A DNA stretch of 59,680 nt from NCBI GenBank assembly GCA_963748825.1, contig CAVVKN010000017.1, positions 1-59,680 of the forward strand, written 5' to 3'. The position numbers were made by a program, and so were the translations under genes. The number at the start of each line of letters is the position of its first letter. Positions within the stretch are counted from its first letter, which is position 1. A model generated the notes under the pieces. The model had not been told where the DNA came from. It made no database searches and saw nothing but the letters and a program-made list of their open reading frames with translations. This document shows, piece after piece, positions 1 through 59,680 of the stretch. The stretch is from Methanotrichaceae archaeon. GTDB taxonomy: Archaea; Halobacteriota; Methanosarcinia; Methanotrichales; Methanotrichaceae.

Positions 1-1119
1 ATGCTCATCCTGCTCGTTAGCGTAGCTCTGGCATTCTCCAATGGCGTCGCAGCTATTGGGAAAGGCGACACTGGAGCCACCGAAGTCATAATAATCAAGT
101 CCCCGGGATGCACGAAATGCGCTGCTGCTGAGAGAGCTTTAGAGAAGATCGGGCTGGATGTGCCTATCAATGTCACTGGGTACTACTATTATTCAGAGGA
201 TGGGCATCGCATCATCAAGCAGTATCGGGCCAAGGACGTTCCTGCTATCATAATCGGTATGCAAGTCATAAACTACCGGGATTATGAGGGAGACAATGCC
301 TTGCTGGAAAGCCTCATCAAAAGCGCCCTGGCCAACCAGACACCCAATCTCCCTGCTGCATTCACCCTGCCCGACAATGAGAGCGCCAAGCAGAACCTCA
401 GTGCAGCCTCTGCCAATGGCCAGAGCCTGAATTTAGAGGAGATCTCCCTTTACACAATCTCCGCCGTTTTAGGTGCGGGGCTGGTGGCGGGCTTTAATCC
501 CTGTCTGCTGGGCATCCTGGTCTTCCTGGCGGCATCGGTGCTCTCCACCAAGGGAAAGAAGCGAGAGCTGGTGATGATGGTGGTATTTTTCTCCCTGGGC
601 ATCTTCACCATGTACTTTCTCTTCGGCCTGGGCATACAGCAACTGCTACAGACGGAGGCGATAGCCAGTGCCTTTCGCTATATCCTGACTGCTTTTCTGA
701 TGCTCGCCGGCCTCTCTCAGGTCTGGGATGCGCTGCGGCTCCAGCAGGGACGACCATCCCTCTTTCGCACGGATTGGGCTCTCAAGTATTTCCAGGCCGG
801 GGTTGACAAGGGCCGCTTCAGCTCGTACTTCTTTATCGGGGCGCTCTTCTCCCTGGTCAAGGCCCCCTGTGTGGGTGCCATCTACCTCGCGATACTGGAT
901 CTTCTCTCTGCCAGAAGTTACTTTGAGGGTGCTGCCTATCTGTTTTTCTTCAACCTGGGTGTAATTCTACCCATCATCATCCTGGGCGGGGCAATTGCTC
1001 TGGGCATGAGCCCGAAGCAGGTGGACTCCTTCCGCAAGGATCACAGAGTAGGAATGAGGCTGGCCACGGGACTGACCCTGTTAGCGCTGGCTCCACTTAT
1101 CTACTGGCAGCTCATTTGA
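1..1119 (+). CDS. Thioredoxin/glutaredoxin-like domain fused to CcdA/DsbD-type transmembrane domain (cytochrome c biogenesis family); may be 5'-truncated by the window edge
   Basis: Signal peptide, CTKC (CxxC) motif, then multiple TM helices with FNPC and APC cysteines typical of CcdA/DsbD. Confidence 0.8.
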   Translation: MLILLVSVALAFSNGVAAIGKGDTGATEVIIIKSPGCTKCAAAERALEKIGLDVPINVTGYYYYSEDGHRIIKQYRAKDVPAIIIGMQVINYRDYEGDNALLESLIKSALANQTPNLPAAFTLPDNESAKQNLSAASANGQSLNLEEISLYTISAVLGAGLVAGFNPCLLGILVFLAASVLSTKGKKRELVMMVVFFSLGIFTMYFLFGLGIQQLLQTEAIASAFRYILTAFLMLAGLSQVWDALRLQQGRPSLFRTDWALKYFQAGVDKGRFSSYFFIGALFSLVKAPCVGAIYLAILDLLSARSYFEGAAYLFFFNLGVILPIIILGGAIALGMSPKQVDSFRKDHRVGMRLATGLTLLALAPLIYWQLI

Positions 1120-1174
1120 TGGCAAAAGGGTTAAAATAGAGAGATTGCTCACCTCCAGGGCGAGGTGAATCTTT

Positions 1175-2362
1175 TTGTTTTTAGTTGGAGAGGCTCTCAT
1201 AGGAAAGGAGCCTGAGATTGCTCATATCGATCTGATCATTGGAGATAAGGAGGGGCCGGTAGCCACGGCTTTTGCCTCCGCACTTTCGCAGCTTTCGGCA
1301 GGGCACACGCCCCTTTTAGGTGTTATCCGGCCCAATCTGCCGGCCAAGCCGTCCACTCTCATAGTACCCAAAGTTACTGTGAAGAATATGGATCAAGTCG
1401 CCCAGATCTTCGGCCCGGCCCAGATGGCTGTAGCCAAGGCGGTGGCTGATGCGGTAGCTGAGGGCATTATTCCCAAGGACAAGGCTGAGGAGCTGCTGAT
1501 AATAGTATCCGTGTTCATTCATCCCCAGGCAAAAGACTACGACGCCATCTATCGCTACAATTACGGGGCGACCAAGCTGGCCCTGGAAAGAGCCATGATC
1601 GGATTCCCGGATGTAGATCTGATGCTCTACGAGAAGGACCGCTCCACTCATCCCATCATGGGCTTCCGGGTCACCCGTCTCTGGGACCCGCCATACTTGC
1701 AAGTGGCATTTGATCTGGTGGACTTGGCCGAGGTGCGCCGCGTGCTCACCGCTCTGCCTGATAGCGATCACATTCTCATCGAGGTGGGAACACCTCTGGT
1801 CAAGATGCTGGGCATCAGTGTGGTCAAGGAGATTCGCGCCATCCGGCCTGGTGCCTTCGTCATACTGGATCTGAAGACTCTGGATACCGGCAACTTAGAG
1901 GTGCGCCTGGCAGCGGACTCCACTGCTGACGCCGTGGTCATATCCGGTCTTGCCCCCAAGAAGACGCTGGAGCTTTCCATCCGAGAGGCCAGAAAGACCG
2001 GCATCTACTCCATCATCGACATGCTCAATGTGCCCGATCCGCTGCTCGTTTTGAAGGGCCTCGAAGTTTTGCCGGACGTTGTCGAGCTGCACCGGGCCAT
2101 AGATAATGAGAAGAGCGCACATGCCTGGAATAACATTCGTGATATTCAGGCCCTGGCCAAAGATGGAAGAAAGCTGCTGGTGGCTGTGGCGGGCGGCATT
2201 CGCGTGGATACCGAGGGGGCAGCTCTCGCGGCAGGCGCGAACATCCTCGTAGTGGGCCGGGCCATTACCCGTTCCAAGGATATTCGCGACATGGCCGAGC
2301 AGTTCCTGACGGGCCTCAAGCAGACGGAGATCGACCAGTACCGGGTCATGACGGACTTCTGA
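1175..2362 (+). CDS. fae-hps: Bifunctional formaldehyde-activating enzyme / 3-hexulose-6-phosphate synthase
   Basis: N-half [24 protein letters not shown] (Fae); C-half [34 protein letters not shown] (HPS); TTG start with GAGGTGA RBS. Confidence 0.95.
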
Positions 2363-2378
2363 AGATCGCAGATCTTGG

Positions 2379-3695
2379 ATGATCCGTTTCTCTCTTTTTT
2401 TATTACTAATATTATTTATGACGCCGGGTTTAGGCAGTGCCATCGATGTGCAGGTGGGCCCGCAGGTCCAGCCGGGCGGCGCAGTCATCCTGGTGGTGGA
2501 TGGTCTTGGCGCGTCTTACGTCTATCCGGAGCATCGCGCCTATGCCCTGGACGGCTCGCCTATCGATGGAGCCGTGCTCTTCAACCTCACAGGGGGCGGG
2601 GCGCGGGCAGTGGACGTGCAGGTGCCTGTTCCGGAGACTACCAAGAGTCATAGCGTTCTCATCACCGGCAATTCGGGAACGGACCCTGACAATCCCGGCC
2701 CCACCATCTTCGATGCGGCTCACGAGAGCGGCTTCCTCTGTCTGGCTGTGCTGGAGCGGGGCGATGCTATGCCCGTCTTGCAGGAGATGGATGGCGTCCT
2801 TTATCTGGGCGACAACTCCCTGCACGGAGCCGAGCCAATTCCCGGCTTTCGGGCGGGCGCACCTGCGGGCCTGCAATACCGATTTCAGGTGTGGCGGGAC
2901 AGGTTTGCCCGGTATTCTGCACCCCAGGGCGAAGCGGGCTACGCGGGGTACAATACATGGGCCCTGGATACGGCAGCGGACATCGTCCAAAACCTCTCAG
3001 GCCAGCGTTTTCTCATGCTGGTGAATGTGGGCGCGGTTGACAGCGCCGGGCAGAACCTGGGCGCGGACGGCTACCGCCGGACGGTGCAAGCCCTGGACGT
3101 GCCGCTAGGTCGCCTGGCAGAGATCTGTCGTCAGAACAATGTACTATTGGCCGTCACCGCCGACCACGGCATGGTCTTTCCCTCTTCGACTGGCAAGGGT
3201 GGGCACTCGGCTGAGAAGTATGCGTCAAGCCCGGAGGCCCTGCGCGTTCCCCTGGTCTTCCTCGGGCCGGGAGTGGAAGAGCTGAATCTAGGGGGCCGCT
3301 GGTCGGAGGTGGACATCGCTCCCACGTTGCTAGGCATCCTGAATATCTCGTCCAAATTAACCTCTGAAGGCAAGAGCCTGCCCATCCGCGCGGGCTTTGA
3401 CTTGCGGGTCACGGGCGCGCCCGCGGGCCTGGAGCTGTGGCAGGGAGAGGAGCGACTGGCCAACGGCAGCGCAGGAGGAGAGTACAGCTTCCGGGGTCTG
3501 CCGCGTGGACAGTACAGCCTCAAGGCGGACGGAAAGGAGTGGGGGGTGCTGGTGAACGGAGACGTGGCAATGGATCTGGCAGGAAAGGCTGCACCTCAGG
3601 GAGATTGGAAGAGAATAATCGGAATCATACTTATCCTGGCCATAAACATAGGCGGAATTGCACTTATCATCCGGATTTGGAAAGGAAGGGAATAA
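2379..3695 (+). CDS. Secreted/membrane-anchored alkaline-phosphatase-superfamily metalloenzyme
   Basis: Signal peptide; ILVVDGLG, VDSAG, VTADHG, RVPL, VDIAPTL motifs; C-terminal TM helix. Confidence 0.8.
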   Translation: MIRFSLFLLLILFMTPGLGSAIDVQVGPQVQPGGAVILVVDGLGASYVYPEHRAYALDGSPIDGAVLFNLTGGGARAVDVQVPVPETTKSHSVLITGNSGTDPDNPGPTIFDAAHESGFLCLAVLERGDAMPVLQEMDGVLYLGDNSLHGAEPIPGFRAGAPAGLQYRFQVWRDRFARYSAPQGEAGYAGYNTWALDTAADIVQNLSGQRFLMLVNVGAVDSAGQNLGADGYRRTVQALDVPLGRLAEICRQNNVLLAVTADHGMVFPSSTGKGGHSAEKYASSPEALRVPLVFLGPGVEELNLGGRWSEVDIAPTLLGILNISSKLTSEGKSLPIRAGFDLRVTGAPAGLELWQGEERLANGSAGGEYSFRGLPRGQYSLKADGKEWGVLVNGDVAMDLAGKAAPQGDWKRIIGIILILAINIGGIALIIRIWKGRE

Positions 3696-3709
3696 GATCT
3701 TAAATCCCA

Positions 3710-3931
3710 TCAGGCTACAGAAAACCAATCCTCTCGACTGATCTGTGCCTTTCTCAGGATCTCTGAAAGTAGATCGACGCTTATCTTTTCACCATGTGGA
3801 TTTGGGATGATGGCCAATGTAATCCCTCTTTTCATGTGTTGATGTTTCTTGCCAGGAAACGGGCCCTCAAATCCAAGCTCTTTAAGTCGGTGGATCAACT
3901 CTGATCGCGATACAGGAGACAGCTTAGGCAA
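3710..3931 (-). CDS. hicA: HicA-family toxin (mRNA interferase)
   Basis: ELIHRLKELGF..GKKHQHMKRG..IIPNPH..LLSEILRKA pattern; probable TTG start at 3931 overlapping hicB stop. Confidence 0.85.
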   Translation of the reverse strand: MPKLSPVSRSELIHRLKELGFEGPFPGKKHQHMKRGITLAIIPNPHGEKISVDLLSEILRKAQISREDWFSVA

Positions 3932-4181
3932 CAGGTATCGGCTCCTTTGAGACACTTATGGTTTGACCGCTAATTGGTGGAAGTGCCAGATTCCACAGCA
4001 GATGTGCAGCGATCCAATCCTCAAGAGCTTCGATGAAATTCCTGCGTGCCTCTTCAACAGTGCAGCCTGTCGCCCATACACCATCTAATTCTGGAACATC
4101 CACAAAATATGGCTCGTCCCCATTATCGATGACTTTGTATTGCGCCTTCTCCAGAGCCGCCTGAATGTATTCCGCGAACAT
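3924..4181 (-). CDS. hicB: HicB-family antitoxin
   Basis: YFVDVPELDGVWATGCTVEEARRNFIEALEDWI motif; directly upstream of hicA. Confidence 0.85.
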   Translation of the reverse strand: MFAEYIQAALEKAQYKVIDNGDEPYFVDVPELDGVWATGCTVEEARRNFIEALEDWIAAHLLWNLALPPISGQTISVSKEPIPVA

Positions 4182-4251
4182 ATCAATATCCTATTCGAGC
4201 TTCAAAGGATATGAAATATGCGATTCAGATTTCATGAGCTTAGCAAGAGTG

Positions 4252-4371
4252 CTGCGAGCCACGGGCGCGCCCGCGGGCCTGGAGTTGTGGCGGGAAGAGG
4301 AGCGGCTTGCCAACGCCGCCGCAAGCGGAGACTGCTGCTTCCGGGGACTGCCGCACGGGCAGCACAGCCTC
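4252..4371 (+). repeat. Diverged direct copy of 3402-3521 (3' part of the phosphatase-like gene)
   Basis: Ungapped 120-bp alignment at offset 850, about 21 mismatches by hand count; translates LRATGAPAGLELWREEERLAN vs LRVTGAPAGLELWQGEERLAN. Confidence 0.9.
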
Positions 4372-4432
4372 TGGCAGGCGAGAGAGAATCAATTGTTGAG
4401 CATTTGTTAAATTAAAAATTTTATAAAAATTC

Positions 4433-4984
4433 TTAAGCCTCTTTCTGTCCCTTCAGTTGGATCATAGTCCCCACAATTTCGTCATGCTCTGAACAATTGA
4501 CTGCGAAATTTAATCGGTCGGGATAAATGGAGAAGAGAACCTGAGGGATGTGGGAGTTGCAGTCATCCAATGCCATCTGCAGTTCACGAAACTCTCGATT
4601 GGTGACCAGGAGCTGATCACGATACTCTTCCTCCTGCTCGATCGACTCCAGGGGGTTCTTTTCGTCAATCGTGCTGTCAACAACCAGATCGCACTGCCAC
4701 TCCAATACAAGGGCCCGGTTCTCCCAGTAAAATGTATCCGGCGGGATCAAATCCTGCAATATCTTCAGATCCTCCAGGGGCACAAGCCACTGCATAGCCT
4801 GTACTTCTTCCGGTAATTTCCCTTCGATGCTTACCAGAGAAGAAACGGCTCCCGATGTTAGATTCAGGTCGCCCATGTCAAACGATATCTTAACCGGCGA
4901 GTTCCTCATGGCTTTGAGGGCAAAATAGAGCCGGCCGGGATTGAGTATTTCAATTGCCTTCTCATAAATTATATCGTCTTCCAT
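4433..4984 (-). CDS. Hypothetical acidic protein (possible sliding-clamp-like fold)
   Basis: Open frame with likely ATG at 4984 (MEDDIIYEK); acidic; beta-alpha-beta-beta-beta periodicity by eye. Confidence 0.6.
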   Translation of the reverse strand: MEDDIIYEKAIEILNPGRLYFALKAMRNSPVKISFDMGDLNLTSGAVSSLVSIEGKLPEEVQAMQWLVPLEDLKILQDLIPPDTFYWENRALVLEWQCDLVVDSTIDEKNPLESIEQEEEYRDQLLVTNREFRELQMALDDCNSHIPQVLFSIYPDRLNFAVNCSEHDEIVGTMIQLKGQKEA

Positions 4985-5317
4985 GCACCAACTGTTTGTT
5001 GCAACTGATATATGCGTGTGGCGCACCAGAGGATGGCCTATCAAAGCTGCCGTCAGTTCTTCGCCCCAGCCCGTCATCCTGCGACCTTGCAGCCAACGGT
5101 CGCAAGGGTCTGCAGATTCACCAGATAGCGAGATGATTGATTACAATGGAGTGCATAGATTAATGTGATTAATTATTCAAAATATAAATTTAATTATTAG
5201 TTGATTGTAACTTGCAACTTCATTAGCAATTTAACTCTTTGGAAAAATTTATATAACTGAAGTTAACTCAGTATAAAACATACTAACCTAAGAAAAAGTA
5301 AATGCGGAGAAATAAAG

Positions 5318-5743
5318 ATGAATAACCGAATATTTACAGGGGCGCTAATCTCCCTCGCCGTCCTATTTATTGGGGCGGCATTGGTGCAGGGCGCAGCAGA
5401 GAGCGAAATCGCCATAACCAGTGCCAATTTTGCGGCTCCAAGCCCGGAAAAAGAGAACTTGATTGATGAATGGGTTGAGATATCCAATCTGGGCACAGAG
5501 GATGTCAGCCTGGTCGGCTGGACGCTGCAAGATGCGCAGAATCACACCTACTCATTCCCTGATTTCAGCCTGAGTGCAGGAGCCAAGGCCAAGATTCGCA
5601 CGGGAATGGGAAATGACACTTCCGAAGATCTCTTCTGGAACCGCAGCTCATCCATCTGGAACAATGGTGGAGACGTGGCAACCTTAACGGATGCTTCAGG
5701 CAATATCGTCTCTCGCTATCCGGAAGAGACAAAGGCAGCTTAA
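5318..5743 (+). CDS. Secreted lamin-tail-domain (LTD) protein
   Basis: Signal peptide; EWVEISNLG..VSLVGWTLQD..IWNNGGDVATLTDASG. Confidence 0.9.
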   Translation: MNNRIFTGALISLAVLFIGAALVQGAAESEIAITSANFAAPSPEKENLIDEWVEISNLGTEDVSLVGWTLQDAQNHTYSFPDFSLSAGAKAKIRTGMGNDTSEDLFWNRSSSIWNNGGDVATLTDASGNIVSRYPEETKAA

Positions 5744-5779
5744 ATATTTTTTTCCTTTTTTTCAATCAATTTTCGCGGG

Positions 5780-6076
5780 TGTGGAGTCCCGAAATTATTT
5801 TGCACCTCCTCTAATCCGGGACACATATTCCAGGAATGAAATTAAACAAGACGAAGGTTCGCTACTTCCTTCGTCAAAAACGCAAGGGAGTAGCAACAGA
5901 AGAGACTGCGCGGGATGTGAAGGTCTCACAAAGGAGGGTTTCATCAGACCATCAAAGAGTACATGGAGACTGGGCAAGAACCTGTCTTGGGCGAAAAAAT
6001 TGGTCTCCCCCGTAAATCCTACATAGAGAAAGAGGTAGAGGTCATCAGAGCTGCCCACGCACGCTATCGATTCTGG
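5780..6076 (+). mobile_element. IS481-family left end plus frameshifted N-terminal transposase fragment
   Basis: Begins TGTGGAGTCCCGAAATTATTTT (TGT terminus); ATG 5836 MKLNKTKVRYFLRQKRKGVATEETARDVKVSQRRV, frameshift near 5940, then QTIKEYMETGQEPVLGEKIGLPRK (HTH region of archaeal IS481-type transposases); no DDE core. Confidence 0.7.
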
Positions 6077-6080
6077 GACG

Positions 6081-6300
6081 GTGCAAACCAACGCCGAAAA
6101 GGCAAATGTCAATGCGACTGAGCCGCTCCGGGCGGAGCCTGCTGTACCGACGGTCGGGCGGCCCCAGCCGGAGGGCCAGGAGGGGGGCGCGGCCAGGCCC
6201 GAGGGCCGCAAGAGGGGCAGACCGAAGAAGACGGAGAGCGGGGGGAAGGGGAAGACCAAGTAGGTGGCGGGAAAGCAGCAGAAGTCAATGTTCGACTTTT
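6081..6300 (+). pseudogene. Detached, diverged copy of the 3' end of RFC large subunit (original 33759-33995, opposite strand)
   Basis: AEKA..EP.RAEP..PTVG..RKRGRPKK.ES.GK..*..QKSMFDF matches rfcL C-terminus; internal TAG at 6261-6263. Confidence 0.85.
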
Positions 6301-6420
6301 GCCTGATTCATCAAAACATAATGCAAGAACAAGAAGCATGATTTGATTTTGTTTTTGCCCGAATAGTGCACAAATATGACGGTTAACTTCGCTTAATTGA
6401 TAAATTCTACAAGGTGAAAA

Positions 6421-6455
6421 AGTGAAGCGGCTGCGGCGCACCCGCGCAGCAAGCT
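6421..6455 (-). repeat. 35-bp dispersed repeat, inverted relative to 11013-11047
   Basis: Reverse complement AGCTTGCTGCGCGGGTGCGCCGCAGCCGCTTCACT vs AGCTTGCTACGCGGGTGCGCCGTCGCCGTTTCACT, 31/35 identical. Confidence 0.85.
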
Positions 6456-6504
6456 TGGCCTTGGAAAAATCGAGAAATCACTTGATTTCAAGATTGTGTC
6501 CTTT

Positions 6505-7026
6505 CTATATCAAGATCTTCTCATATTCGAGCTGCTCTTTGGGAACAGGCCTCTTATCCTCATCCGGATAGCCGAAGGCGATCATGGACAGAACACTCAA
6601 ATTCTCAGGCAGAGAAAGCACTCGCTTGATGTAATCCTCCGAGGTCAGATTGCTGCTGTGCATTCTCTTTCGGATCTGGATCCAGCAAGAGCCCAACCCC
6701 ATGCTCTGGCCAGCAAGCTGCAGGATAATGGAGGCTATGGAGCAGTCTTCCACCCAGACATCCGACTCTTTTTGTGCAGCGCAGACAACCACACCCAGAC
6801 TTGCTCCTTTCAGGAAGCTTGAGCCGCTCTCTTTAGCCCTGGAGAGTTCCACCAGCTTCGATTTGTCCGTGACAAAAAGAAATCGCCAGGAGTTGATGCC
6901 GCGAGAGGATGGGGATCGCAAGGCGGCCTCCTTGAGCAGATTTATCTTCTCGGTTTCGATCTCACTATCCTTGTATCTTCTGATGCTGCGCCTCTCTCTT
7001 AAAATATCAAGCATAATGATCCTCAT
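6505..7026 (-). CDS. Nitroreductase family protein
   Basis: RRSIRRY, SPSSRG..W.F, GLGSCWI, IAFGYP. Confidence 0.92.
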   Translation of the reverse strand: MRIIMLDILRERRSIRRYKDSEIETEKINLLKEAALRSPSSRGINSWRFLFVTDKSKLVELSRAKESGSSFLKGASLGVVVCAAQKESDVWVEDCSIASIILQLAGQSMGLGSCWIQIRKRMHSSNLTSEDYIKRVLSLPENLSVLSMIAFGYPDEDKRPVPKEQLEYEKILI

Positions 7027-7074
7027 TTTTTGCAGCTAATTGCTTCATTCTTCTCCGTTCATTCGTTCATTCCA

Positions 7075-7743
7075 CTAAACCGGACTTGTCGAGTAGCATG
7101 AGACGGGCCGGTTGAATACGGTATTGATGATGATATAGCGCGTTGGATTTTTGGAAAAGTCGTTTGTCAGTGTTTTATACTGATTTGTCGCCCCAACTTC
7201 AACGGTCTTAGGACGCTGCGGAGCATAAACTGCGGTGCCGTTTATATTGCCTCGCGGGCTGTAGTCGCAGACCAAAATTTCATATCCGCTGGAATTGGCC
7301 TTTCCACATCCCACTTCATCCGTTTCCTGCCAGATCATTTGCGTATAATGGCTGACGGAACCTGGCGATCCAGTGGCGCTGACGGAAGGATACTCTCCAT
7401 TGATGAAATTGCGTTTTTCTTCGCCCCATTGATCGACCATTTGGCTGAGGGTCCTATGCAAGCTCAAGGTCGCAAGAGCTATATTTTGTCCAAATCCGGA
7501 TTTTGGACAGTGTTTTTGCCTTCCCTGGGGCAGAAAGTTTGCGGCATTATAATCTGCGCACTCCTGGGCTTGATGGGAAAGGTTCTCGGACCAGTTTAGG
7601 GCAGTGACATTTACCTCGGCTCGATATCGATTGTGCGCGGCAAGAATTTCCTGCTTTTCATTGGATTTCAGCTGCGCGTCCACCGTAGCAATCAGCATCG
7701 CTGATAGTATGAATAGAAGAATGAGGATCTTTTTCGTATGCAT
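7075..7743 (-). CDS. Secreted CAP/SCP (PR-1-like) domain protein
   Basis: HNRYRAEV..LNWS..GQNIA..HYTQMIW..VGCG..VCDYSPRGN; signal peptide. Confidence 0.9.
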   Translation of the reverse strand: MHTKKILILLFILSAMLIATVDAQLKSNEKQEILAAHNRYRAEVNVTALNWSENLSHQAQECADYNAANFLPQGRQKHCPKSGFGQNIALATLSLHRTLSQMVDQWGEEKRNFINGEYPSVSATGSPGSVSHYTQMIWQETDEVGCGKANSSGYEILVCDYSPRGNINGTAVYAPQRPKTVEVGATNQYKTLTNDFSKNPTRYIIINTVFNRPVSCYSTSPV

Positions 7744-8030
7744 TTCAACACCTTTTTTACCCGGATATTTTATTTTTTCGCTATTATCAATTATCGGCCA
7801 GGACTAACCTCAGCTGGGAATAACATCATCTAAGATTTTAGCAGCATTATTCCCGCGTCTCGTCTTGATTAGGAAAGCATTAAGGTTATTATTAGACATG
7901 TAATTTATAGATTCTTGTCAAAGCTATAAATGAATAGTCGATAATTTATTAAATGTACTGCATTCAAATTGGCCCGATCCAAAATGCTGAGACTACCCTC
8001 ATCATCTTTTGACGGATAGATTTAAGTTGA

Positions 8031-8708
8031 TTGCCGAAACATTGCTTTATAGGTGAGATTTTGATTTCAGAAGTGAAATTTATTAGGCGCAAGGCAATAT
8101 TCACTTTTTTATTCATATTGATGGGATTGTCCCAGGGGCAGGACTATTTGGAGGGAGGATATGTAAGCAGCGGTGACTATGGCGATATCAGGCAGTATTT
8201 TACCGACCCGATATTCAGCTCATCAGGAGCAAGCAACTATGTATCTTCTGATCCTGCTGTAAGGCAAATGCAGGAATCCTTGGACAGATCAGGGCGCTAT
8301 GCAAGAATAGGGTCCTCCGGTGCCAGGACAACTGCTACTCCAACTCCAACTGCAACTGCAGCAACTGCCGGAACAAACAAGCTGACCACAAGCGTAGTTG
8401 GCGCCTGGCACCTAGAATTGGCTGACGGCACTACTATTGATTTGCTTCTTAACCAGTCCGGAGCGATGGTCTTTGGAAGGGGAAGGATTGCTCTCGGCAG
8501 CAGCGCCCAGTGGGCGACAGCAAGCGGAACTTTCTCCGGCAGCAGTCTGAAGTTGAATGTGGTTCCTGCCAGTGGAGCGGAATTCTACGCGCTCTCTTTG
8601 AAAATAGACAGACATCCGGTGACTGCTTCTTACCTGGTTTATAAGACCGGTTCTTCGCCCCGGCCTGGGACGGCAAGGCAGGTCTTATCGTCCCCCATAT
8701 CCGCATGA
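8031..8708 (+). CDS. Hypothetical exported protein (true start probably ~8061)
   Basis: Hydrophobic N-terminal segment, Thr/Ala-rich linker, beta-rich C-terminal domain (VVGAWHLEL). Confidence 0.65.
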   Translation: MPKHCFIGEILISEVKFIRRKAIFTFLFILMGLSQGQDYLEGGYVSSGDYGDIRQYFTDPIFSSSGASNYVSSDPAVRQMQESLDRSGRYARIGSSGARTTATPTPTATAATAGTNKLTTSVVGAWHLELADGTTIDLLLNQSGAMVFGRGRIALGSSAQWATASGTFSGSSLKLNVVPASGAEFYALSLKIDRHPVTASYLVYKTGSSPRPGTARQVLSSPISA

Positions 8709-8881
8709 AACCTCAGCTCCCCATTTTTAGACATATAATGTCGCAGCATACTGATTATCGATCGTTTTCCTGCATCTTGTGCCTAAGCGAAGGGGAGCTC
8801 AGGATGAAAGATAAGATGGAAAGTCATGGATTTCCTGCGTCATAAAACGGAGGTATTTTTGCCTAAAGTTTTGCAATCCTT

Positions 8882-10225
8882 TCAGTCAAAATTGCTCTTG
8901 ATGCTCCTGGCAGCCAGCACCCCCGTAGAAAATGCCGCTTGCAGGTTATAGCCTCCTGTATCCCCGTCCACATCCAAAACCTCGCCCACCAGATACAGTC
9001 CCTTAACCAGCCGGGACTGCATGGTTTTGGGATCGACCTCAATCGTTTCCACTCCGCCTCTGGTAACCATGGCGCAGTTATAGCCGCAAAGATCGGATAC
9101 GACCAGAGATAGGCCGGTGAGATTATCAATCAAGCAATTTCGCATCTCCCGGGTCAATTGAGCCATTTTCAGGTCGGAAGCAATCCCTGAGATATCCAGC
9201 ATTCTCTTTATCAGCCGGAGATAGAGTGGCACTGAAGACGGCACAAAGCGAGGCAGATCTGCCAGTACAGACAATAGGTTTCTTCCCCCATCCAGTCGCG
9301 CCTTGTCTAAGAGCCATTCCTCCAGAGCCATTCGTTTATCGTCCGGCACAAAAGAGAGCTTTAGAATGTCTTTTGCTCGAATATACCTGGATAAGTCGAG
9401 AATTCCCGGCCCGGAGAGCCCCTCATGGGTAAATAGAATATCGCCCCGATGCTCTCTGATTTTTACATGACGGTAGAGCGAGATCCTCATATCCGGAAAT
9501 GAGAGCCCGGCCAGATCAGAGAACGGGTAATCATTAATAAGAAGAGGAGTTAGAGCCGGCCCAATCTCGGTTATGCGATGGCCGAGAATTCCGGCAAACC
9601 TGTAGCCGTCTCCGCTCGATCCGGTGGCTGGATAGGAGCATCCCCCTGTGGCTATTACCAGCAATCTGCTGCGATAGCTGCCTACTTCGCATCCCACCAA
9701 AAAACCATCCTCATTCCTGGTTATAGACTTTACAGCCTGGTTGCACTTGATGACTACCCCCTTTTCCCTGCACTGTTCAATCAAAATATTCAGCACATCT
9801 CTAGCCCGCTTAGTCTCTGGGAATATCTTATCTCCCTTTTCTTTGACCATGCCCAGCCCCAAGCCTTCAAAGAAGGAGATGAGATCTCTATTTGTGAAGC
9901 CGAGAAGAGCCGGGCGCAGGAATCTGCCGTGATCTCCATAATGATCAAGAAAGTCCTGAATATCGCCATCGTGAGTTATATTGCATTGGCCGGTGCCCGA
10001 GATGAGGAGCTTATGTCCAGGAGAGTTCTTTTTTTCCAGAATCAGGATCTTTTTACCCTTCTGCATAGAGTTTATAGCGCAAAAAAGCCCGGAAGGCCCG
10101 GCTCCAACGATAATTAAATCGTAATGGCAATGGCTATCTTCGAGTCCAAGTAAAAGCTCATCCATACCGCCGACTTTCGGCACATCATCCAGCTTGCGAC
10201 AAGTTTTTTTATGTAGCTTTGCCAA
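8882..10225 (-). CDS. HI0933/YhiN(BaiN)-like flavoprotein oxidoreductase (alternative start 10165)
   Basis: GAGPSG, KLLISGTGQCNITH, ATGG.SYP.TGSSGDGY, LFTHEGLSGP, GEVLDVDGDTGGYNLQAAFSTG. Confidence 0.93.
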   Translation of the reverse strand: MAKLHKKTCRKLDDVPKVGGMDELLLGLEDSHCHYDLIIVGAGPSGLFCAINSMQKGKKILILEKKNSPGHKLLISGTGQCNITHDGDIQDFLDHYGDHGRFLRPALLGFTNRDLISFFEGLGLGMVKEKGDKIFPETKRARDVLNILIEQCREKGVVIKCNQAVKSITRNEDGFLVGCEVGSYRSRLLVIATGGCSYPATGSSGDGYRFAGILGHRITEIGPALTPLLINDYPFSDLAGLSFPDMRISLYRHVKIREHRGDILFTHEGLSGPGILDLSRYIRAKDILKLSFVPDDKRMALEEWLLDKARLDGGRNLLSVLADLPRFVPSSVPLYLRLIKRMLDISGIASDLKMAQLTREMRNCLIDNLTGLSLVVSDLCGYNCAMVTRGGVETIEVDPKTMQSRLVKGLYLVGEVLDVDGDTGGYNLQAAFSTGVLAARSIKSNFD

Positions 10226-10378
10226 AGGAACCTCTCTACACTCTATTATTTCGATCCTGAATCGGTTAATGGAATTGGCTAATAGGAATCGCTTATATAA
10301 CTTTGCGCGTTCTATGCAACTTGCAAATACGGCAAAAGACCCGAGGAGAATGCGTTAGAGATATGAGGTGCTTGTAGT

Positions 10379-10987
10379 ATGCTTAAGATTACCCCTTATA
10401 TTGGAATCATGGTGCTAATAGTATCCATAGGCGGCATATTTTACCCCAAGCTTGGCTACTTCCTCTTGCTGGTCTTTGCCAGCCTGATGATCATTGCTCC
10501 CTTCCGGGGACGCTGGTTTTGCGGTAATCTCTGCCCGCGGGGAAGCTTCGTCGATTTCTGGCTGGGCCCCCTGAGCCGAAAGTTGAGAATACCACCTCTT
10601 TTTCGGAGCATGTGGCTGCGAGCCCCCATCTTCTTCGCTCTTATGGGATTCATGGTCTTTCGCATCATACAGACTGAAGGCATAGTGGACAAAATAGGAA
10701 TGGTTTTTGTTACGCTTTGCATTCTAACCACATCAATTGCCATCCTCTTTGGTGTAATCATAGCCCCTCGAACCTGGTGCTCCTTTTGTCCCATGGGCAC
10801 GCTGCAAAGAGCAATGGGGGGTAAGAAGTACCAGCTAAAAGTAGACGCGGAGAAATGCATCGATTGCGGTAAATGCCAGAAGGTCTGTCCTATGCAGCTT
10901 TCTGTAAATGAGATACTGGACAAGCCGGACTGCATTAAATGCGCCAGATGCGTAGAGGCTTGCCCGAAGCATGCATTGAGTTTCTGA
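10379..10987 (+). CDS. Membrane 4Fe-4S binding protein (NapH/MauN-like)
   Basis: GRWFCGNLCPRG and RTWCSFCPMG plus two CxxCxxCxxxCP ferredoxin motifs; TM helices. Confidence 0.88.
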   Translation: MLKITPYIGIMVLIVSIGGIFYPKLGYFLLLVFASLMIIAPFRGRWFCGNLCPRGSFVDFWLGPLSRKLRIPPLFRSMWLRAPIFFALMGFMVFRIIQTEGIVDKIGMVFVTLCILTTSIAILFGVIIAPRTWCSFCPMGTLQRAMGGKKYQLKVDAEKCIDCGKCQKVCPMQLSVNEILDKPDCIKCARCVEACPKHALSF

Positions 10988-11000
10988 TTGATTTTTAAAC

Positions 11001-11047
11001 GCAATACCCCGCAGCTTGCTACGCGGGTGCGCCGTCGCCGTTTCACT
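11001..11047 (+). repeat. Palindromic IS200/IS605- or REP-like end (CAATACCCCGCAGCTTGCTACGCGG...); second copy at 6421-6455
   Basis: Imperfect hairpin CCGCAGC-TT-GCTACGCGG; repeated in window; family assignment from recollection only. Confidence 0.55.
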
Positions 11048-11214
11048 CCAGAGTCCTTTGCCCTAATTACATTCGCTTCGCACAGATCAACTATATATCT
11101 CATCAATCCCTCCACTTAACCAAGACATGATTCCATGCAGGCTTCAAGTGCTACTTGGATGATCGATTACTTCTCTCTAGGAGAGATTTTGGAGTCACTA
11201 GACGGCCCCACAGA

Positions 11215-11454
11215 GTAGGGAGGGAACACCCCGAACCTGTCCGATGAGATCTGAACCTATGCATCTTGCGACTGCGTCGCAAATCCCGCAATCTCTGCGG
11301 AGTTGCCGTGATCGCGAATCTGATGTAAGTTTGGGCCAATGAAACGGAAACCGAAAATTCCCGCAAAACGTGCCCCGATGCCAGAGGGCTATGACGGCAC
11401 AACAACTAGGAAACAGAGGGAAGCCCCGGCCTTCAGGCTGCGGGAGGAGTTCAC
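11215..11454 (+). mobile_element. Orphan IS605/IS1341 (TnpB-type) right end / omega(re)RNA-like scaffold without tnpB
   Basis: GTAGGGAGGGAACACCCCGAA (11215) and GAAGCCCCGGCCTTCAGGCTGCGGGAGGAGTTCAC (11420-11454) resemble the 5' scaffold and right-end hairpin+TCAC of tnpB elements; no TnpB ORF nearby. Confidence 0.65.
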
Positions 11455-11495
11455 ATATGCCAAAGTGCTATTGAAAGATCGGAGGTGAAGGCAAG

Positions 11496-11648
11496 ATGTG
11501 TACTGTTGGAGGCGGGCCGGACATAGGAAATATCGAGACTCTAGCCGCAAAGGATTATGAATGTCTGGACTGCAAGAATCAGTTTAAGGGAATGGGCAGA
11601 AGGCCCATGTGTCCTACCTGCAAATCCAGGAACGTCAAGGCAGTCTAA
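11496..11648 (+). CDS. Small 50-aa zinc-ribbon protein (absent from ORF track)
   Basis: GGAGGTGA RBS at 11481; MCTVGGGPDIGNIETLAAKDYECLDCKNQFKGMGRRPMCPTCKSRNVKAV; CxxC..CxxC. Confidence 0.8.
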   Translation: MCTVGGGPDIGNIETLAAKDYECLDCKNQFKGMGRRPMCPTCKSRNVKAV

Positions 11649-11653
11649 GGGCC

Positions 11654-12115
11654 ATGCATATACTCATCAAGGAGGACGAGATAGCTTATCTCGCGGGCCG
11701 CAGGGGCACTTTAGCGATAGCCAAGACGAAAGGAAACTTTTTTTATCTGGAGACGGAGTCTGAGGAGATTGTGCTCTTCACTGATCCGGAGGATCTGATG
11801 GTGGCCTCTTCCGCCAGCGTTGGCGAAAAGGTTATGCGTGGTCTTCGCTGTACCATTTATCAGCTTCGGGAACTGGGCGAACCGCTGATAGTGCTCCCTA
11901 AAGGCCATCCTGCATCACCTCGTTTGAAGACGGTGGTGTCCATCGGCCCTCGCACTCGTTTAAGCTGCAAGATCCATCCGGGAACGCATCCCGAGCAGGA
12001 TGTGCTCTGCGGATCAGAGGAGTTTCACGAGATGGAAGTGCTGGCGAAGCCCGGGGGCGCGGAAATATTGGGCATAACTTCAAAAGAAAGCGATATTATT
12101 GTGCAGAAGCTGTAG
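11654..12115 (+). CDS. Hypothetical protein (probably methanogen-conserved)
   Basis: ATG 11654 (MHILIKEDE) follows the zinc-ribbon gene; PGTHPEQDVLC motif; tight operon. Confidence 0.7.
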   Translation: MHILIKEDEIAYLAGRRGTLAIAKTKGNFFYLETESEEIVLFTDPEDLMVASSASVGEKVMRGLRCTIYQLRELGEPLIVLPKGHPASPRLKTVVSIGPRTRLSCKIHPGTHPEQDVLCGSEEFHEMEVLAKPGGAEILGITSKESDIIVQKL

Positions 12116-12129
12116 AAACGGGTGATTTT

Positions 12130-12411
12130 ATGGCGGAGATCAAAGAAGACAGCCTGGTCAGGTACAAGGGCACGGGCACCATAGGAACGGTCAAGGTGCT
12201 GAAGGTTGAAGACGACGGAGAGACTTGGGCCTATTTAGACAGCACCGGCCTTTACTACCGCCTGGATACCCTGGAGCTGATCGAAAAGCCCCCGGAGAGA
12301 AAAGAACTGGAGGGCATGACCATTGAACAGATCCAAGATCGGTTCAAGCAGACGCAAGATATGATGGATGCGGTTAAGATGCAGGATGACAACCTGGAGA
12401 CGGGCGGGTAA
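12130..12411 (+). CDS. DUF2098-family protein
   Basis: VRYKGTGTIGTV..TWAYLDSTGLYYR pattern; GGTGA RBS. Confidence 0.75.
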   Translation: MAEIKEDSLVRYKGTGTIGTVKVLKVEDDGETWAYLDSTGLYYRLDTLELIEKPPERKELEGMTIEQIQDRFKQTQDMMDAVKMQDDNLETGG

Positions 12412-12553
12412 AGATTAGAGCCAAAATCAAACGGTACTACTAGAGCCCAAAGATCGCAAATTCTGCAATTTGCTCAAAGAAGAGAAGGATTCTATGAATA
12501 GCTCCAAGCTCCCGAAGGATGATAAAAAGCTCTAATGCAATTATAGAGTCAAG

Positions 12554-13666
12554 ATGCGTGATGACAGCCAGGGGTTTATCGCCAGGATAGGCGTAGTGGT
12601 GCACGGCCCGGAGATCATAGACAGCGGCTGTGCTCTGCAACTGATCAATTACCTGAAAAAGCTGGGCAGCGTAACGGCGGTTTTGGGCGGAACCATGGGC
12701 AGGGTGGCTGTAATCGATGCCGGCCTGGAGGATGTAATCTCTATCCGCCCCAGGAGGAGGCCAAGCCTCTCCATTCAGGATTTGGAGGCAACATCAGATG
12801 TCATTTTTCTTCTCAACCAGGCCAAGGGCCGGGAGAGCGGCCTCGTCTTCGGTACAATGGTGGCGGCGGCAGCCGGGATGGGAAAACCGCTTATCCAAAT
12901 CGACTGCGGCGGAAGATTCGTGGCCATCCTCTCAGGAAAAGAAGGCGATCTGGCTGTGCAGGTCGCCTCGGACCTGGGTCTCGATAGCCTGCTCAATCCG
13001 CCGCTGCCAGGCGTATCTTTTGGGAAAGACATCACTAAGCGCTCTCTCTCAGGTGTTTGTCCAGGCGAGCTTATCTCGATCAACGGAATTGTGATCGGCA
13101 GGGCTGCAGAGAGCCGTGTGGAGATCGAAGCCAAAGACGGCAAGATAATGGCCATGAAGGGCGTAAAGCCAAAGCAGCACGGCCTGGAGAAGCTCTCCTG
13201 GGTTGATTTGGAGAAGGCTATCATCCGCAGCGGCTCCATCCGGCGAAGCGAAGTCAGGCCGAGACTTGGGGCGTGCGGGAGAGGAGACAAGGGCGAAGGC
13301 AAATGGGCAGTTCTCATCGATCACTGTGCAGAAGATGCCTTTGAGGTGGCACAGGGAGCCAGTGTGGCCGTCACGGTGGGAGACGATACCACACTCATTG
13401 CCGGAGATATCCTGGCCCGGCTGGGTATACCCGTTATCGGCATCGTGGATGGAGATCTGGACCGTCTGGCCGGTTGCACCACAATGCTGCCAGGAAGCGT
13501 TGTCTTCCGGGTCATGCCGGGGCACGATGATCTGGTGGGCAGGCGAGTGAAGGCAGAGATATTCCAGGGAGAGAGCCGGATCTGCATCAGCGCCGGCGAT
13601 CTAATAGAGAAGGTGAAAAGGCTGGCAGGAGAGCAACTCGTCGAAACGGAACAGATAAAATCCTAA
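12554..13666 (+). CDS. DUF2117-family protein
   Basis: [29 protein letters not shown]; TVGDDTT..GDIL.RLG.P.IGIVDGD. Confidence 0.8.
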
Positions 13667-14970
13667 TTGTCCTTAATGGCCTGAAGCTCCCGGAAAAAGA
13701 CAGCTGCGGTGGCGGTATCGCCCAGGCCTACGGTAATCTTTGGATTTTTCGCCTGAAGAGACGGCATCAAGGATACAATCTCTTCTCCTGAATGAAGAAA
13801 TGCGCCCCACCCCGATGCTGTGGCCCCATTGCGGCAAAACTCCTCTTTAGCCTCAAGCCCCACGGAATTGACATCCTCAGGAGGCTCTCCCGTTACAAAG
13901 CCTGTGGCTGCCAAAGCGGCTGCGGCATTGGTCCCCTGCTGCAAGGCAGAAAGCTCTTCTTTTGCAGTGATCTTTCCTCGCAACATGACGCTAAGAATGT
14001 AGTCTCGGGTATGAACCGCTACTCTGAAAAGCCCCAGGCTTTTGCGCAGCCGCTCCGCTGCTTGCATGGTCTCCTGCCACCGGGCTGGCAATGATCCAGG
14101 CGATAATCCTTCTGCTGCCGCCAGCTCGTCCTCATTCAGTCCCAGGCTGTCCACAGGAATTTGCGGGAGAAGCAAAAGAAGAGACTGCAGGATCTTTGGG
14201 CTCTGGAAGCTGCCCATCTCGGCGTGGATGAAGATGTGCGGGTTTTTATCCTTCCAGGATTTGATCTGCGCGATTTTCTGCGGGAAGATCTCCTGGTACT
14301 CCTCAAATGGTACCAGGTGAAAGCCGGAGAGCAGTGCGCCGTTGAAATCCCGGATATTTTCCAGGCAATAGGAGTCGAAATGCTGGCTGGAGAGGAGCCT
14401 GGTATTCACCGGATCGTATGTGGCAATAAAACGATTATCGCTAGGCGCAGTTATCACGCTCTGCCCACAGTGAATTGCGTCTCCCTTCTTGAACTGGAAA
14501 ACGAAATGCTCCATTTCAGTTTTTTCGTCTTGATCTCTTGCTTGATCTGCTTCAAGCTCTCCTACCGCCTGGCTTGGCACTGTGGGCCCGGAAACCGGCA
14601 CGCACACTCCGGTATGCAGCATACCGGCCAGTTTCGCTCCCAGTGCGGGAGCATTGAGAACAGGCCGGGCCCCCAGTGCGGCCAGGACATTGGCCATGAT
14701 GCCGGCATTTCCGCCCAGGCGAAATTGCCAGGAAAAGGACTCTTCGATCTGCATGGCCGTCGCCTGGCTCTCGATTAGAATTTCTGCCCCCGATCCCTGC
14801 TGCATGCAGAATAACAGGCAGGATAGGAGGTCCTCACGGCTGCTTATCGACTCTTTTAGCTTAATTTTCGTATTGGAAGCAAGGCTCGATGAGATGAGGG
14901 CCGATATCTCCTCTCCCTGTACATTGTAGACGGCATCGACGTTTACGGTATAGGCGCAAATGATATTCAT
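13663..14970 (-). CDS. pfkC: ADP-dependent phosphofructokinase/glucokinase
   Basis: [39 protein letters not shown]. Confidence 0.9.
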
Positions 14971-15115
14971 AGTAGTCTCGCCGGAAAGCCCGAAGCTTTG
15001 TTCATTGTATCAGATTTATTTTCCGCTTTGATAGGAATGGGCGCAAAATTGATATTAGAATGTGCAGGCGGCAAAAGAGAGCTTGCTGCCCCCCCGCATC
15101 ATCCCCTAAATCCAT

Positions 15116-15625
15116 CTACACCAAAATGATCGGATCCTTACAGGCGCAGGAGAGCGAACGGGACATTACGATATCCGTATCGACACTTCTTCTTACCAGT
15201 GCCTTTTGATAAGATGGATCGATCTGGGTGGCTTTCTTGTACGCCTGGACGGCGGTATAGTAGTATCCCTTGAAGTCGTAAATGACTCCCATGTTGTACC
15301 AGGCCTCGGCATAAGACTCATTGAGGGCCACTGCATTTCCAAAAGACTGGAGCGCCTCGTCGTACCTTCCTAAAAGACCCTCGTCAATTCCTTTATTGTT
15401 CCAGGCCTCGAAATCATTTGGGTCCAGCTCGAGAGCCCTATTGTAGGCCTGCAGGGAATCATTGAATCTTTCCTGGTTGTAAAGATCAAGACCCTTCATG
15501 AACCAATCCATCGAGGTTTCATTTGCTCCGGCACAGGCTGGCGCTGTGAAAGCCCAAATCAGCGCTAAGGTGACCAGCACCAAGGAGACTTGTCGCGAAC
15601 TGCAATTCGTTTTTCTTCCTCCCAA
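15116..15625 (-). CDS. Exported TPR protein
   Basis: Signal peptide; three TPRs (AWNNKG, AWYNMG). Confidence 0.85.
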   Translation of the reverse strand: MGGRKTNCSSRQVSLVLVTLALIWAFTAPACAGANETSMDWFMKGLDLYNQERFNDSLQAYNRALELDPNDFEAWNNKGIDEGLLGRYDEALQSFGNAVALNESYAEAWYNMGVIYDFKGYYYTAVQAYKKATQIDPSYQKALVRRSVDTDIVMSRSLSCACKDPIILV

Positions 15626-15672
15626 TCAGCTCATTTAGTTTCTTGTAATGATAAAGCTTCTGCATATTTTTC

Positions 15673-16836
<1,164 letters not shown>

Positions 16837-16902
16837 CTAGAAGTATAATCCTTTGCCAGCTTTATGCAAAAAGTGATATATTTTCCAGTCGTTTTCAGGT
16901 CA

Positions 16903-17847
16903 ATGGCTTTAGTCATAGGTCACCGAGCAGCCGCCGCCCTGGCAGCAGAGAACACCCTGGAGGGCATCAGAGCTGCCGCTTTGTGCAAAGCAGACTATGT
17001 GGAGCTGGATGTAAGGCTCTCTCGCGACGGCGAACTGGTCTTGATGCATGATGAGCGGGTGGACAGAACCACCAATGGCAACGGCTTGGTTGAAGAACTC
17101 AATCTGGAGGAGCTAAAAGCCCTAGAGGTGAGAGGCTGTATTTGCCAGTGCATGGAAAGCCGGAGAATTGCAACGCTGAAAGAGGCCATATCTCTGGCCG
17201 GGGAGCTTGGCCTGGGCCTGGTGGTGGAGATGAAAGAAGAGGGCCTGGAAGGACTGGTGGCCGAAGCTCTCTCGGACAAAAAATGCATTGTGACTTCCTT
17301 TTACCATAGCAGCCTGCGCGAATTATCGGACATTTCGGATCTGAAGACGGGCATCATCATCTCGTCGTTGCCCATAAATCCTGTGCAGTTGGCCATTTGG
17401 GCAAGAGCGGCGGCCATTTTTCCGAAGCGAGTCAATGCCAGGCTCTTCAAGGAGGCGCATCAGCAGGGAATAGCTGTCTTTCCCTGGACAGTCAATAGCA
17501 AAGAAGAGGCGAGCTGGCTCCTCAGGCTGGGGGCCGATGGACTGGTAACCGATGACCCGTGCCTGATCCGGGAGGTAGCCGACCAGCCAGTACAGGCTAC
17601 GGGCAAAGAAAATTGCCAGTATTATCCGTGCCACCACTTCCCTGATCAGGACTGCACACACTGCTTTTGCCCCTTATATCCATGCAAAGATGAAGTGCTT
17701 GGCAAGTACGTGAGAACCAAAAAAGGAAAGAGGTTTTGGACCTGCATCAACTGCCAGCTTGTGCACCGTCCAATTGTGGCCGCATACCTAATGCAGCATC
17801 CGCAAGCGACCACTGCCGAGCTGAAAGCCTTGCAGACTGAAAAATGA
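16903..17847 (+). CDS. Glycerophosphodiester phosphodiesterase fused to C-terminal Cys-rich small (zinc-finger-like) domain
   Basis: GHR..ENTL..ELDVRLSRDG..HD..RTT; WTVN; GLVTDDP; then NCQYYPCH..DCTHCFCPLYPC..WTCINC. Confidence 0.85.
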   Translation: MALVIGHRAAAALAAENTLEGIRAAALCKADYVELDVRLSRDGELVLMHDERVDRTTNGNGLVEELNLEELKALEVRGCICQCMESRRIATLKEAISLAGELGLGLVVEMKEEGLEGLVAEALSDKKCIVTSFYHSSLRELSDISDLKTGIIISSLPINPVQLAIWARAAAIFPKRVNARLFKEAHQQGIAVFPWTVNSKEEASWLLRLGADGLVTDDPCLIREVADQPVQATGKENCQYYPCHHFPDQDCTHCFCPLYPCKDEVLGKYVRTKKGKRFWTCINCQLVHRPIVAAYLMQHPQATTAELKALQTEK

Positions 17848-17941
17848 ATATCCATTGCCAATTTGTCAATTATACATTGCCCGGAAAAAGGCCTTTACCG
17901 ACGGAAAGCTTTATGGATACCTGAGGAACAATGCAAACCCC

Positions 17942-18415
17942 ATGAGACATATTATACTTGTACTACTTGCTCTGGTGGCTCTGGGTGGGCTATTGCCTGC
18001 TATTATGGCCGCACCTGTAGCGCCAGTTTTATTAGATAACCCCGCCGCTATGCCGGAACCAGCTCAAACCTCGCTGGAGACCACACCTTCTATGGCCGCT
18101 TTCCTCAATGATAGCTGGACACCGAGCACCTTCGTAGCTCCTCTGGCAAGCGAGGCCGTTGGGGTGCTGAGGAACATGACCCGCAATAACACCACTCAGG
18201 CCAGCTCCAACTATGCCATTTATGATTTCCTGAATGGCAATTACACCTCCCCGGCTCCCGCGTCACCTGTTTACACTGCCAGCGCAGCCGGAAAGGATAA
18301 GACGGTAGCCTGGACAGGCGAGAGCATCTATCAGTTTTTGGATGATGCATGGACTCCTGCAGCAGCAGTCCAAACATACGAGCAGTCTCCCTTCAAGATG
18401 CACCAGATGAACTGA
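17942..18415 (+). CDS. Hypothetical secreted protein with three short internal repeats
   Basis: Signal peptide from ATG 17942; repeats MAAFLNDSWTP / IYDFLNGNYTS / IYQFLDDAWTP. Confidence 0.7.
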   Translation: MRHIILVLLALVALGGLLPAIMAAPVAPVLLDNPAAMPEPAQTSLETTPSMAAFLNDSWTPSTFVAPLASEAVGVLRNMTRNNTTQASSNYAIYDFLNGNYTSPAPASPVYTASAAGKDKTVAWTGESIYQFLDDAWTPAAAVQTYEQSPFKMHQMN

Positions 18416-18437
18416 GATCAATTAGCTTCGCGGAAGA

Positions 18438-18478
18438 TGACAGGCGTCCCTTGAGCAGCCTGTCAAACCTATCTTTTT
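18438..18478 (+). terminator. Hairpin plus T-tract between convergent genes
   Basis: TGACAGGC (18438-45) / GCCTGTCA (18458-65) followed by TTTTT. Confidence 0.45.
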
Positions 18479-18496
18479 AATCTTTTAATCGGGTTT

Positions 18497-20248
18497 TCAG
18501 CCAGCTCTTTTGCCTGTATATCTCTTGAGATAAAGGCTCACCACATCATAAGGAATTGTGTGCTTCTCCAGCCGGAGATGATTGGCCAGTGCCTCCGCTT
18601 CTTTGCTGTAAGAGCCGGCCACCATTTCGGCGTACTTTATGCCGTCAGCGGTGAGCATGTATTCGTATCGCTGAAGCCATCTGCCTTTATCCTCATAGTG
18701 CCGCACGTCCTGATAGATCATGCCATTGGCAACCAAGATCTGAATGTCTTCAAAGAGCCTCTCGCTGTAGGGAAAGCCATATTCGGAGTGAAAAGAGTAG
18801 TCGAAAAGGCCGCAGAGGCCGGCCGGGCCCAGATCCTTTATCCTGGCCACCTGGCGGTAGAGCCAGGTTATGTTTCTGATCCGAGGAACAAGGATCTTCT
18901 GGCCGTAAGTCTCGGAAAGCATCTGGTGCAGGGTATAAAATAGCAGCAGTAGCCCGTCGATGGGAAGGTAGCTCTCGGAGCGAATGAAGGAGAGAAGCCG
19001 CAGCGCCTGGCTCCTCACCTCCGAGAGTGAGATCTCCCGCCTATCGTCCGAGAAGAAGGATATAGCGATTTGGCGGGTCAAAGATTTGACCAGACCCGCC
19101 GCCAAGGCCGACTCGTCATAAAAAAATCCATTCGCCTCTGTTCTCATGGACCCCGGCACTCCGCTGCCCACAGTGACATCCACCAATGCACCGTATTTTT
19201 TGCCGAGGGCGTCCTCGAAGAGCTTTCTCATGCGTCCGTGGCGGGAAACCGTGGAGAGAGCCATTCTGATATCCGGCGAAAGAGACCTGTGGTCAAACCT
19301 GGCCGCCAGGGGAAATTCCCGGCCGTATTTTATGCGCGCCAGGAGATCTCGGGAGGTGTCGTCCCCCCTCAGCCGGATGAAATCCAGAAGATCGGGGTCC
19401 GTATACTCCCGGAAGAACAGAACAATGCTGCTTTTGGCCTCATCCGCATCCATCCGGCTCAAGGCGCGCTCCAATGCAGCCAGCAGCATGGCACGGATGG
19501 ACTGAACCGTTGGATGGTAGATGAGTGCATTATAGTGATGGGCCCGGGCAATGAGCATCGACTCGGCCGCGGTCTGGGACATCTCGGCCCGATAGTCGCC
19601 CTCCCCCGCCAGCACAATGCGTCCATTGCTGATAGTCAGAGCCTGTAGTATCTGGTCGGTATCCACGAGGCCCAGGGAGACGCCCGAGTGGTGCGAATCA
19701 CGCAAGAGAAAGTCAATTCTGTCTGCATCCAGATCGCCCACGATGATCTGGCCTAGCGGAGCCCTAGCCCCTGAAGCTATGTCCGCAACCTCTCTAAATA
19801 ACTCGTCGGCATCACCGAAATCCCTCTTTGCAGCCTGTAAGGCTTCCTCTCCGAAGGGATGAGCCGCTATGATTTGGCGGGTGAACTCTTCATGTCTGGA
19901 AACACGCCTGCCTGCCAGAGTGGGCTGTATGTCCGGGTTTCGGCTGAGAACACTCTCCACTGCATGGGAGAGTGCCGAGTGCCCCAGATCGTGCAAAAGC
20001 CCGGCGAGGCGCACTTTTCGCACCTCTTCCTCGGAAAGGCCCAGATGCTTGGCCATCCGCCCGGCCATGTACATGGTTCCCAGAGAATGCTCGAACCTGC
20101 TATGGCTCGCTCCTGGATAGACCGTCTCCACCAGACCCAGCTGCTTAATTCCCTTCAGTCGCTGCACCGGCCGGGACAGGATGAGATGCCGCTCCAGCCC
20201 ATCTATCTGGATAGCCCCATGAACAGGGTCGCGAAGAGTGTCAAGCAT
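18497..20248 (-). CDS. HD-domain phosphohydrolase (SAMHD1/YwfO-like) with C-terminal YwgA-like winged-helix domain
   Basis: DPVHG, QRLKGIKQLG, HSRFEHSLG, LLHDLGH, DADRIDFLLRD; C-term YGFPYSERL..YEYMLTADG. Confidence 0.85.
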   Translation of the reverse strand: MLDTLRDPVHGAIQIDGLERHLILSRPVQRLKGIKQLGLVETVYPGASHSRFEHSLGTMYMAGRMAKHLGLSEEEVRKVRLAGLLHDLGHSALSHAVESVLSRNPDIQPTLAGRRVSRHEEFTRQIIAAHPFGEEALQAAKRDFGDADELFREVADIASGARAPLGQIIVGDLDADRIDFLLRDSHHSGVSLGLVDTDQILQALTISNGRIVLAGEGDYRAEMSQTAAESMLIARAHHYNALIYHPTVQSIRAMLLAALERALSRMDADEAKSSIVLFFREYTDPDLLDFIRLRGDDTSRDLLARIKYGREFPLAARFDHRSLSPDIRMALSTVSRHGRMRKLFEDALGKKYGALVDVTVGSGVPGSMRTEANGFFYDESALAAGLVKSLTRQIAISFFSDDRREISLSEVRSQALRLLSFIRSESYLPIDGLLLLFYTLHQMLSETYGQKILVPRIRNITWLYRQVARIKDLGPAGLCGLFDYSFHSEYGFPYSERLFEDIQILVANGMIYQDVRHYEDKGRWLQRYEYMLTADGIKYAEMVAGSYSKEAEALANHLRLEKHTIPYDVVSLYLKRYTGKRAG

Positions 20249-20250
20249 AC

Positions 20251-20647
20251 CTATTTTGAAGCCAGCTTTATTATGGCAGCAGCCAGGTCTCCTTTGGCCG
20301 CCTGCAGGGCAGCTTTTGCCTCCGGCAAATTCGCGCCAGTTTGAGCGGCTACTAGCTGCACGTCCGAGTCCGGAATCTCAATTGGGGGCTCTTCTGCCGT
20401 CTCCCTGGCCAGCGGACGGCGCACGCTCAGTTACATCGCCGGATATCTGAAAGCTTCGTGTGCCGTGGGAATCCATGATCGCGACAGATGGATTGGTTAT
20501 GACAATTTCCTTGTCAGGCATGCGAATGATAACCTCGGAGACGTTCTCAAGCTCATCGATATCAATGCCCATGTTCTTCAACATGCCTTTCATCTTCTTG
20601 GGGCTCATGCCGCCCCTTCCGCCTAATCCTCCAAGTCCTGGAAACAT
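20251..20647 (-). CDS. nac: Nascent polypeptide-associated complex protein, frameshifted near 20410 in this sequence
   Basis: NAC domain (MKGMLKNMGIDIDEL..EVII..NPSV..FQISG) in one frame; UBA domain IPDSDVQLVAAQTG..AKAAL..KGDLAAAIIKL in +1 frame ending TAG at 20251. Confidence 0.85.
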
Positions 20648-21026
20648 ATAATCACCTTTTTCTCAGAGGTGATTAATTGTAGGTAAAGATATCGATACTT
20701 TTTTTGCTATTGATCAGAAATTAGGCTCCTTGACTTTGGAGATGAGCAATAGGAATGAAGCTGAGCTGGGAAGCACGCCTTGGTATTTCTTGATCCTGTT
20801 ATCTTTGATATCTACGGAATAAAATACCTGATTATTGGTGATGCAGAAAATATCTTCAACAATCATTGTCGTCATCAGGTATAAAATGAAAGCGTTCCTG
20901 ACAGATAATGGAGGGCCTCATTCTTTTGGCATTTCAAGCATTGCTGGCGTTCCATGCATTTTTTGGCGTCTTAAGAATCAGTTTCGCCATCATAGGAAGA
21001 GTTATGTTGCCGAAAGGGCCACTTAA

Positions 21027-22880
21027 ATGCCAATGAAAGAGCAGCCCCGTTTCCTGCCTATGTCCCTGCAGGAGGCAAGAAAGCTAGGAATAGAGCAGTT
21101 TGATGTAATTCTCATAAGCGGAGACGCTTACGTTGATCACCCCTCCTTTGCTGCGGCTATCATCGGCCGGGTGCTCTGGGATGCCGGCTACAGCGTGGGC
21201 ATTGTCGCCCAGCCCGACTGCAAAAAGGATGATGACTTTCGCAAGCTGGGCCGGCCGCGCCTCTTCTTCGGCATATCCTCGGGAAACGTGGACTCCCTGG
21301 TGAACAACTTAACGCCCAACTTAAAACGGCGAAGCTCAGACGTCTATTCGCCCGGCGGAGCCTTGCTCCGGCCGGACAGGGCAACAATCGTTTACACTAA
21401 TAAGGTTCATGCCCTCTTTCCCGGCGTTCCGATTGTTTTAGGCGGGATCGAGGCCAGCTTGCGCCGCTTTGCCCATTACGATTACTGGTCGGACTCCGTT
21501 CGCCAGTCCATCCTTGCCGACGCGCCCGCTGATCTGATCATCTACGGCATGGGTGAGAATCCTTTGCGAGAGGTGGCCCTGAGGCTGGAGAAGGGCGAGA
21601 GAATTGAGGAGATCCAGGACGTTGCTGGAACCACGGTCAAAGAGGAGATCAGCCGCTGGCGTAGCAGCCCGCGCGAAGACTGCCTGGTTATCCCCAGCTT
21701 CACAGAGGTTTCCACGGACAAGAGAAAATACGCCCAGGCCTTCGCCCTGCACTACAAAGAGCAGGATCCTTTCCACGGGCGGGCAGTTGTCCAGCCGCAC
21801 CCCAAGACAGTCATCATCCAAAACCCGCCGGCGCGGCCCCTGAGGACGGAGGAGCTTGACCGCATTTACGAGCTGCCCTTTGCCCGCGAGGCTCATCCCT
21901 CTTACCAGGAGCCCATACCGGCCTTAGAGCCGGTGCGCTTCTCCATCACCAGCCATCGGGGCTGCTTCGGATCCTGCTCCTTTTGCGCTCTGACCCACCA
22001 CCAGGGCAGGATTGTGCAGAGCAGAAGCGAAGATTCCATCCTGCGCGAGGCTACGAAGCTGACGAAGATGAAGGGCTTTCACGGCATCATTTCCGATGTG
22101 GGCGGGCCGACGGCCAACATGTACGCCCTTTCCTGCCCACGCTGGAAGCAGGGCGCATGCTCCGACAAGCTCTGCTCGGCTGAGTGCCCGAGCCTGGACA
22201 AAGACCACTCCAGGCAGGTAGATCTCTTGCGGCGGCTCCGGAAAATTCCCGGAGTGAAAAAGGTCTTCATCGGCTCGGGCATCAGGCACGACCTGATAAT
22301 GGCTGACCATTCCCCCTACCTGGAAGAGCTTTGCCGGCATCACGTCTCCGGCCACCTCAAGATTGCACCCGAGCACATCTCTCGATCAGTAACAGAGTGC
22401 ATGCATAAGCCCCCCTGCGAGGTCCTGGATGCTTTCCGGGAGCGCTTTTCCGCCGCCAGCAAGGCGGTGGGAAAGGAGCAGTACCTTCTGCCCTATCTCA
22501 TGTCCGGTCATCCCGGCTGCACTGTGTTGGAGATGGTCGAGCTGGCTGAGTACTTGCGTGACAATCGCATGTACACGGAGCAGGTGCAGGACTTCACACC
22601 TACGCCCATGACCGTTTCCACTGCCATGTACTACACCGGTCTCGACCCCTTCAGCCTCACGCCCGTGCACGTGCCCAAAGGTCGAGAGAAGAGGATTCAG
22701 CGGGCCATGCTGCGGTACCGGGACCCCAATAACTACGATCTGGTCAAAGAGGGCCTGCAGATGGCCGGCCGGGCGGACCTCATCGGCGAGGGGAGGCAGT
22801 GCCTGATACCGGCACGGCCGGCGGGCGGGCGTGGGTGGGGGCTAGAGAAGAGAAGGAATGAAAAGAAAAAAACGAAGTAG
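21027..22880 (+). CDS. YgiQ/UPF0313-family radical SAM protein
   Basis: GDAYVDHPSF, GGIEASLRR.AHYDYW, CFGSCSFC, DVGGPTANMY, QVQDFTPTP. Confidence 0.93.
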   Translation: MPMKEQPRFLPMSLQEARKLGIEQFDVILISGDAYVDHPSFAAAIIGRVLWDAGYSVGIVAQPDCKKDDDFRKLGRPRLFFGISSGNVDSLVNNLTPNLKRRSSDVYSPGGALLRPDRATIVYTNKVHALFPGVPIVLGGIEASLRRFAHYDYWSDSVRQSILADAPADLIIYGMGENPLREVALRLEKGERIEEIQDVAGTTVKEEISRWRSSPREDCLVIPSFTEVSTDKRKYAQAFALHYKEQDPFHGRAVVQPHPKTVIIQNPPARPLRTEELDRIYELPFAREAHPSYQEPIPALEPVRFSITSHRGCFGSCSFCALTHHQGRIVQSRSEDSILREATKLTKMKGFHGIISDVGGPTANMYALSCPRWKQGACSDKLCSAECPSLDKDHSRQVDLLRRLRKIPGVKKVFIGSGIRHDLIMADHSPYLEELCRHHVSGHLKIAPEHISRSVTECMHKPPCEVLDAFRERFSAASKAVGKEQYLLPYLMSGHPGCTVLEMVELAEYLRDNRMYTEQVQDFTPTPMTVSTAMYYTGLDPFSLTPVHVPKGREKRIQRAMLRYRDPNNYDLVKEGLQMAGRADLIGEGRQCLIPARPAGGRGWGLEKRRNEKKKTK

Positions 22881-22909
22881 CGAACAAATATAAGCTGCAA
22901 AGAGATTGA

Positions 22910-23464
22910 ATGGAAGATTTTGCGGATAGATACGGCAGCCGTTTTGTGAAATTGGTGGACAGCCGTGCTACCGGAAAGGAGTTTGAATTCGATCAGGTAC
23001 TGCTCATGCCGACAGCCGCAGGCTATCGCGCTCTGGTGGAGCAGGCCCAAGTCGAGATCAAGCCCAGGATAATGAGATATCTATCCAGGAGATGGTCGGA
23101 GGGCGCAATAGAGAACCTCTCTTTTTTTGCCATGGCCGTAGCCGTTTATGCCCGAAGCGTCTCCGATCCGCCACTCACAATTGATGTGGGAAAGGTGCTG
23201 CTCAGAACAGTGACCTTTTGCAATCGCAGATGCGCCAACAGAAAGAGCTCAGGGGGCGGATGCAAGCTGGCAATGAACCGAGCGGAACATCATCTGCCCA
23301 AATGCATCAAAATTCCCAGGGATGTTGCGGTTATCCTGGGCTGCCTGAAGAGATATATCGCAACCGGCAAAGTCACAAGCGGCCGGGATGCTGCAAACGT
23401 GCATGAGGCCATGAGCGTGAAGGTCGATCCGGGATCGGACTATGCTCCGGCGACGTCGTGCTGA
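22910..23464 (+). CDS. Hypothetical protein with Cys cluster
   Basis: 184-aa ORF directly after radical SAM gene; CNRRC..C..C. Confidence 0.55.
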   Translation: MEDFADRYGSRFVKLVDSRATGKEFEFDQVLLMPTAAGYRALVEQAQVEIKPRIMRYLSRRWSEGAIENLSFFAMAVAVYARSVSDPPLTIDVGKVLLRTVTFCNRRCANRKSSGGGCKLAMNRAEHHLPKCIKIPRDVAVILGCLKRYIATGKVTSGRDAANVHEAMSVKVDPGSDYAPATSC

Positions 23465-23553
23465 GCTTTTTTTGCTGAGTGCTGATGAAAATAAAACAGA
23501 TTATAATCGTGGGAACATATTTTAAGCCGTAAAGCCTAACGGGAGCGGATCAT

Positions 23554-23913
23554 CTACCTCTCGTTACCTAAATCGTACATGATTTTCTTCATCGATTCCT
23601 GCAATGGTGGCAGATCATCCTGCAATGTTTGCCATACTACTTCTATGTCAACCCCAAAGTAGGCATGGATCAACTTATCACGCATGCGGGCAAGTCCGCT
23701 CCAGGGAACGTCTGGATATCTGTCTCTTATTGAAGGAGGTATGTTCTTGGCTGCCTCTCCAATGACTTCGATCACTCGAATTGCAGCTAATACCTTTTCT
23801 TCATTGCTCTGAAATGCACCGTAATCGAGATCTTCAACAATACGCATTCCCTTCTCAGCATACTGGGCCATGTCCTCTAAAAAATCCAGGAAGTCTCTCG
23901 ATCCCGCTTTCAT
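23554..23913 (-). CDS. hepT: HepT/DUF86 HEPN ribonuclease toxin
   Basis: IEVIGEAAKNIP..VPWSGLARMRDKLIHAYFGVD (Rx4H). Confidence 0.9.
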   Translation of the reverse strand: MKAGSRDFLDFLEDMAQYAEKGMRIVEDLDYGAFQSNEEKVLAAIRVIEVIGEAAKNIPPSIRDRYPDVPWSGLARMRDKLIHAYFGVDIEVVWQTLQDDLPPLQESMKKIMYDLGNER

Positions 23914-24230
23914 ATGGGAATCACTTCTGCCAGGATTCGCTGGCCAATGTGGGTCTTCAGGGCCTTTTTCATGACCAGATCGACCTTGATGCCCAGCTTT
24001 TCGCTCAGTTCATCCTCCATGCGAATGAACTCCAAGAGCGACGGAGCCTGGTGAAACTCCACAAGTATATCCAGATCGCTCGACTTCTTCGCCTCTCTGC
24101 GGACATACGATCCAAAGATGCCTAAGGACTTCACGTTATACCGTTCTGTGACCTCAGGCATGCTCTGTTTGAGAACCTGCTCAATCTCCTCCAGCGACCG
24201 GGCCTGCCAGTTGGCTTTGGGCTGTGCCAT
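23910..24230 (-). CDS. mntA: Minimal nucleotidyltransferase (MNT/MntA) antitoxin
   Basis: FGSYVRREAKKSSDLDILVEF (GSx10DxD), KVDLV; overlaps hepT start. Confidence 0.9.
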   Translation of the reverse strand: MAQPKANWQARSLEEIEQVLKQSMPEVTERYNVKSLGIFGSYVRREAKKSSDLDILVEFHQAPSLLEFIRMEDELSEKLGIKVDLVMKKALKTHIGQRILAEVIPI

Positions 24231-24380
24231 AATAATCCCCGAATAGTTCTGAGGATAGAACCTCAGTTCATCCATATTGAAGCGCATGATTATCTAGTTA
24301 ATGGGAAAGATAGGGCCAAAAAGCTCTCCTCCTCTTGATGGAGCAGAGGGAGCAATTCCTGACCCATTGGATAATTCTAT

Positions 24381-24656
24381 TCAATTTTTGGCTTTACTTT
24401 GAGACTTTATCATTTTTTCGGATAGATCTCTTGCTAATATTAATATCATTTCATCGATAATGCTATCTGGCTTAGGCATTAATTCAGAATTTTTTCCCAT
24501 CAGAGCGGACCTTAGCGTCGTTCCCCTTTCAGAAACCCTGGATTGCGGGATTTTTATTGCAGTCCCATCAAGCTTTTGCATTACGTAGTGTATTATTTCG
24601 ATATCGCCCTTCGTTTCTTCAGAACCTATATCTTTTGCTTTTCTGAGATTTTCCAA
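24381..24656 (-). other. Short AT-rich ORF or gene fragment, unassigned
   Basis: 91-aa frame without clear start context; no recognisable motif. Confidence 0.3.
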
Positions 24657-24904
24657 GACATCATCGAAACAGCGAACGCCTTTCCTGAAAAGAATAAACT
24701 ATGTAGATGCTGCAGAGAGATAGCTCTCAGAAGATTCTCTTGGATTCGGGAGCTTTTCCTGAGCTGCACCAAGCGCAACAAAAGATCGGGCACCAATAGG
24801 TCGTCCGGAGGCTGAAAAGAGCTGGCTAAATCGTTTTAGTCAGATGTGTACAGCGAAAGTGTCTATTAATATTATGAATGCATTTTAAGGCCAGGAGTAC
24901 TGAA

Positions 24905-25312
24905 ATGAGACTTAGAGTAATCAGCGCCAGAAATGAGATCCCTAATTTGAACCCCAATGAGAAGACAGTTCACATGGCCTTTCGGGCCAGCAATGTAGAT
25001 TTCCTTAACCTGATGCAGAGATGTCCCAGGCTGAGGATGATTCAGGTTCCGCCATCTTATCGCAAGACCATGTCCAATGCCATCCAGGTATTCCTGGAGA
25101 TGCAGGGTGTTGAGATGCTGGAAGGCGACGTATGGGGCCACAGAAAGGACTTGGATGAGTACTTCACGGTAGACGACACCACGCTTGAGGAGATCCGTGT
25201 TCTGGCCGCCAGCGGCGCATCCGTCGATGATGTGGCCGATCAGATTCACAAGAAGGCCAGGATCAGCTTGGACCTTATCAAGTACATCACCAAGACCAAG
25301 ATTACCGCTTGA
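24905..25312 (+). CDS. DUF1699-family protein
   Basis: MRLRVISARNEI..HMAFR.SN.D..CPRL..IQVP.SY..EGDVWGHRKDLDEY. Confidence 0.85.
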   Translation: MRLRVISARNEIPNLNPNEKTVHMAFRASNVDFLNLMQRCPRLRMIQVPPSYRKTMSNAIQVFLEMQGVEMLEGDVWGHRKDLDEYFTVDDTTLEEIRVLAASGASVDDVADQIHKKARISLDLIKYITKTKITA

Positions 25313-25384
25313 GCTCGGAGGCTGAGCGACTCAGCTAGCCCACCTAACAATTTTTGTTATCGGTCTGCCGGCTTTCAACCGCCA

Positions 25385-25402
25385 ACTACAAATATCTATA
25401 AC
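25385..25402 (+). promoter_or_regulatory. Putative archaeal BRE/TATA promoter upstream of the structured RNA
   Basis: AT-rich CAAATATCTATAAC about 40 nt upstream of the closing stem, after the DUF1699 hairpin/T-tract. Confidence 0.4.
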
Positions 25403-25442
25403 GATTACATAGGTAGTTTGCTGCTTCATGCCATGATAGGGT

Positions 25443-25916
25443 GGCGGGCGTGCCGTGGGCTTAACGTATTCCGATGATGCTCTGATGACAGGGGAAATCT
25501 AGTGTGTTTGCTCCACCGTGGGGCAGCATGCCGCCAGCTCCTAGGGTTGGCCGATCAAAATCCCTTGGTACAGGAGATGCATGCCTTCGTGGCACTGCAT
25601 TTGGCTACGAGCCTGTGAGACTGAAACTTCGCGGCCTTGGAAAAAAGTTGCGCGCTATAACTGGCGCAGTAATCTGCCGGGAGATCTCACGCGAATACAC
25701 GGTCGGGGCATAAGCGGCACAAGTCAAGCCAAAGGCGAGAAGGCGGGCACATGGCCCCATGAGAACGGGTTCCAGTAAAACGGACGCTGTGTGAGATTCC
25801 AGCGCTGTGCCGCCTTCGAGCCCAGCTTATTAAAGTCGAGCTTTGGGTAGGGTCAGGCCATCACTACGGTGATCGGTCCCTTTGAGGAGGGCGCTGTGGA
25901 TCGGCGCTGGCCCGCC
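25443..25916 (+). ncRNA. Candidate large (~475 nt) highly structured noncoding RNA of unknown class
   Basis: Terminal stem 25443-55/25902-16, nested long-range stems 25456-62/25818-24, 25528-32/25707-11, 25552-56/25701-05, 25614-20/25685-91, 25714-21/25806-13; many hairpins; G-U wobbles and a cUACGg tetraloop favour + strand; no credible ORF. Confidence 0.7.
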
Positions 25917-26269
25917 TGTATCTCGATACTCATTCTCTTGATTATTTCATTGGCGTGAATGTGATCTTTTCTGGCCTGAATCGAAAACCTTTTATCTCGG
26001 CAATTGCCGTATATGGTATATGGCAAAGGTCGAAGTGTCTTTTTCCCTCCTACGTCACTGACTTTTGCCTCCCTCCTTCTTATCATCAAATCGGTGCTTT
26101 TGTCCCCATCAAGCAAGACTTGGGATCGAGCTCGTTTCAAGCTGTATCCGTATATCTGTTTTGAAATCGATTTTGCGGACTCATTGTTCTGATCTTCTGA
26201 AATACTTCTGTGACATTGCCCAATAAGAGTTATTCCGCTCCGGCTTAATATCAAAAAAGGATGTTTCGG

Positions 26270-26770
26270 TTAAACTCTAAAGCTAAACGTTCTATTAGCG
26301 AGTTGTTGCCCATTTGCAGTATAATATAATTTAAGTGTATAAGTTCCGGTTAACCAGGTATATTGGTTACCCAGGTACGAGGTTGGGACTATGTAGAGCC
26401 AATAATCGCAGCTCACTGGTTGGTTTATAGCGACTGAAGATATGGGAAAGACATTTTTTATAACGATAGCTGGACCGCCAGGTGGTACTGTAAGGGTTTC
26501 CAAATTAAAGTTGGACGCATCCAATCCACAAATATCTTGCTGGGTTACTGCGGATATAACCTTGACACCTACATTTACTGGCTCGCTGTTACCTGGAGAA
26601 GCCGGTGCTATCTTTATCAGATTAATGTTGATTGATGGTGCAATTTGTTGTGGGTTTGGCATTACTGCAACAGATTGACTGGGACGTATCACTGGTAGAG
26701 CTGCATTAACCATACTTACTGCAACTATAAGCAACAAAATAAAGGCCAGAAATGCTTTTGCTTTTTTCAT
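26270..26770 (-). CDS. Hypothetical secreted beta-rich protein (low GC)
   Basis: Signal peptide MKKAKAFLAFILLLIVAVSMVNA; GAGGTG RBS; GLDASNF..GTYTLKL. Confidence 0.75.
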   Translation of the reverse strand: MKKAKAFLAFILLLIVAVSMVNAALPVIRPSQSVAVMPNPQQIAPSININLIKIAPASPGNSEPVNVGVKVISAVTQQDICGLDASNFNLETLTVPPGGPAIVIKNVFPISSVAINQPVSCDYWLYIVPTSYLGNQYTWLTGTYTLKLYYTANGQQLANRTFSFRV

Positions 26771-27065
26771 GTCTTAACACCTCTTTGCGCAAACCCATGG
26801 ACCTATCTGGTCCCCAATAAAGTGCCGCTTTTAAACTTAAAAGCCCGGTACACTGTAATTGGGGAATCAAGGTTTAGATTTTGGATAATCCCTTTTAGCA
26901 CATATAGCTATAAGATAGATATCTGTCTTTCGTTCTGAAAAAAACGATACCAATCCGCTTTGGATACATACCAGTCTCCTTAAAAGCCATACGTATTTTC
27001 TGAATTTTTTCAAACTTTTCCGGGGCGAAGATCATGGGCTGAGTTAGGAATCAGATGTATCAGTC

Positions 27066-27292
27066 TTACGTAGATGTCATTGGCTGGGCGCTGCGGCTGT
27101 TTCGCACGAAGTCTTGCAAGAAGTATAGGAGATCGTCTATCGTCTATTCGCGGGCCAGCAGGCACAGGTCGATAAGCCCAAAGGAGCCTCGGCCCGCCAG
27201 ATAGGTATTGGGATAAACGGATAAACGGTATCAGAAGTCGAGCTCATCTCAAGCTGGTAGTTCACGTTGCCGAGGGTTATTCCATGAATCAT
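27066..27292 (-). pseudogene. Possible decayed small gene with 8-bp tandem duplication
   Basis: ATG 27292 with AGAGGGA RBS; GGATAAAC duplicated (27211-18/27219-26) shifts frame; a further TAG downstream. Confidence 0.35.
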
Positions 27293-27482
27293 ATCCCTCT
27301 TCAATAATGGCACGATGCTGATTTAATTAAATTTAAATATTTAAAAATACCATTAATTTATAGGAGCCTCCGAGAAGCTTCAAATCGTACAGATTAGATG
27401 CATCTTGAAGGCTCGCCCATACATTCTCCAGTTTCTCTAATCGGTTTGGCTGCCCTTATCGTTGCTTTCTCTTGTTACCTTT

Positions 27483-27650
27483 TTATCCCCCGGGTATGCG
27501 CGTCTCAACCTCGACCATCCAGACGACGTGCCAGTACAAAGGCACCTTACCCTTCCGGCCCTCCTTCTTCACCTTGAACCTAACTTTAGATTCCTCCACC
27601 CCGGCTCTTCTGAAGCTCCACAGTGCGGCAAGCCTCGGGCCCGCGTAGCC
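27483..27650 (-). pseudogene. Remnant of small basic YW..W..G.K.R.VYLG-type protein (one of four in window)
   Basis: KVKKEGRKGKVPLYWHVVW...TR; related pieces at 57545, 58740, 58995. Confidence 0.45.
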
Positions 27651-27776
27651 TCTCGCGCATCCGCAGCGAAGCCCGGATGTTCGCCAGCTCATCCGCGCAT
27701 CCTCCGATTATAGAATAGAGGACAGATAAAGTGGGAAGATCAAAGCAAGGGAATTATTGGTCCCTTCCCATCCATC

Positions 27777-29369
27777 TCACGCCGGCAGTATCTTGAAGAT
27801 CTTGCCTGTGCTGTTGATCGGTCCCAGCTCATCCGAGGTCAGGACGTAGATCTCTCCCTTGTCATCCATTCCCAATGAGTGGATGAAGCTATCAATCCTG
27901 CCGCTGGGATGGCCGGCGATCTCCATCTCCTCCCAGCTCCAGAGTCCCTCCTGGGAAGGCGTGGCCGCCAGCAGAGTGCCGTTGCCCCTGGCGAAATCAT
28001 TGGACCAGTCTGCGAATATGTATCTTCCTTGCATCTGCGGCAGGGCCTGGCCGTGGTAGACATAGCCGCCCACAATCGCCGTGCCTGTATCATGTCCGTA
28101 CTCGATTATGGGCTCAATCAGCGTCTCGCCTCCAGCACCCTTGTCCGGGCAGCTGGCCGGAGACTCGTTGGGATTTTTCACATCAAAGCAGTGTGTTCCC
28201 TCCCGGATATGCCAGCCGTAGTTTCCACCTTTGGTCACAATGTCCACCTCCTCCCAAAGATTCTGACCGACATCGGAGACGAAGAGGCTGCCATTACCAT
28301 CAGTATCAAAAGAGATCCTCCAGGGATTGCGAAGTCCTAAGGCATAGATCTCTGGGAGTATGCCTTCCCGGCCCACAAATGGGTTGTCCGCCGGAATGCC
28401 GTAAGCCATGCCTTCCTCCCTGCGGTCCACATCGATGCGCAGGATCTTGCCCAGGAAGGTTGTGGTGTTCTGGCCGTTTCCATCAGGGGCGTGGCCCAGG
28501 CCGGCGTCGTCAGCGTTGCCACCATCGCCCAGCGGAATGTAGAGGTAGCCATCCGGGCCGAAGGTAATGGCGCCGCCATTGTGATTGAACTGGGGCTTGT
28601 CCACCTGGAGGAGCACCTTCTCAGTGGTCATGTCCACTTTGCCCGGATCGCTCTGGGAGACGGAAAACTCTGATAGGTGATTGATGCAGTTCCACCCTTC
28701 CGGAGCGGTCAGCTGTAGGGGCGCGCTGTAAAAGACGAAGATCCGCCCGTTCTCGGCAAAGCCCGGATGGAAAGCCAGGCCCAGGAGACCGCGTTCATCA
28801 TATCTGGTCATTAACTCAACCATCCGGTCCCTGACATCCAGAAACGGCTCGCTCTGCACAGTGCCATCGGCCTTTACGATCTTGACAAGGCCGGTCTGTT
28901 CGACGAGAAACATCCGTCCCGTCCCATCTCTGGCGCTGAGGAACGCCATGGGCGCCGTGAAACCCTCGGCCACGGGCTCAAGCTTCACCCTGGGCCTCAC
29001 GGACACGGGATCAGAGGAAGCCGCGGCCGGCATCACCACAATCTCGCCCTTCATGGAAGGGTGAGGAGTGCAGTGGTATTTGTAAGTGCCAGCTTCTGAG
29101 AAGGTGCGTTCGAACTTCCCGCCGTTGCCGGCAATGTCAGGAGATTTAAACGAACCATCATCTGCGGTTACGGTATGAACAACTGGATCTCGATTAATCC
29201 AGGTTACCGTGGCTCCCACCGGCAGGGTGATCGAGGCCGGCTGAAAGGAGAAGCTCTTTATCTCAACGGTCGGCTGCGATTGGTCGGCACCGCATGCCAG
29301 ACCCATCGACGATATCAACAATAGTATTGTAGCGAGAATCAGACAATATTCCTTTTTCATGGCTTTCAC
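27777..29369 (-). CDS. Secreted cupredoxin (amicyanin/plastocyanin-like) fused to PQQ-dependent glucose/sorbosone dehydrogenase beta-propeller
   Basis: HTVT..YHCTPHPSM type-1 Cu ligands; ERGLLGLAFHP, NHNGG..FGPDGYLYI, GKILRIDVD, GLRNPWR. Confidence 0.9.
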   Translation of the reverse strand: MKAMKKEYCLILATILLLISSMGLACGADQSQPTVEIKSFSFQPASITLPVGATVTWINRDPVVHTVTADDGSFKSPDIAGNGGKFERTFSEAGTYKYHCTPHPSMKGEIVVMPAAASSDPVSVRPRVKLEPVAEGFTAPMAFLSARDGTGRMFLVEQTGLVKIVKADGTVQSEPFLDVRDRMVELMTRYDERGLLGLAFHPGFAENGRIFVFYSAPLQLTAPEGWNCINHLSEFSVSQSDPGKVDMTTEKVLLQVDKPQFNHNGGAITFGPDGYLYIPLGDGGNADDAGLGHAPDGNGQNTTTFLGKILRIDVDRREEGMAYGIPADNPFVGREGILPEIYALGLRNPWRISFDTDGNGSLFVSDVGQNLWEEVDIVTKGGNYGWHIREGTHCFDVKNPNESPASCPDKGAGGETLIEPIIEYGHDTGTAIVGGYVYHGQALPQMQGRYIFADWSNDFARGNGTLLAATPSQEGLWSWEEMEIAGHPSGRIDSFIHSLGMDDKGEIYVLTSDELGPINSTGKIFKILPA

Positions 29370-29593
29370 ACTCTTTTTCGATTAGCCGTTCAATGTTCAA
29401 AGTCAACGAATGTTCACGAGCTATTGCGGATATTGATAGTTAATGGAATAAATATTCTCTTTAAAATAGAGAGAGTGCGCCCGGCCGGGGTGTGCAATCC
29501 ACTGGAATTGGGTCATGGGATATACTTTGGTCTTCAAGCTTTGGATAATTTTTCACTTCATGGGCAGCGGCGTCCAAGAGTTTGATGCTTCAT

Positions 29594-29974
29594 CTAAGCG
29601 ACAACTTCTGCTTCATCTTGATCCGGCCTGATAACCTCGGATATGCTGACTTCCTGTGATCCGACCTCTGAGCGGCAGTGCTTCATAGCAAAGAACTCAG
29701 AGATGACGTCATCCAATTCCATGAGCTTCTTTACCAGAGGGCTTTTCTTATTCAGCCTGTACATCTTGGCCTGGCCTACTGTTCTTGTGGCTGTGATGAG
29801 ATCCAAAGCTTCCAGCCTTGGCCACACCTTGAATAGAGTGGTTCTGCTCATCTCCGTACCCTCGGCTATGTCAGTCTTTGAATAATCAAAGGCCTCGTTA
29901 TCCATTAAAAAGTCCAACACCTTCAGCATCGGGCTCTTTATTCCAAGCTCTCTCATGAATAAGGATTCGTCCAT
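29594..29974 (-). CDS. Winged-helix transcriptional regulator
   Basis: KVLDFL..DYSKTDIAEGTEMSRTTL..TRTVGQAKMYRLN. Confidence 0.8.
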   Translation of the reverse strand: MDESLFMRELGIKSPMLKVLDFLMDNEAFDYSKTDIAEGTEMSRTTLFKVWPRLEALDLITATRTVGQAKMYRLNKKSPLVKKLMELDDVISEFFAMKHCRSEVGSQEVSISEVIRPDQDEAEVVA

Positions 29975-30183
29975 AATTTACCAACCTCGGTTTTCTCTGC
30001 AAGGTGTCCGGTTCTCATCGAATTCGCAGCAAGAACGCATTTGTATGTATATCCTAGTGTACGACAAGGTTTAAGTACTTTACCGTCTTAGTTTTAAAAT
30101 ACATATGTGAATAAAATAGTAGTATATACTGGATAGGACTCATATGGGTACTAATGTAGTAAAAATATAATGATGGTGAATAT

Positions 30184-30450
30184 ATGAAAAAAGAAAAAAT
30201 CGCAATAATAAAGGCAGTACTTCTAAAGAAGCTTCGTAGACGTGATAATTGGGGCAATAGCCATACCGCTTTTGATGATCTTCCAAGGGGGTTCCCGAAA
30301 GATCTTCGCGGCAGCGTGAAAGATATAGCCGATGATTTGGTCAAAGAGGGGCTGCTGCTGGACAAGCCGACCGGTTACGGCAGGCATGTATCTTTAAACC
30401 CGAAAAGAAAAGCTGAGATAGACCGAGTAATCAAAGAAGCATTGGACTAA
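30184..30450 (+). CDS. Small basic hypothetical protein, divergent from wHTH gene
   Basis: GGTGA RBS; WGNSHT..LPRGFP..LVKEGLL..KPTGYG.HVSLNP. Confidence 0.7.
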   Translation: MKKEKIAIIKAVLLKKLRRRDNWGNSHTAFDDLPRGFPKDLRGSVKDIADDLVKEGLLLDKPTGYGRHVSLNPKRKAEIDRVIKEALD

Positions 30451-30569
30451 AACGGGGTTTAGGCAGAAATCCGCGAAAAAGAAGATGCTTGCAGGGATCT
30501 AACTCCATAGCAGGAATTTAGACTTGGGCGGCCATCCCTAAGCGCAGGCTCCATTCTTTCGGATCTTAT

Positions 30570-30920
30570 GGGCATGTGCACGCTACCCGCCAGAAGTGAG
30601 CCTGCGGGCATGATGTGGATGTAGTAGGGCAACCGCAAAGAGTGCCTGCCGCCGGGAGCGAGCACGGCGGAGAAGTGGCTTTTGTAGGGTGGCTTGTTTT
30701 TGGCGAAGCGCAAGTCGTTATGGATGCGAAAGATGGCATCTTTGGCGGCAAGATCGCCCAAGGACTCGACGGCATCGAAGCGGAAGATGAGGCCCTAGAT
30801 GAAGTCCTCAAAGAGCAATTTGGCCCGGTCGTATTCTGTGCGGTGCGCTTCAAACCATTCGTGGTTATTGTTCTGGCGAAGGTCGTGAAGAAAAGCGAAG
30901 ATCGGCTGGAATTGGGTTAT
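30570..30920 (-). pseudogene. DUF2461 (TIGR02453) family pseudogene, truncated
   Basis: FLHDLRQNNNHEWFEAHR..*..IFRIHNDLRFAKNKPPYK..YYIHI; in-frame TAG ~30796, no ATG, C-terminal half missing. Confidence 0.75.
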
Positions 30921-31050
30921 GGGATAGACTTGGACTTCAAGGTTTAGATTATTTTCACTCCTTTCGGAAGAGCTGGCTAAAAGAGAACGATCCTCAGACC
31001 ACGAATTCGCCTTTAGCCTCCGGAAACCATGATTTTGCGGCCATTCTCCA

Positions 31051-33690
31051 TCAGGCCTTTTCTTGTAACGACTTTAGGTTGCACCTCACTAAAACTGCGT
31101 TAGGATGATCTTTTCCTAGGCGCTTTTCAAAGATCTTCAGAGCTCTCTCAAAGCAGCTTTTTGCGCCCACCAGGTCTCCTAAATCCTGCAGCAAACCACC
31201 GAGGTTGTTGACAGCTGTGGCCACGCTTGTATGCTCCAATCCTAAGGCCATCTCGTCGATAGCTATCGCCCTCTCGTAGCATCTTTTTGCGCCCTCGAGG
31301 TCTCCCAAATCCTGCAGCACACCACCGAGGTTGTTGACAGTTGTGGCCACGCTTGTATGCTCCGGCCCAAGGGCCTTCTCGTCGATAGCTATCGCCCTCT
31401 CGTAGCATCTTTTTGCGCCCTCGAGGTCTCCTAGATCCTGTAGCACCGAGCCGAGGTTGTTGACTCTTATGGCCACGCGAGTGTGCACTGGTCCAAAGGC
31501 CTTCTCGTCGATGGCCAGCGCTCTCTCGTAGCATCTTTTTGCACCCTCGAGGTCTCCTAGATCCTGTAGCACCGAGCCGAGGTTGTTGACATCTCTGGCC
31601 ACGTTGGTGTGCTTTGGCCCGAGGGCAGCCTCGTCGATAGCTATCGCCCTCTCGTAGCATCTTCTAGCGCCCTTGAGGTCTCCCTGATCCTTCAGCACCG
31701 AGCCGAGGTTGTTGACATCTGTTGCCACGTTGGTGTGCTCTGGCCCGAGGGATTTCTCGTCGATAGCCATCGCCCTCTCGAAGCATCTTTTAGCGCCCTT
31801 GAGGTCCCCTAGATCCTTCAAGACCCCTCCCAGGTTGTTGACAACTATGGACACGCTGGTGTGCTCCGGCCCTAGTGCCTTCTCGTCGATGGCGAGCGCC
31901 CTCTCGTAGCATCTTTTAGCGCCCTTGAGGTCTCCCAGGTCCTTCAGCACTCCTCCGAGGTTGTTGACTCTTATGGCCACGCGAGTGTGCTCTGGTCCAA
32001 AGGCCTTCTCGTCGATGGCCAGCGCCTTCTCAAGTACAGACCTGGCTGATGCAAGCACCATTCGATTATGCAGATATTCGCCAAGATTATTCAGGAGATT
32101 TGCTGTTTCTTGAGTTGAGACTCCTAGCCTTTGAGCATGCCCGGATGCATGAAATGCGTGAGAGGACAGCTTTGAGCATTTCTCCCAGGTTTCTTGATCA
32201 AATTGACCGAAAGAGAATGCTTCATTCACCAGCTTCAATGCAGACTCGGCCCAAGTCCTTTGTTTCTCAAGGCTCAATCTATCCTGAACAACAGCCTGCA
32301 CCAGCCTGTGGACGGAGATCAGGCTCTCTGCCACATTGATCAGCGAGTATCTCTTCAAGAGTCCAATGCATTCATCGAGTTCACTGGTATTCTTCATACA
32401 GGAGGCAAGAGGCTTTGGCAGGTGTTTTGCCCCCTCTTCCAACATCCGTCTAGGAATTGCGTCCGGTGCCAGAAATGCACAGAGATTGAGAAGATCTCCA
32501 GCGACTGGTCGTTCTTGTTGCACCGCTTGAAAAGAAATCTCCCAGGTAGTTGCTATCGTGTCAGGATAATTTAGGGGCTTGCTGTGTCCTAGCAACGTCT
32601 TTCTGTCTTTCTTAAACCGGTCTAGATAGTCTTGGAATGAGATCCCGGTCTCCTTGATGTAGGCACCAGCCTGCTCCAAAGCCAGGGGCAGGTCTCCCAG
32701 CTCTCGGGCGAGAATCGTCGCCCCTTTTCTATCATTTTGTCCGGTTCTCTTGAGAAGGAACTCGACTGATTCATCCTGTTTTTCATCCCTCTGAAAGACA
32801 CCCACCTCCAGAGTTTTGGCCATGCCGTCCCAGACCGATAATCTGGAGGTAATTATTACCTGGCCCGTGCCCGCTACGGGGAGATATCTCATCAAATCAT
32901 CTGGCTTTTTAGCATTGTCAAATACAAGCAGCCAGTTTGAGCTGCATTCGCTTTCCAGCCAGCGCTTCACAGATTTTATTGTCTGGTCGATATCCCTCAG
33001 GTCCCATCCAGGCAGCTTGAGGTCCTCAGCTATTCCAATATAATCATCAAGAAGCGTTGTGGGCTCTTCTGAGCGCAGCCACCAGACGTATTTGAAATCG
33101 TTCTCGGGTCTATGAGCATGCTGCAATGCGATCTGAGTTTTTCCCATTCCGCCGTTGCCAACCAGAGCGAAGATTTTAGGGCTGGAGTCGGCTTGAATCA
33201 GTGGTTGTGCTAAGGCAGACAGAAATTTTTGGCGACCAGTGAAGTTAGGATTAAGTGGATAGGGCAATTTGATTATGTTCCTTGAAAGCTCTTTCTCAGG
33301 ACCTGAGCTAGTCGAGACTTCTTCAGGATCGCTCTTGTGAAGTCCGATTTTCTTGAGCAGGCCAATGATTCTTTTTCGTGCGCCATCTCGGGCATTGGGA
33401 AAGAGCCAAAGATATAAACCAACCAGAGCTGCAACGATTACGAATGTACCTGCAATAATTGATATAATCTTTTCAAGCCAGTCAAGTTGACCAAATTTTT
33501 CAGCTAGAGCGGTCTTTGTGGTTTCAGAAATATTGTCTGATGGAGGCTGATATAACTCGGTGGCATTGCTGACAGAATCTTGACTGGAATTGACGCTGCT
33601 GTTATTATTACATGAAACAGGGAATAGTGAGAATATTAGTATCAGTATTATCAGAGCTAACTCGTTCCATTTGATCATTTTGCAGCCCAT
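31051..33690 (-). CDS. Membrane-anchored STAND NB-ARC NTPase with C-terminal 42-aa TPR repeats
   Basis: Two N-terminal hydrophobic segments; NPNFTGR, Walker A GNGGMGKT, Walker B WLLVFDN, ITSR, LPLAL, VHRLVQ; TPR array. Confidence 0.9.
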   Translation of the reverse strand: MGCKMIKWNELALIILILIFSLFPVSCNNNSSVNSSQDSVSNATELYQPPSDNISETTKTALAEKFGQLDWLEKIISIIAGTFVIVAALVGLYLWLFPNARDGARKRIIGLLKKIGLHKSDPEEVSTSSGPEKELSRNIIKLPYPLNPNFTGRQKFLSALAQPLIQADSSPKIFALVGNGGMGKTQIALQHAHRPENDFKYVWWLRSEEPTTLLDDYIGIAEDLKLPGWDLRDIDQTIKSVKRWLESECSSNWLLVFDNAKKPDDLMRYLPVAGTGQVIITSRLSVWDGMAKTLEVGVFQRDEKQDESVEFLLKRTGQNDRKGATILARELGDLPLALEQAGAYIKETGISFQDYLDRFKKDRKTLLGHSKPLNYPDTIATTWEISFQAVQQERPVAGDLLNLCAFLAPDAIPRRMLEEGAKHLPKPLASCMKNTSELDECIGLLKRYSLINVAESLISVHRLVQAVVQDRLSLEKQRTWAESALKLVNEAFSFGQFDQETWEKCSKLSSHAFHASGHAQRLGVSTQETANLLNNLGEYLHNRMVLASARSVLEKALAIDEKAFGPEHTRVAIRVNNLGGVLKDLGDLKGAKRCYERALAIDEKALGPEHTSVSIVVNNLGGVLKDLGDLKGAKRCFERAMAIDEKSLGPEHTNVATDVNNLGSVLKDQGDLKGARRCYERAIAIDEAALGPKHTNVARDVNNLGSVLQDLGDLEGAKRCYERALAIDEKAFGPVHTRVAIRVNNLGSVLQDLGDLEGAKRCYERAIAIDEKALGPEHTSVATTVNNLGGVLQDLGDLEGAKRCYERAIAIDEMALGLEHTSVATAVNNLGGLLQDLGDLVGAKSCFERALKIFEKRLGKDHPNAVLVRCNLKSLQEKA
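31140..32030 (-). repeat. Seven near-identical 126-bp tandem repeats (TPR units)
   Basis: (G/C)AGGTTGTTGAC recurs at 31201, 31327, 31453, 31579, 31705, 31831, 31957. Confidence 0.95.
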
Positions 33691-33758
33691 CAGTTCGATT
33701 AACTCTATATCAATGCAGAAAAGGTTTTGTGTCCTTGACTCATCAAAAAGGATGCAAA

Positions 33759-35408
33759 TCAAAAGTCAAACAGCGACTTCTGCCTCTTCGCAGCTGGCTT
33801 GGCCTCAGCCTTCCCCTCGCTCTCCGCCTTCTTCGGCCTGCCCCTCTTGCGGCTCTCGGGCTTGGCAGCGGTCCCTTCCGGCCCTCCGGTTGCCGCCGCA
33901 GGCTCCGCCGGCTTGGGCCCGACCGTCGGTGCAACAGGCTCCGCCCTTGGCGGCTCTGCCACCACGACACTTGCCTTTTCGGCGCTGGCTGGCACAACCT
34001 TCGTCACTTCCGCACCCACCTGCACAGCTCCCGAACCCGCCTGCTCCGACGCTGCACGCGCCAGCGGTGTGCCCCCCAGAGGCTGCTGCGCCGTGCCTGT
34101 GCCGTGCCAGCCCAGCTCAATCTCCTCGAACTCCTCCGCTGCCCGGATCTTCGTCGCCTCCTCGAAGATGTTCTGCACCTTTTTGGTAGTGGTTGTGCTG
34201 CCCAGGAGAAGCGCGATCTCATCTGCATCCAGCTCCAGCTCCGCCGCCAGGGGAACGGCCTTCTTTTTGTCGGCCAAAAGGAGCCCCACAAAGCCCATCA
34301 GTTCCGCCCGAACGAATGCCGCAGAAACGTGGCAATGCCTACCGATCTTCTTGGCAGCAGAGTCGCGAATGTTACGCGCCTTTTTGGTCTGGCCCATGCG
34401 CCGCCACCGGCTGGGGGGCCGGAAAGCCACATAGCCGTGCCGACGCTCTGTCTTGGCAGACTGCACTCCGCCTGTCATGAGATAACTGGCATAGCGCCAC
34501 AAGCCGTAGTTCTGCCTTATGCGCACGCGCCCCAAAAAGACATCCGCCCGCGCCAGCCGCTCATAACCCTGCCAGAGATCCACGCCCCCGTACGCTAGCG
34601 GCAGGTTCTCGTCCACCCAGTTGATGAGGTCCTCCGGGCTCTCATCTAAAGCGTAAGAGGCCTGCAGGGCTTCCTGGGCGCTATTGCCTTTGAAGATGAC
34701 CTCCAAAACCTTGAAGATGGACGATTTTACGTCCCGTTCGGCAGTCGCTACGTCCTCCAGCTTCAGGGTCGCCTGCCCCTGGGCGGCAGCCTGCAGATCG
34801 TTCACGCCGGAGCGCATGTCCCCGCCTGCGCGCTCGGCAATCATCATCAAGGCATCAGGATCACAGTCCACGCTCTCCGTCCGGCAGATCTCCCGCAGAG
34901 CCTGGGCGATGGTGGTGGAGCGCACCGACCGGAACTGTATGCCCTTGGCCGCATCCCGCAAGGGCTTTTCAATCTCGTAATACTCGTTGGCAATCAGAAG
35001 AACGGGCTGACTGGTCTCTCTAACCAGACGCAGCATGGCCGCCGCCCCGCCCCGGTCGGCAGTGCCGTGCAAATTGTCCGCCTCATCCAAAATGACCAGC
35101 CGCGGCTTGCCGGAGAAGGTCATGGAGCGCGAGGCCGGGCCGGCTATCTTCTGAATCATGCTCGCCGTGCGCGCATCGCTGGCATTCATCTCGATGTAGT
35201 CCCAGTCGAACTCACGCGCCAGCGCCAGAGCAGCCGAGGTCTTGCCTGTCCCCGCCGGGCCGTAGAGAATTACCGCTCCCGTGATGGGCGCGCCCTTATC
35301 CCAGGACGCCGCCCAGGCCCGCAGCTCCTCGATGGCCTTGCCGTTTCCTAAAACCTGTTTGAGAGTATCAGGCCGGTATTTCTCAGTCCACTTTACAGCA
35401 GGGGGCAT
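33759..35408 (-). CDS. rfcL: Replication factor C large subunit
   Basis: WTEKYRP, GPAGTGKT, EMNASDAR, LDEAD, GDMRS; C-terminal PIP box QKSLFDF. Confidence 0.95.
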   Translation of the reverse strand: MPPAVKWTEKYRPDTLKQVLGNGKAIEELRAWAASWDKGAPITGAVILYGPAGTGKTSAALALAREFDWDYIEMNASDARTASMIQKIAGPASRSMTFSGKPRLVILDEADNLHGTADRGGAAAMLRLVRETSQPVLLIANEYYEIEKPLRDAAKGIQFRSVRSTTIAQALREICRTESVDCDPDALMMIAERAGGDMRSGVNDLQAAAQGQATLKLEDVATAERDVKSSIFKVLEVIFKGNSAQEALQASYALDESPEDLINWVDENLPLAYGGVDLWQGYERLARADVFLGRVRIRQNYGLWRYASYLMTGGVQSAKTERRHGYVAFRPPSRWRRMGQTKKARNIRDSAAKKIGRHCHVSAAFVRAELMGFVGLLLADKKKAVPLAAELELDADEIALLLGSTTTTKKVQNIFEEATKIRAAEEFEEIELGWHGTGTAQQPLGGTPLARAASEQAGSGAVQVGAEVTKVVPASAEKASVVVAEPPRAEPVAPTVGPKPAEPAAATGGPEGTAAKPESRKRGRPKKAESEGKAEAKPAAKRQKSLFDF

Positions 35409-35431
35409 TCTACCTCAAACCGACAGACGCC

Positions 35432-35860
35432 TTACCAGACGCCCTCTTTGCCGGTCATTTCCTCAATCTCGATCTCCCAGATGGTCATGGGCATCCTCTC
35501 CAGCTCCTCGCGGGAGAACTTCTTGCCGGCGTGCCCGCCCTGGCCTTTTTTGGTGAAGGCATCAAACATCTTCTGCTTGGCCTCTACGCTCTCGGACATC
35601 CGGCTGATGCCGAAGACGACTACGCTCGTCCAGCGCTCCTTTTCTAAAACATCTATCTGAAAGCACACACTGGGATTCTTCGTGGCATACTCGACCTTCT
35701 TTCCCATCCCGCGGGAGTGAAGGTAGATCTTGCCGTCTTCGTAGACATAGGACATGGGAACGACATAGGGCCGGTTGTCTTTGGACAGCCCCAGCCGGCC
35801 GTATCTGGCAGCAGAAAGAAGACTCGTGCACTCATCCGGAGATAGATCCCTGGGCAACAT
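35432..35860 (-). CDS. Pyridoxamine 5'-phosphate oxidase-like (NimA-type) flavin-binding protein
   Basis: YGRLGL..PYVVPMSY..IYLHS..GKK..NPSVCFQ..WTSVV. Confidence 0.85.
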   Translation of the reverse strand: MLPRDLSPDECTSLLSAARYGRLGLSKDNRPYVVPMSYVYEDGKIYLHSRGMGKKVEYATKNPSVCFQIDVLEKERWTSVVVFGISRMSESVEAKQKMFDAFTKKGQGGHAGKKFSREELERMPMTIWEIEIEEMTGKEGVW

Positions 35861-35982
35861 GGCTTAAAATTAGGATCTCATGCATTTTTAGCTTTTGCTT
35901 TACTTAGTTTTGTCCAAGGCTAAATGGCACAGGCTGACGGAAAAGCTAGCTGCAGGGAATTTGCCGAAAAGAGCAGTCAGAG

Positions 35983-36225
35983 TCAGTATCTTCCCGATAA
36001 AAAAGCTCCCGCAATTAGCAGAATCATCCCCAGAGCGATCATGGGCACTCCCGGAAAGGCCGTCTCTACCTGAAACTTGGTGGCTCCCGCCTCCGCCCCT
36101 ATGAGCTTGAAGCTATCGCTCTGCATCTCCCCGCCTTGGCTCTCCATTACCTGAACCCCGACCAGAGCGATGCCGGTAAGAATCACAAGCACTCCCATTG
36201 CCACGGTTACATTTACCTGAACCAT
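35983..36225 (-). CDS. Small two-TM membrane protein
   Basis: Two hydrophobic helices; AGGGG RBS. Confidence 0.65.
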   Translation of the reverse strand: MVQVNVTVAMGVLVILTGIALVGVQVMESQGGEMQSDSFKLIGAEAGATKFQVETAFPGVPMIALGMILLIAGAFLSGRY

Positions 36226-36403
36226 TTTCTTAAATCCCCTTCGCAGTAAAATATCTATCGCTATCGATATAATGTTTTGCCTACTACTACCACTTTGAGA
36301 TCAAATTCATTTAGGCTCTATTTTTTGGGCATCATCGCCATCGTCTTTAAAGAAGCTGCCCCTTCCAAAAAGGTTTTACCTTGGCAGCGTCTTTCAGCGA
36401 GGA

Positions 36404-37888
36404 ATGTTCAACAAGATCCTGATCGCCAACCGGGGAGAGATCGCCATCCGGGTGATGCGCGCCTGCCGGGAGCTGGGCATCTCGACTGTGGCCGTCTACT
36501 CCGAAGCGGATAAACATGCCCTTTTCGCCAAATACGCAGACGAGGCCGTCTTCATCGGGCCGGCTCCCTCCCGCCAGAGCTACCTGAGGATAGACAATAT
36601 CATCAAAGCCGCTCTTGAGACCGGAGCCCAGGCCATCCATCCGGGATACGGTTTTCTCTCCGAGAATACGCAATTTGCCTCGACCTGCAAGGAAAACGGC
36701 ATCGTCTTCATTGGCCCTCCGTCCTCGGCCATCGACGCCATGGGCTCCAAGATCACTGCCCGCCAGACCATGAAAGATGCCGGCGTTCCCATAGTGCCCG
36801 GCATCGAAGAGGGCATCAGCGATCCGCACGAGGCAGCCGAGATCGCAGACGCTATCGGCTACCCCATTATCCTCAAGCCGGCAGCAGGGGGAGGCGGAAT
36901 TGGCATGAAGATCGTGCAGAGCCGCGAGGAGCTCTTGCCCGCCCTCACCTCGTCTCAGTCCGTGGCCAGAAGCGCCTTTGGCGACGACACCATCTACATC
37001 GAGAAATACCTGACCGAGCCCCGGCACATCGAGTTTCAGATCCTGGCCGACAATTATGGAAAGACCATCTATGTCTCAGACCGGGAGTGCTCCATCCAGC
37101 GCCGCCACCAGAAGCTGATCGAGGAATCCCCCTCGCCCGTCATGACCGAGGAGCTGCGCCAGAGAATGGGCAACATCGCCGTAAAAGCTGCGAAAGCAAT
37201 AGGCTATTCCAGCGCCGGCACAGTGGAGTTCATGTACTCCCGCGGCGACTTCTACTTCCTGGAGATGAACACCCGCCTGCAGGTAGAGCACCCGATCACA
37301 GAGATGGTAACGGGCGTAGACCTGGCCAAAGAGCAGATCATGGTGGCAGCAGGCTACCCTCTGGGCTATGACCAGAGCGACATGAAAATTAACGGTTGGG
37401 CCATCGAGTGCCGCATCAATGCTGAGGATCCCCTCAACGATTTTGCCCCCTGTCCGGGAAAGATTAAACGTTACCGAAGCCCGGGCGGTCCGGGCATAAG
37501 AGTGGACAGCGGAGTCTACACCGGCTACGTCATCCCGCCCTACTACGACTCTTTGATCTCCAAGCTGGTAGCCCACGGCAAAGACCGTAAAGAGGCCATT
37601 GCCAGAATGGAGCGCGCCCTTTATGAGTACATCATTGTGGGAGTCAAAACCAATCTGATATTCCACAAAGCTGTCCTCCGAAATAAGAGGTTTCGCAGCG
37701 GAGACATAAACACTCACTTCATCAAAGACGAGAACATCGTCGAGGCTGTAAAGATCGTGGCCGTAGAGGATTATGAGAAAGGCATGTCGCTGGCTTCTGC
37801 CTTAGGAGCGGACAATCGCCAGATCGCCGCCATCTCCGCGGCCGTCGGGACCTACCTCAGCCAGAACAGGGCTGAGGAGAAGAGCTGA
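36404..37888 (+). CDS. pycA: Biotin carboxylase (pyruvate carboxylase subunit A type)
   Basis: [59 protein letters not shown]; adjacent birA. Confidence 0.85.
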
Positions 37889-37890
37889 AG

Positions 37891-38859
37891 GTGTCTGCAC
37901 GTGATATCCTCTCATTCTTGATCTCGGGAGAGTGGGTATCTGGCGAGGAGATGGCCAAAAGGCTCGCCATCTCCCGCGCCGCCGTCTGGAAGCAGATCCA
38001 GGTCCTTCGCCAGAGAGGATATGAGATCACCGCCTTTACCGGAAAGGGCTACCGATTGGCCAAAAAGCCCGACCTTCTGGATGCGGACCGCATCTCCTGC
38101 TGCCTTAAAACAAAGTGGCTGGGAAGAGATATGCGCATCTATGCACAGGTCGGCTCCACCAACGAGGTTGCCCTCTCTCTGGCCCGCGATTGCCCGAGCG
38201 GCACCGTCATACTGGCCGAGACCCAGACACAAGGCCGCGGCAGACTCTCCCGTCCCTGGGCTTCGCCTCCCGGTGGAATCTGGATGAGTCTCATCTTAAA
38301 GCCGAAGATGCCGCTGAATCAGGTCTACCAGATAAACATGGCCGCGAGCGTAGCTCTCTGCCGTACGTTCTCCTCCATGCTCGGCCTGGAAGCGGGAATC
38401 AAGTGGCCCAACGACCTCTTGATCCGGGAGCTAAAGATCTGCGGCATCCTCATGGAGGTGGGCGCGCAGGTGGACAGGCTGGATTATGCCGTGGTGGGAC
38501 TGGGCATCAACGCCAATAATGACCCGTCCGGCTTTTCCGCCGAGTGGAGATCGACCTCTCTGGCGGCGGAGCTTTGCCATGACATCGACAGGTGCGAGCT
38601 GATTTGCCGGATTCTTGAGGAGATAGAAGTGGCATGCGAAAAGATGGAAAGCAAAGAGATCTATGAAGAATGGCGTAGCCGATCGCTCACCCTGAAGAGG
38701 CAGGTGCGCATCACCTCCGCATCAGGCGACCAGGTGGGCGAGGCCGTGGATCTGGCAGAGGACGGCGCCCTTCTCCTTCGGACCGGGGATGAGCTGAAAA
38801 GAGTGTTGGCTGGAGACTGCATTCATCTGCGAGCCATTGAAGCGGAGGGGGCGTTGTGA
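37891..38859 (+). CDS. birA: Biotin-protein ligase with N-terminal HTH
   Basis: SGEEMA..ISRAAVWKQI; STN; QTQGRGR; IKWPND; KICGIL. Confidence 0.93.
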   Translation: MSARDILSFLISGEWVSGEEMAKRLAISRAAVWKQIQVLRQRGYEITAFTGKGYRLAKKPDLLDADRISCCLKTKWLGRDMRIYAQVGSTNEVALSLARDCPSGTVILAETQTQGRGRLSRPWASPPGGIWMSLILKPKMPLNQVYQINMAASVALCRTFSSMLGLEAGIKWPNDLLIRELKICGILMEVGAQVDRLDYAVVGLGINANNDPSGFSAEWRSTSLAAELCHDIDRCELICRILEEIEVACEKMESKEIYEEWRSRSLTLKRQVRITSASGDQVGEAVDLAEDGALLLRTGDELKRVLAGDCIHLRAIEAEGAL

Positions 38860-38913
38860 GAGGCGCTATGAGCAGGAAGCTGGCTATGAATCAGGAACTT
38901 GGAGGGTGAGGAA

Positions 38914-39369
38914 ATGATGAGGACGAGAAAGGTGCGCGGCATTGCCCGGGACACGCTGCGATTCATATTAGAGGCGTCCCGTTCCTCTCTGCCGGTGGAG
39001 TTCGCAGGGCTGCTTCAGGTTGATAAGGAGATCATCACCGAGGTTCTCATCCTGCCCGGCACGGAAAGCTCCCGGATGAGCGCTCTGGTTCGGCTCTACA
39101 TGCTGCCCAACATGCAGGTGGCGGGCTCAGCACATAGCCATCCATCCGGCGATCTCAGGCCGTCCGAGCCGGACCTCATCTTTTTCTCTCGCACCGGGGA
39201 CTTTAACATCATTGTCGGCCCGCCTTTCGACGAGCAAAGCTTCGCCTGCTACGATGGCGCGGGAAGGCGGCGCGATCTGGCTATTTTAGATGTGGAGTTT
39301 AAGGACGACGGCTTTGATGATGACTTTGAGGATGAATTTGATGATGAATTCAAAGAGGACAGGCCTTGA
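38914..39369 (+). CDS. JAB/MPN (JAMM) metalloprotease domain protein with acidic tail
   Basis: EFAGLL..GSAHSHPSGDLRPSEPDL. Confidence 0.88.
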   Translation: MMRTRKVRGIARDTLRFILEASRSSLPVEFAGLLQVDKEIITEVLILPGTESSRMSALVRLYMLPNMQVAGSAHSHPSGDLRPSEPDLIFFSRTGDFNIIVGPPFDEQSFACYDGAGRRRDLAILDVEFKDDGFDDDFEDEFDDEFKEDRP

Positions 39370-39797
39370 CGCTTGTAGTCGCCACAGGCACCTTTGACCT
39401 TCTCCATCCCGGTCACGTCCTCTACCTGGAGCACTCCAGAGCGTTAGGTGACGAGCTGGTGGTAATTGTTGCCAGGGATGTGAATGTGCGCCACAAATCC
39501 AAGCCCATCCTGCCTGAGGAGCAAAGACTGAGGATGGTAGAGTCCCTCAAGGTCGTGGACAGAGCAGTGCTGGGTGAGGAGAAGGATATCTTCCGGACGG
39601 TTGAGCAGCTCAAACCGGACATAATCACATTGGGCTATGATCAGCATTTTGATGAGGCGGCTTTGCAGGCGGAACTATTTCGCCGCGGCCTCCATCCCCG
39701 GATTGTGCGCATCGAGGAGCATGAGCCCTGTCCTCTCTGCAAATCAAGCCACATTGTGACCAAGATCCTGGAGCGCTTCCGGGGGCGGCGAATCTAA
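39366..39797 (+). CDS. ribL: Archaeal FAD synthase (cytidylyltransferase family)
   Basis: ATGTFDLLHPGH, LVVIVARD, LGYDQ, C-terminal CPLC. Confidence 0.8.
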   Translation: MTLVVATGTFDLLHPGHVLYLEHSRALGDELVVIVARDVNVRHKSKPILPEEQRLRMVESLKVVDRAVLGEEKDIFRTVEQLKPDIITLGYDQHFDEAALQAELFRRGLHPRIVRIEEHEPCPLCKSSHIVTKILERFRGRRI

Positions 39798-39898
39798 GAG
39801 CATAAGGACATAACCACATCAATATCAGGAAAATGAAGACTACAGGAAAGATCGAGGAAACAATCAAATAGTCTTACAGATACATATCAAGGAAGGAC

Positions 39899-40375
39899 AT
39901 GAAGCTGAAAATTAAGATAACCGGTCCCAAAGTCCATGAGGTCGGCTACAGATACTTCCTGATGAGTAATGCCATAGACATGGGTCTCAAAGGCTTCCAC
40001 GCCCGCAATAGGACGGGCGAGAAGGGACCGGAGGTAATAACCCTGGTCGAAGGCGATGAAGAATCAATCGCAGATTTTAAGAAGCTGGTAGAGACCCAAA
40101 AGCCCGAGCACTCAAGAGTATCGAATATTGCTTTTGAGGACTTTGAGGGCGAGGTTATGAGAGCTGGTGAGTATGCCCAAGTTTGCACTTCCAACCAGCT
40201 AAACAAAGCAATTCCACTGCTATTGGACATGAGGAATGATCTCAAAGCAGTGCGGAAAACCTCTGATATGACACTGGATGAGATCAAAGGCATGAGGGAA
40301 GACATTCAACCAGGATATGCGAGACAAATGCAGGCCGATGTCAGAGCGATAAAGGAACGCTTAGGAATGCACTAA
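39899..40375 (+). CDS. Acylphosphatase-like domain protein with C-terminal helical extension
   Basis: ITGPKVHEVGYR..GLKGF..N; coiled-coil-like tail. Confidence 0.8.
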   Translation: MKLKIKITGPKVHEVGYRYFLMSNAIDMGLKGFHARNRTGEKGPEVITLVEGDEESIADFKKLVETQKPEHSRVSNIAFEDFEGEVMRAGEYAQVCTSNQLNKAIPLLLDMRNDLKAVRKTSDMTLDEIKGMREDIQPGYARQMQADVRAIKERLGMH

Positions 40376-40624
40376 GCTTGCCGCCACAATGGACGCATGT
40401 TTTTTGTGTACTTGCCTCTTCTGCCTTCGCGATTAATCTGGTGGTTTGACGGCCATCGTTGGGCCTGTGGTCGCACCTCTGAGTGGGGCGAAGGTCTTCT
40501 GATCTCTTCATTGCTCTAATGGCCTTTGCGGCTTAGACTTACAGACTCACCACGGGCACCTGAAAATAGAGAGGCCTGGAAAGGCCGTCAAGTACTTATA
40601 TGGCTCTCTCGTTTGCGGGCCTGT

Positions 40625-41089
40625 ATGGCCAGAGTTGCAGTAGGAGGCACCTTCGATCCCATTCATGATGGGCATATCTCCTTGCTGAGGCGTGCCTTTG
40701 AGTTGGGGGGAGAGGGCGAGGTGGTAATAGGCCTGACCTCCGACGAGATGGCCCGAGAGAGCAGAACCCGAGCCGTGCGCAGTTTTGAGGTAAGGGTGAA
40801 GAATCTGCGAGCGGTCGTTCTGAGGTGCTTTGGCATCGAGCATGCCAACATCATAAAGATCGACGATCAATGCGGCTCTTCCATCTATGAAGACTTTGAT
40901 TTCATTGTCGTCTCTCCGGAGACCTTGCCCATGGCTGAGAAGATCAACCGGTTGAGAGCAAAGAAAAACCTAAAGCCGCTCCAAATATCTGTGATTGAGT
41001 ATCAGATGGCTCAGGACCTTGTCCGCATAAGCTCTACCAGAATCTCTGAGGGAAAGATCGACAAGCATGGGAAGATTTTGGTTGGTTAG
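40625..41089 (+). CDS. coaD: Archaeal phosphopantetheine adenylyltransferase
   Basis: VAVGGTFDPIHDGH, IGLTSD, IVVSPET, INRLR, RISSTRI; start ATG 40625. Confidence 0.9.
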   Translation: MARVAVGGTFDPIHDGHISLLRRAFELGGEGEVVIGLTSDEMARESRTRAVRSFEVRVKNLRAVVLRCFGIEHANIIKIDDQCGSSIYEDFDFIVVSPETLPMAEKINRLRAKKNLKPLQISVIEYQMAQDLVRISSTRISEGKIDKHGKILVG

Positions 41090-41374
41090 ATTTCTGTTTT
41101 TAAATTCAGAAAAATACTATTCATGCAATACGATATTATTTTAGGATTTAGATATTTTTCTTTTGCCATCCGCAGGCCGTCGAAATCCATATCAAAAAGA
41201 TAGATAGCAGTTCCACTTAATACCTATCTTCTCTAGTAAGCACCCAGAAAACATTTCAGGGAATGCCCGATTAAAAGAGGCTTCCATTGGAAAATCTACG
41301 AAAAATATCTTAGAAGGGCCTGCAAAATCAGTCTCAGATTTTACCAGGCCCCTTTTGGCTCGCAGGCCAGATTA

Positions 41375-41447
41375 CGCCCGGACCGGGATTCGAACCCGGG
41401 TCGAAAGCTCGACAGGCTTTCATGATGGGCCACTACACCATCCGGAC
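41375..41447 (-). tRNA. tRNA-Asp (GTC)
   Basis: Cloverleaf; anticodon arm AAAGC-CTGTCGA-GCTTT; GGTTCGAATCC T-arm. Confidence 0.97.
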
Positions 41448-41457
41448 AGTTTTCAGA

Positions 41458-41565
41458 TCCCGCCTCCCAGATTCGAACCGGGGACATCGCGGTGACTGCG
41501 CGTAGCACCTCTACGGTGCGAGACATACTACAGCCGCGCACTCTACCAGGCTGAGTTAAGGCGGG
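41458..41565 (-). tRNA. tRNA-Tyr (GTA) with ~34-nt intron at canonical 37/38 position (about 41494-41527)
   Basis: C1:G72 pair, A73, CGCGG-CTGTAG[intron]A-CCGCG, GGTTCGAATCT; tandem with tRNA-Asp. Confidence 0.95.
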
Positions 41566-41690
41566 CCTCTCGCTACCAGGTTATTCCTTGTACTTAAGCC
41601 CTTCGAGCCTAACGCCCGCAAAACGCTTTTTGGTGGGAGCAGTCCTATGGCAAAATATAATTATGGGATGCGATTTCAGCGGGTGATTTG

Positions 41691-42221
41691 ATGCTCATAG
41701 GAATTATGTCCGATGCCCATGACAGTATCCAAGGCGTCAAGGATGCTCTGCGGGTTTTTTCTCAAAAGAAAGTGGATCTGGTGCTCTTTGCCGGAGACAT
41801 GATCGGCTCCGGCAACTGCTACACCTTTGAGGGCTTTGGCATTCCCGTCAAGCTTGTCTACGGAAACAACGACGGCGACCGGGTGGGTCTGGCCCGCGAA
41901 TTCGCCCGCGTGGGCGGCGAGTACCTGGGCGACTTTGGGGAGATCGAGGCAGACGGCCTGAAGATCGCCCTCCTGCACGGCACCGAGGATCCGCTGGTAA
42001 AGGCCGTGGTAGCCTCACAGCTCTACGATGTCGTGGTTCGCGGCCACAACCACTGCGCTGAGGTGACGAGGCAGGGCAAGACGCTCCTGGTCAACCCTGG
42101 CGAGATCTGGGGCCACTTCACGGGCCTCTCCAGCATCGCCATCCTGGACACCGCCGGCCTGCAGGTGGAGATGATTGAACTGGGCCGCTTCAAGACCTTC
42201 CGTGAGATCATCAAAGAATGA
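41691..42221 (+). CDS. Metallophosphoesterase, MJ0936/YfcE family
   Basis: SDAHD, AGD, GNND, LHG, GHNH, NPG. Confidence 0.9.
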   Translation: MLIGIMSDAHDSIQGVKDALRVFSQKKVDLVLFAGDMIGSGNCYTFEGFGIPVKLVYGNNDGDRVGLAREFARVGGEYLGDFGEIEADGLKIALLHGTEDPLVKAVVASQLYDVVVRGHNHCAEVTRQGKTLLVNPGEIWGHFTGLSSIAILDTAGLQVEMIELGRFKTFREIIKE

Positions 42222-42664
42222 CGTCCGGTACCTTCGCTCCATCTTTGGGCTGCTATCTACTCATAGAATGGCAGGGCGAGATGGTAAAGAGGATCTATTT
42301 TTCCCAGGAAATGCCCGTCGATCGATCTGAGCTGGCGGAGGAGATCGCCGCCCATCTGGAAAGCGGCGCGCCCTGCCCAAAAGCCGAGTTGGACATGTCC
42401 GCATGTACCGATTTTCAAAAACAGATTTATGCACTGGTGCAGGCGATCCCGCGCGGCCGGACCATGACCTACGGCAAGGTTGCGGCATGCGCGGGCAAGC
42501 CGGGGGCGGCGCGGGCCGTGGGCCGGGCCATGGCCACGAATCCTTTTGCCATTCTCGTGCCCTGTCACCGCGTTGTCGCCAAGAAGGGCTTGGGTGGATA
42601 TCTTTGGGGCACAGAGATGAAGGAGAAGCTACTCCGTCTGGAAAGGGTGTCGAGTGCGCAATAA
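42218..42664 (+). CDS. ogt: Methylated-DNA--protein-cysteine methyltransferase
   Basis: TDFQ..IPRG..TYG..ARAVG..VPCHRV. Confidence 0.92.
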   Translation: MTSGTFAPSLGCYLLIEWQGEMVKRIYFSQEMPVDRSELAEEIAAHLESGAPCPKAELDMSACTDFQKQIYALVQAIPRGRTMTYGKVAACAGKPGAARAVGRAMATNPFAILVPCHRVVAKKGLGGYLWGTEMKEKLLRLERVSSAQ

Positions 42665-42874
42665 TTCGAGCAGGCTATGAAGTTCTACATCCTTGTGTGA
42701 GACGATAGTCTTACTGTACAGGGCCTATGCACAGCCACACCAGGCCGCCACCACACACGCGCGCGGGGGGCGGAAGCCGCACAGAGCCGGGGACGTGGTC
42801 TGGAGCAGGCAGCGGATGTCAGTCCAAAGATTCATATCCAACCATCAGCATAATAGTAAGAGAGGCATATTAGC

Positions 42875-43027
42875 ATGGCACGGCCAATAGAATTGGGCTT
42901 AATCCTGGAAGGCGAAGATGCAGAAGAGTTCTTAGAGGATATTAGGAACCCCAAAAAGCCCACTAAAGAGCAGATGGAGATGTTTCGGGAAGCCATCCGG
43001 ATATACAAAGAGCATCCAGTTGCATGA
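42875..43027 (+). CDS. Small 50-aa putative antitoxin (absent from ORF track)
   Basis: MARPIELGLILEGEDAEEFLEDIRNPKKPTKEQMEMFREAIRIYKEHPVA; GAGG RBS; ATGA overlap with GNAT gene. Confidence 0.8.
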   Translation: MARPIELGLILEGEDAEEFLEDIRNPKKPTKEQMEMFREAIRIYKEHPVA

Positions 43028-43572
43028 AGCCCATTCCACTCGATGAGCTTCGTGTGGAATATCTAAGAGAGAGCCATGACATCTCGTTTTTTAGTTGCAG
43101 CAATGACGACCTGAACGATTTCCTGAAGAGTGATGCAAAGAAATCCCAAGCGGATCTGATAAGCAGGACCTATCTCTGTCTTTGGCAAAAAAGCATACTG
43201 GGCTACCTGACGCTTGTCACGGATACGATTGAAGTCAAGCTGATAGAAAAAGACGATGGCGTGGATGGCTATCCCTATCCTCGTTATCCCTCCATAAAAA
43301 TTGCCAGGTTGGCTGTTGAGGAGAGGTTTGAGGGATGTGGCATAGGGCGCTTTCTGTTTTTTTGGGCTACAGGTAAGGTTTACCAGTTGTCTAACGAGGT
43401 CGGATGCAGGTACATAACCCTGGACTCGAAACGCGAATCTCTTGGCTTTTATGAAAAGTTCGGGTTTAAGGTGATAATGAAATATGCAAGCCGCAACTTC
43501 CCGCCCATGTACCTCAACATGTATCCAATAGTCTTGCAGATGCGGCAAGAAGACTCTGAGAGTGTCACGTGA
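43024..43572 (+). CDS. GNAT acetyltransferase, TacT/AtaT-like toxin
   Basis: FSCSNDDLNDFL..GYLTL..PSIKIARLAV..GCGIG..GCRYITLDS..FYEKFGF. Confidence 0.85.
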   Translation: MKPIPLDELRVEYLRESHDISFFSCSNDDLNDFLKSDAKKSQADLISRTYLCLWQKSILGYLTLVTDTIEVKLIEKDDGVDGYPYPRYPSIKIARLAVEERFEGCGIGRFLFFWATGKVYQLSNEVGCRYITLDSKRESLGFYEKFGFKVIMKYASRNFPPMYLNMYPIVLQMRQEDSESVT

Positions 43573-43885
43573 TGTCCGGCTGCTCAAGCTGGATGCCGAT
43601 GGCCACGCTTGTCCCACTGCCCAACGATACGAGCTAGGCTGCGCCCGCTCGCCATCCTTGCGGGGGCACACAGACGCGCCCCTGGCGGGTCTTCGCCATC
43701 GGGCCACGGACTCCCTATAGCCACACTAGGCCGCCGCACAGGCGCACGCGGGCGGGGACAGCACGTGCATCCACAAGATCTCATCCGAATGAAATCGAGA
43801 TTGACTTTTCTTGCCCCAAGAGAAGGAATAAATAATTTGCATTGCATTTCTGGCTATTGGCGATTGGATCACAGGGGCGAATAGC

Positions 43886-44176
43886 TTGGATATTTATAAT
43901 AAACTGCAAGAGCGCCGTGCAGAGATATTAGCTATCGCTGCAAAACACGGAGCCTACAACGTCCGCGTCTTCGGCTCCGTAGCCAGACATGAGGCGGACT
44001 CAGCAAGCGACCTCGACCTGCTTGTGGAGATGGAGCCGGAAAGGAGCCTTCTCGATCTAGGTGGACTGCTCATGGACCTTCAGGAGCTTCTCGGCTGCCC
44101 TGTTGACGTCGTGACCGAGAAGGGGCTCCGAGGACGTATCCGTGAGCGCGTCCTCAACGAGGCCACTGAATTATGA
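43886..44176 (+). CDS. Minimal nucleotidyltransferase (MNT) antitoxin
   Basis: [25 protein letters not shown]. Confidence 0.88.
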
Positions 44177-44290
44177 GGAATATTTTGGTCCACCGCTATT
44201 TTGACTTGGATACGGATCTGGTCTGAAGGCAGTAATGAGAGATCTGCCTGATCTAAAGGTAAAAGTGAGATCGGCCTTAGTGGAAGATGA
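44173..44290 (+). pseudogene. Internally deleted and frameshifted HepT/DUF86 toxin remnant
   Basis: ATGA overlap with MNT stop, directly [17 protein letters not shown] (Rx4H region), then shifted KAVMRDLPDLK. Confidence 0.75.
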
Positions 44291-44317
44291 CAAAGCCCTC
44301 TTTTTGAAACCTGAGTC

Positions 44318-45325
44318 TCACGTTTTATCAGTTGAGTGAGTGGCATGGCTGAGGTTTATGGTCAGCTCGCCTATGTTCATGATGTAGTCAAGCATGCGCT
44401 CCAGACTGCTCGCCAGGACCAGCCTAACCAGCATCTCCGATTTGTCTTTGCTGCCGGATGATTTGGCTATCCCCTCTGCATGCTTCTGAACCTCTCGGAT
44501 CCTATCGATAAGCTCATTGGCCTTGTTGGAGTTGGTCTGCAGCAAATAGGATATAGAGTCATCAAGCAGGCCGCATAGCAATGAATCCATGCGGGAAAGC
44601 TCCTGTTTCAAATCCTCGGGCAGGTTGTAGCTTCGCTGGCTGGCGATCTCGGCAATGCGATGGGCATGGTCCGCTATTCGTTCCAGGTTGGACGCCGCCT
44701 GCATATAATTGAAAGCAGTAATGGGATTGAGAGTCTCTTGCCTCACAGAGCCCGATCTCAGGACCTCAGTGAACTGGCGAGAGATAAGAAGGTTGAGCCG
44801 GTCCACGTCATTGTCCCTTTGGATCACATCAATCGCCAGATCTTCATTATTATTTAAAAGGCTCGAGAGTGAATCGGTGATCATAGATTTCACTATGGTT
44901 CTGATTCTTTTTAGTGCCCGCTCGGACTGAAGCTCCTCGGAGCTTAACAGATCCTGAATGACAACCTTGTTTATAGTCTCTTCCAGGATCTCGGGGCCGA
45001 TGAGCTTGTTGACGATCTGGTGCAGGTCCTTCTTTTGCAGAGAGGACATGTGCCCGGACATCACTTCAATCGTTCTATAGCCACCCACGTAGCATCCAAT
45101 GATATCCCTTACCAGATGCTCTCCCATTTTGTCGCCAATATCGAGGCGCACTCGCAGGTCGCGCTCGGATCGATCCGTGGACAGTGTGAGAGATCCATTA
45201 TCCCCCTGATTAATGTAGATTATCGAACCGGCAGAAATGCCGTTCTTTGTCGCCCAACTTTTGGGAAGGGAGACGATAAAGGTCGACTTGCCGGTTCTCT
45301 GTACCTTTCTTGTGTCCATAAGCAA
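44318..45325 (-). CDS. Phosphate uptake regulator: AbrB-like N-terminal domain plus PhoU domains
   Basis: RKVQRTGKSTFIVSLPKSW; DNDVDRL; LERIADHA. Confidence 0.9.
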   Translation of the reverse strand: MLMDTRKVQRTGKSTFIVSLPKSWATKNGISAGSIIYINQGDNGSLTLSTDRSERDLRVRLDIGDKMGEHLVRDIIGCYVGGYRTIEVMSGHMSSLQKKDLHQIVNKLIGPEILEETINKVVIQDLLSSEELQSERALKRIRTIVKSMITDSLSSLLNNNEDLAIDVIQRDNDVDRLNLLISRQFTEVLRSGSVRQETLNPITAFNYMQAASNLERIADHAHRIAEIASQRSYNLPEDLKQELSRMDSLLCGLLDDSISYLLQTNSNKANELIDRIREVQKHAEGIAKSSGSKDKSEMLVRLVLASSLERMLDYIMNIGELTINLSHATHSTDKT

Positions 45326-45327
45326 TC

Positions 45328-45987
45328 CTAATTGAGATGTTCTCTCTTTGCTTCCACCATATAGACGATTGTCTCACAAATATTGCAGATATGATCGCCG
45401 GTCCTTTCCAGATGCCGGTTCACCATAAGCAGAGCCGTTCCTTCATTGATCACTTCAGGTGTTTCAATAATTATTTTCAAGAGCTTGGTTCTGGCTTTGA
45501 CGTAAAGCCCATCGATCTCATAATCCCATTTGGTGACCTGTCTGGCCAAATCCGCGTCGCTATTCATGAGGGCTTCCATGGACTGGTCGAGCATCTTTTT
45601 GCTGATCTCTGCCATGCGAGGAATATACTCCAGCTTTGTTATCTGAATCTTATTTTGCGATTGTGTGGTAACTCTGGCCACATCTACGGCCAAGTCGCCG
45701 ATCCTCTCTAGATCGATGCAAATCTTCAGGATGCCGATAATGCGTCTCAGATCCTTGGCCATCGGTTGCTGCAAAGCCAGGAGCTCCATGCATAGATTCT
45801 CTATCTTCAGGCCCAAATCATCCATTTCTTGATCCTGTTTGATGACCTCTCGGGCCAGATCCACATTTGCATCACGCAAGGCTAAAACAGATTTATCTAT
45901 AGCTCCTCCACCCCGATCCGCTAGCTCTTTTGTAAGATTTTTTAGCTCATTCAGATCTCTGTGATACCGCTCACGATACGGGCTCAT
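45328..45987 (-). CDS. phoU: Phosphate signalling protein PhoU
   Basis: LALQQPMAKDLR, DLERIGD, LERTGDH. Confidence 0.93.
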   Translation of the reverse strand: MSPYRERYHRDLNELKNLTKELADRGGGAIDKSVLALRDANVDLAREVIKQDQEMDDLGLKIENLCMELLALQQPMAKDLRRIIGILKICIDLERIGDLAVDVARVTTQSQNKIQITKLEYIPRMAEISKKMLDQSMEALMNSDADLARQVTKWDYEIDGLYVKARTKLLKIIIETPEVINEGTALLMVNRHLERTGDHICNICETIVYMVEAKREHLN

Positions 45988-46021
45988 CTTACCTCTCCCC
46001 CAAAACTTCAGCTAACCTTCC

Positions 46022-46768
46022 CTAGCCAAACCTTCCTGTGATATAATCTTCAGTGCTCTTCATCTTCGGAATCTCGAAGATGCGTTTTGTCTCTCCCACC
46101 TCGATCAGCTCACCGAGCAAGAAGAAGGCAGTGCAGTCCGAGATCCTGGCCGCTTGCTGCATGTTATGGGTCACAATCACCTGGGTATAGTTGTCCTTCA
46201 GGATCTCCATGAGGCTCTCGATCTTGCCGGTGGAGATGGGATCTAGAGCGCTGCATGGTTCATCAAATAAGATAACATCCGGCTTCATGGCCAGGGTCCT
46301 GGCGATGCACAGCCTCTGCTGCTGGCCACCGGATAGACCCAAAGCCGGCTGGTCCAGCCTCTCGCTGGCCTCCTCCCAGAGGGCGGCATCCCTCAGACTG
46401 CGCTCTACAATTTTGTCAACATTTTTCTGCCCATGAATTCTGGGGCCATAGGCAATATTGTCGTAAATGGACATGGGGAAAGGGTTAGGTTTTTGAAATA
46501 CCATGCCGATCCTCTTACGCAGTTCTACGACATCGACATCTTTTCCATAAATATCGATATCGTCATAGAGGACCTGACCCTCAATGCGAATCTTGGCCAC
46601 GAGATCGTTCATCCGGTTCAGACAGCGGATAAAAGTTGACTTGCCGCAGCCCGAAGGGCCAATGAGTGCAGTAATTTTTTTCTCAGGAATTTTCAGGCTT
46701 ATATCCTTGAGAGCCTGCTTTTCTCCATACCAGAGATTTAGATTATTTGAGATGATCTTCGATGTCAC
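46022..46768 (-). CDS. pstB: Phosphate ABC transporter ATP-binding protein
   Basis: [47 protein letters not shown]. Confidence 0.96.
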
Positions 46769-46833
46769 CGCAGATCCCTTTTAATATCATTTGCTGAATT
46801 GGCATTTGTCCTAATTGCTTGACCGAGAGAGGA

Positions 46834-46864
46834 CTATATAGATCTTCCTATATAGACTATATAT
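46834..46864. promoter_or_regulatory. Repeated CTATATA(G) boxes upstream of pstB
   Basis: CTATATAG at 46834 and 46848, CTATATAT at 46857. Confidence 0.4.
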
Positions 46865-46961
46865 ATCCTGTGATGTATACAAATGCTGTCCAAAATCATG
46901 CGAATCTTTTATATAGAACTTCAAACTGGTAGTATGAAAAAAGTCGGGGAGGACTATAGGT

Positions 46962-48602
46962 TTGGCAGGTTTGAGCGGCGTACCGATAATTATAATGAAA
47001 GAAGGAAGCAAGAGAGATACAGGTAAAGAAGCGCAGCGTAGGAACATCTTAGCTGCAAAGGCGGTCGCAGAGGCTGTTCGGACCACCCTTGGACCCAAAG
47101 GGATGGACAAGATGCTCATCGCTGGCGAAGAGGCAACCATCACCAATGACGGAGCCACCATTCTCAGAGAGATGGATATTGAGCACCCAGTGGCCAAGAT
47201 GATTGTCGAGGTGGCAAAAGCCCAGGACGATGAGATTGGAGACGGCACCACCACCGCGGTGATAATCGCTGGCAAGCTACTGGAAAAGGCAGAAGCGCTA
47301 CTGGATCAGGATGTCCACCCCACAGTCATCGTGCAGGGATATAAGCAAGCTGCAGCCAGGGCGCAAAAAGTGCTTTCCGAGATGGCCATAGACGTATCAG
47401 GCGACGAGCGCGTGCTATTGAAGATTGCCCAGACAGCCATGCGAGGAAAGGGCATAGAGATCGCCATGGATACGCTGGCAAAAATCTCCGTGGATGCAGC
47501 ACGAGCCGTGACCGGTTTTGAGGGCAAGGACATTGAAGAGAATGTCAAGATCGTCCTGATCCCGGGCGGCAGAATCGATGACTCGGTCATAAACTACGGC
47601 ATAGTAATCGAGAAAGAGAGAACATCCCTGGAGATGCCAAAGCGCATAGAGAAGGCCAAAATTATGCTCCTGGAAGGTACTCTCGAGCTGAAGAAGCTGG
47701 ATACTGATGCCAAGGTCACTATTACTGATGCCAAGAATCTCGCCAGCTTCAAAGAGGGCGAGGAGTTGGTTATCAAGTCTCAGGTTGATGCCATTGTCAC
47801 AGCCGGAGCCAATGTTGTCTTCTGCGAGAAGGGCATAGGGGTTACTGCCCAAAACTATCTGGCAAGGCTTGGAATTTTAGCTGTTCGCCGGGTCAAGAGA
47901 GAAGATCTGAAGATGCTGGCATTGGCCACGGGGGCAAGGCTGGTAGGCGACGTGATGGTCGTCACTTCCAAGGATCTGGGATCGGCGGCTCTTGTGGAAG
48001 AGCGCAAGATCGGAAAAGACAAGCACATGATCTTCGTGGAGGGCTGCGAGAAGGCCAAGGCCGTATCCATCATCCTGCACGGTGTCTCGGAGCAGTTCTT
48101 AGAGGAGATGGAACGCGCCCTGGATGATGCCCTTAATGTGGTAATGGACGTCATTCGCACCGGAAAGATTGTGCCTGGCGGAGGCGCTCCGGAGATCGTT
48201 GTGGCCGAGAATCTGAGACAGTATGCATCCACCCTGGAAGGGCGAGAGCAATTGGCCGTTCGGGCTTTTGCCGATGCTGTGGAGTCCATCCCCCTGACCC
48301 TGGCTGAGAACTCAGGTTTCGATCCCGTGGACAGCTTAGCGGCTCTGAGAGCCAAGAGCGGTCAGGGCATGAAGAACTTCGGGCTGAACCTAATAACGGG
48401 TGAGCCTGCGGATATGCTGGCCCTGGGCGTTGTAGAGCCGTTAAAGGTAAAAACCCAGGCGATCAAATCTGCAACCGAAGCTGCCACCATGGTTTTACGG
48501 GTGGATGATGTCATAGCTGCCAAGAGAGAAGAGATGGCACCCAAGCCCGGCCAGAGCCCGCATGACTACACCATGCCTCCGATGCAGATGCCTCACTACT
48601 AA
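46962..48602 (+). CDS. ths: Thermosome (group II chaperonin) subunit
   Basis: [36 protein letters not shown]. Confidence 0.95.
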
Positions 48603-48667
48603 AGGAACAAGGAACTGAAAGGCGCCGGCAAAGCCGGCCCAATTCTTTCTATAAGAACAAACTTTGG

Positions 48668-49171
48668 GTGGAGCTTATGGCGGATGCGGATACAGATGCA
48701 AAATCAGAAACAAAACCGGAGGCTACAGGCGTGAATGTCGAGGTGCTGATGTTGCAGCTCGCCTCAGCCCAGTGCCTGGCGGAGGAGCGGCTCGACCTCT
48801 TGATGCACTGTCGGGCGGATCTGGACAACGTTATGAAAAGATCGGCCCGCGAGAAGGAAGACAATGTGAAATACGCCTCTCTGAAGCTCGTCTCAAAGCT
48901 TCTTCCCGTGCTCGACAGCCTGGATGTAGCGGCAAAGCACGACGAAGGCAGTAAGGTGCTCTACATGCAGCTGCTCGATATACTGTCGGGGGAGGGGCTC
49001 ATGCCCATCGAGGCCAAGGGCGTGCGGTTTGATCCCTATCGACATGAGGCTCTCTTTCAGGTCACGACAGAGGAGCTGGAAGAAGGCATCGTGGCCGAAG
49101 AGATACAGAAGGGCTACATCTTTAACAATCATGTCATTCGCTTCTCAAAGGTTGCAGTGACGAAAAGATGA
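48668..49171 (+). CDS. grpE: Nucleotide exchange factor GrpE
   Basis: ADLDN..KR, LLPVLDSL, FDPYRHEA, QKGY; upstream of dnaK. Confidence 0.9.
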   Translation: MELMADADTDAKSETKPEATGVNVEVLMLQLASAQCLAEERLDLLMHCRADLDNVMKRSAREKEDNVKYASLKLVSKLLPVLDSLDVAAKHDEGSKVLYMQLLDILSGEGLMPIEAKGVRFDPYRHEALFQVTTEELEEGIVAEEIQKGYIFNNHVIRFSKVAVTKR

Positions 49172-49231
49172 ATGATGATATGCTTAAATATTCACAAGTT
49201 GTGATAACTTTCAATTTCAGGAGATGAGATC

Positions 49232-51097
49232 TTGTCAAAAATTATCGGCATTGACCTTGGGACCAGCAACTCGGCAGCTGCAGTTCTTATCGGCGGCCGA
49301 CCCACCATAATTCCCAGCGCAGAAGGGACAAGCATCGGCGGCAAGGCATTTCCATCCTACGTGGCCTTCACCAAAGAGGGCCAGGTTCTGGTTGGCGAGC
49401 CGGCCAAGAGACAGTCAGTCACCAATCCGGATGGCACCATCACGGGCATCAAACGCAAGATGGGCACGGACTACAAAGTAAAGGTTCATGGAAAGGAGTA
49501 CAGCCCTGAGGATATATCTGCCCAGATCCTGCGCAAGATCAAGACGGATGCAGAGACATACCTGGCTGACACCGTGGATAAAGCCGTAATAACCGTCCCT
49601 GCCTACTTCAATGACAATCAGAGGCAGGCGACCAAGGATGCAGGAACCATAGCCGGCCTGGAGGTAGTTCGCATCATCAATGAGCCCACGGCAGCGGCTC
49701 TGGCCTTTGGCCTGGATAAGGTGGGCGAGCACAAGATCATGGTCTTTGATCTGGGCGGCGGCACACTGGACGTCACCATCATGGAGATAGGCGAGGGTGT
49801 CTTCGAGGTCAGGTCCACATCCGGAGATACTCAACTGGGTGGCAGGGACATGGATGAACGGCTGACCAACTTTGTCCTGGGGAAGTTCAAGCAGGATTCG
49901 GGCATCGACCTGCGTGGCGACTCTATGGCCATGCAGCGCCTGCGAGAAGCAGTTGAAGTGGCCAAGATCGAGCTTTCCAGCGTAATGCAGACCAACCTCA
50001 ATCTGCCCTACATCACGGCGGACGCCAGCGGCCCCAAGCACCTGAGCATGACGCTGGACCGCTCCAAGCTCGATGAACTCATCCAGGACGTCATTGAGCG
50101 TTGCCGTGGTCCCATGACCCAGGCTATAAGAGATTCCAAACTGGAGAAATCGGAGATAGGCAAGATCATATTGGTGGGCGGTCCCACCAGAATGCCTGTG
50201 GTACAGGAGTTCGTAAAGGGCTTCATGGGCAAGGAAATTGAGCGCGGTGTAGACCCAATGGAATGCGTGGCTATGGGGGCAGCCATTCAAGCGGGCGTTT
50301 TGGGTGGCGAGGTCAAGGACTTGCTGCTGCTGGACGTAACACCTCTCTCACTGGGCATTGAGACCTTGGGCGCTGTCGCCACCAGGCTGATTGAGAGGAA
50401 TACCACCATTCCCACGCGAAAGAGCCAGATATTCACCACGGCGGCAGACAATCAGACAAGTGTGGAGGTCAATGTGCTGCAGGGCGAAAGGCCCCTGGCC
50501 AAAGACAACGTCTCTTTGGGAAGGTTTACATTGGTAGGCATTCCGCCCTCTCCACGCGGCATTCCCCAGATAGAGGTCACTTTCGATATTGACGCCAACG
50601 GCATCATTCACGTCTCTGCCAAGGATCTGGCCACCAAGAAGGAACAGAAGATGACCATCACTGCGCCTCACAAACTGAGCAAGGATGATATCGATGCCAA
50701 GATCAAAGACGCTGAGCGTTTCGCTGCTGACGACCTGAAGAGAAAAGAAGAGATCGAGGTCAAGAATGCGGCTGACTCTCTGGTCTACGCCTCGGAGAAG
50801 ATGCTCAAAGAGGCGGGCGACGTGGCCACGGCCGAGCAGAAGGAGAAGATCGAAAAGGCCATTGCCGACCTGAAGAATGCCCAGACGGGTGGCGAGATCT
50901 CCGAGATCAAAGCCAAGACCGAGACACTGCAAAGCTCCATCTATGAGCTGTCGGCAGCCATGTACCAGAAGGCTGCACAGGAGCAGCAGGAAAAACAGCA
51001 AGCTTCGCAGGGGCAGGGCGCGGGTCAAGAGCCTGGTCAGGGGCAGTCAGATCAGACCGTAGATGCCGACTACGAGGTAGTAAACGATAAGAAATAA
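49232..51097 (+). CDS. dnaK: Chaperone DnaK (Hsp70)
   Basis: [45 protein letters not shown]. Confidence 0.98.
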
Positions 51098-51108
51098 GGA
51101 ACTAAAAA

Positions 51109-52278
51109 ATGCCGGAGAAGAAGGACTACTACGAGGTCTTGGGAGTACCCAAGGATTCAAGCGAGAAGGACCTCAAGGGAGCATACCGCAAGCTCGCCAT
51201 GAAGTACCATCCCGACAGATCGGAAGAGCCCGATGCTGAGGAGAAGTTCAAGGAGCTATCCGAGGCCTATGCAGTCCTCTCCGATCCTGAAAAGCGCCAG
51301 AAGTACGATCAGTTCGGCCATGCTGGAATCAACAGCCAGTACTCGCAAGAGGACCTGTTCCGCGGGGTGAACTTCGAGGATCTGCTGCGCGGCTTCGGCT
51401 TTGGCGGGGGCGGAGGAAGAGGCGGCGGCGAGAGCATATTTGATATGTTCTTTGGAGGAGGCGGACGCGGCCGCCCTGCCCATGGCCGGGATCTGCGCTA
51501 CGATATCCAGCTAACCCTCGAGCAGGCGGCCACTGGTCTGGAGCCGACCATTGAGGTGCCGCGCACGGAGAACTGCACCACCTGTCACGGCAGCGGGTCC
51601 AAGCCTGGAACCAGTCCCACCGTCTGCAGTAACTGCCGGGGCACTGGTCAGATCACCCGTGCCCAGAATACACCATTCGGGCAGATGGTCACCTCTTCGG
51701 CCTGCCCCAAATGCGGCGGACGGGGGCAGATCATCGTCTCCCCCTGCGGGGATTGCGCCGGTTCGGGAAGGGTACGAAATAACCGCAAAATCAACATCAA
51801 GATCCCGCCGGGCGTGGAGGACGGCCAGCACCTCAAGCTGCGCGGCCAGGGAGATGCAGCCGGGCCGGGAGGGGAAAGCGGAGACCTTTACGTGGTCATA
51901 AACGTCCGGCCTCACCCCAAGTTCCAGCGCGTGGACAGTGACCTGCTTTTGGAGACGCCCATCAGCTTCACTCAGGCGGCGCTGGGCGCAGAGCTGGAGG
52001 TCCCTACTCTGGGTGGGCGGGCCAAGATAAAGGTACCAGCAGGAACGCAGACGGGAACCGTCTTCAGGCTGAGGGGAAAGGGCATGCCCAGGCTGCAGGG
52101 CATTGGCTCGGGCGATTTGCATGTCAAGGTAAAGATCAAGACACCCTCGTCCCTGACGGAGCGGCAAAAGCAGCTCTTGGAAGCATTGGCCACGGAGTTT
52201 GGCGAGAAGAAGCAGACGGGGAAGGAGAAGAGCCTCATCGACAAAATCGTGGATGAGGTGAAGAGCGCGGTGCAATAG
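51109..52278 (+). CDS. dnaJ: Chaperone DnaJ
   Basis: J domain with HPD, G/F region, four CxxCxGxG repeats. Confidence 0.98.
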   Translation: MPEKKDYYEVLGVPKDSSEKDLKGAYRKLAMKYHPDRSEEPDAEEKFKELSEAYAVLSDPEKRQKYDQFGHAGINSQYSQEDLFRGVNFEDLLRGFGFGGGGGRGGGESIFDMFFGGGGRGRPAHGRDLRYDIQLTLEQAATGLEPTIEVPRTENCTTCHGSGSKPGTSPTVCSNCRGTGQITRAQNTPFGQMVTSSACPKCGGRGQIIVSPCGDCAGSGRVRNNRKINIKIPPGVEDGQHLKLRGQGDAAGPGGESGDLYVVINVRPHPKFQRVDSDLLLETPISFTQAALGAELEVPTLGGRAKIKVPAGTQTGTVFRLRGKGMPRLQGIGSGDLHVKVKIKTPSSLTERQKQLLEALATEFGEKKQTGKEKSLIDKIVDEVKSAVQ

Positions 52279-52397
52279 TAAGTCTTTTTTTCTCTTTTTT
52301 ATGGGCTTTTTCCTAGGTTTCATTCAATCCTAAATCTTTATAAGTAAAGAAGTTACTGATTAATATAGATGGATAAGAGTGCTAGGATGTGTTTGCC

Positions 52398-52778
52398 ATG
52401 AGAACTAAATTGTTAGTCATTGGGATTTGCCTGTTATCGTTGGCCATTCCAGGATTCGCCACCCTTCCGAACGACGCACAAACAATAGAGCTGGACCAGA
52501 ACGTGGTGGGCTTAGCCCCAGGGGCCTATTATAAGATAGAGATTTCCACACCAGGAACTCTGGCGGTTGTCCTGGAGGAAGTACCAGCTGAAATGCTGAC
52601 CAGGATCGCCATCATAAATGAGGCTGGCACCTGGCTTGCTAGCGAAGACACGACAAGCCCTGGACAAAAGATCACGGTAGAGGCCAACGCAAACGCTCCT
52701 GGGTGGTATTACATCGCGGTATTGGAGTTAAATGGAAAGACTCACGCGGATCCTTATGCATTCCGGGTTGTCATGTAG
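52398..52778 (+). CDS. Small secreted beta-sandwich (PPC-like) protein
   Basis: Signal peptide; YYKIEI..PG.L..PGWYYIAV. Confidence 0.7.
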   Translation: MRTKLLVIGICLLSLAIPGFATLPNDAQTIELDQNVVGLAPGAYYKIEISTPGTLAVVLEEVPAEMLTRIAIINEAGTWLASEDTTSPGQKITVEANANAPGWYYIAVLELNGKTHADPYAFRVVM

Positions 52779-53187
52779 TGGTTGCTGGTCATGGCTGGTC
52801 TCCTCTGCAATATACAGGGATCTTAAATTTGAAGTTGGAGAGTAGATTTCCGAACGTTAGTGCACCTTCAGTGGTCACTAACTGCTCCTTGCTCCTCGTT
52901 TAGCTCTGGAGCCAAAGCTTCTCTACTCCAGCCTCCTGGGCCATCTTCATGAGTACGCTTCCTAGCGTGCTCTTTGCTCCCGGCGGATCGTTCACAATGA
53001 TCAGGAAGTATTTGTGGTTCTCCTCCAGGACGGTCATGGACTAGAGAGGTTAAGCCGAGCAGTATCTCCATTACCGTAAACCTCCGATGCAGCCGACTCA
53101 GGATGCCTGAGCGGTTGCCAGTGACAGAAATATCTTAATATAATACGAAATCATATATCTAAATGCGAAATCAAATGAGAAATTGTA

Positions 53188-53820
53188 ATGGCTGAACCTA
53201 TCGATGCAATACGTGCGATTCACAATGCGTTTCGGAATGACTTGGAGCGTATCGATGTTGCCGCGTTGGACTATGCAAGGGGAAAAGAGGGTCTTGCCGC
53301 CACCATCGAGCGTTTCCGATTCTTTAACGAAGTATTGGTCTGGCACGCCCACTGAGAAGAATTAGCTATCTTCCCCGTGCTAGAGAATGTCGCTCCCCTG
53401 GTTGCGGAAGCCTATGTGAAAGACCATCGCGGTTTGGATTTTGCATATGACACATTGAGTAAATCGTATTCTGCACACGACCCTTTGCAGACTGCCCGTG
53501 CCACCGCAGCGTTCCGTTTTCATCTCAATATCCACCTGGATAAGGAAGACACACACCTCTACCGGATTTTCAAGGAACGAGTCTCTCTGCCCGATCAAGG
53601 GAAGGCGCTTGGTATCATGTCCCGCACGGTTCCTCAGGAACGGTTCCCCGAATTGGTGGCGTGGATGTTCCCGCTGATGGGACATGATGATCGTGAGAAC
53701 ATGATCCGTATCTGGCAGATGGTGATGCCTGCACCTGTCTTTGCCGGAGTAAAAGAACTCATCAAAAAGGCCATCGGCAGCGACTGGACCGAACTCACGC
53801 GCCGCATCCCAACATTATAG
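53188..53820 (+). pseudogene. Hemerythrin/HHE-domain protein with in-frame TGA at 53353-53355
   Basis: IHNAFRNDL..WHAH*EELAIFP..DH..HLDKED..; frame continuous through the stop. Confidence 0.8.
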
Positions 53821-53921
53821 AAACAAATGCAATTCGATTAGCCGCCAAGAAAAAGGAAATACCCGCACCACTTTTTGCGACGCAGATTTAGCGTAGCCCG
53901 TAGCGTGGCAGAGGCAGCAGA

Positions 53922-55654
53922 TCAAAAACCTCCCAGCCCCCACTTCTTCCTGAACTGGAGCTTCTGTTGGCGATTCATCCAATGGCTGCCGTCACAGTAA
54001 GGCTTGTTTTCTGACTTTCCACAGCGACAGAGGGTTACCCTGTTGCGGGATTCGTACATGCTGCCATCTGCTGATTCAATAGGAACACCGCCGCGAACCC
54101 AGATAGGGCCTTCACAACCTTTTTGCGTATCGTGTACCAGCACCAAAGATGGTTCAAATTCCTTCTCAAAGGATTTGCCTGTTTTCATATCCCACAGCAC
54201 CAGCCGTCCCGAGGGGCAGATCATGGCCTCTTCAATGGCAGATTGTCGGGCTTCTGGATCGTCTGATTTTTGTATGAGATTCCTTATCCCACCCGCCCGT
54301 AGACAGAAACGGGAGTGGTCGCAAAATTCATGGACATCGGTCAGTTTTAGTTCATGACCTTCGAATGTCTCCGCTTTTTCCAGGTAGAGTTTTCTGCTGG
54401 CTGTTTCACTGCCATCAAAACCGATCTTCCGGTGGGTCCCATCACAGAATGGCTTATTTTTAGATGCACCGCAACGGCACAGGATATAGGTCTCCTGCAG
54501 AGGGTATTCTTTCTCATCAATTAATTCCCGTGTGTGGCCCGCTTCGTCAGTTACTATTATCTGTTCGTGCAGAGGTAATCCACCAGTAACTCGATATGGG
54601 CCGTCATGTGGATACGACAAACTTCTCGATGTTTGGAAAGTATGAAGGTGATGCTCCAGATGGAACAGATTCAATTAAAATTACTTTTGGCCATGCCAAA
54701 GATAACCGAATGGACCTTAAGCGTTTCGTTCTGGGAATGGTCGTGAATCAACATGGAGTTCCTCTTTTTATGCAGTCGTTCTCCGGAAACAAATCTGATA
54801 AAAAAAGTTTGCCAGAGATGATCCAGAGACTGAGAGAGTCCATTTCCTTCGATGATTCAAATTATTGGGTCGCAGATAGCGCTATTTATTCTGAAGAAAA
54901 TCTCAAGCTACTGGGAAAAGATCTACATTGGATCACTCGTATTCCTGAAACTGTAGGGGCAGCAAAGGCTTTGATCTCAGCAGAACTGGAAATGACACCT
55001 GCAACGGATCCACGCTATGCGTTCCATACTACATATCTGAATTATGGAGGCATTCCTCAGAAAGCTGCGGTTTTCTGGTCCCAGGAGATGCAGGCGCAAA
55101 AGGAGAAGACCTTTGATAAAAACCTTCAAAAAAAGATGGGTGATGCCCAGAAAGATCTCAATTCTCTGAAACGTCAACGGTACGCTTGTGAACCAGATGC
55201 CATAGCCGCGGCAAAGAAATGGGTTTCGGATCATCCTCTTTTCAAGCTTAAAGACCTGGTGGCCTCTTCTATTTTAGAGCGTGCAGAAAAAAAAGAGGGG
55301 TAGGCCGAAGAAGGATGAAGCGCGAATTTATCAGTATGCGATTGAAGCTGATCTCGAAATTGATCAAGAATCTGTAATCCGAGAACGCCAAAAATTGGGC
55401 AGGTTCGTACTCGCGAGCAATGACTTGGATCTAGATTCTGAAACCATGCTGAACTATTACAAAGGGCAGCAAGCGGTAGAGAGAGGCTTCCGCTTCTTGA
55501 AAGACAAAAGTTTCCACGCATCAGAATTTTTTCTTAAGAAAGAAGAACGTATCGAGGCCTTGGCAATGATTATGGTCCTTTGCCTATTGATTTATTCGTA
55601 TGCAGAGTGGAATTTGATTATCTTAATTCGCATTTCTTTTATTTTGGTTGCCAT
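53922..55654 (-). pseudogene. Double CDGSH iron-sulfur protein interrupted by a 1007-bp insert (parts 55613-55654 and 53922-54605)
   Basis: MATKIKEMRIKIIK (ATG 55654, GAGGGG RBS) joins in frame to DGPYRVTGG; two LCRCGxSxNKPxCDGxH motifs. Confidence 0.85.
54606..55612 (+). mobile_element. Internal fragment of IS1634-family DDE transposase, frameshifted at A8 run (55287-55294), both ends missing
   Basis: HVDTTNFS, ITFGHAKD.R.DLKRF, GNKSDK, VADSAIYS, WITRIP, RGRP, GRFVLASN, YKGQQAVERGFRFLK, RIEALAMIM. Confidence 0.88.
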
Positions 55655-55796
55655 AGTTCCCCTCTTGATTATTTCCTCCACATCAGCATGACGGGCAGGG
55701 AAGACCTGCGCGCCTGGCCTGGGGGCCGAGGATGGACGGCAGTCTTCTATCTGCCGGATGCCTTTGCCACCGTTTGACCCTTCGCAAGTGTCCGAT

Positions 55797-56233
55797 CACA
55801 CATCTTCCTGAAAAGTGGCAAACTCGATTTCCACATATGGGCTATTCGCTTCAAAAGAGGTCTTCAGAAGCCCCCCAGATAGCGCCAGGTTCCTTTCAAA
55901 GAACCTGTTGGACTGGCTCAGAAGATGGCAAGTGCACTTTGCCCCTTCCCGTGATGCGCACCGTCATCCAATCGTCGTTCAAGACTGTGAAGATTTCAAT
56001 CTTCCTCATTCTCGCTCCTGCGAAACGCTCCAGCATATCGATCAATACATCGGCAAAGCGCTCTTGGTCCATGCGCGCGAGAGCCTTCCTGGAGCCTGGC
56101 CAAAAGGCCAGGTCTACGTCTTCGAATATGTCTACATTGGCGATGCGAGCCTTTAGTGCCAACCGGAAGTCTTCAACGCTTTCCGCCTGCATAATCGCCT
56201 CATCTTCATAGGGGTAAATTCGATTGTTACCAT
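55797..56233 (-). pseudogene. Frameshifted fragment resembling a degenerate HATPase-like C-terminal domain
   Basis: ARMDQERFADVLIDML..IEIF..MTVRITG, shifted FFERNLALSGG..VEIEF. Confidence 0.35.
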
Positions 56234-56291
56234 GTTATGCATGAATTTGAGCGGCAAAAGTATTTCAACGAGGTATGTCTTTCGCAATAAC

Positions 56292-56819
56292 GTGATAGAC
56301 TTGAAAAACTGGAATGTGCTAATGATAGTAATCTTGCTGCTGACTGCGACGTTTTTCGTAATGCAGTTGGCTTTGGCAAAAGAAGAATCGATGGGCTTGG
56401 CAAAAGAAGAATCGATAATCACCTCATCCAACAAGACAGAACTCGTTTCATTTGTTGAGTCCGCTGTGGCCTATGCCCAAGAGAACGGCAAAGATAAAGC
56501 ACTCGATGAGTTCAGCAATAAAACCGGCTCATTTGTCCGTGGAGATCTCTACATCTATGCCTATGACTTCAATGGAACTAACATTGCACATCCATTCAAA
56601 CCCGATTGGATAAGCAAGAATAAGTTGAGCGAGACTGATTCCAATGGCGTTCCATACATCAGGAACCTGATAAACGTCGCCAAGGAAGGGAAAGGTTTTA
56701 CGTACTTCATCTTCCCGAACCCCGCTCACGGTAACAGAGATGAGTTCAAGATAGGCTACGTGATGAAAGTGGATGACAATTGGTGGCTGGGATCTGGAAT
56801 CTACATATCATGTTCGTGA
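56292..56819 (+). CDS. Exported single Cache-domain protein (start uncertain)
   Basis: AVAYAQENGKDKALDEF, GDLYIYAYDFNG..AHP, DSNG, GKGF..Y, K.GYV..VD..W.LGSGIY. Confidence 0.85.
   Translation: MIDLKNWNVLMIVILLLTATFFVMQLALAKEESMGLAKEESIITSSNKTELVSFVESAVAYAQENGKDKALDEFSNKTGSFVRGDLYIYAYDFNGTNIAHPFKPDWISKNKLSETDSNGVPYIRNLINVAKEGKGFTYFIFPNPAHGNRDEFKIGYVMKVDDNWWLGSGIYISCS
56373..56416 (+). repeat. In-frame 24-bp tandem duplication
   Basis: TTGGCAAAAGAAGAATCGAT at 56373 and 56397 (LAKEES twice). Confidence 0.9.
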
Positions 56820-56998
56820 AAGGTTAGCCGGTATTTTATCTGATAAATGATTTGTTTGCGGCTGGCTGCGTGGAAAGCAGCTGGCCAGCAGATAGAGTTG
56901 CCCTCTGGGCCGTGCTCTGCCAAGACCTTATCCACATCAAATAACTCATACTCGCTAGCAGACCAAGAGGTATTAATAATCTCGACGAAGAACTATTG

Positions 56999-57433
56999 AT
57001 GATGAAGACAATTATAATTCTTGTAAGCCTCTTCGCGGCCATTTCTCTAGCCGCTGCCTATACTCCTGAGCAACAGGTCACTGTCGACGGCGTACGCCTG
57101 TCCTTCCAACTCGGTCAGGCATACGACAAGGCCATCCAGGGCCAGGATGTCCCGGCCTTCAATTCCCTGGTCGAACAGTGGAATGCATGGGTCGCTAAGA
57201 ACTTTGGAAACGACACTGCTTTGCTCATGGCAAAGATTACCGCGCCGATCAATTTGCAGAAGCCCTATGTCGCTGCCAACAATACCACAAGCAAGGGCAT
57301 AGCCCATCAGATTGATAGTGAGGCACAATATGCCACCAACGACGCTAATCTACTCTCTGACGTTGCCATATCAAAATACGCCGCGTCGGAGCAAGGAAAG
57401 GCCATAGGCTCTGACTTCCTGGGAGGGGTCTGA
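56999..57433 (+). CDS. Hypothetical secreted protein
   Basis: Signal peptide MKTIIILVSLFAAISLAAA; clean ORF. Confidence 0.7.
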   Translation: MMKTIIILVSLFAAISLAAAYTPEQQVTVDGVRLSFQLGQAYDKAIQGQDVPAFNSLVEQWNAWVAKNFGNDTALLMAKITAPINLQKPYVAANNTTSKGIAHQIDSEAQYATNDANLLSDVAISKYAASEQGKAIGSDFLGGV

Positions 57434-57544
57434 GCCATAGAATAATGGTCATTTTTTTAATTTGGCGTGGTCTTCCTTCTTCGGCTTTGCACCGAAGAAT
57501 TTTCTATGACATTTTGGAATTATCAATATCAAATATGATGCCAT

Positions 57545-57657
57545 GACTGAAATGGCCTCCTGGCCGAGGGCGACAGGACGCGGCGTCCGCCGGGAAGATG
57601 GATGCTGAGGCTGCCCAGGCAGGAGGCCCAGGGCGAGGAAGGCTGAGGTGCTTGGAG
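57545..57657 (+). pseudogene. Remnant of small basic repeat-family protein
   Basis: MASW..GDRTR..KMDAEAA..KAEVLG; DNA similar to 59147-59207. Confidence 0.55.
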
Positions 57658-57832
57658 CCCCCCCTCGTAGATGCAGATCCTCTGCCTCTTGAATAGTATC
57701 GAATCTTCTTGGACCAGCTTACAACAATACTAATCAATATTAAGTAAAATAGTTTCGATAGGATCTGACCAACATTATAGTCAGATCTACACGTAATCGT
57801 CTATATGATTACTGAAGAGTGTACTATGATCT

Positions 57833-58117
57833 ATGAGATGGGTTACGAAATATCTGCTCGCAATCATGGCTGCTTGCATCCTAATGGCCTTCATTAACAC
57901 GGCCTCAGCCATAGGTGAAGATATTTCGGATTTGAAAAACCTTATCTCGGGCAACGAAGATACGCGCATGAATTCCCTGGATCTGGCGTTCTTCCTTGCT
58001 ACTCATAATTACAACGCTGTGCCAATGGATGGCTATGTGGAGCTGAATCTGAACGACATAATCTACAAACTCAGCCCCAACAGCGAAAAACCAGGATTAT
58101 GTGACATAGAATCTTGA
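57833..58117 (+). CDS. Hypothetical secreted protein
   Basis: Signal peptide; DLAFFLATHNYNA motif. Confidence 0.65.
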   Translation: MRWVTKYLLAIMAACILMAFINTASAIGEDISDLKNLISGNEDTRMNSLDLAFFLATHNYNAVPMDGYVELNLNDIIYKLSPNSEKPGLCDIES

Positions 58118-58141
58118 ACTGACTATTGGGAGATATACATA

Positions 58142-58420
58142 ATGTCATCAAAAAGAAGGACTAACGACTTAATTGTATCGCAAATTTTAAAACTATGCGT
58201 GCCTGGTGCGAGCAAAACAAGGGTTGTGTATCAAGCCAATCTGAACTTCTTGACGGTAAATCCATATTTGAACAATTTAATAAAAAATGAATGCATTGAA
58301 GCAATCCATGAGGGCTCCAGGGTTGTTTATAAAACTACTCCAAAAGGGATGGATCTGAAAGAGAGATTTGAGCAGTTTCAGAGTGCGATAGGCGAGCTCT
58401 ATACTGTGTCTGAAGCCTAA
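58142..58420 (+). CDS. Archaeal winged-helix transcriptional regulator
   Basis: KRR..LIV.QILK..GASKTRVVYQANLNF..YL..YKTTPKG. Confidence 0.88.
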   Translation: MSSKRRTNDLIVSQILKLCVPGASKTRVVYQANLNFLTVNPYLNNLIKNECIEAIHEGSRVVYKTTPKGMDLKERFEQFQSAIGELYTVSEA

Positions 58421-58739
58421 GACCATATGGAGCGAGAGGGTGCTGGTATATTCGCGGTAACCAGCAGTTCTTAAGCTCCAATCCAAATCCAAACCCTCCT
58501 TCTTTTCCACCAGCAACTTCCTGTAATACACGGCACGAAACTTTGTCGCCGTCCTCTCCGACTCTATCTCCCACCGGCCGGCATCTTTCACTACGTAGCC
58601 ATCTCAATCCCTGGTGGAAGAGGATTTCCTGCATCTATGTGAGCCCTGCATCCCCCCACCTCGCTGGCCGGGCACCGAAGATCTCCGCCAGTATCCCTTG
58701 GCCGCCACCGAGCTCCTGGGCCTGCTGCCGACCGCCCGC

Positions 58740-59210
58740 ATGGCCTCGCAGAGTTTTGCTCTCTCCAGCGCCTCCTTCCGTCTCACCTTCTTGTCGCTCT
58801 CCAGGTACACGCTGCGCATCTTGCCCACTGTGCACGGGGCCTTGCGGGTGGGTAGCGAGCCCGGGTCCCGCACGAGTACGGACGGGCACGCATAAGTGAG
58901 AAGGATCGAGCCGGGGATGAATACCGGTGTGGATCTGGCGCCAGGAGTACGAGATGGCGAAGAGGCGGATATGCAGCCCTGGCGCAGGCCGTCGGCCCTC
59001 AAGATCCAGGTCAGGCTGGAGACCCTGACAGTGTGGGAGAAAGGAGACTGTCAAGGAGAAACCGGAAGAATTCCAAGATCCATGCTACAAGATGTCCTCT
59101 GGCACGAAGGAGATTAGACGCGCAATGCGCACACGGGGTGAGCCAGAAAGATGGATGCCCAGGCAGCGCTGTAGAAGGACAGGTAGATGAAGGCTGAGGC
59201 TCTGGCAAAT
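58740..59210. pseudogene. Two back-to-back remnants of the small basic repeat-family protein
   Basis: Minus 58740-58850 GKMRSVYLESDKKVRRKEALERAK; plus 58995-59210 VRLETLTVWEK..EGD*TRNAH..ARKMDAQAAL*K..MKAEAL. Confidence 0.55.
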
Positions 59211-59254
59211 CTTCCAACAGATGTATTAATCAGAACTATTGATTAGATCCAATC

Positions 59255-59680
59255 ATGGGCAATGACATCACCAACCGCACGCAGGCTGAGGAAGAATTGA
59301 GGAAAGCCTTGCAAGCCGCACAAGCTCGTAACGCCCAGTACGGCAGGCAGTCTCGATGATATCCGATATCGTCTGGCGCTATGATGTCAATACCAAAGGA
59401 GAGCATGCAGGCTCCTACATCTCGCCGGTTGCGGACAGAATGCTGGGACTGCCTGTTGGCACCATCGGAGACAGCTTCGAAAAATACTTCTCCTATGTTC
59501 ATCCCGATGACTTGCCGGCCGTGCAGAAGGTACTCGCTGAATGGATACGAACGTTTGGGAAGGACAAAACCGCAGAATACCGCATGCTAAAGGCCGACGG
59601 CACGATGTTTTGGGTTCGTTCCAGGGGTTCGGCTTATGGCCGATTCAGCGTCTATGGCACCACAAGCGACATCACGGAGC
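59255..59680 (+). pseudogene. PAS-domain sensor protein fragment, frameshifted near 59345, runs off window
   Basis: DITNRTQAEEELR, then shifted YISP..MLG..VHPDD..EYRM.KADG..WVRSRG..DITE. Confidence 0.7.

Follow-up and report, generated by a model that had tools for sequence, protein, structure and literature searches.

The stretch of DNA analysed here (the window, 59,680 nt from a Methanotrichaceae archaeon) carries a DUF1699 gene at 24878-25312 on the plus strand (Pfam E 3e-55), which lies on the 5' side of a GC-rich tract; on the opposite flank is a minus-strand frame of 166 aa that retrieved zero Pfam matches. No long reading frame is present between the two. The tract, whose GC content is higher than that of its 3' flank, holds the gene for a stand-alone, highly structured noncoding RNA of about 510 nt (25419-25927, plus strand), and the features of this gene and its surroundings are collected in Table 1. 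The conserved block exceeds the RNA and spans 25370-26090, i.e., the promoter, the RNA, and the T-rich tract with a small module. The BRE/TATA-like element, which a preliminary description of this DNA had pointed out as an upstream TATA-like sequence, is real and conserved among copies of the RNA, and the divergent paralogues G000:C6 and C23 retain it, spacing included. Judging from this spacing, transcription would start about 20-25 nt 3' of the element, near 25417-25421. Each gene of the RNA family has its own BRE/TATA promoter.

Table 1. Features of the RNA locus in the window; the two strands of a helix are separated by a slash.
Feature	Position	Strand	Basis or remark
BRE/TATA-like promoter element	25388-25403	+	near-invariant in 26/26 aligned full-length copies
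Noncoding RNA gene body, 509 nt	25419-25927	+	bounded by the outermost covarying pairs of the 97-copy consensus fold
Helix H1, 5' strand	25419-25432	+	partner 25707-25719; closes the 5' domain
Helix H1, 3' strand	25707-25719	+	consensus fold, pair counts
Branched 5' domain (H2-H11)	25433-25706	+	pair counts on 48 sequences
H2	25449-57/25698-705	+	5' domain
H3	25458-61/25610-13	+	5' domain
H3b	25465-68/25606-09	+	5' domain
H4	25471-74/25601-04	+	5' domain
H5	25480-83/25573-76	+	5' domain
H6	25489-93/25563-67	+	5' domain
Variable two-hairpin insert (~25510-24, ~25533-49)	25494-25562	+	missing from natural "short" variants
H8 hairpin	25577-85/25591-600	+	5' domain
H9	25614-20/25685-91	+	5' domain
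H10	25632-35/25676-79	+	5' domain
H11 hairpin	25647-56/25663-73	+	5' domain
Middle domain, four-way junction (H12-H15)	25739-25817	+	consensus fold, pair counts; part of covariance model R1
H12	25739-49/25808-17	+	middle domain
H13 hairpin, variable extension	25754-57/25767-70	+	middle domain
H14	25771-73/25782-84	+	middle domain
H15 hairpin	25785-91/25799-804	+	middle domain
3' domain, four-way junction (H16-H19)	25835-25927	+	consensus fold, pair counts
H16 long helix, 19 bp, covarying	25835-55/25908-27	+	closes the 3' domain
H17 hairpin, UACG loop	25856-64/25869-78	+	3' domain
H18	25879-81/25888-90	+	3' domain
H19 hairpin	25891-96/25902-07	+	3' domain
T-rich tract after the last helix	25928-25975	+	visible in the sequence; presumed termination region
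Separate downstream module	25976-26084	+	own BRE/TATA; ~10-bp hairpin GGCAAAGGUC/GACUUUUGCC, CCCUCC in the loop, UCCCUCC tail

No coding signal was found in the tract. Each copy of the RNA has about seven stops per plus-strand frame, and across 97 copies, 731 of the 889 indels have lengths not divisible by three, so no reading frame is conserved. The minimum free energy of the plus strand is -198.6 kcal/mol (z -2.07), compared to -166.1 (z -0.94) for the minus strand. In the 97-copy consensus fold, G-U pairs make up 14.8% of the paired cells, which fixes the plus strand.

To obtain this fold, 97 unique copies were collected and aligned with L-INS-i; this alignment replaced an earlier one of 45 sequences, on which RNAalifold had performed poorly. 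Mutual information with APC over the 97 copies was set aside, as it was dominated by subfamily signal, and a crude helix scan gave numerous chance helices in conserved sequence. The resulting fold, which is supported by compensatory changes, consists of three domains in series, i.e., a branched 5' domain closed by H1 followed by two four-way junctions. H1 has 14 pairs, seven of them changed on both sides, with 88.7% of cells paired, and it is retained in distant paralogues despite their differing 5' domain. When counted on 48 sequences from which the fold itself was derived, a control that leans toward structure, the 5' domain has 93.4% of cells paired, as opposed to 37.5-43.4% with slid partners, and 34 of its 80 pairs are changed on both sides, as opposed to 19.8 +/- 2.5 when shuffled (0/500 shuffles reach the observed count). 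Both hairpins of the variable insert covary, with 6/7 and 7/8 pairs changed on both sides, and the "short" deletion variants join query positions ~119 and 203. The 3' half, counted on 49 sequences with the same lean toward structure since they too were used to derive the fold, has 90.6% of cells paired (35.6-48.1% when slid) and 26/61 pairs changed on both sides (shuffled mean 15.4; 0/500 shuffles reach the observed count).

The 3' half was also counted on 17 rows unused in deriving the fold, which represent other genera and distant paralogues and include one weak reverse-strand row. Here 89.3% of cells are paired, compared to 77.1% when shuffled and 37.3-46.4% when slid, and 45 of the 61 pairs are changed on both sides, compared to 22.4 when shuffled, with none of 500 shuffles as high; because the alignment of these rows was fitted to the covariance model, this third control leans toward structure as well.

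The fold retains the central proposal of the preliminary description, a stand-alone, large, multi-junction plus-strand methanogen RNA outside the described families, and redraws much of its pairing scheme. The proposal is supported by many homologues with compensatory base changes, by RNA-library contigs on the tract (from assembled metatranscriptomes, whose contigs do not give ends), and by Rfam searches without a match; the gene-free, GC-rich character of the tract and the strand assigned from G-U pairs also hold. Among the helices drawn there, the stem UGUGAGA/UCUCACG (25614-20/25685-91) recurs in the 97-copy consensus, as do the hairpins at 25508-26, 25533-51, 25575-602 (97.8% standard pairs), and 25860-73 (cUACGg). 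The single closing stem had to be divided. Its GTGCCG strand pairs with 25698-25703 instead of CGGCGC, with position 25453 covarying with 25702 (CG in 70 and UA in 23 of 97 copies), and the CGGCGC side forms a local hairpin (25892-96/25902-06) with compensatory changes of its own. The remaining part, GGCGGGC/GCCCGCC, is 96.6% pairable, but it is near-invariant and its 3' strand belongs to the covarying 19-bp helix H16, which is present also in paralogues without the GGCGGGC stretch. Four long-range stems, ATGCC/GGCAT (70% standard pairs), CGATC/GGTCG (78%), GCGGCACA/TGTGCCGC (84%), and TGGGCTT/GAGCCCA (86%), are displaced by better-supported partners. A hairpin at 25630-52 has only 63% standard pairs, and one at 25661-80 clashes with the strongly covarying hairpin H11. 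The K-loop-like GATGA..CTGA is likewise not upheld: GAUGA occurs in 34/97 copies (GAUAA in 40/97) and CUGA in 56/97, and the boxes overlap the covarying helices H4 and H5. Finally, the extent given earlier, 25435-25922, was too short at both ends.

The genome from which the window derives (2.88 Mb, 25 contigs) contains three full copies of the RNA, on C17 (the copy in the window), C3, and C23, with 83-86% identity, as well as fragments and divergent paralogues. Using BLAST, the conserved block was found in all 24 further genomes sampled from the genus and in none of 16 genomes from other families in the class, and at E<=1e-20, 50 of 59 genomes of the genus were positive. R1, a covariance model built on the 3' half (195 positions, 61 pairs), finds eight places in the genome of the window and matches 53/74 other Methanotrichaceae genomes from 11 genera, with 1-10 matches per genome. 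R1 matched none of 76 genomes of four sister families, and four Methanotrichaceae genera had no R1 match (g10, 0/7; g16, 0/3; g20, 0/2; g22, 0/1 genomes). The full unit of about 700 nt, including the small module, occurs in other genera.

Public contigs with the block are titled Methanothrix, Methanosaeta, or Methanotrichaceae. The exact H19 motif is present in 80 public contigs, 53 of which match R1, namely all 52 with archaeal titles and one titled Oscillospiraceae; the latter consists of Methanothrix-like DNA and is thus mis-binned. The other 27, all bacterial, are chance matches, none of them matching R1. Among viral contigs there were two H19-motif matches, neither of which matches R1, and a second pattern gave zero matches. 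The RNA family is undescribed and, as far as searched, confined to the Methanotrichaceae (Methanothrix/Methanosaeta), and we are highly confident that it is a real, new family of structured noncoding RNA. Literature searches found no description of any Methanothrix or Methanosaeta RNA family of this kind; PMC10477309 describes routine Rfam annotation.

Contigs of the RNA were found in four assembled metatranscriptome runs from four studies, one of wetland, two of groundwater, and one of sediment. Both groundwater runs contain contigs of the flanking genes (one of 400 nt with 14 differences, two of 575 and 657 nt with 21), and from these long contigs we conclude that a close relative was present. 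The flank contigs have depths of 16-145, as against word depths of 10,841-25,000 for contigs inside the RNA (61-93 nt, 1-2 differences) in the same runs, where depths are summed over strains and paralogues in assembled contigs and show presence, not expression level or transcript ends. The wetland and sediment runs yielded 1,897 and 1,367 contigs, respectively, nearly all of them on the RNA. The depth ratio is beyond what a few DNA copies per genome explain, and we take it to mean that RNA of this family is apparently very abundant. Cover by RNA contigs is low at 25872-25938 (873/0/30/0) and near nil past 25939 (0-24 at 26006-26072, in the small module), and 5' of 25403 there are only low-depth contigs. 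Since the contigs are short and, at 25876-25891, this copy departs from the family consensus, we draw no conclusion on transcript ends or on the small module from this pattern. With a total of 141 pairs across three domains, more than 400 nt, noncoding, and represented in RNA-library contigs, the RNA is of the same kind as the large ornate orphan noncoding RNAs.

Comparison of the paralogues separates a constant from a variable part. The paralogues at C6:117440-117814 and at about 149.4-149.9 kb of C23 retain the promoter along with H1 and the 3' half, scoring 89.6 and 75 bits with R1, respectively, and their 5' domain differs from that of the main copies and is shorter. Copies with the 3' domain only also occur, and at G000:C20, the promoter and the first 20 nt of the RNA precede a signal-peptide gene. 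Certain single-stranded stretches are invariant, e.g., GGGUGGCGGG (25438-48) and CUAAUA (25692-97, in 81/97 copies). The separate downstream module has 15 copies in the genome of the window, three of which follow full RNA copies, two follow partial ones, and the others stand alone; in further genera the module is linked to the RNA as well.

We lean, by a small margin, towards a new family of ~510-nt RNA acting in trans as a scaffold or through protein binding as the explanation of the whole. The RNA would accumulate to a high level and act as a stable RNP scaffold or protein-binding RNA. Its constant part, H1 together with the 195-nt 3' half, would serve as a handle for stability and for recruitment of a hypothetical partner, and the 5' domain, which differs among paralogues, would be a head conferring paralogue-specific specificity. 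The scaffold or sequestering mechanism taken by itself is plausible and falls somewhat short of probable. The CsrB and RsmX-Z RNAs and 6S RNA are abundant and stable, have several paralogues, and act by protein binding, and it is to these that the mode of action thought of here may be likened; the Methanothrix RNA is much larger, with a more intricate fold and no evident repeated short binding motif. Against the scaffold proposal, no protein partner is predicted and no neighbouring gene is conserved beside all copies; the K-turn-like motif, which would point to L7Ae, lacks conservation. The existence of partial copies and shuffled modules, as would be expected of a repeat family, counts against the explanation as a whole.

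The RNA could, instead, be catalytic or assemble by itself into an RNA-only particle. GOLLD and ROOL occur in bacteria, often in association with phages; like the RNA described here, they are very large, have multiple junctions, and are orphan in function. Both have been reported to form RNA-only complexes (bioRxiv 10.1101/2024.12.08.627333). The size and multi-junction architecture of the Methanothrix RNA are compatible with such a role, as are its two four-way junctions without unpaired linker bases, the UUCG and UACG loops capping its hairpins, and the invariant single strands noted above, and the G-rich stretch could pair with GCCYGCC of a second molecule. However, there are zero matches to Rfam ribozyme families, and a 5' domain that varies among paralogues would be unusual in a ribozyme core. 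In contrast to GOLLD and ROOL, moreover, the Methanothrix genes are chromosomal and syntenic, with no true match among viral contigs and no match to the corresponding Rfam models. We consider a catalytic or RNA-only nature unlikely, though it fares best among the alternatives to a scaffold or protein-binding RNA.

A base-pairing regulatory RNA, in which the 5' domain would carry seeds for mRNAs and the constant 3' half would be a stability or chaperone module, could also account for a constant and a variable part and for several paralogues per genome, and the linked hairpin module abounds in anti-Shine-Dalgarno-like CCUCC motifs. In the main subfamily, however, the 5' domain is tightly paired, conserved, and covarying across genera, which leaves few free variable segments for such seeds. 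Complements of the conserved single-stranded G-rich stretch in the genome of the window are limited to the RNA genes and one site with two mismatches, and to our knowledge, the known archaeal base-pairing sRNAs are all far smaller than ~510 nt. Taken together, we regard a base-pairing regulator as improbable.

We give similarly little credence to the possibility that a selfish or once-mobile repeat (SINE/MITE-like, or originating from an IS200/IS605 TnpB guide RNA) is transcribed into the RNA, whose fold would then serve the element. What recommends a selfish repeat is the multi-copy nature of the family, the partial copies and shuffled modules (among them the 3'-domain-only copies and the promoter with 20 nt on C20), the occurrence of tandem pairs of copies, and the position of the C3 copy, which lies 274 nt behind a truncated OrfB_IS605 frame and ahead of a DDE transposase. 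Like TnpB omega and IS200/IS605-derived RNAs, the Methanothrix RNA is multi-copy and structured with a constant scaffold, and one copy is near a TnpB fragment. Unlike TnpB/IscB omega RNAs, it does not overlap a tnpB 3' end and has no variable guide, as the sequence past the last helix is conserved and runs into the shared module. Furthermore, the C3 locus is the only one of the eight R1 places in its genome near a TnpB match, and tblastn with the C3 TnpB fragment found none beside the other examined loci; no copy but that on C3 has transposase fragments at its flanks. Terminal direct or inverted repeats of at least 10 nt are absent around the copy in the window, and paralogues within the same genome differ by 14-30%, which argues that they are not recent insertions.

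The gene neighbourhoods speak against a selfish repeat as well. Among 132 elements from genomes and metagenomes, 38 have a DUF1699 gene upstream, at a median distance of 91 nt, with the gene of the MC1 chromatin protein further upstream of DUF1699; another paralogue is located after MoaA. With the DUF1699 and MC1 labels merged, five long-branch rows dropped, and 54/97 copies having flanks too short to label, copies at the DUF1699 locus cluster on the tree (7 label changes versus 12.9 when shuffled, 0/500 as low). When the two labels are kept separate, there is no clustering (11 changes versus 10.0 shuffled), because DUF1699 and MC1 belong to one locus, and the MoaA label, with three rows, does not cluster on the tree. 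DUF1699 itself was found in 105/105 Methanotrichaceae genomes, including genera without an R1 match, so that there is no co-occurrence signal with the RNA. The copies lie at syntenic housekeeping loci (MC1-DUF1699 and MoaA) and are probably stable paralogous genes rather than recent insertions.

The weakest alternative is that a housekeeping or intron RNA already known (RNase P, SRP, group II intron, raiA, or OLE) is present here in very diverged form. The comparable size and complexity and a loose likeness to raiA proposed in the preliminary description might suggest this, but it is highly improbable given that the RNA has its own promoter and lies outside any gene, that no Rfam model matches it, and that the RNase P and SRP RNAs are sited elsewhere in the genome. 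Rfam 15 (4,227 models, including raiA, OLE, GOLLD, ROOL, HEARO, group II intron, and ribozymes) gave no family match. At Rfam gathering scores, the whole window contains only a tRNA at 41375-41447, the region 25300-26050 searched at E<=10 returned two junk rows, both outside the RNA, and 20 diverse family members searched at E<=1 returned zero rows. ARAGORN found zero tRNA or tmRNA genes in 25300-26200. The archaeal RNase P RNA (RF00373) has its sole genome match at C9:33744-34048 (216.2 bits), and the archaeal SRP RNA (RF01857) at C23:164670-164984 (193.5 bits). Similar to the Methanothrix RNA, these two RNAs are stable, abundant, promoter-driven, and structured with UNCG-capped helices, but they are universal and single-copy, whereas the Methanothrix RNA is multi-copy and, as far as searched, limited to one archaeal family.

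The OLE RNA is encoded by a single gene beside its protein partners. As a large, ornate noncoding RNA it resembles the Methanothrix RNA, which is likewise an orphan in function. OLE is bacterial, however, whereas the Methanothrix RNA has 1-10 paralogues with no common neighbour and no match to the Rfam OLE model, and the kink turn of OLE for OapC has no conserved counterpart in it. In Bacillota, the OLE RNA is described as ornate, about 600 nt long, very highly expressed, and part of an RNP (PMC3413148, PMC9723947). The raiA motif RNA has been described as an abundant structured orphan RNA (PMC10861870). At the thresholds tried, the raiA model had no match to the Methanothrix RNA, so that the likeness proposed earlier is not borne out. 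The raiA motif RNA is bacterial and about 200 nt long.

Large, intricate RNAs that are orphan in function are rare, and the best known of them (OLE, GOLLD, ROOL, and raiA) are bacterial; we know of no lineage-specific large RNA of this kind described for archaea. The class of RNA reported here is new, and orphan large structured RNAs are already known as a general phenomenon. The family brings with it a fold backed by covariation, variants with naturally swapped domains, and numerous sequences from the environment, with copies in more than 120 metagenome contigs. More speculatively, it may be the first equivalent in archaea of the OLE/ROOL/GOLLD class. The RNA would then form the core of an abundant particle specific to Methanothrix, be it an RNP, an assembly of RNA only, or a ribozyme, in which a constant 3' handle carries exchangeable 5' heads supplied by the several paralogues, perhaps acting with the CCUCC-rich small-RNA module on translation. 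In wetlands, sediments, rice soils, and digesters, Methanothrix is among the chief producers of methane from acetate, and its most abundant non-ribosomal RNAs are thus part of the machinery behind much biogenic methane.

The HepT-like ribonuclease and the nucleotidyltransferase (MNT) encoded just upstream of the DUF1699 gene (window 24878-25312) are a toxin-antitoxin-type pair, and DUF1699 itself is a multi-copy gene family that was found in all 105 of the Methanotrichaceae genomes searched, with 6 matches in the window's own genome (G000) and a range of 1-20 per genome. The 166-aa reading frame directly downstream of the large RNA (window 26270-26770, minus strand) has no Pfam match.

Several genomes carry two copies of the large-RNA gene in tandem, with a spacing of 1-2.7 kb. 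The full copy on contig C3 of G000 sits between a truncated TnpB and a DDE transposase; this locus is rich in IS elements, which show no general association with the large RNA. At G000:C20:14027-14140, the promoter of the large RNA and its first ~20 nt are followed by GGAGG and then by a reading frame that opens with a signal-peptide-like start; a protein gene appears to have taken over the promoter module at this site.

Coordinates of the small module, tandem large-RNA pairs and neighboring genes
Feature	Location	Strand	Remarks
Small module	window 25976-26084		~105 nt; own BRE/TATA box
Small-module copies	G000 C2: 92670-92777; 105123-105228		
Small-module copies	G000 C4: 38937-39035; 44085-44189; 78193-78299		
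Small-module copies	G000 C10		two copies
Small-module copy	G000 C13: 27020-27120		
Small-module copies	G000 C14: 28261-28780		three listed, a fourth by BLAST
Small-module copy	G000 C25: 84915-85015		
Tandem large-RNA pairs	G012:C5:2248-4390; G147:C1:286893-288115; G009:C30:12840-16217		
Truncated TnpB (OrfB_IS605, 251 aa) and DDE transposase	G000:C3:82665-84152 and 85506-87065		around C3 copy of large RNA
HepT-like ribonuclease and MNT	window 23554-24287	-	just upstream of DUF1699 gene

A 5.6-kb contig titled as an Oscillospiraceae MAG (L223) was found to contain, at 2889-2973, only the 3' domain of the large RNA, a four-way junction, together with the small module that lies downstream. Because blastn matches this contig to the Methanothrix genome G000 at many places, it is probably mis-binned.

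The small module is present in 15 copies in G000, some of them in tandem arrangement, and in many copies per genome across the genus. It forms a hairpin of ~10 bp with the arms GGCAAAAGUC/GACUUUUGCC, in which an A-U pair is swapped for G-C in some copies; the loop contains CCCUCC, and a UCCCUCC tail follows the hairpin. Judged by its sequence, the module looks like a candidate multi-copy small RNA with anti-Shine-Dalgarno-like motifs.
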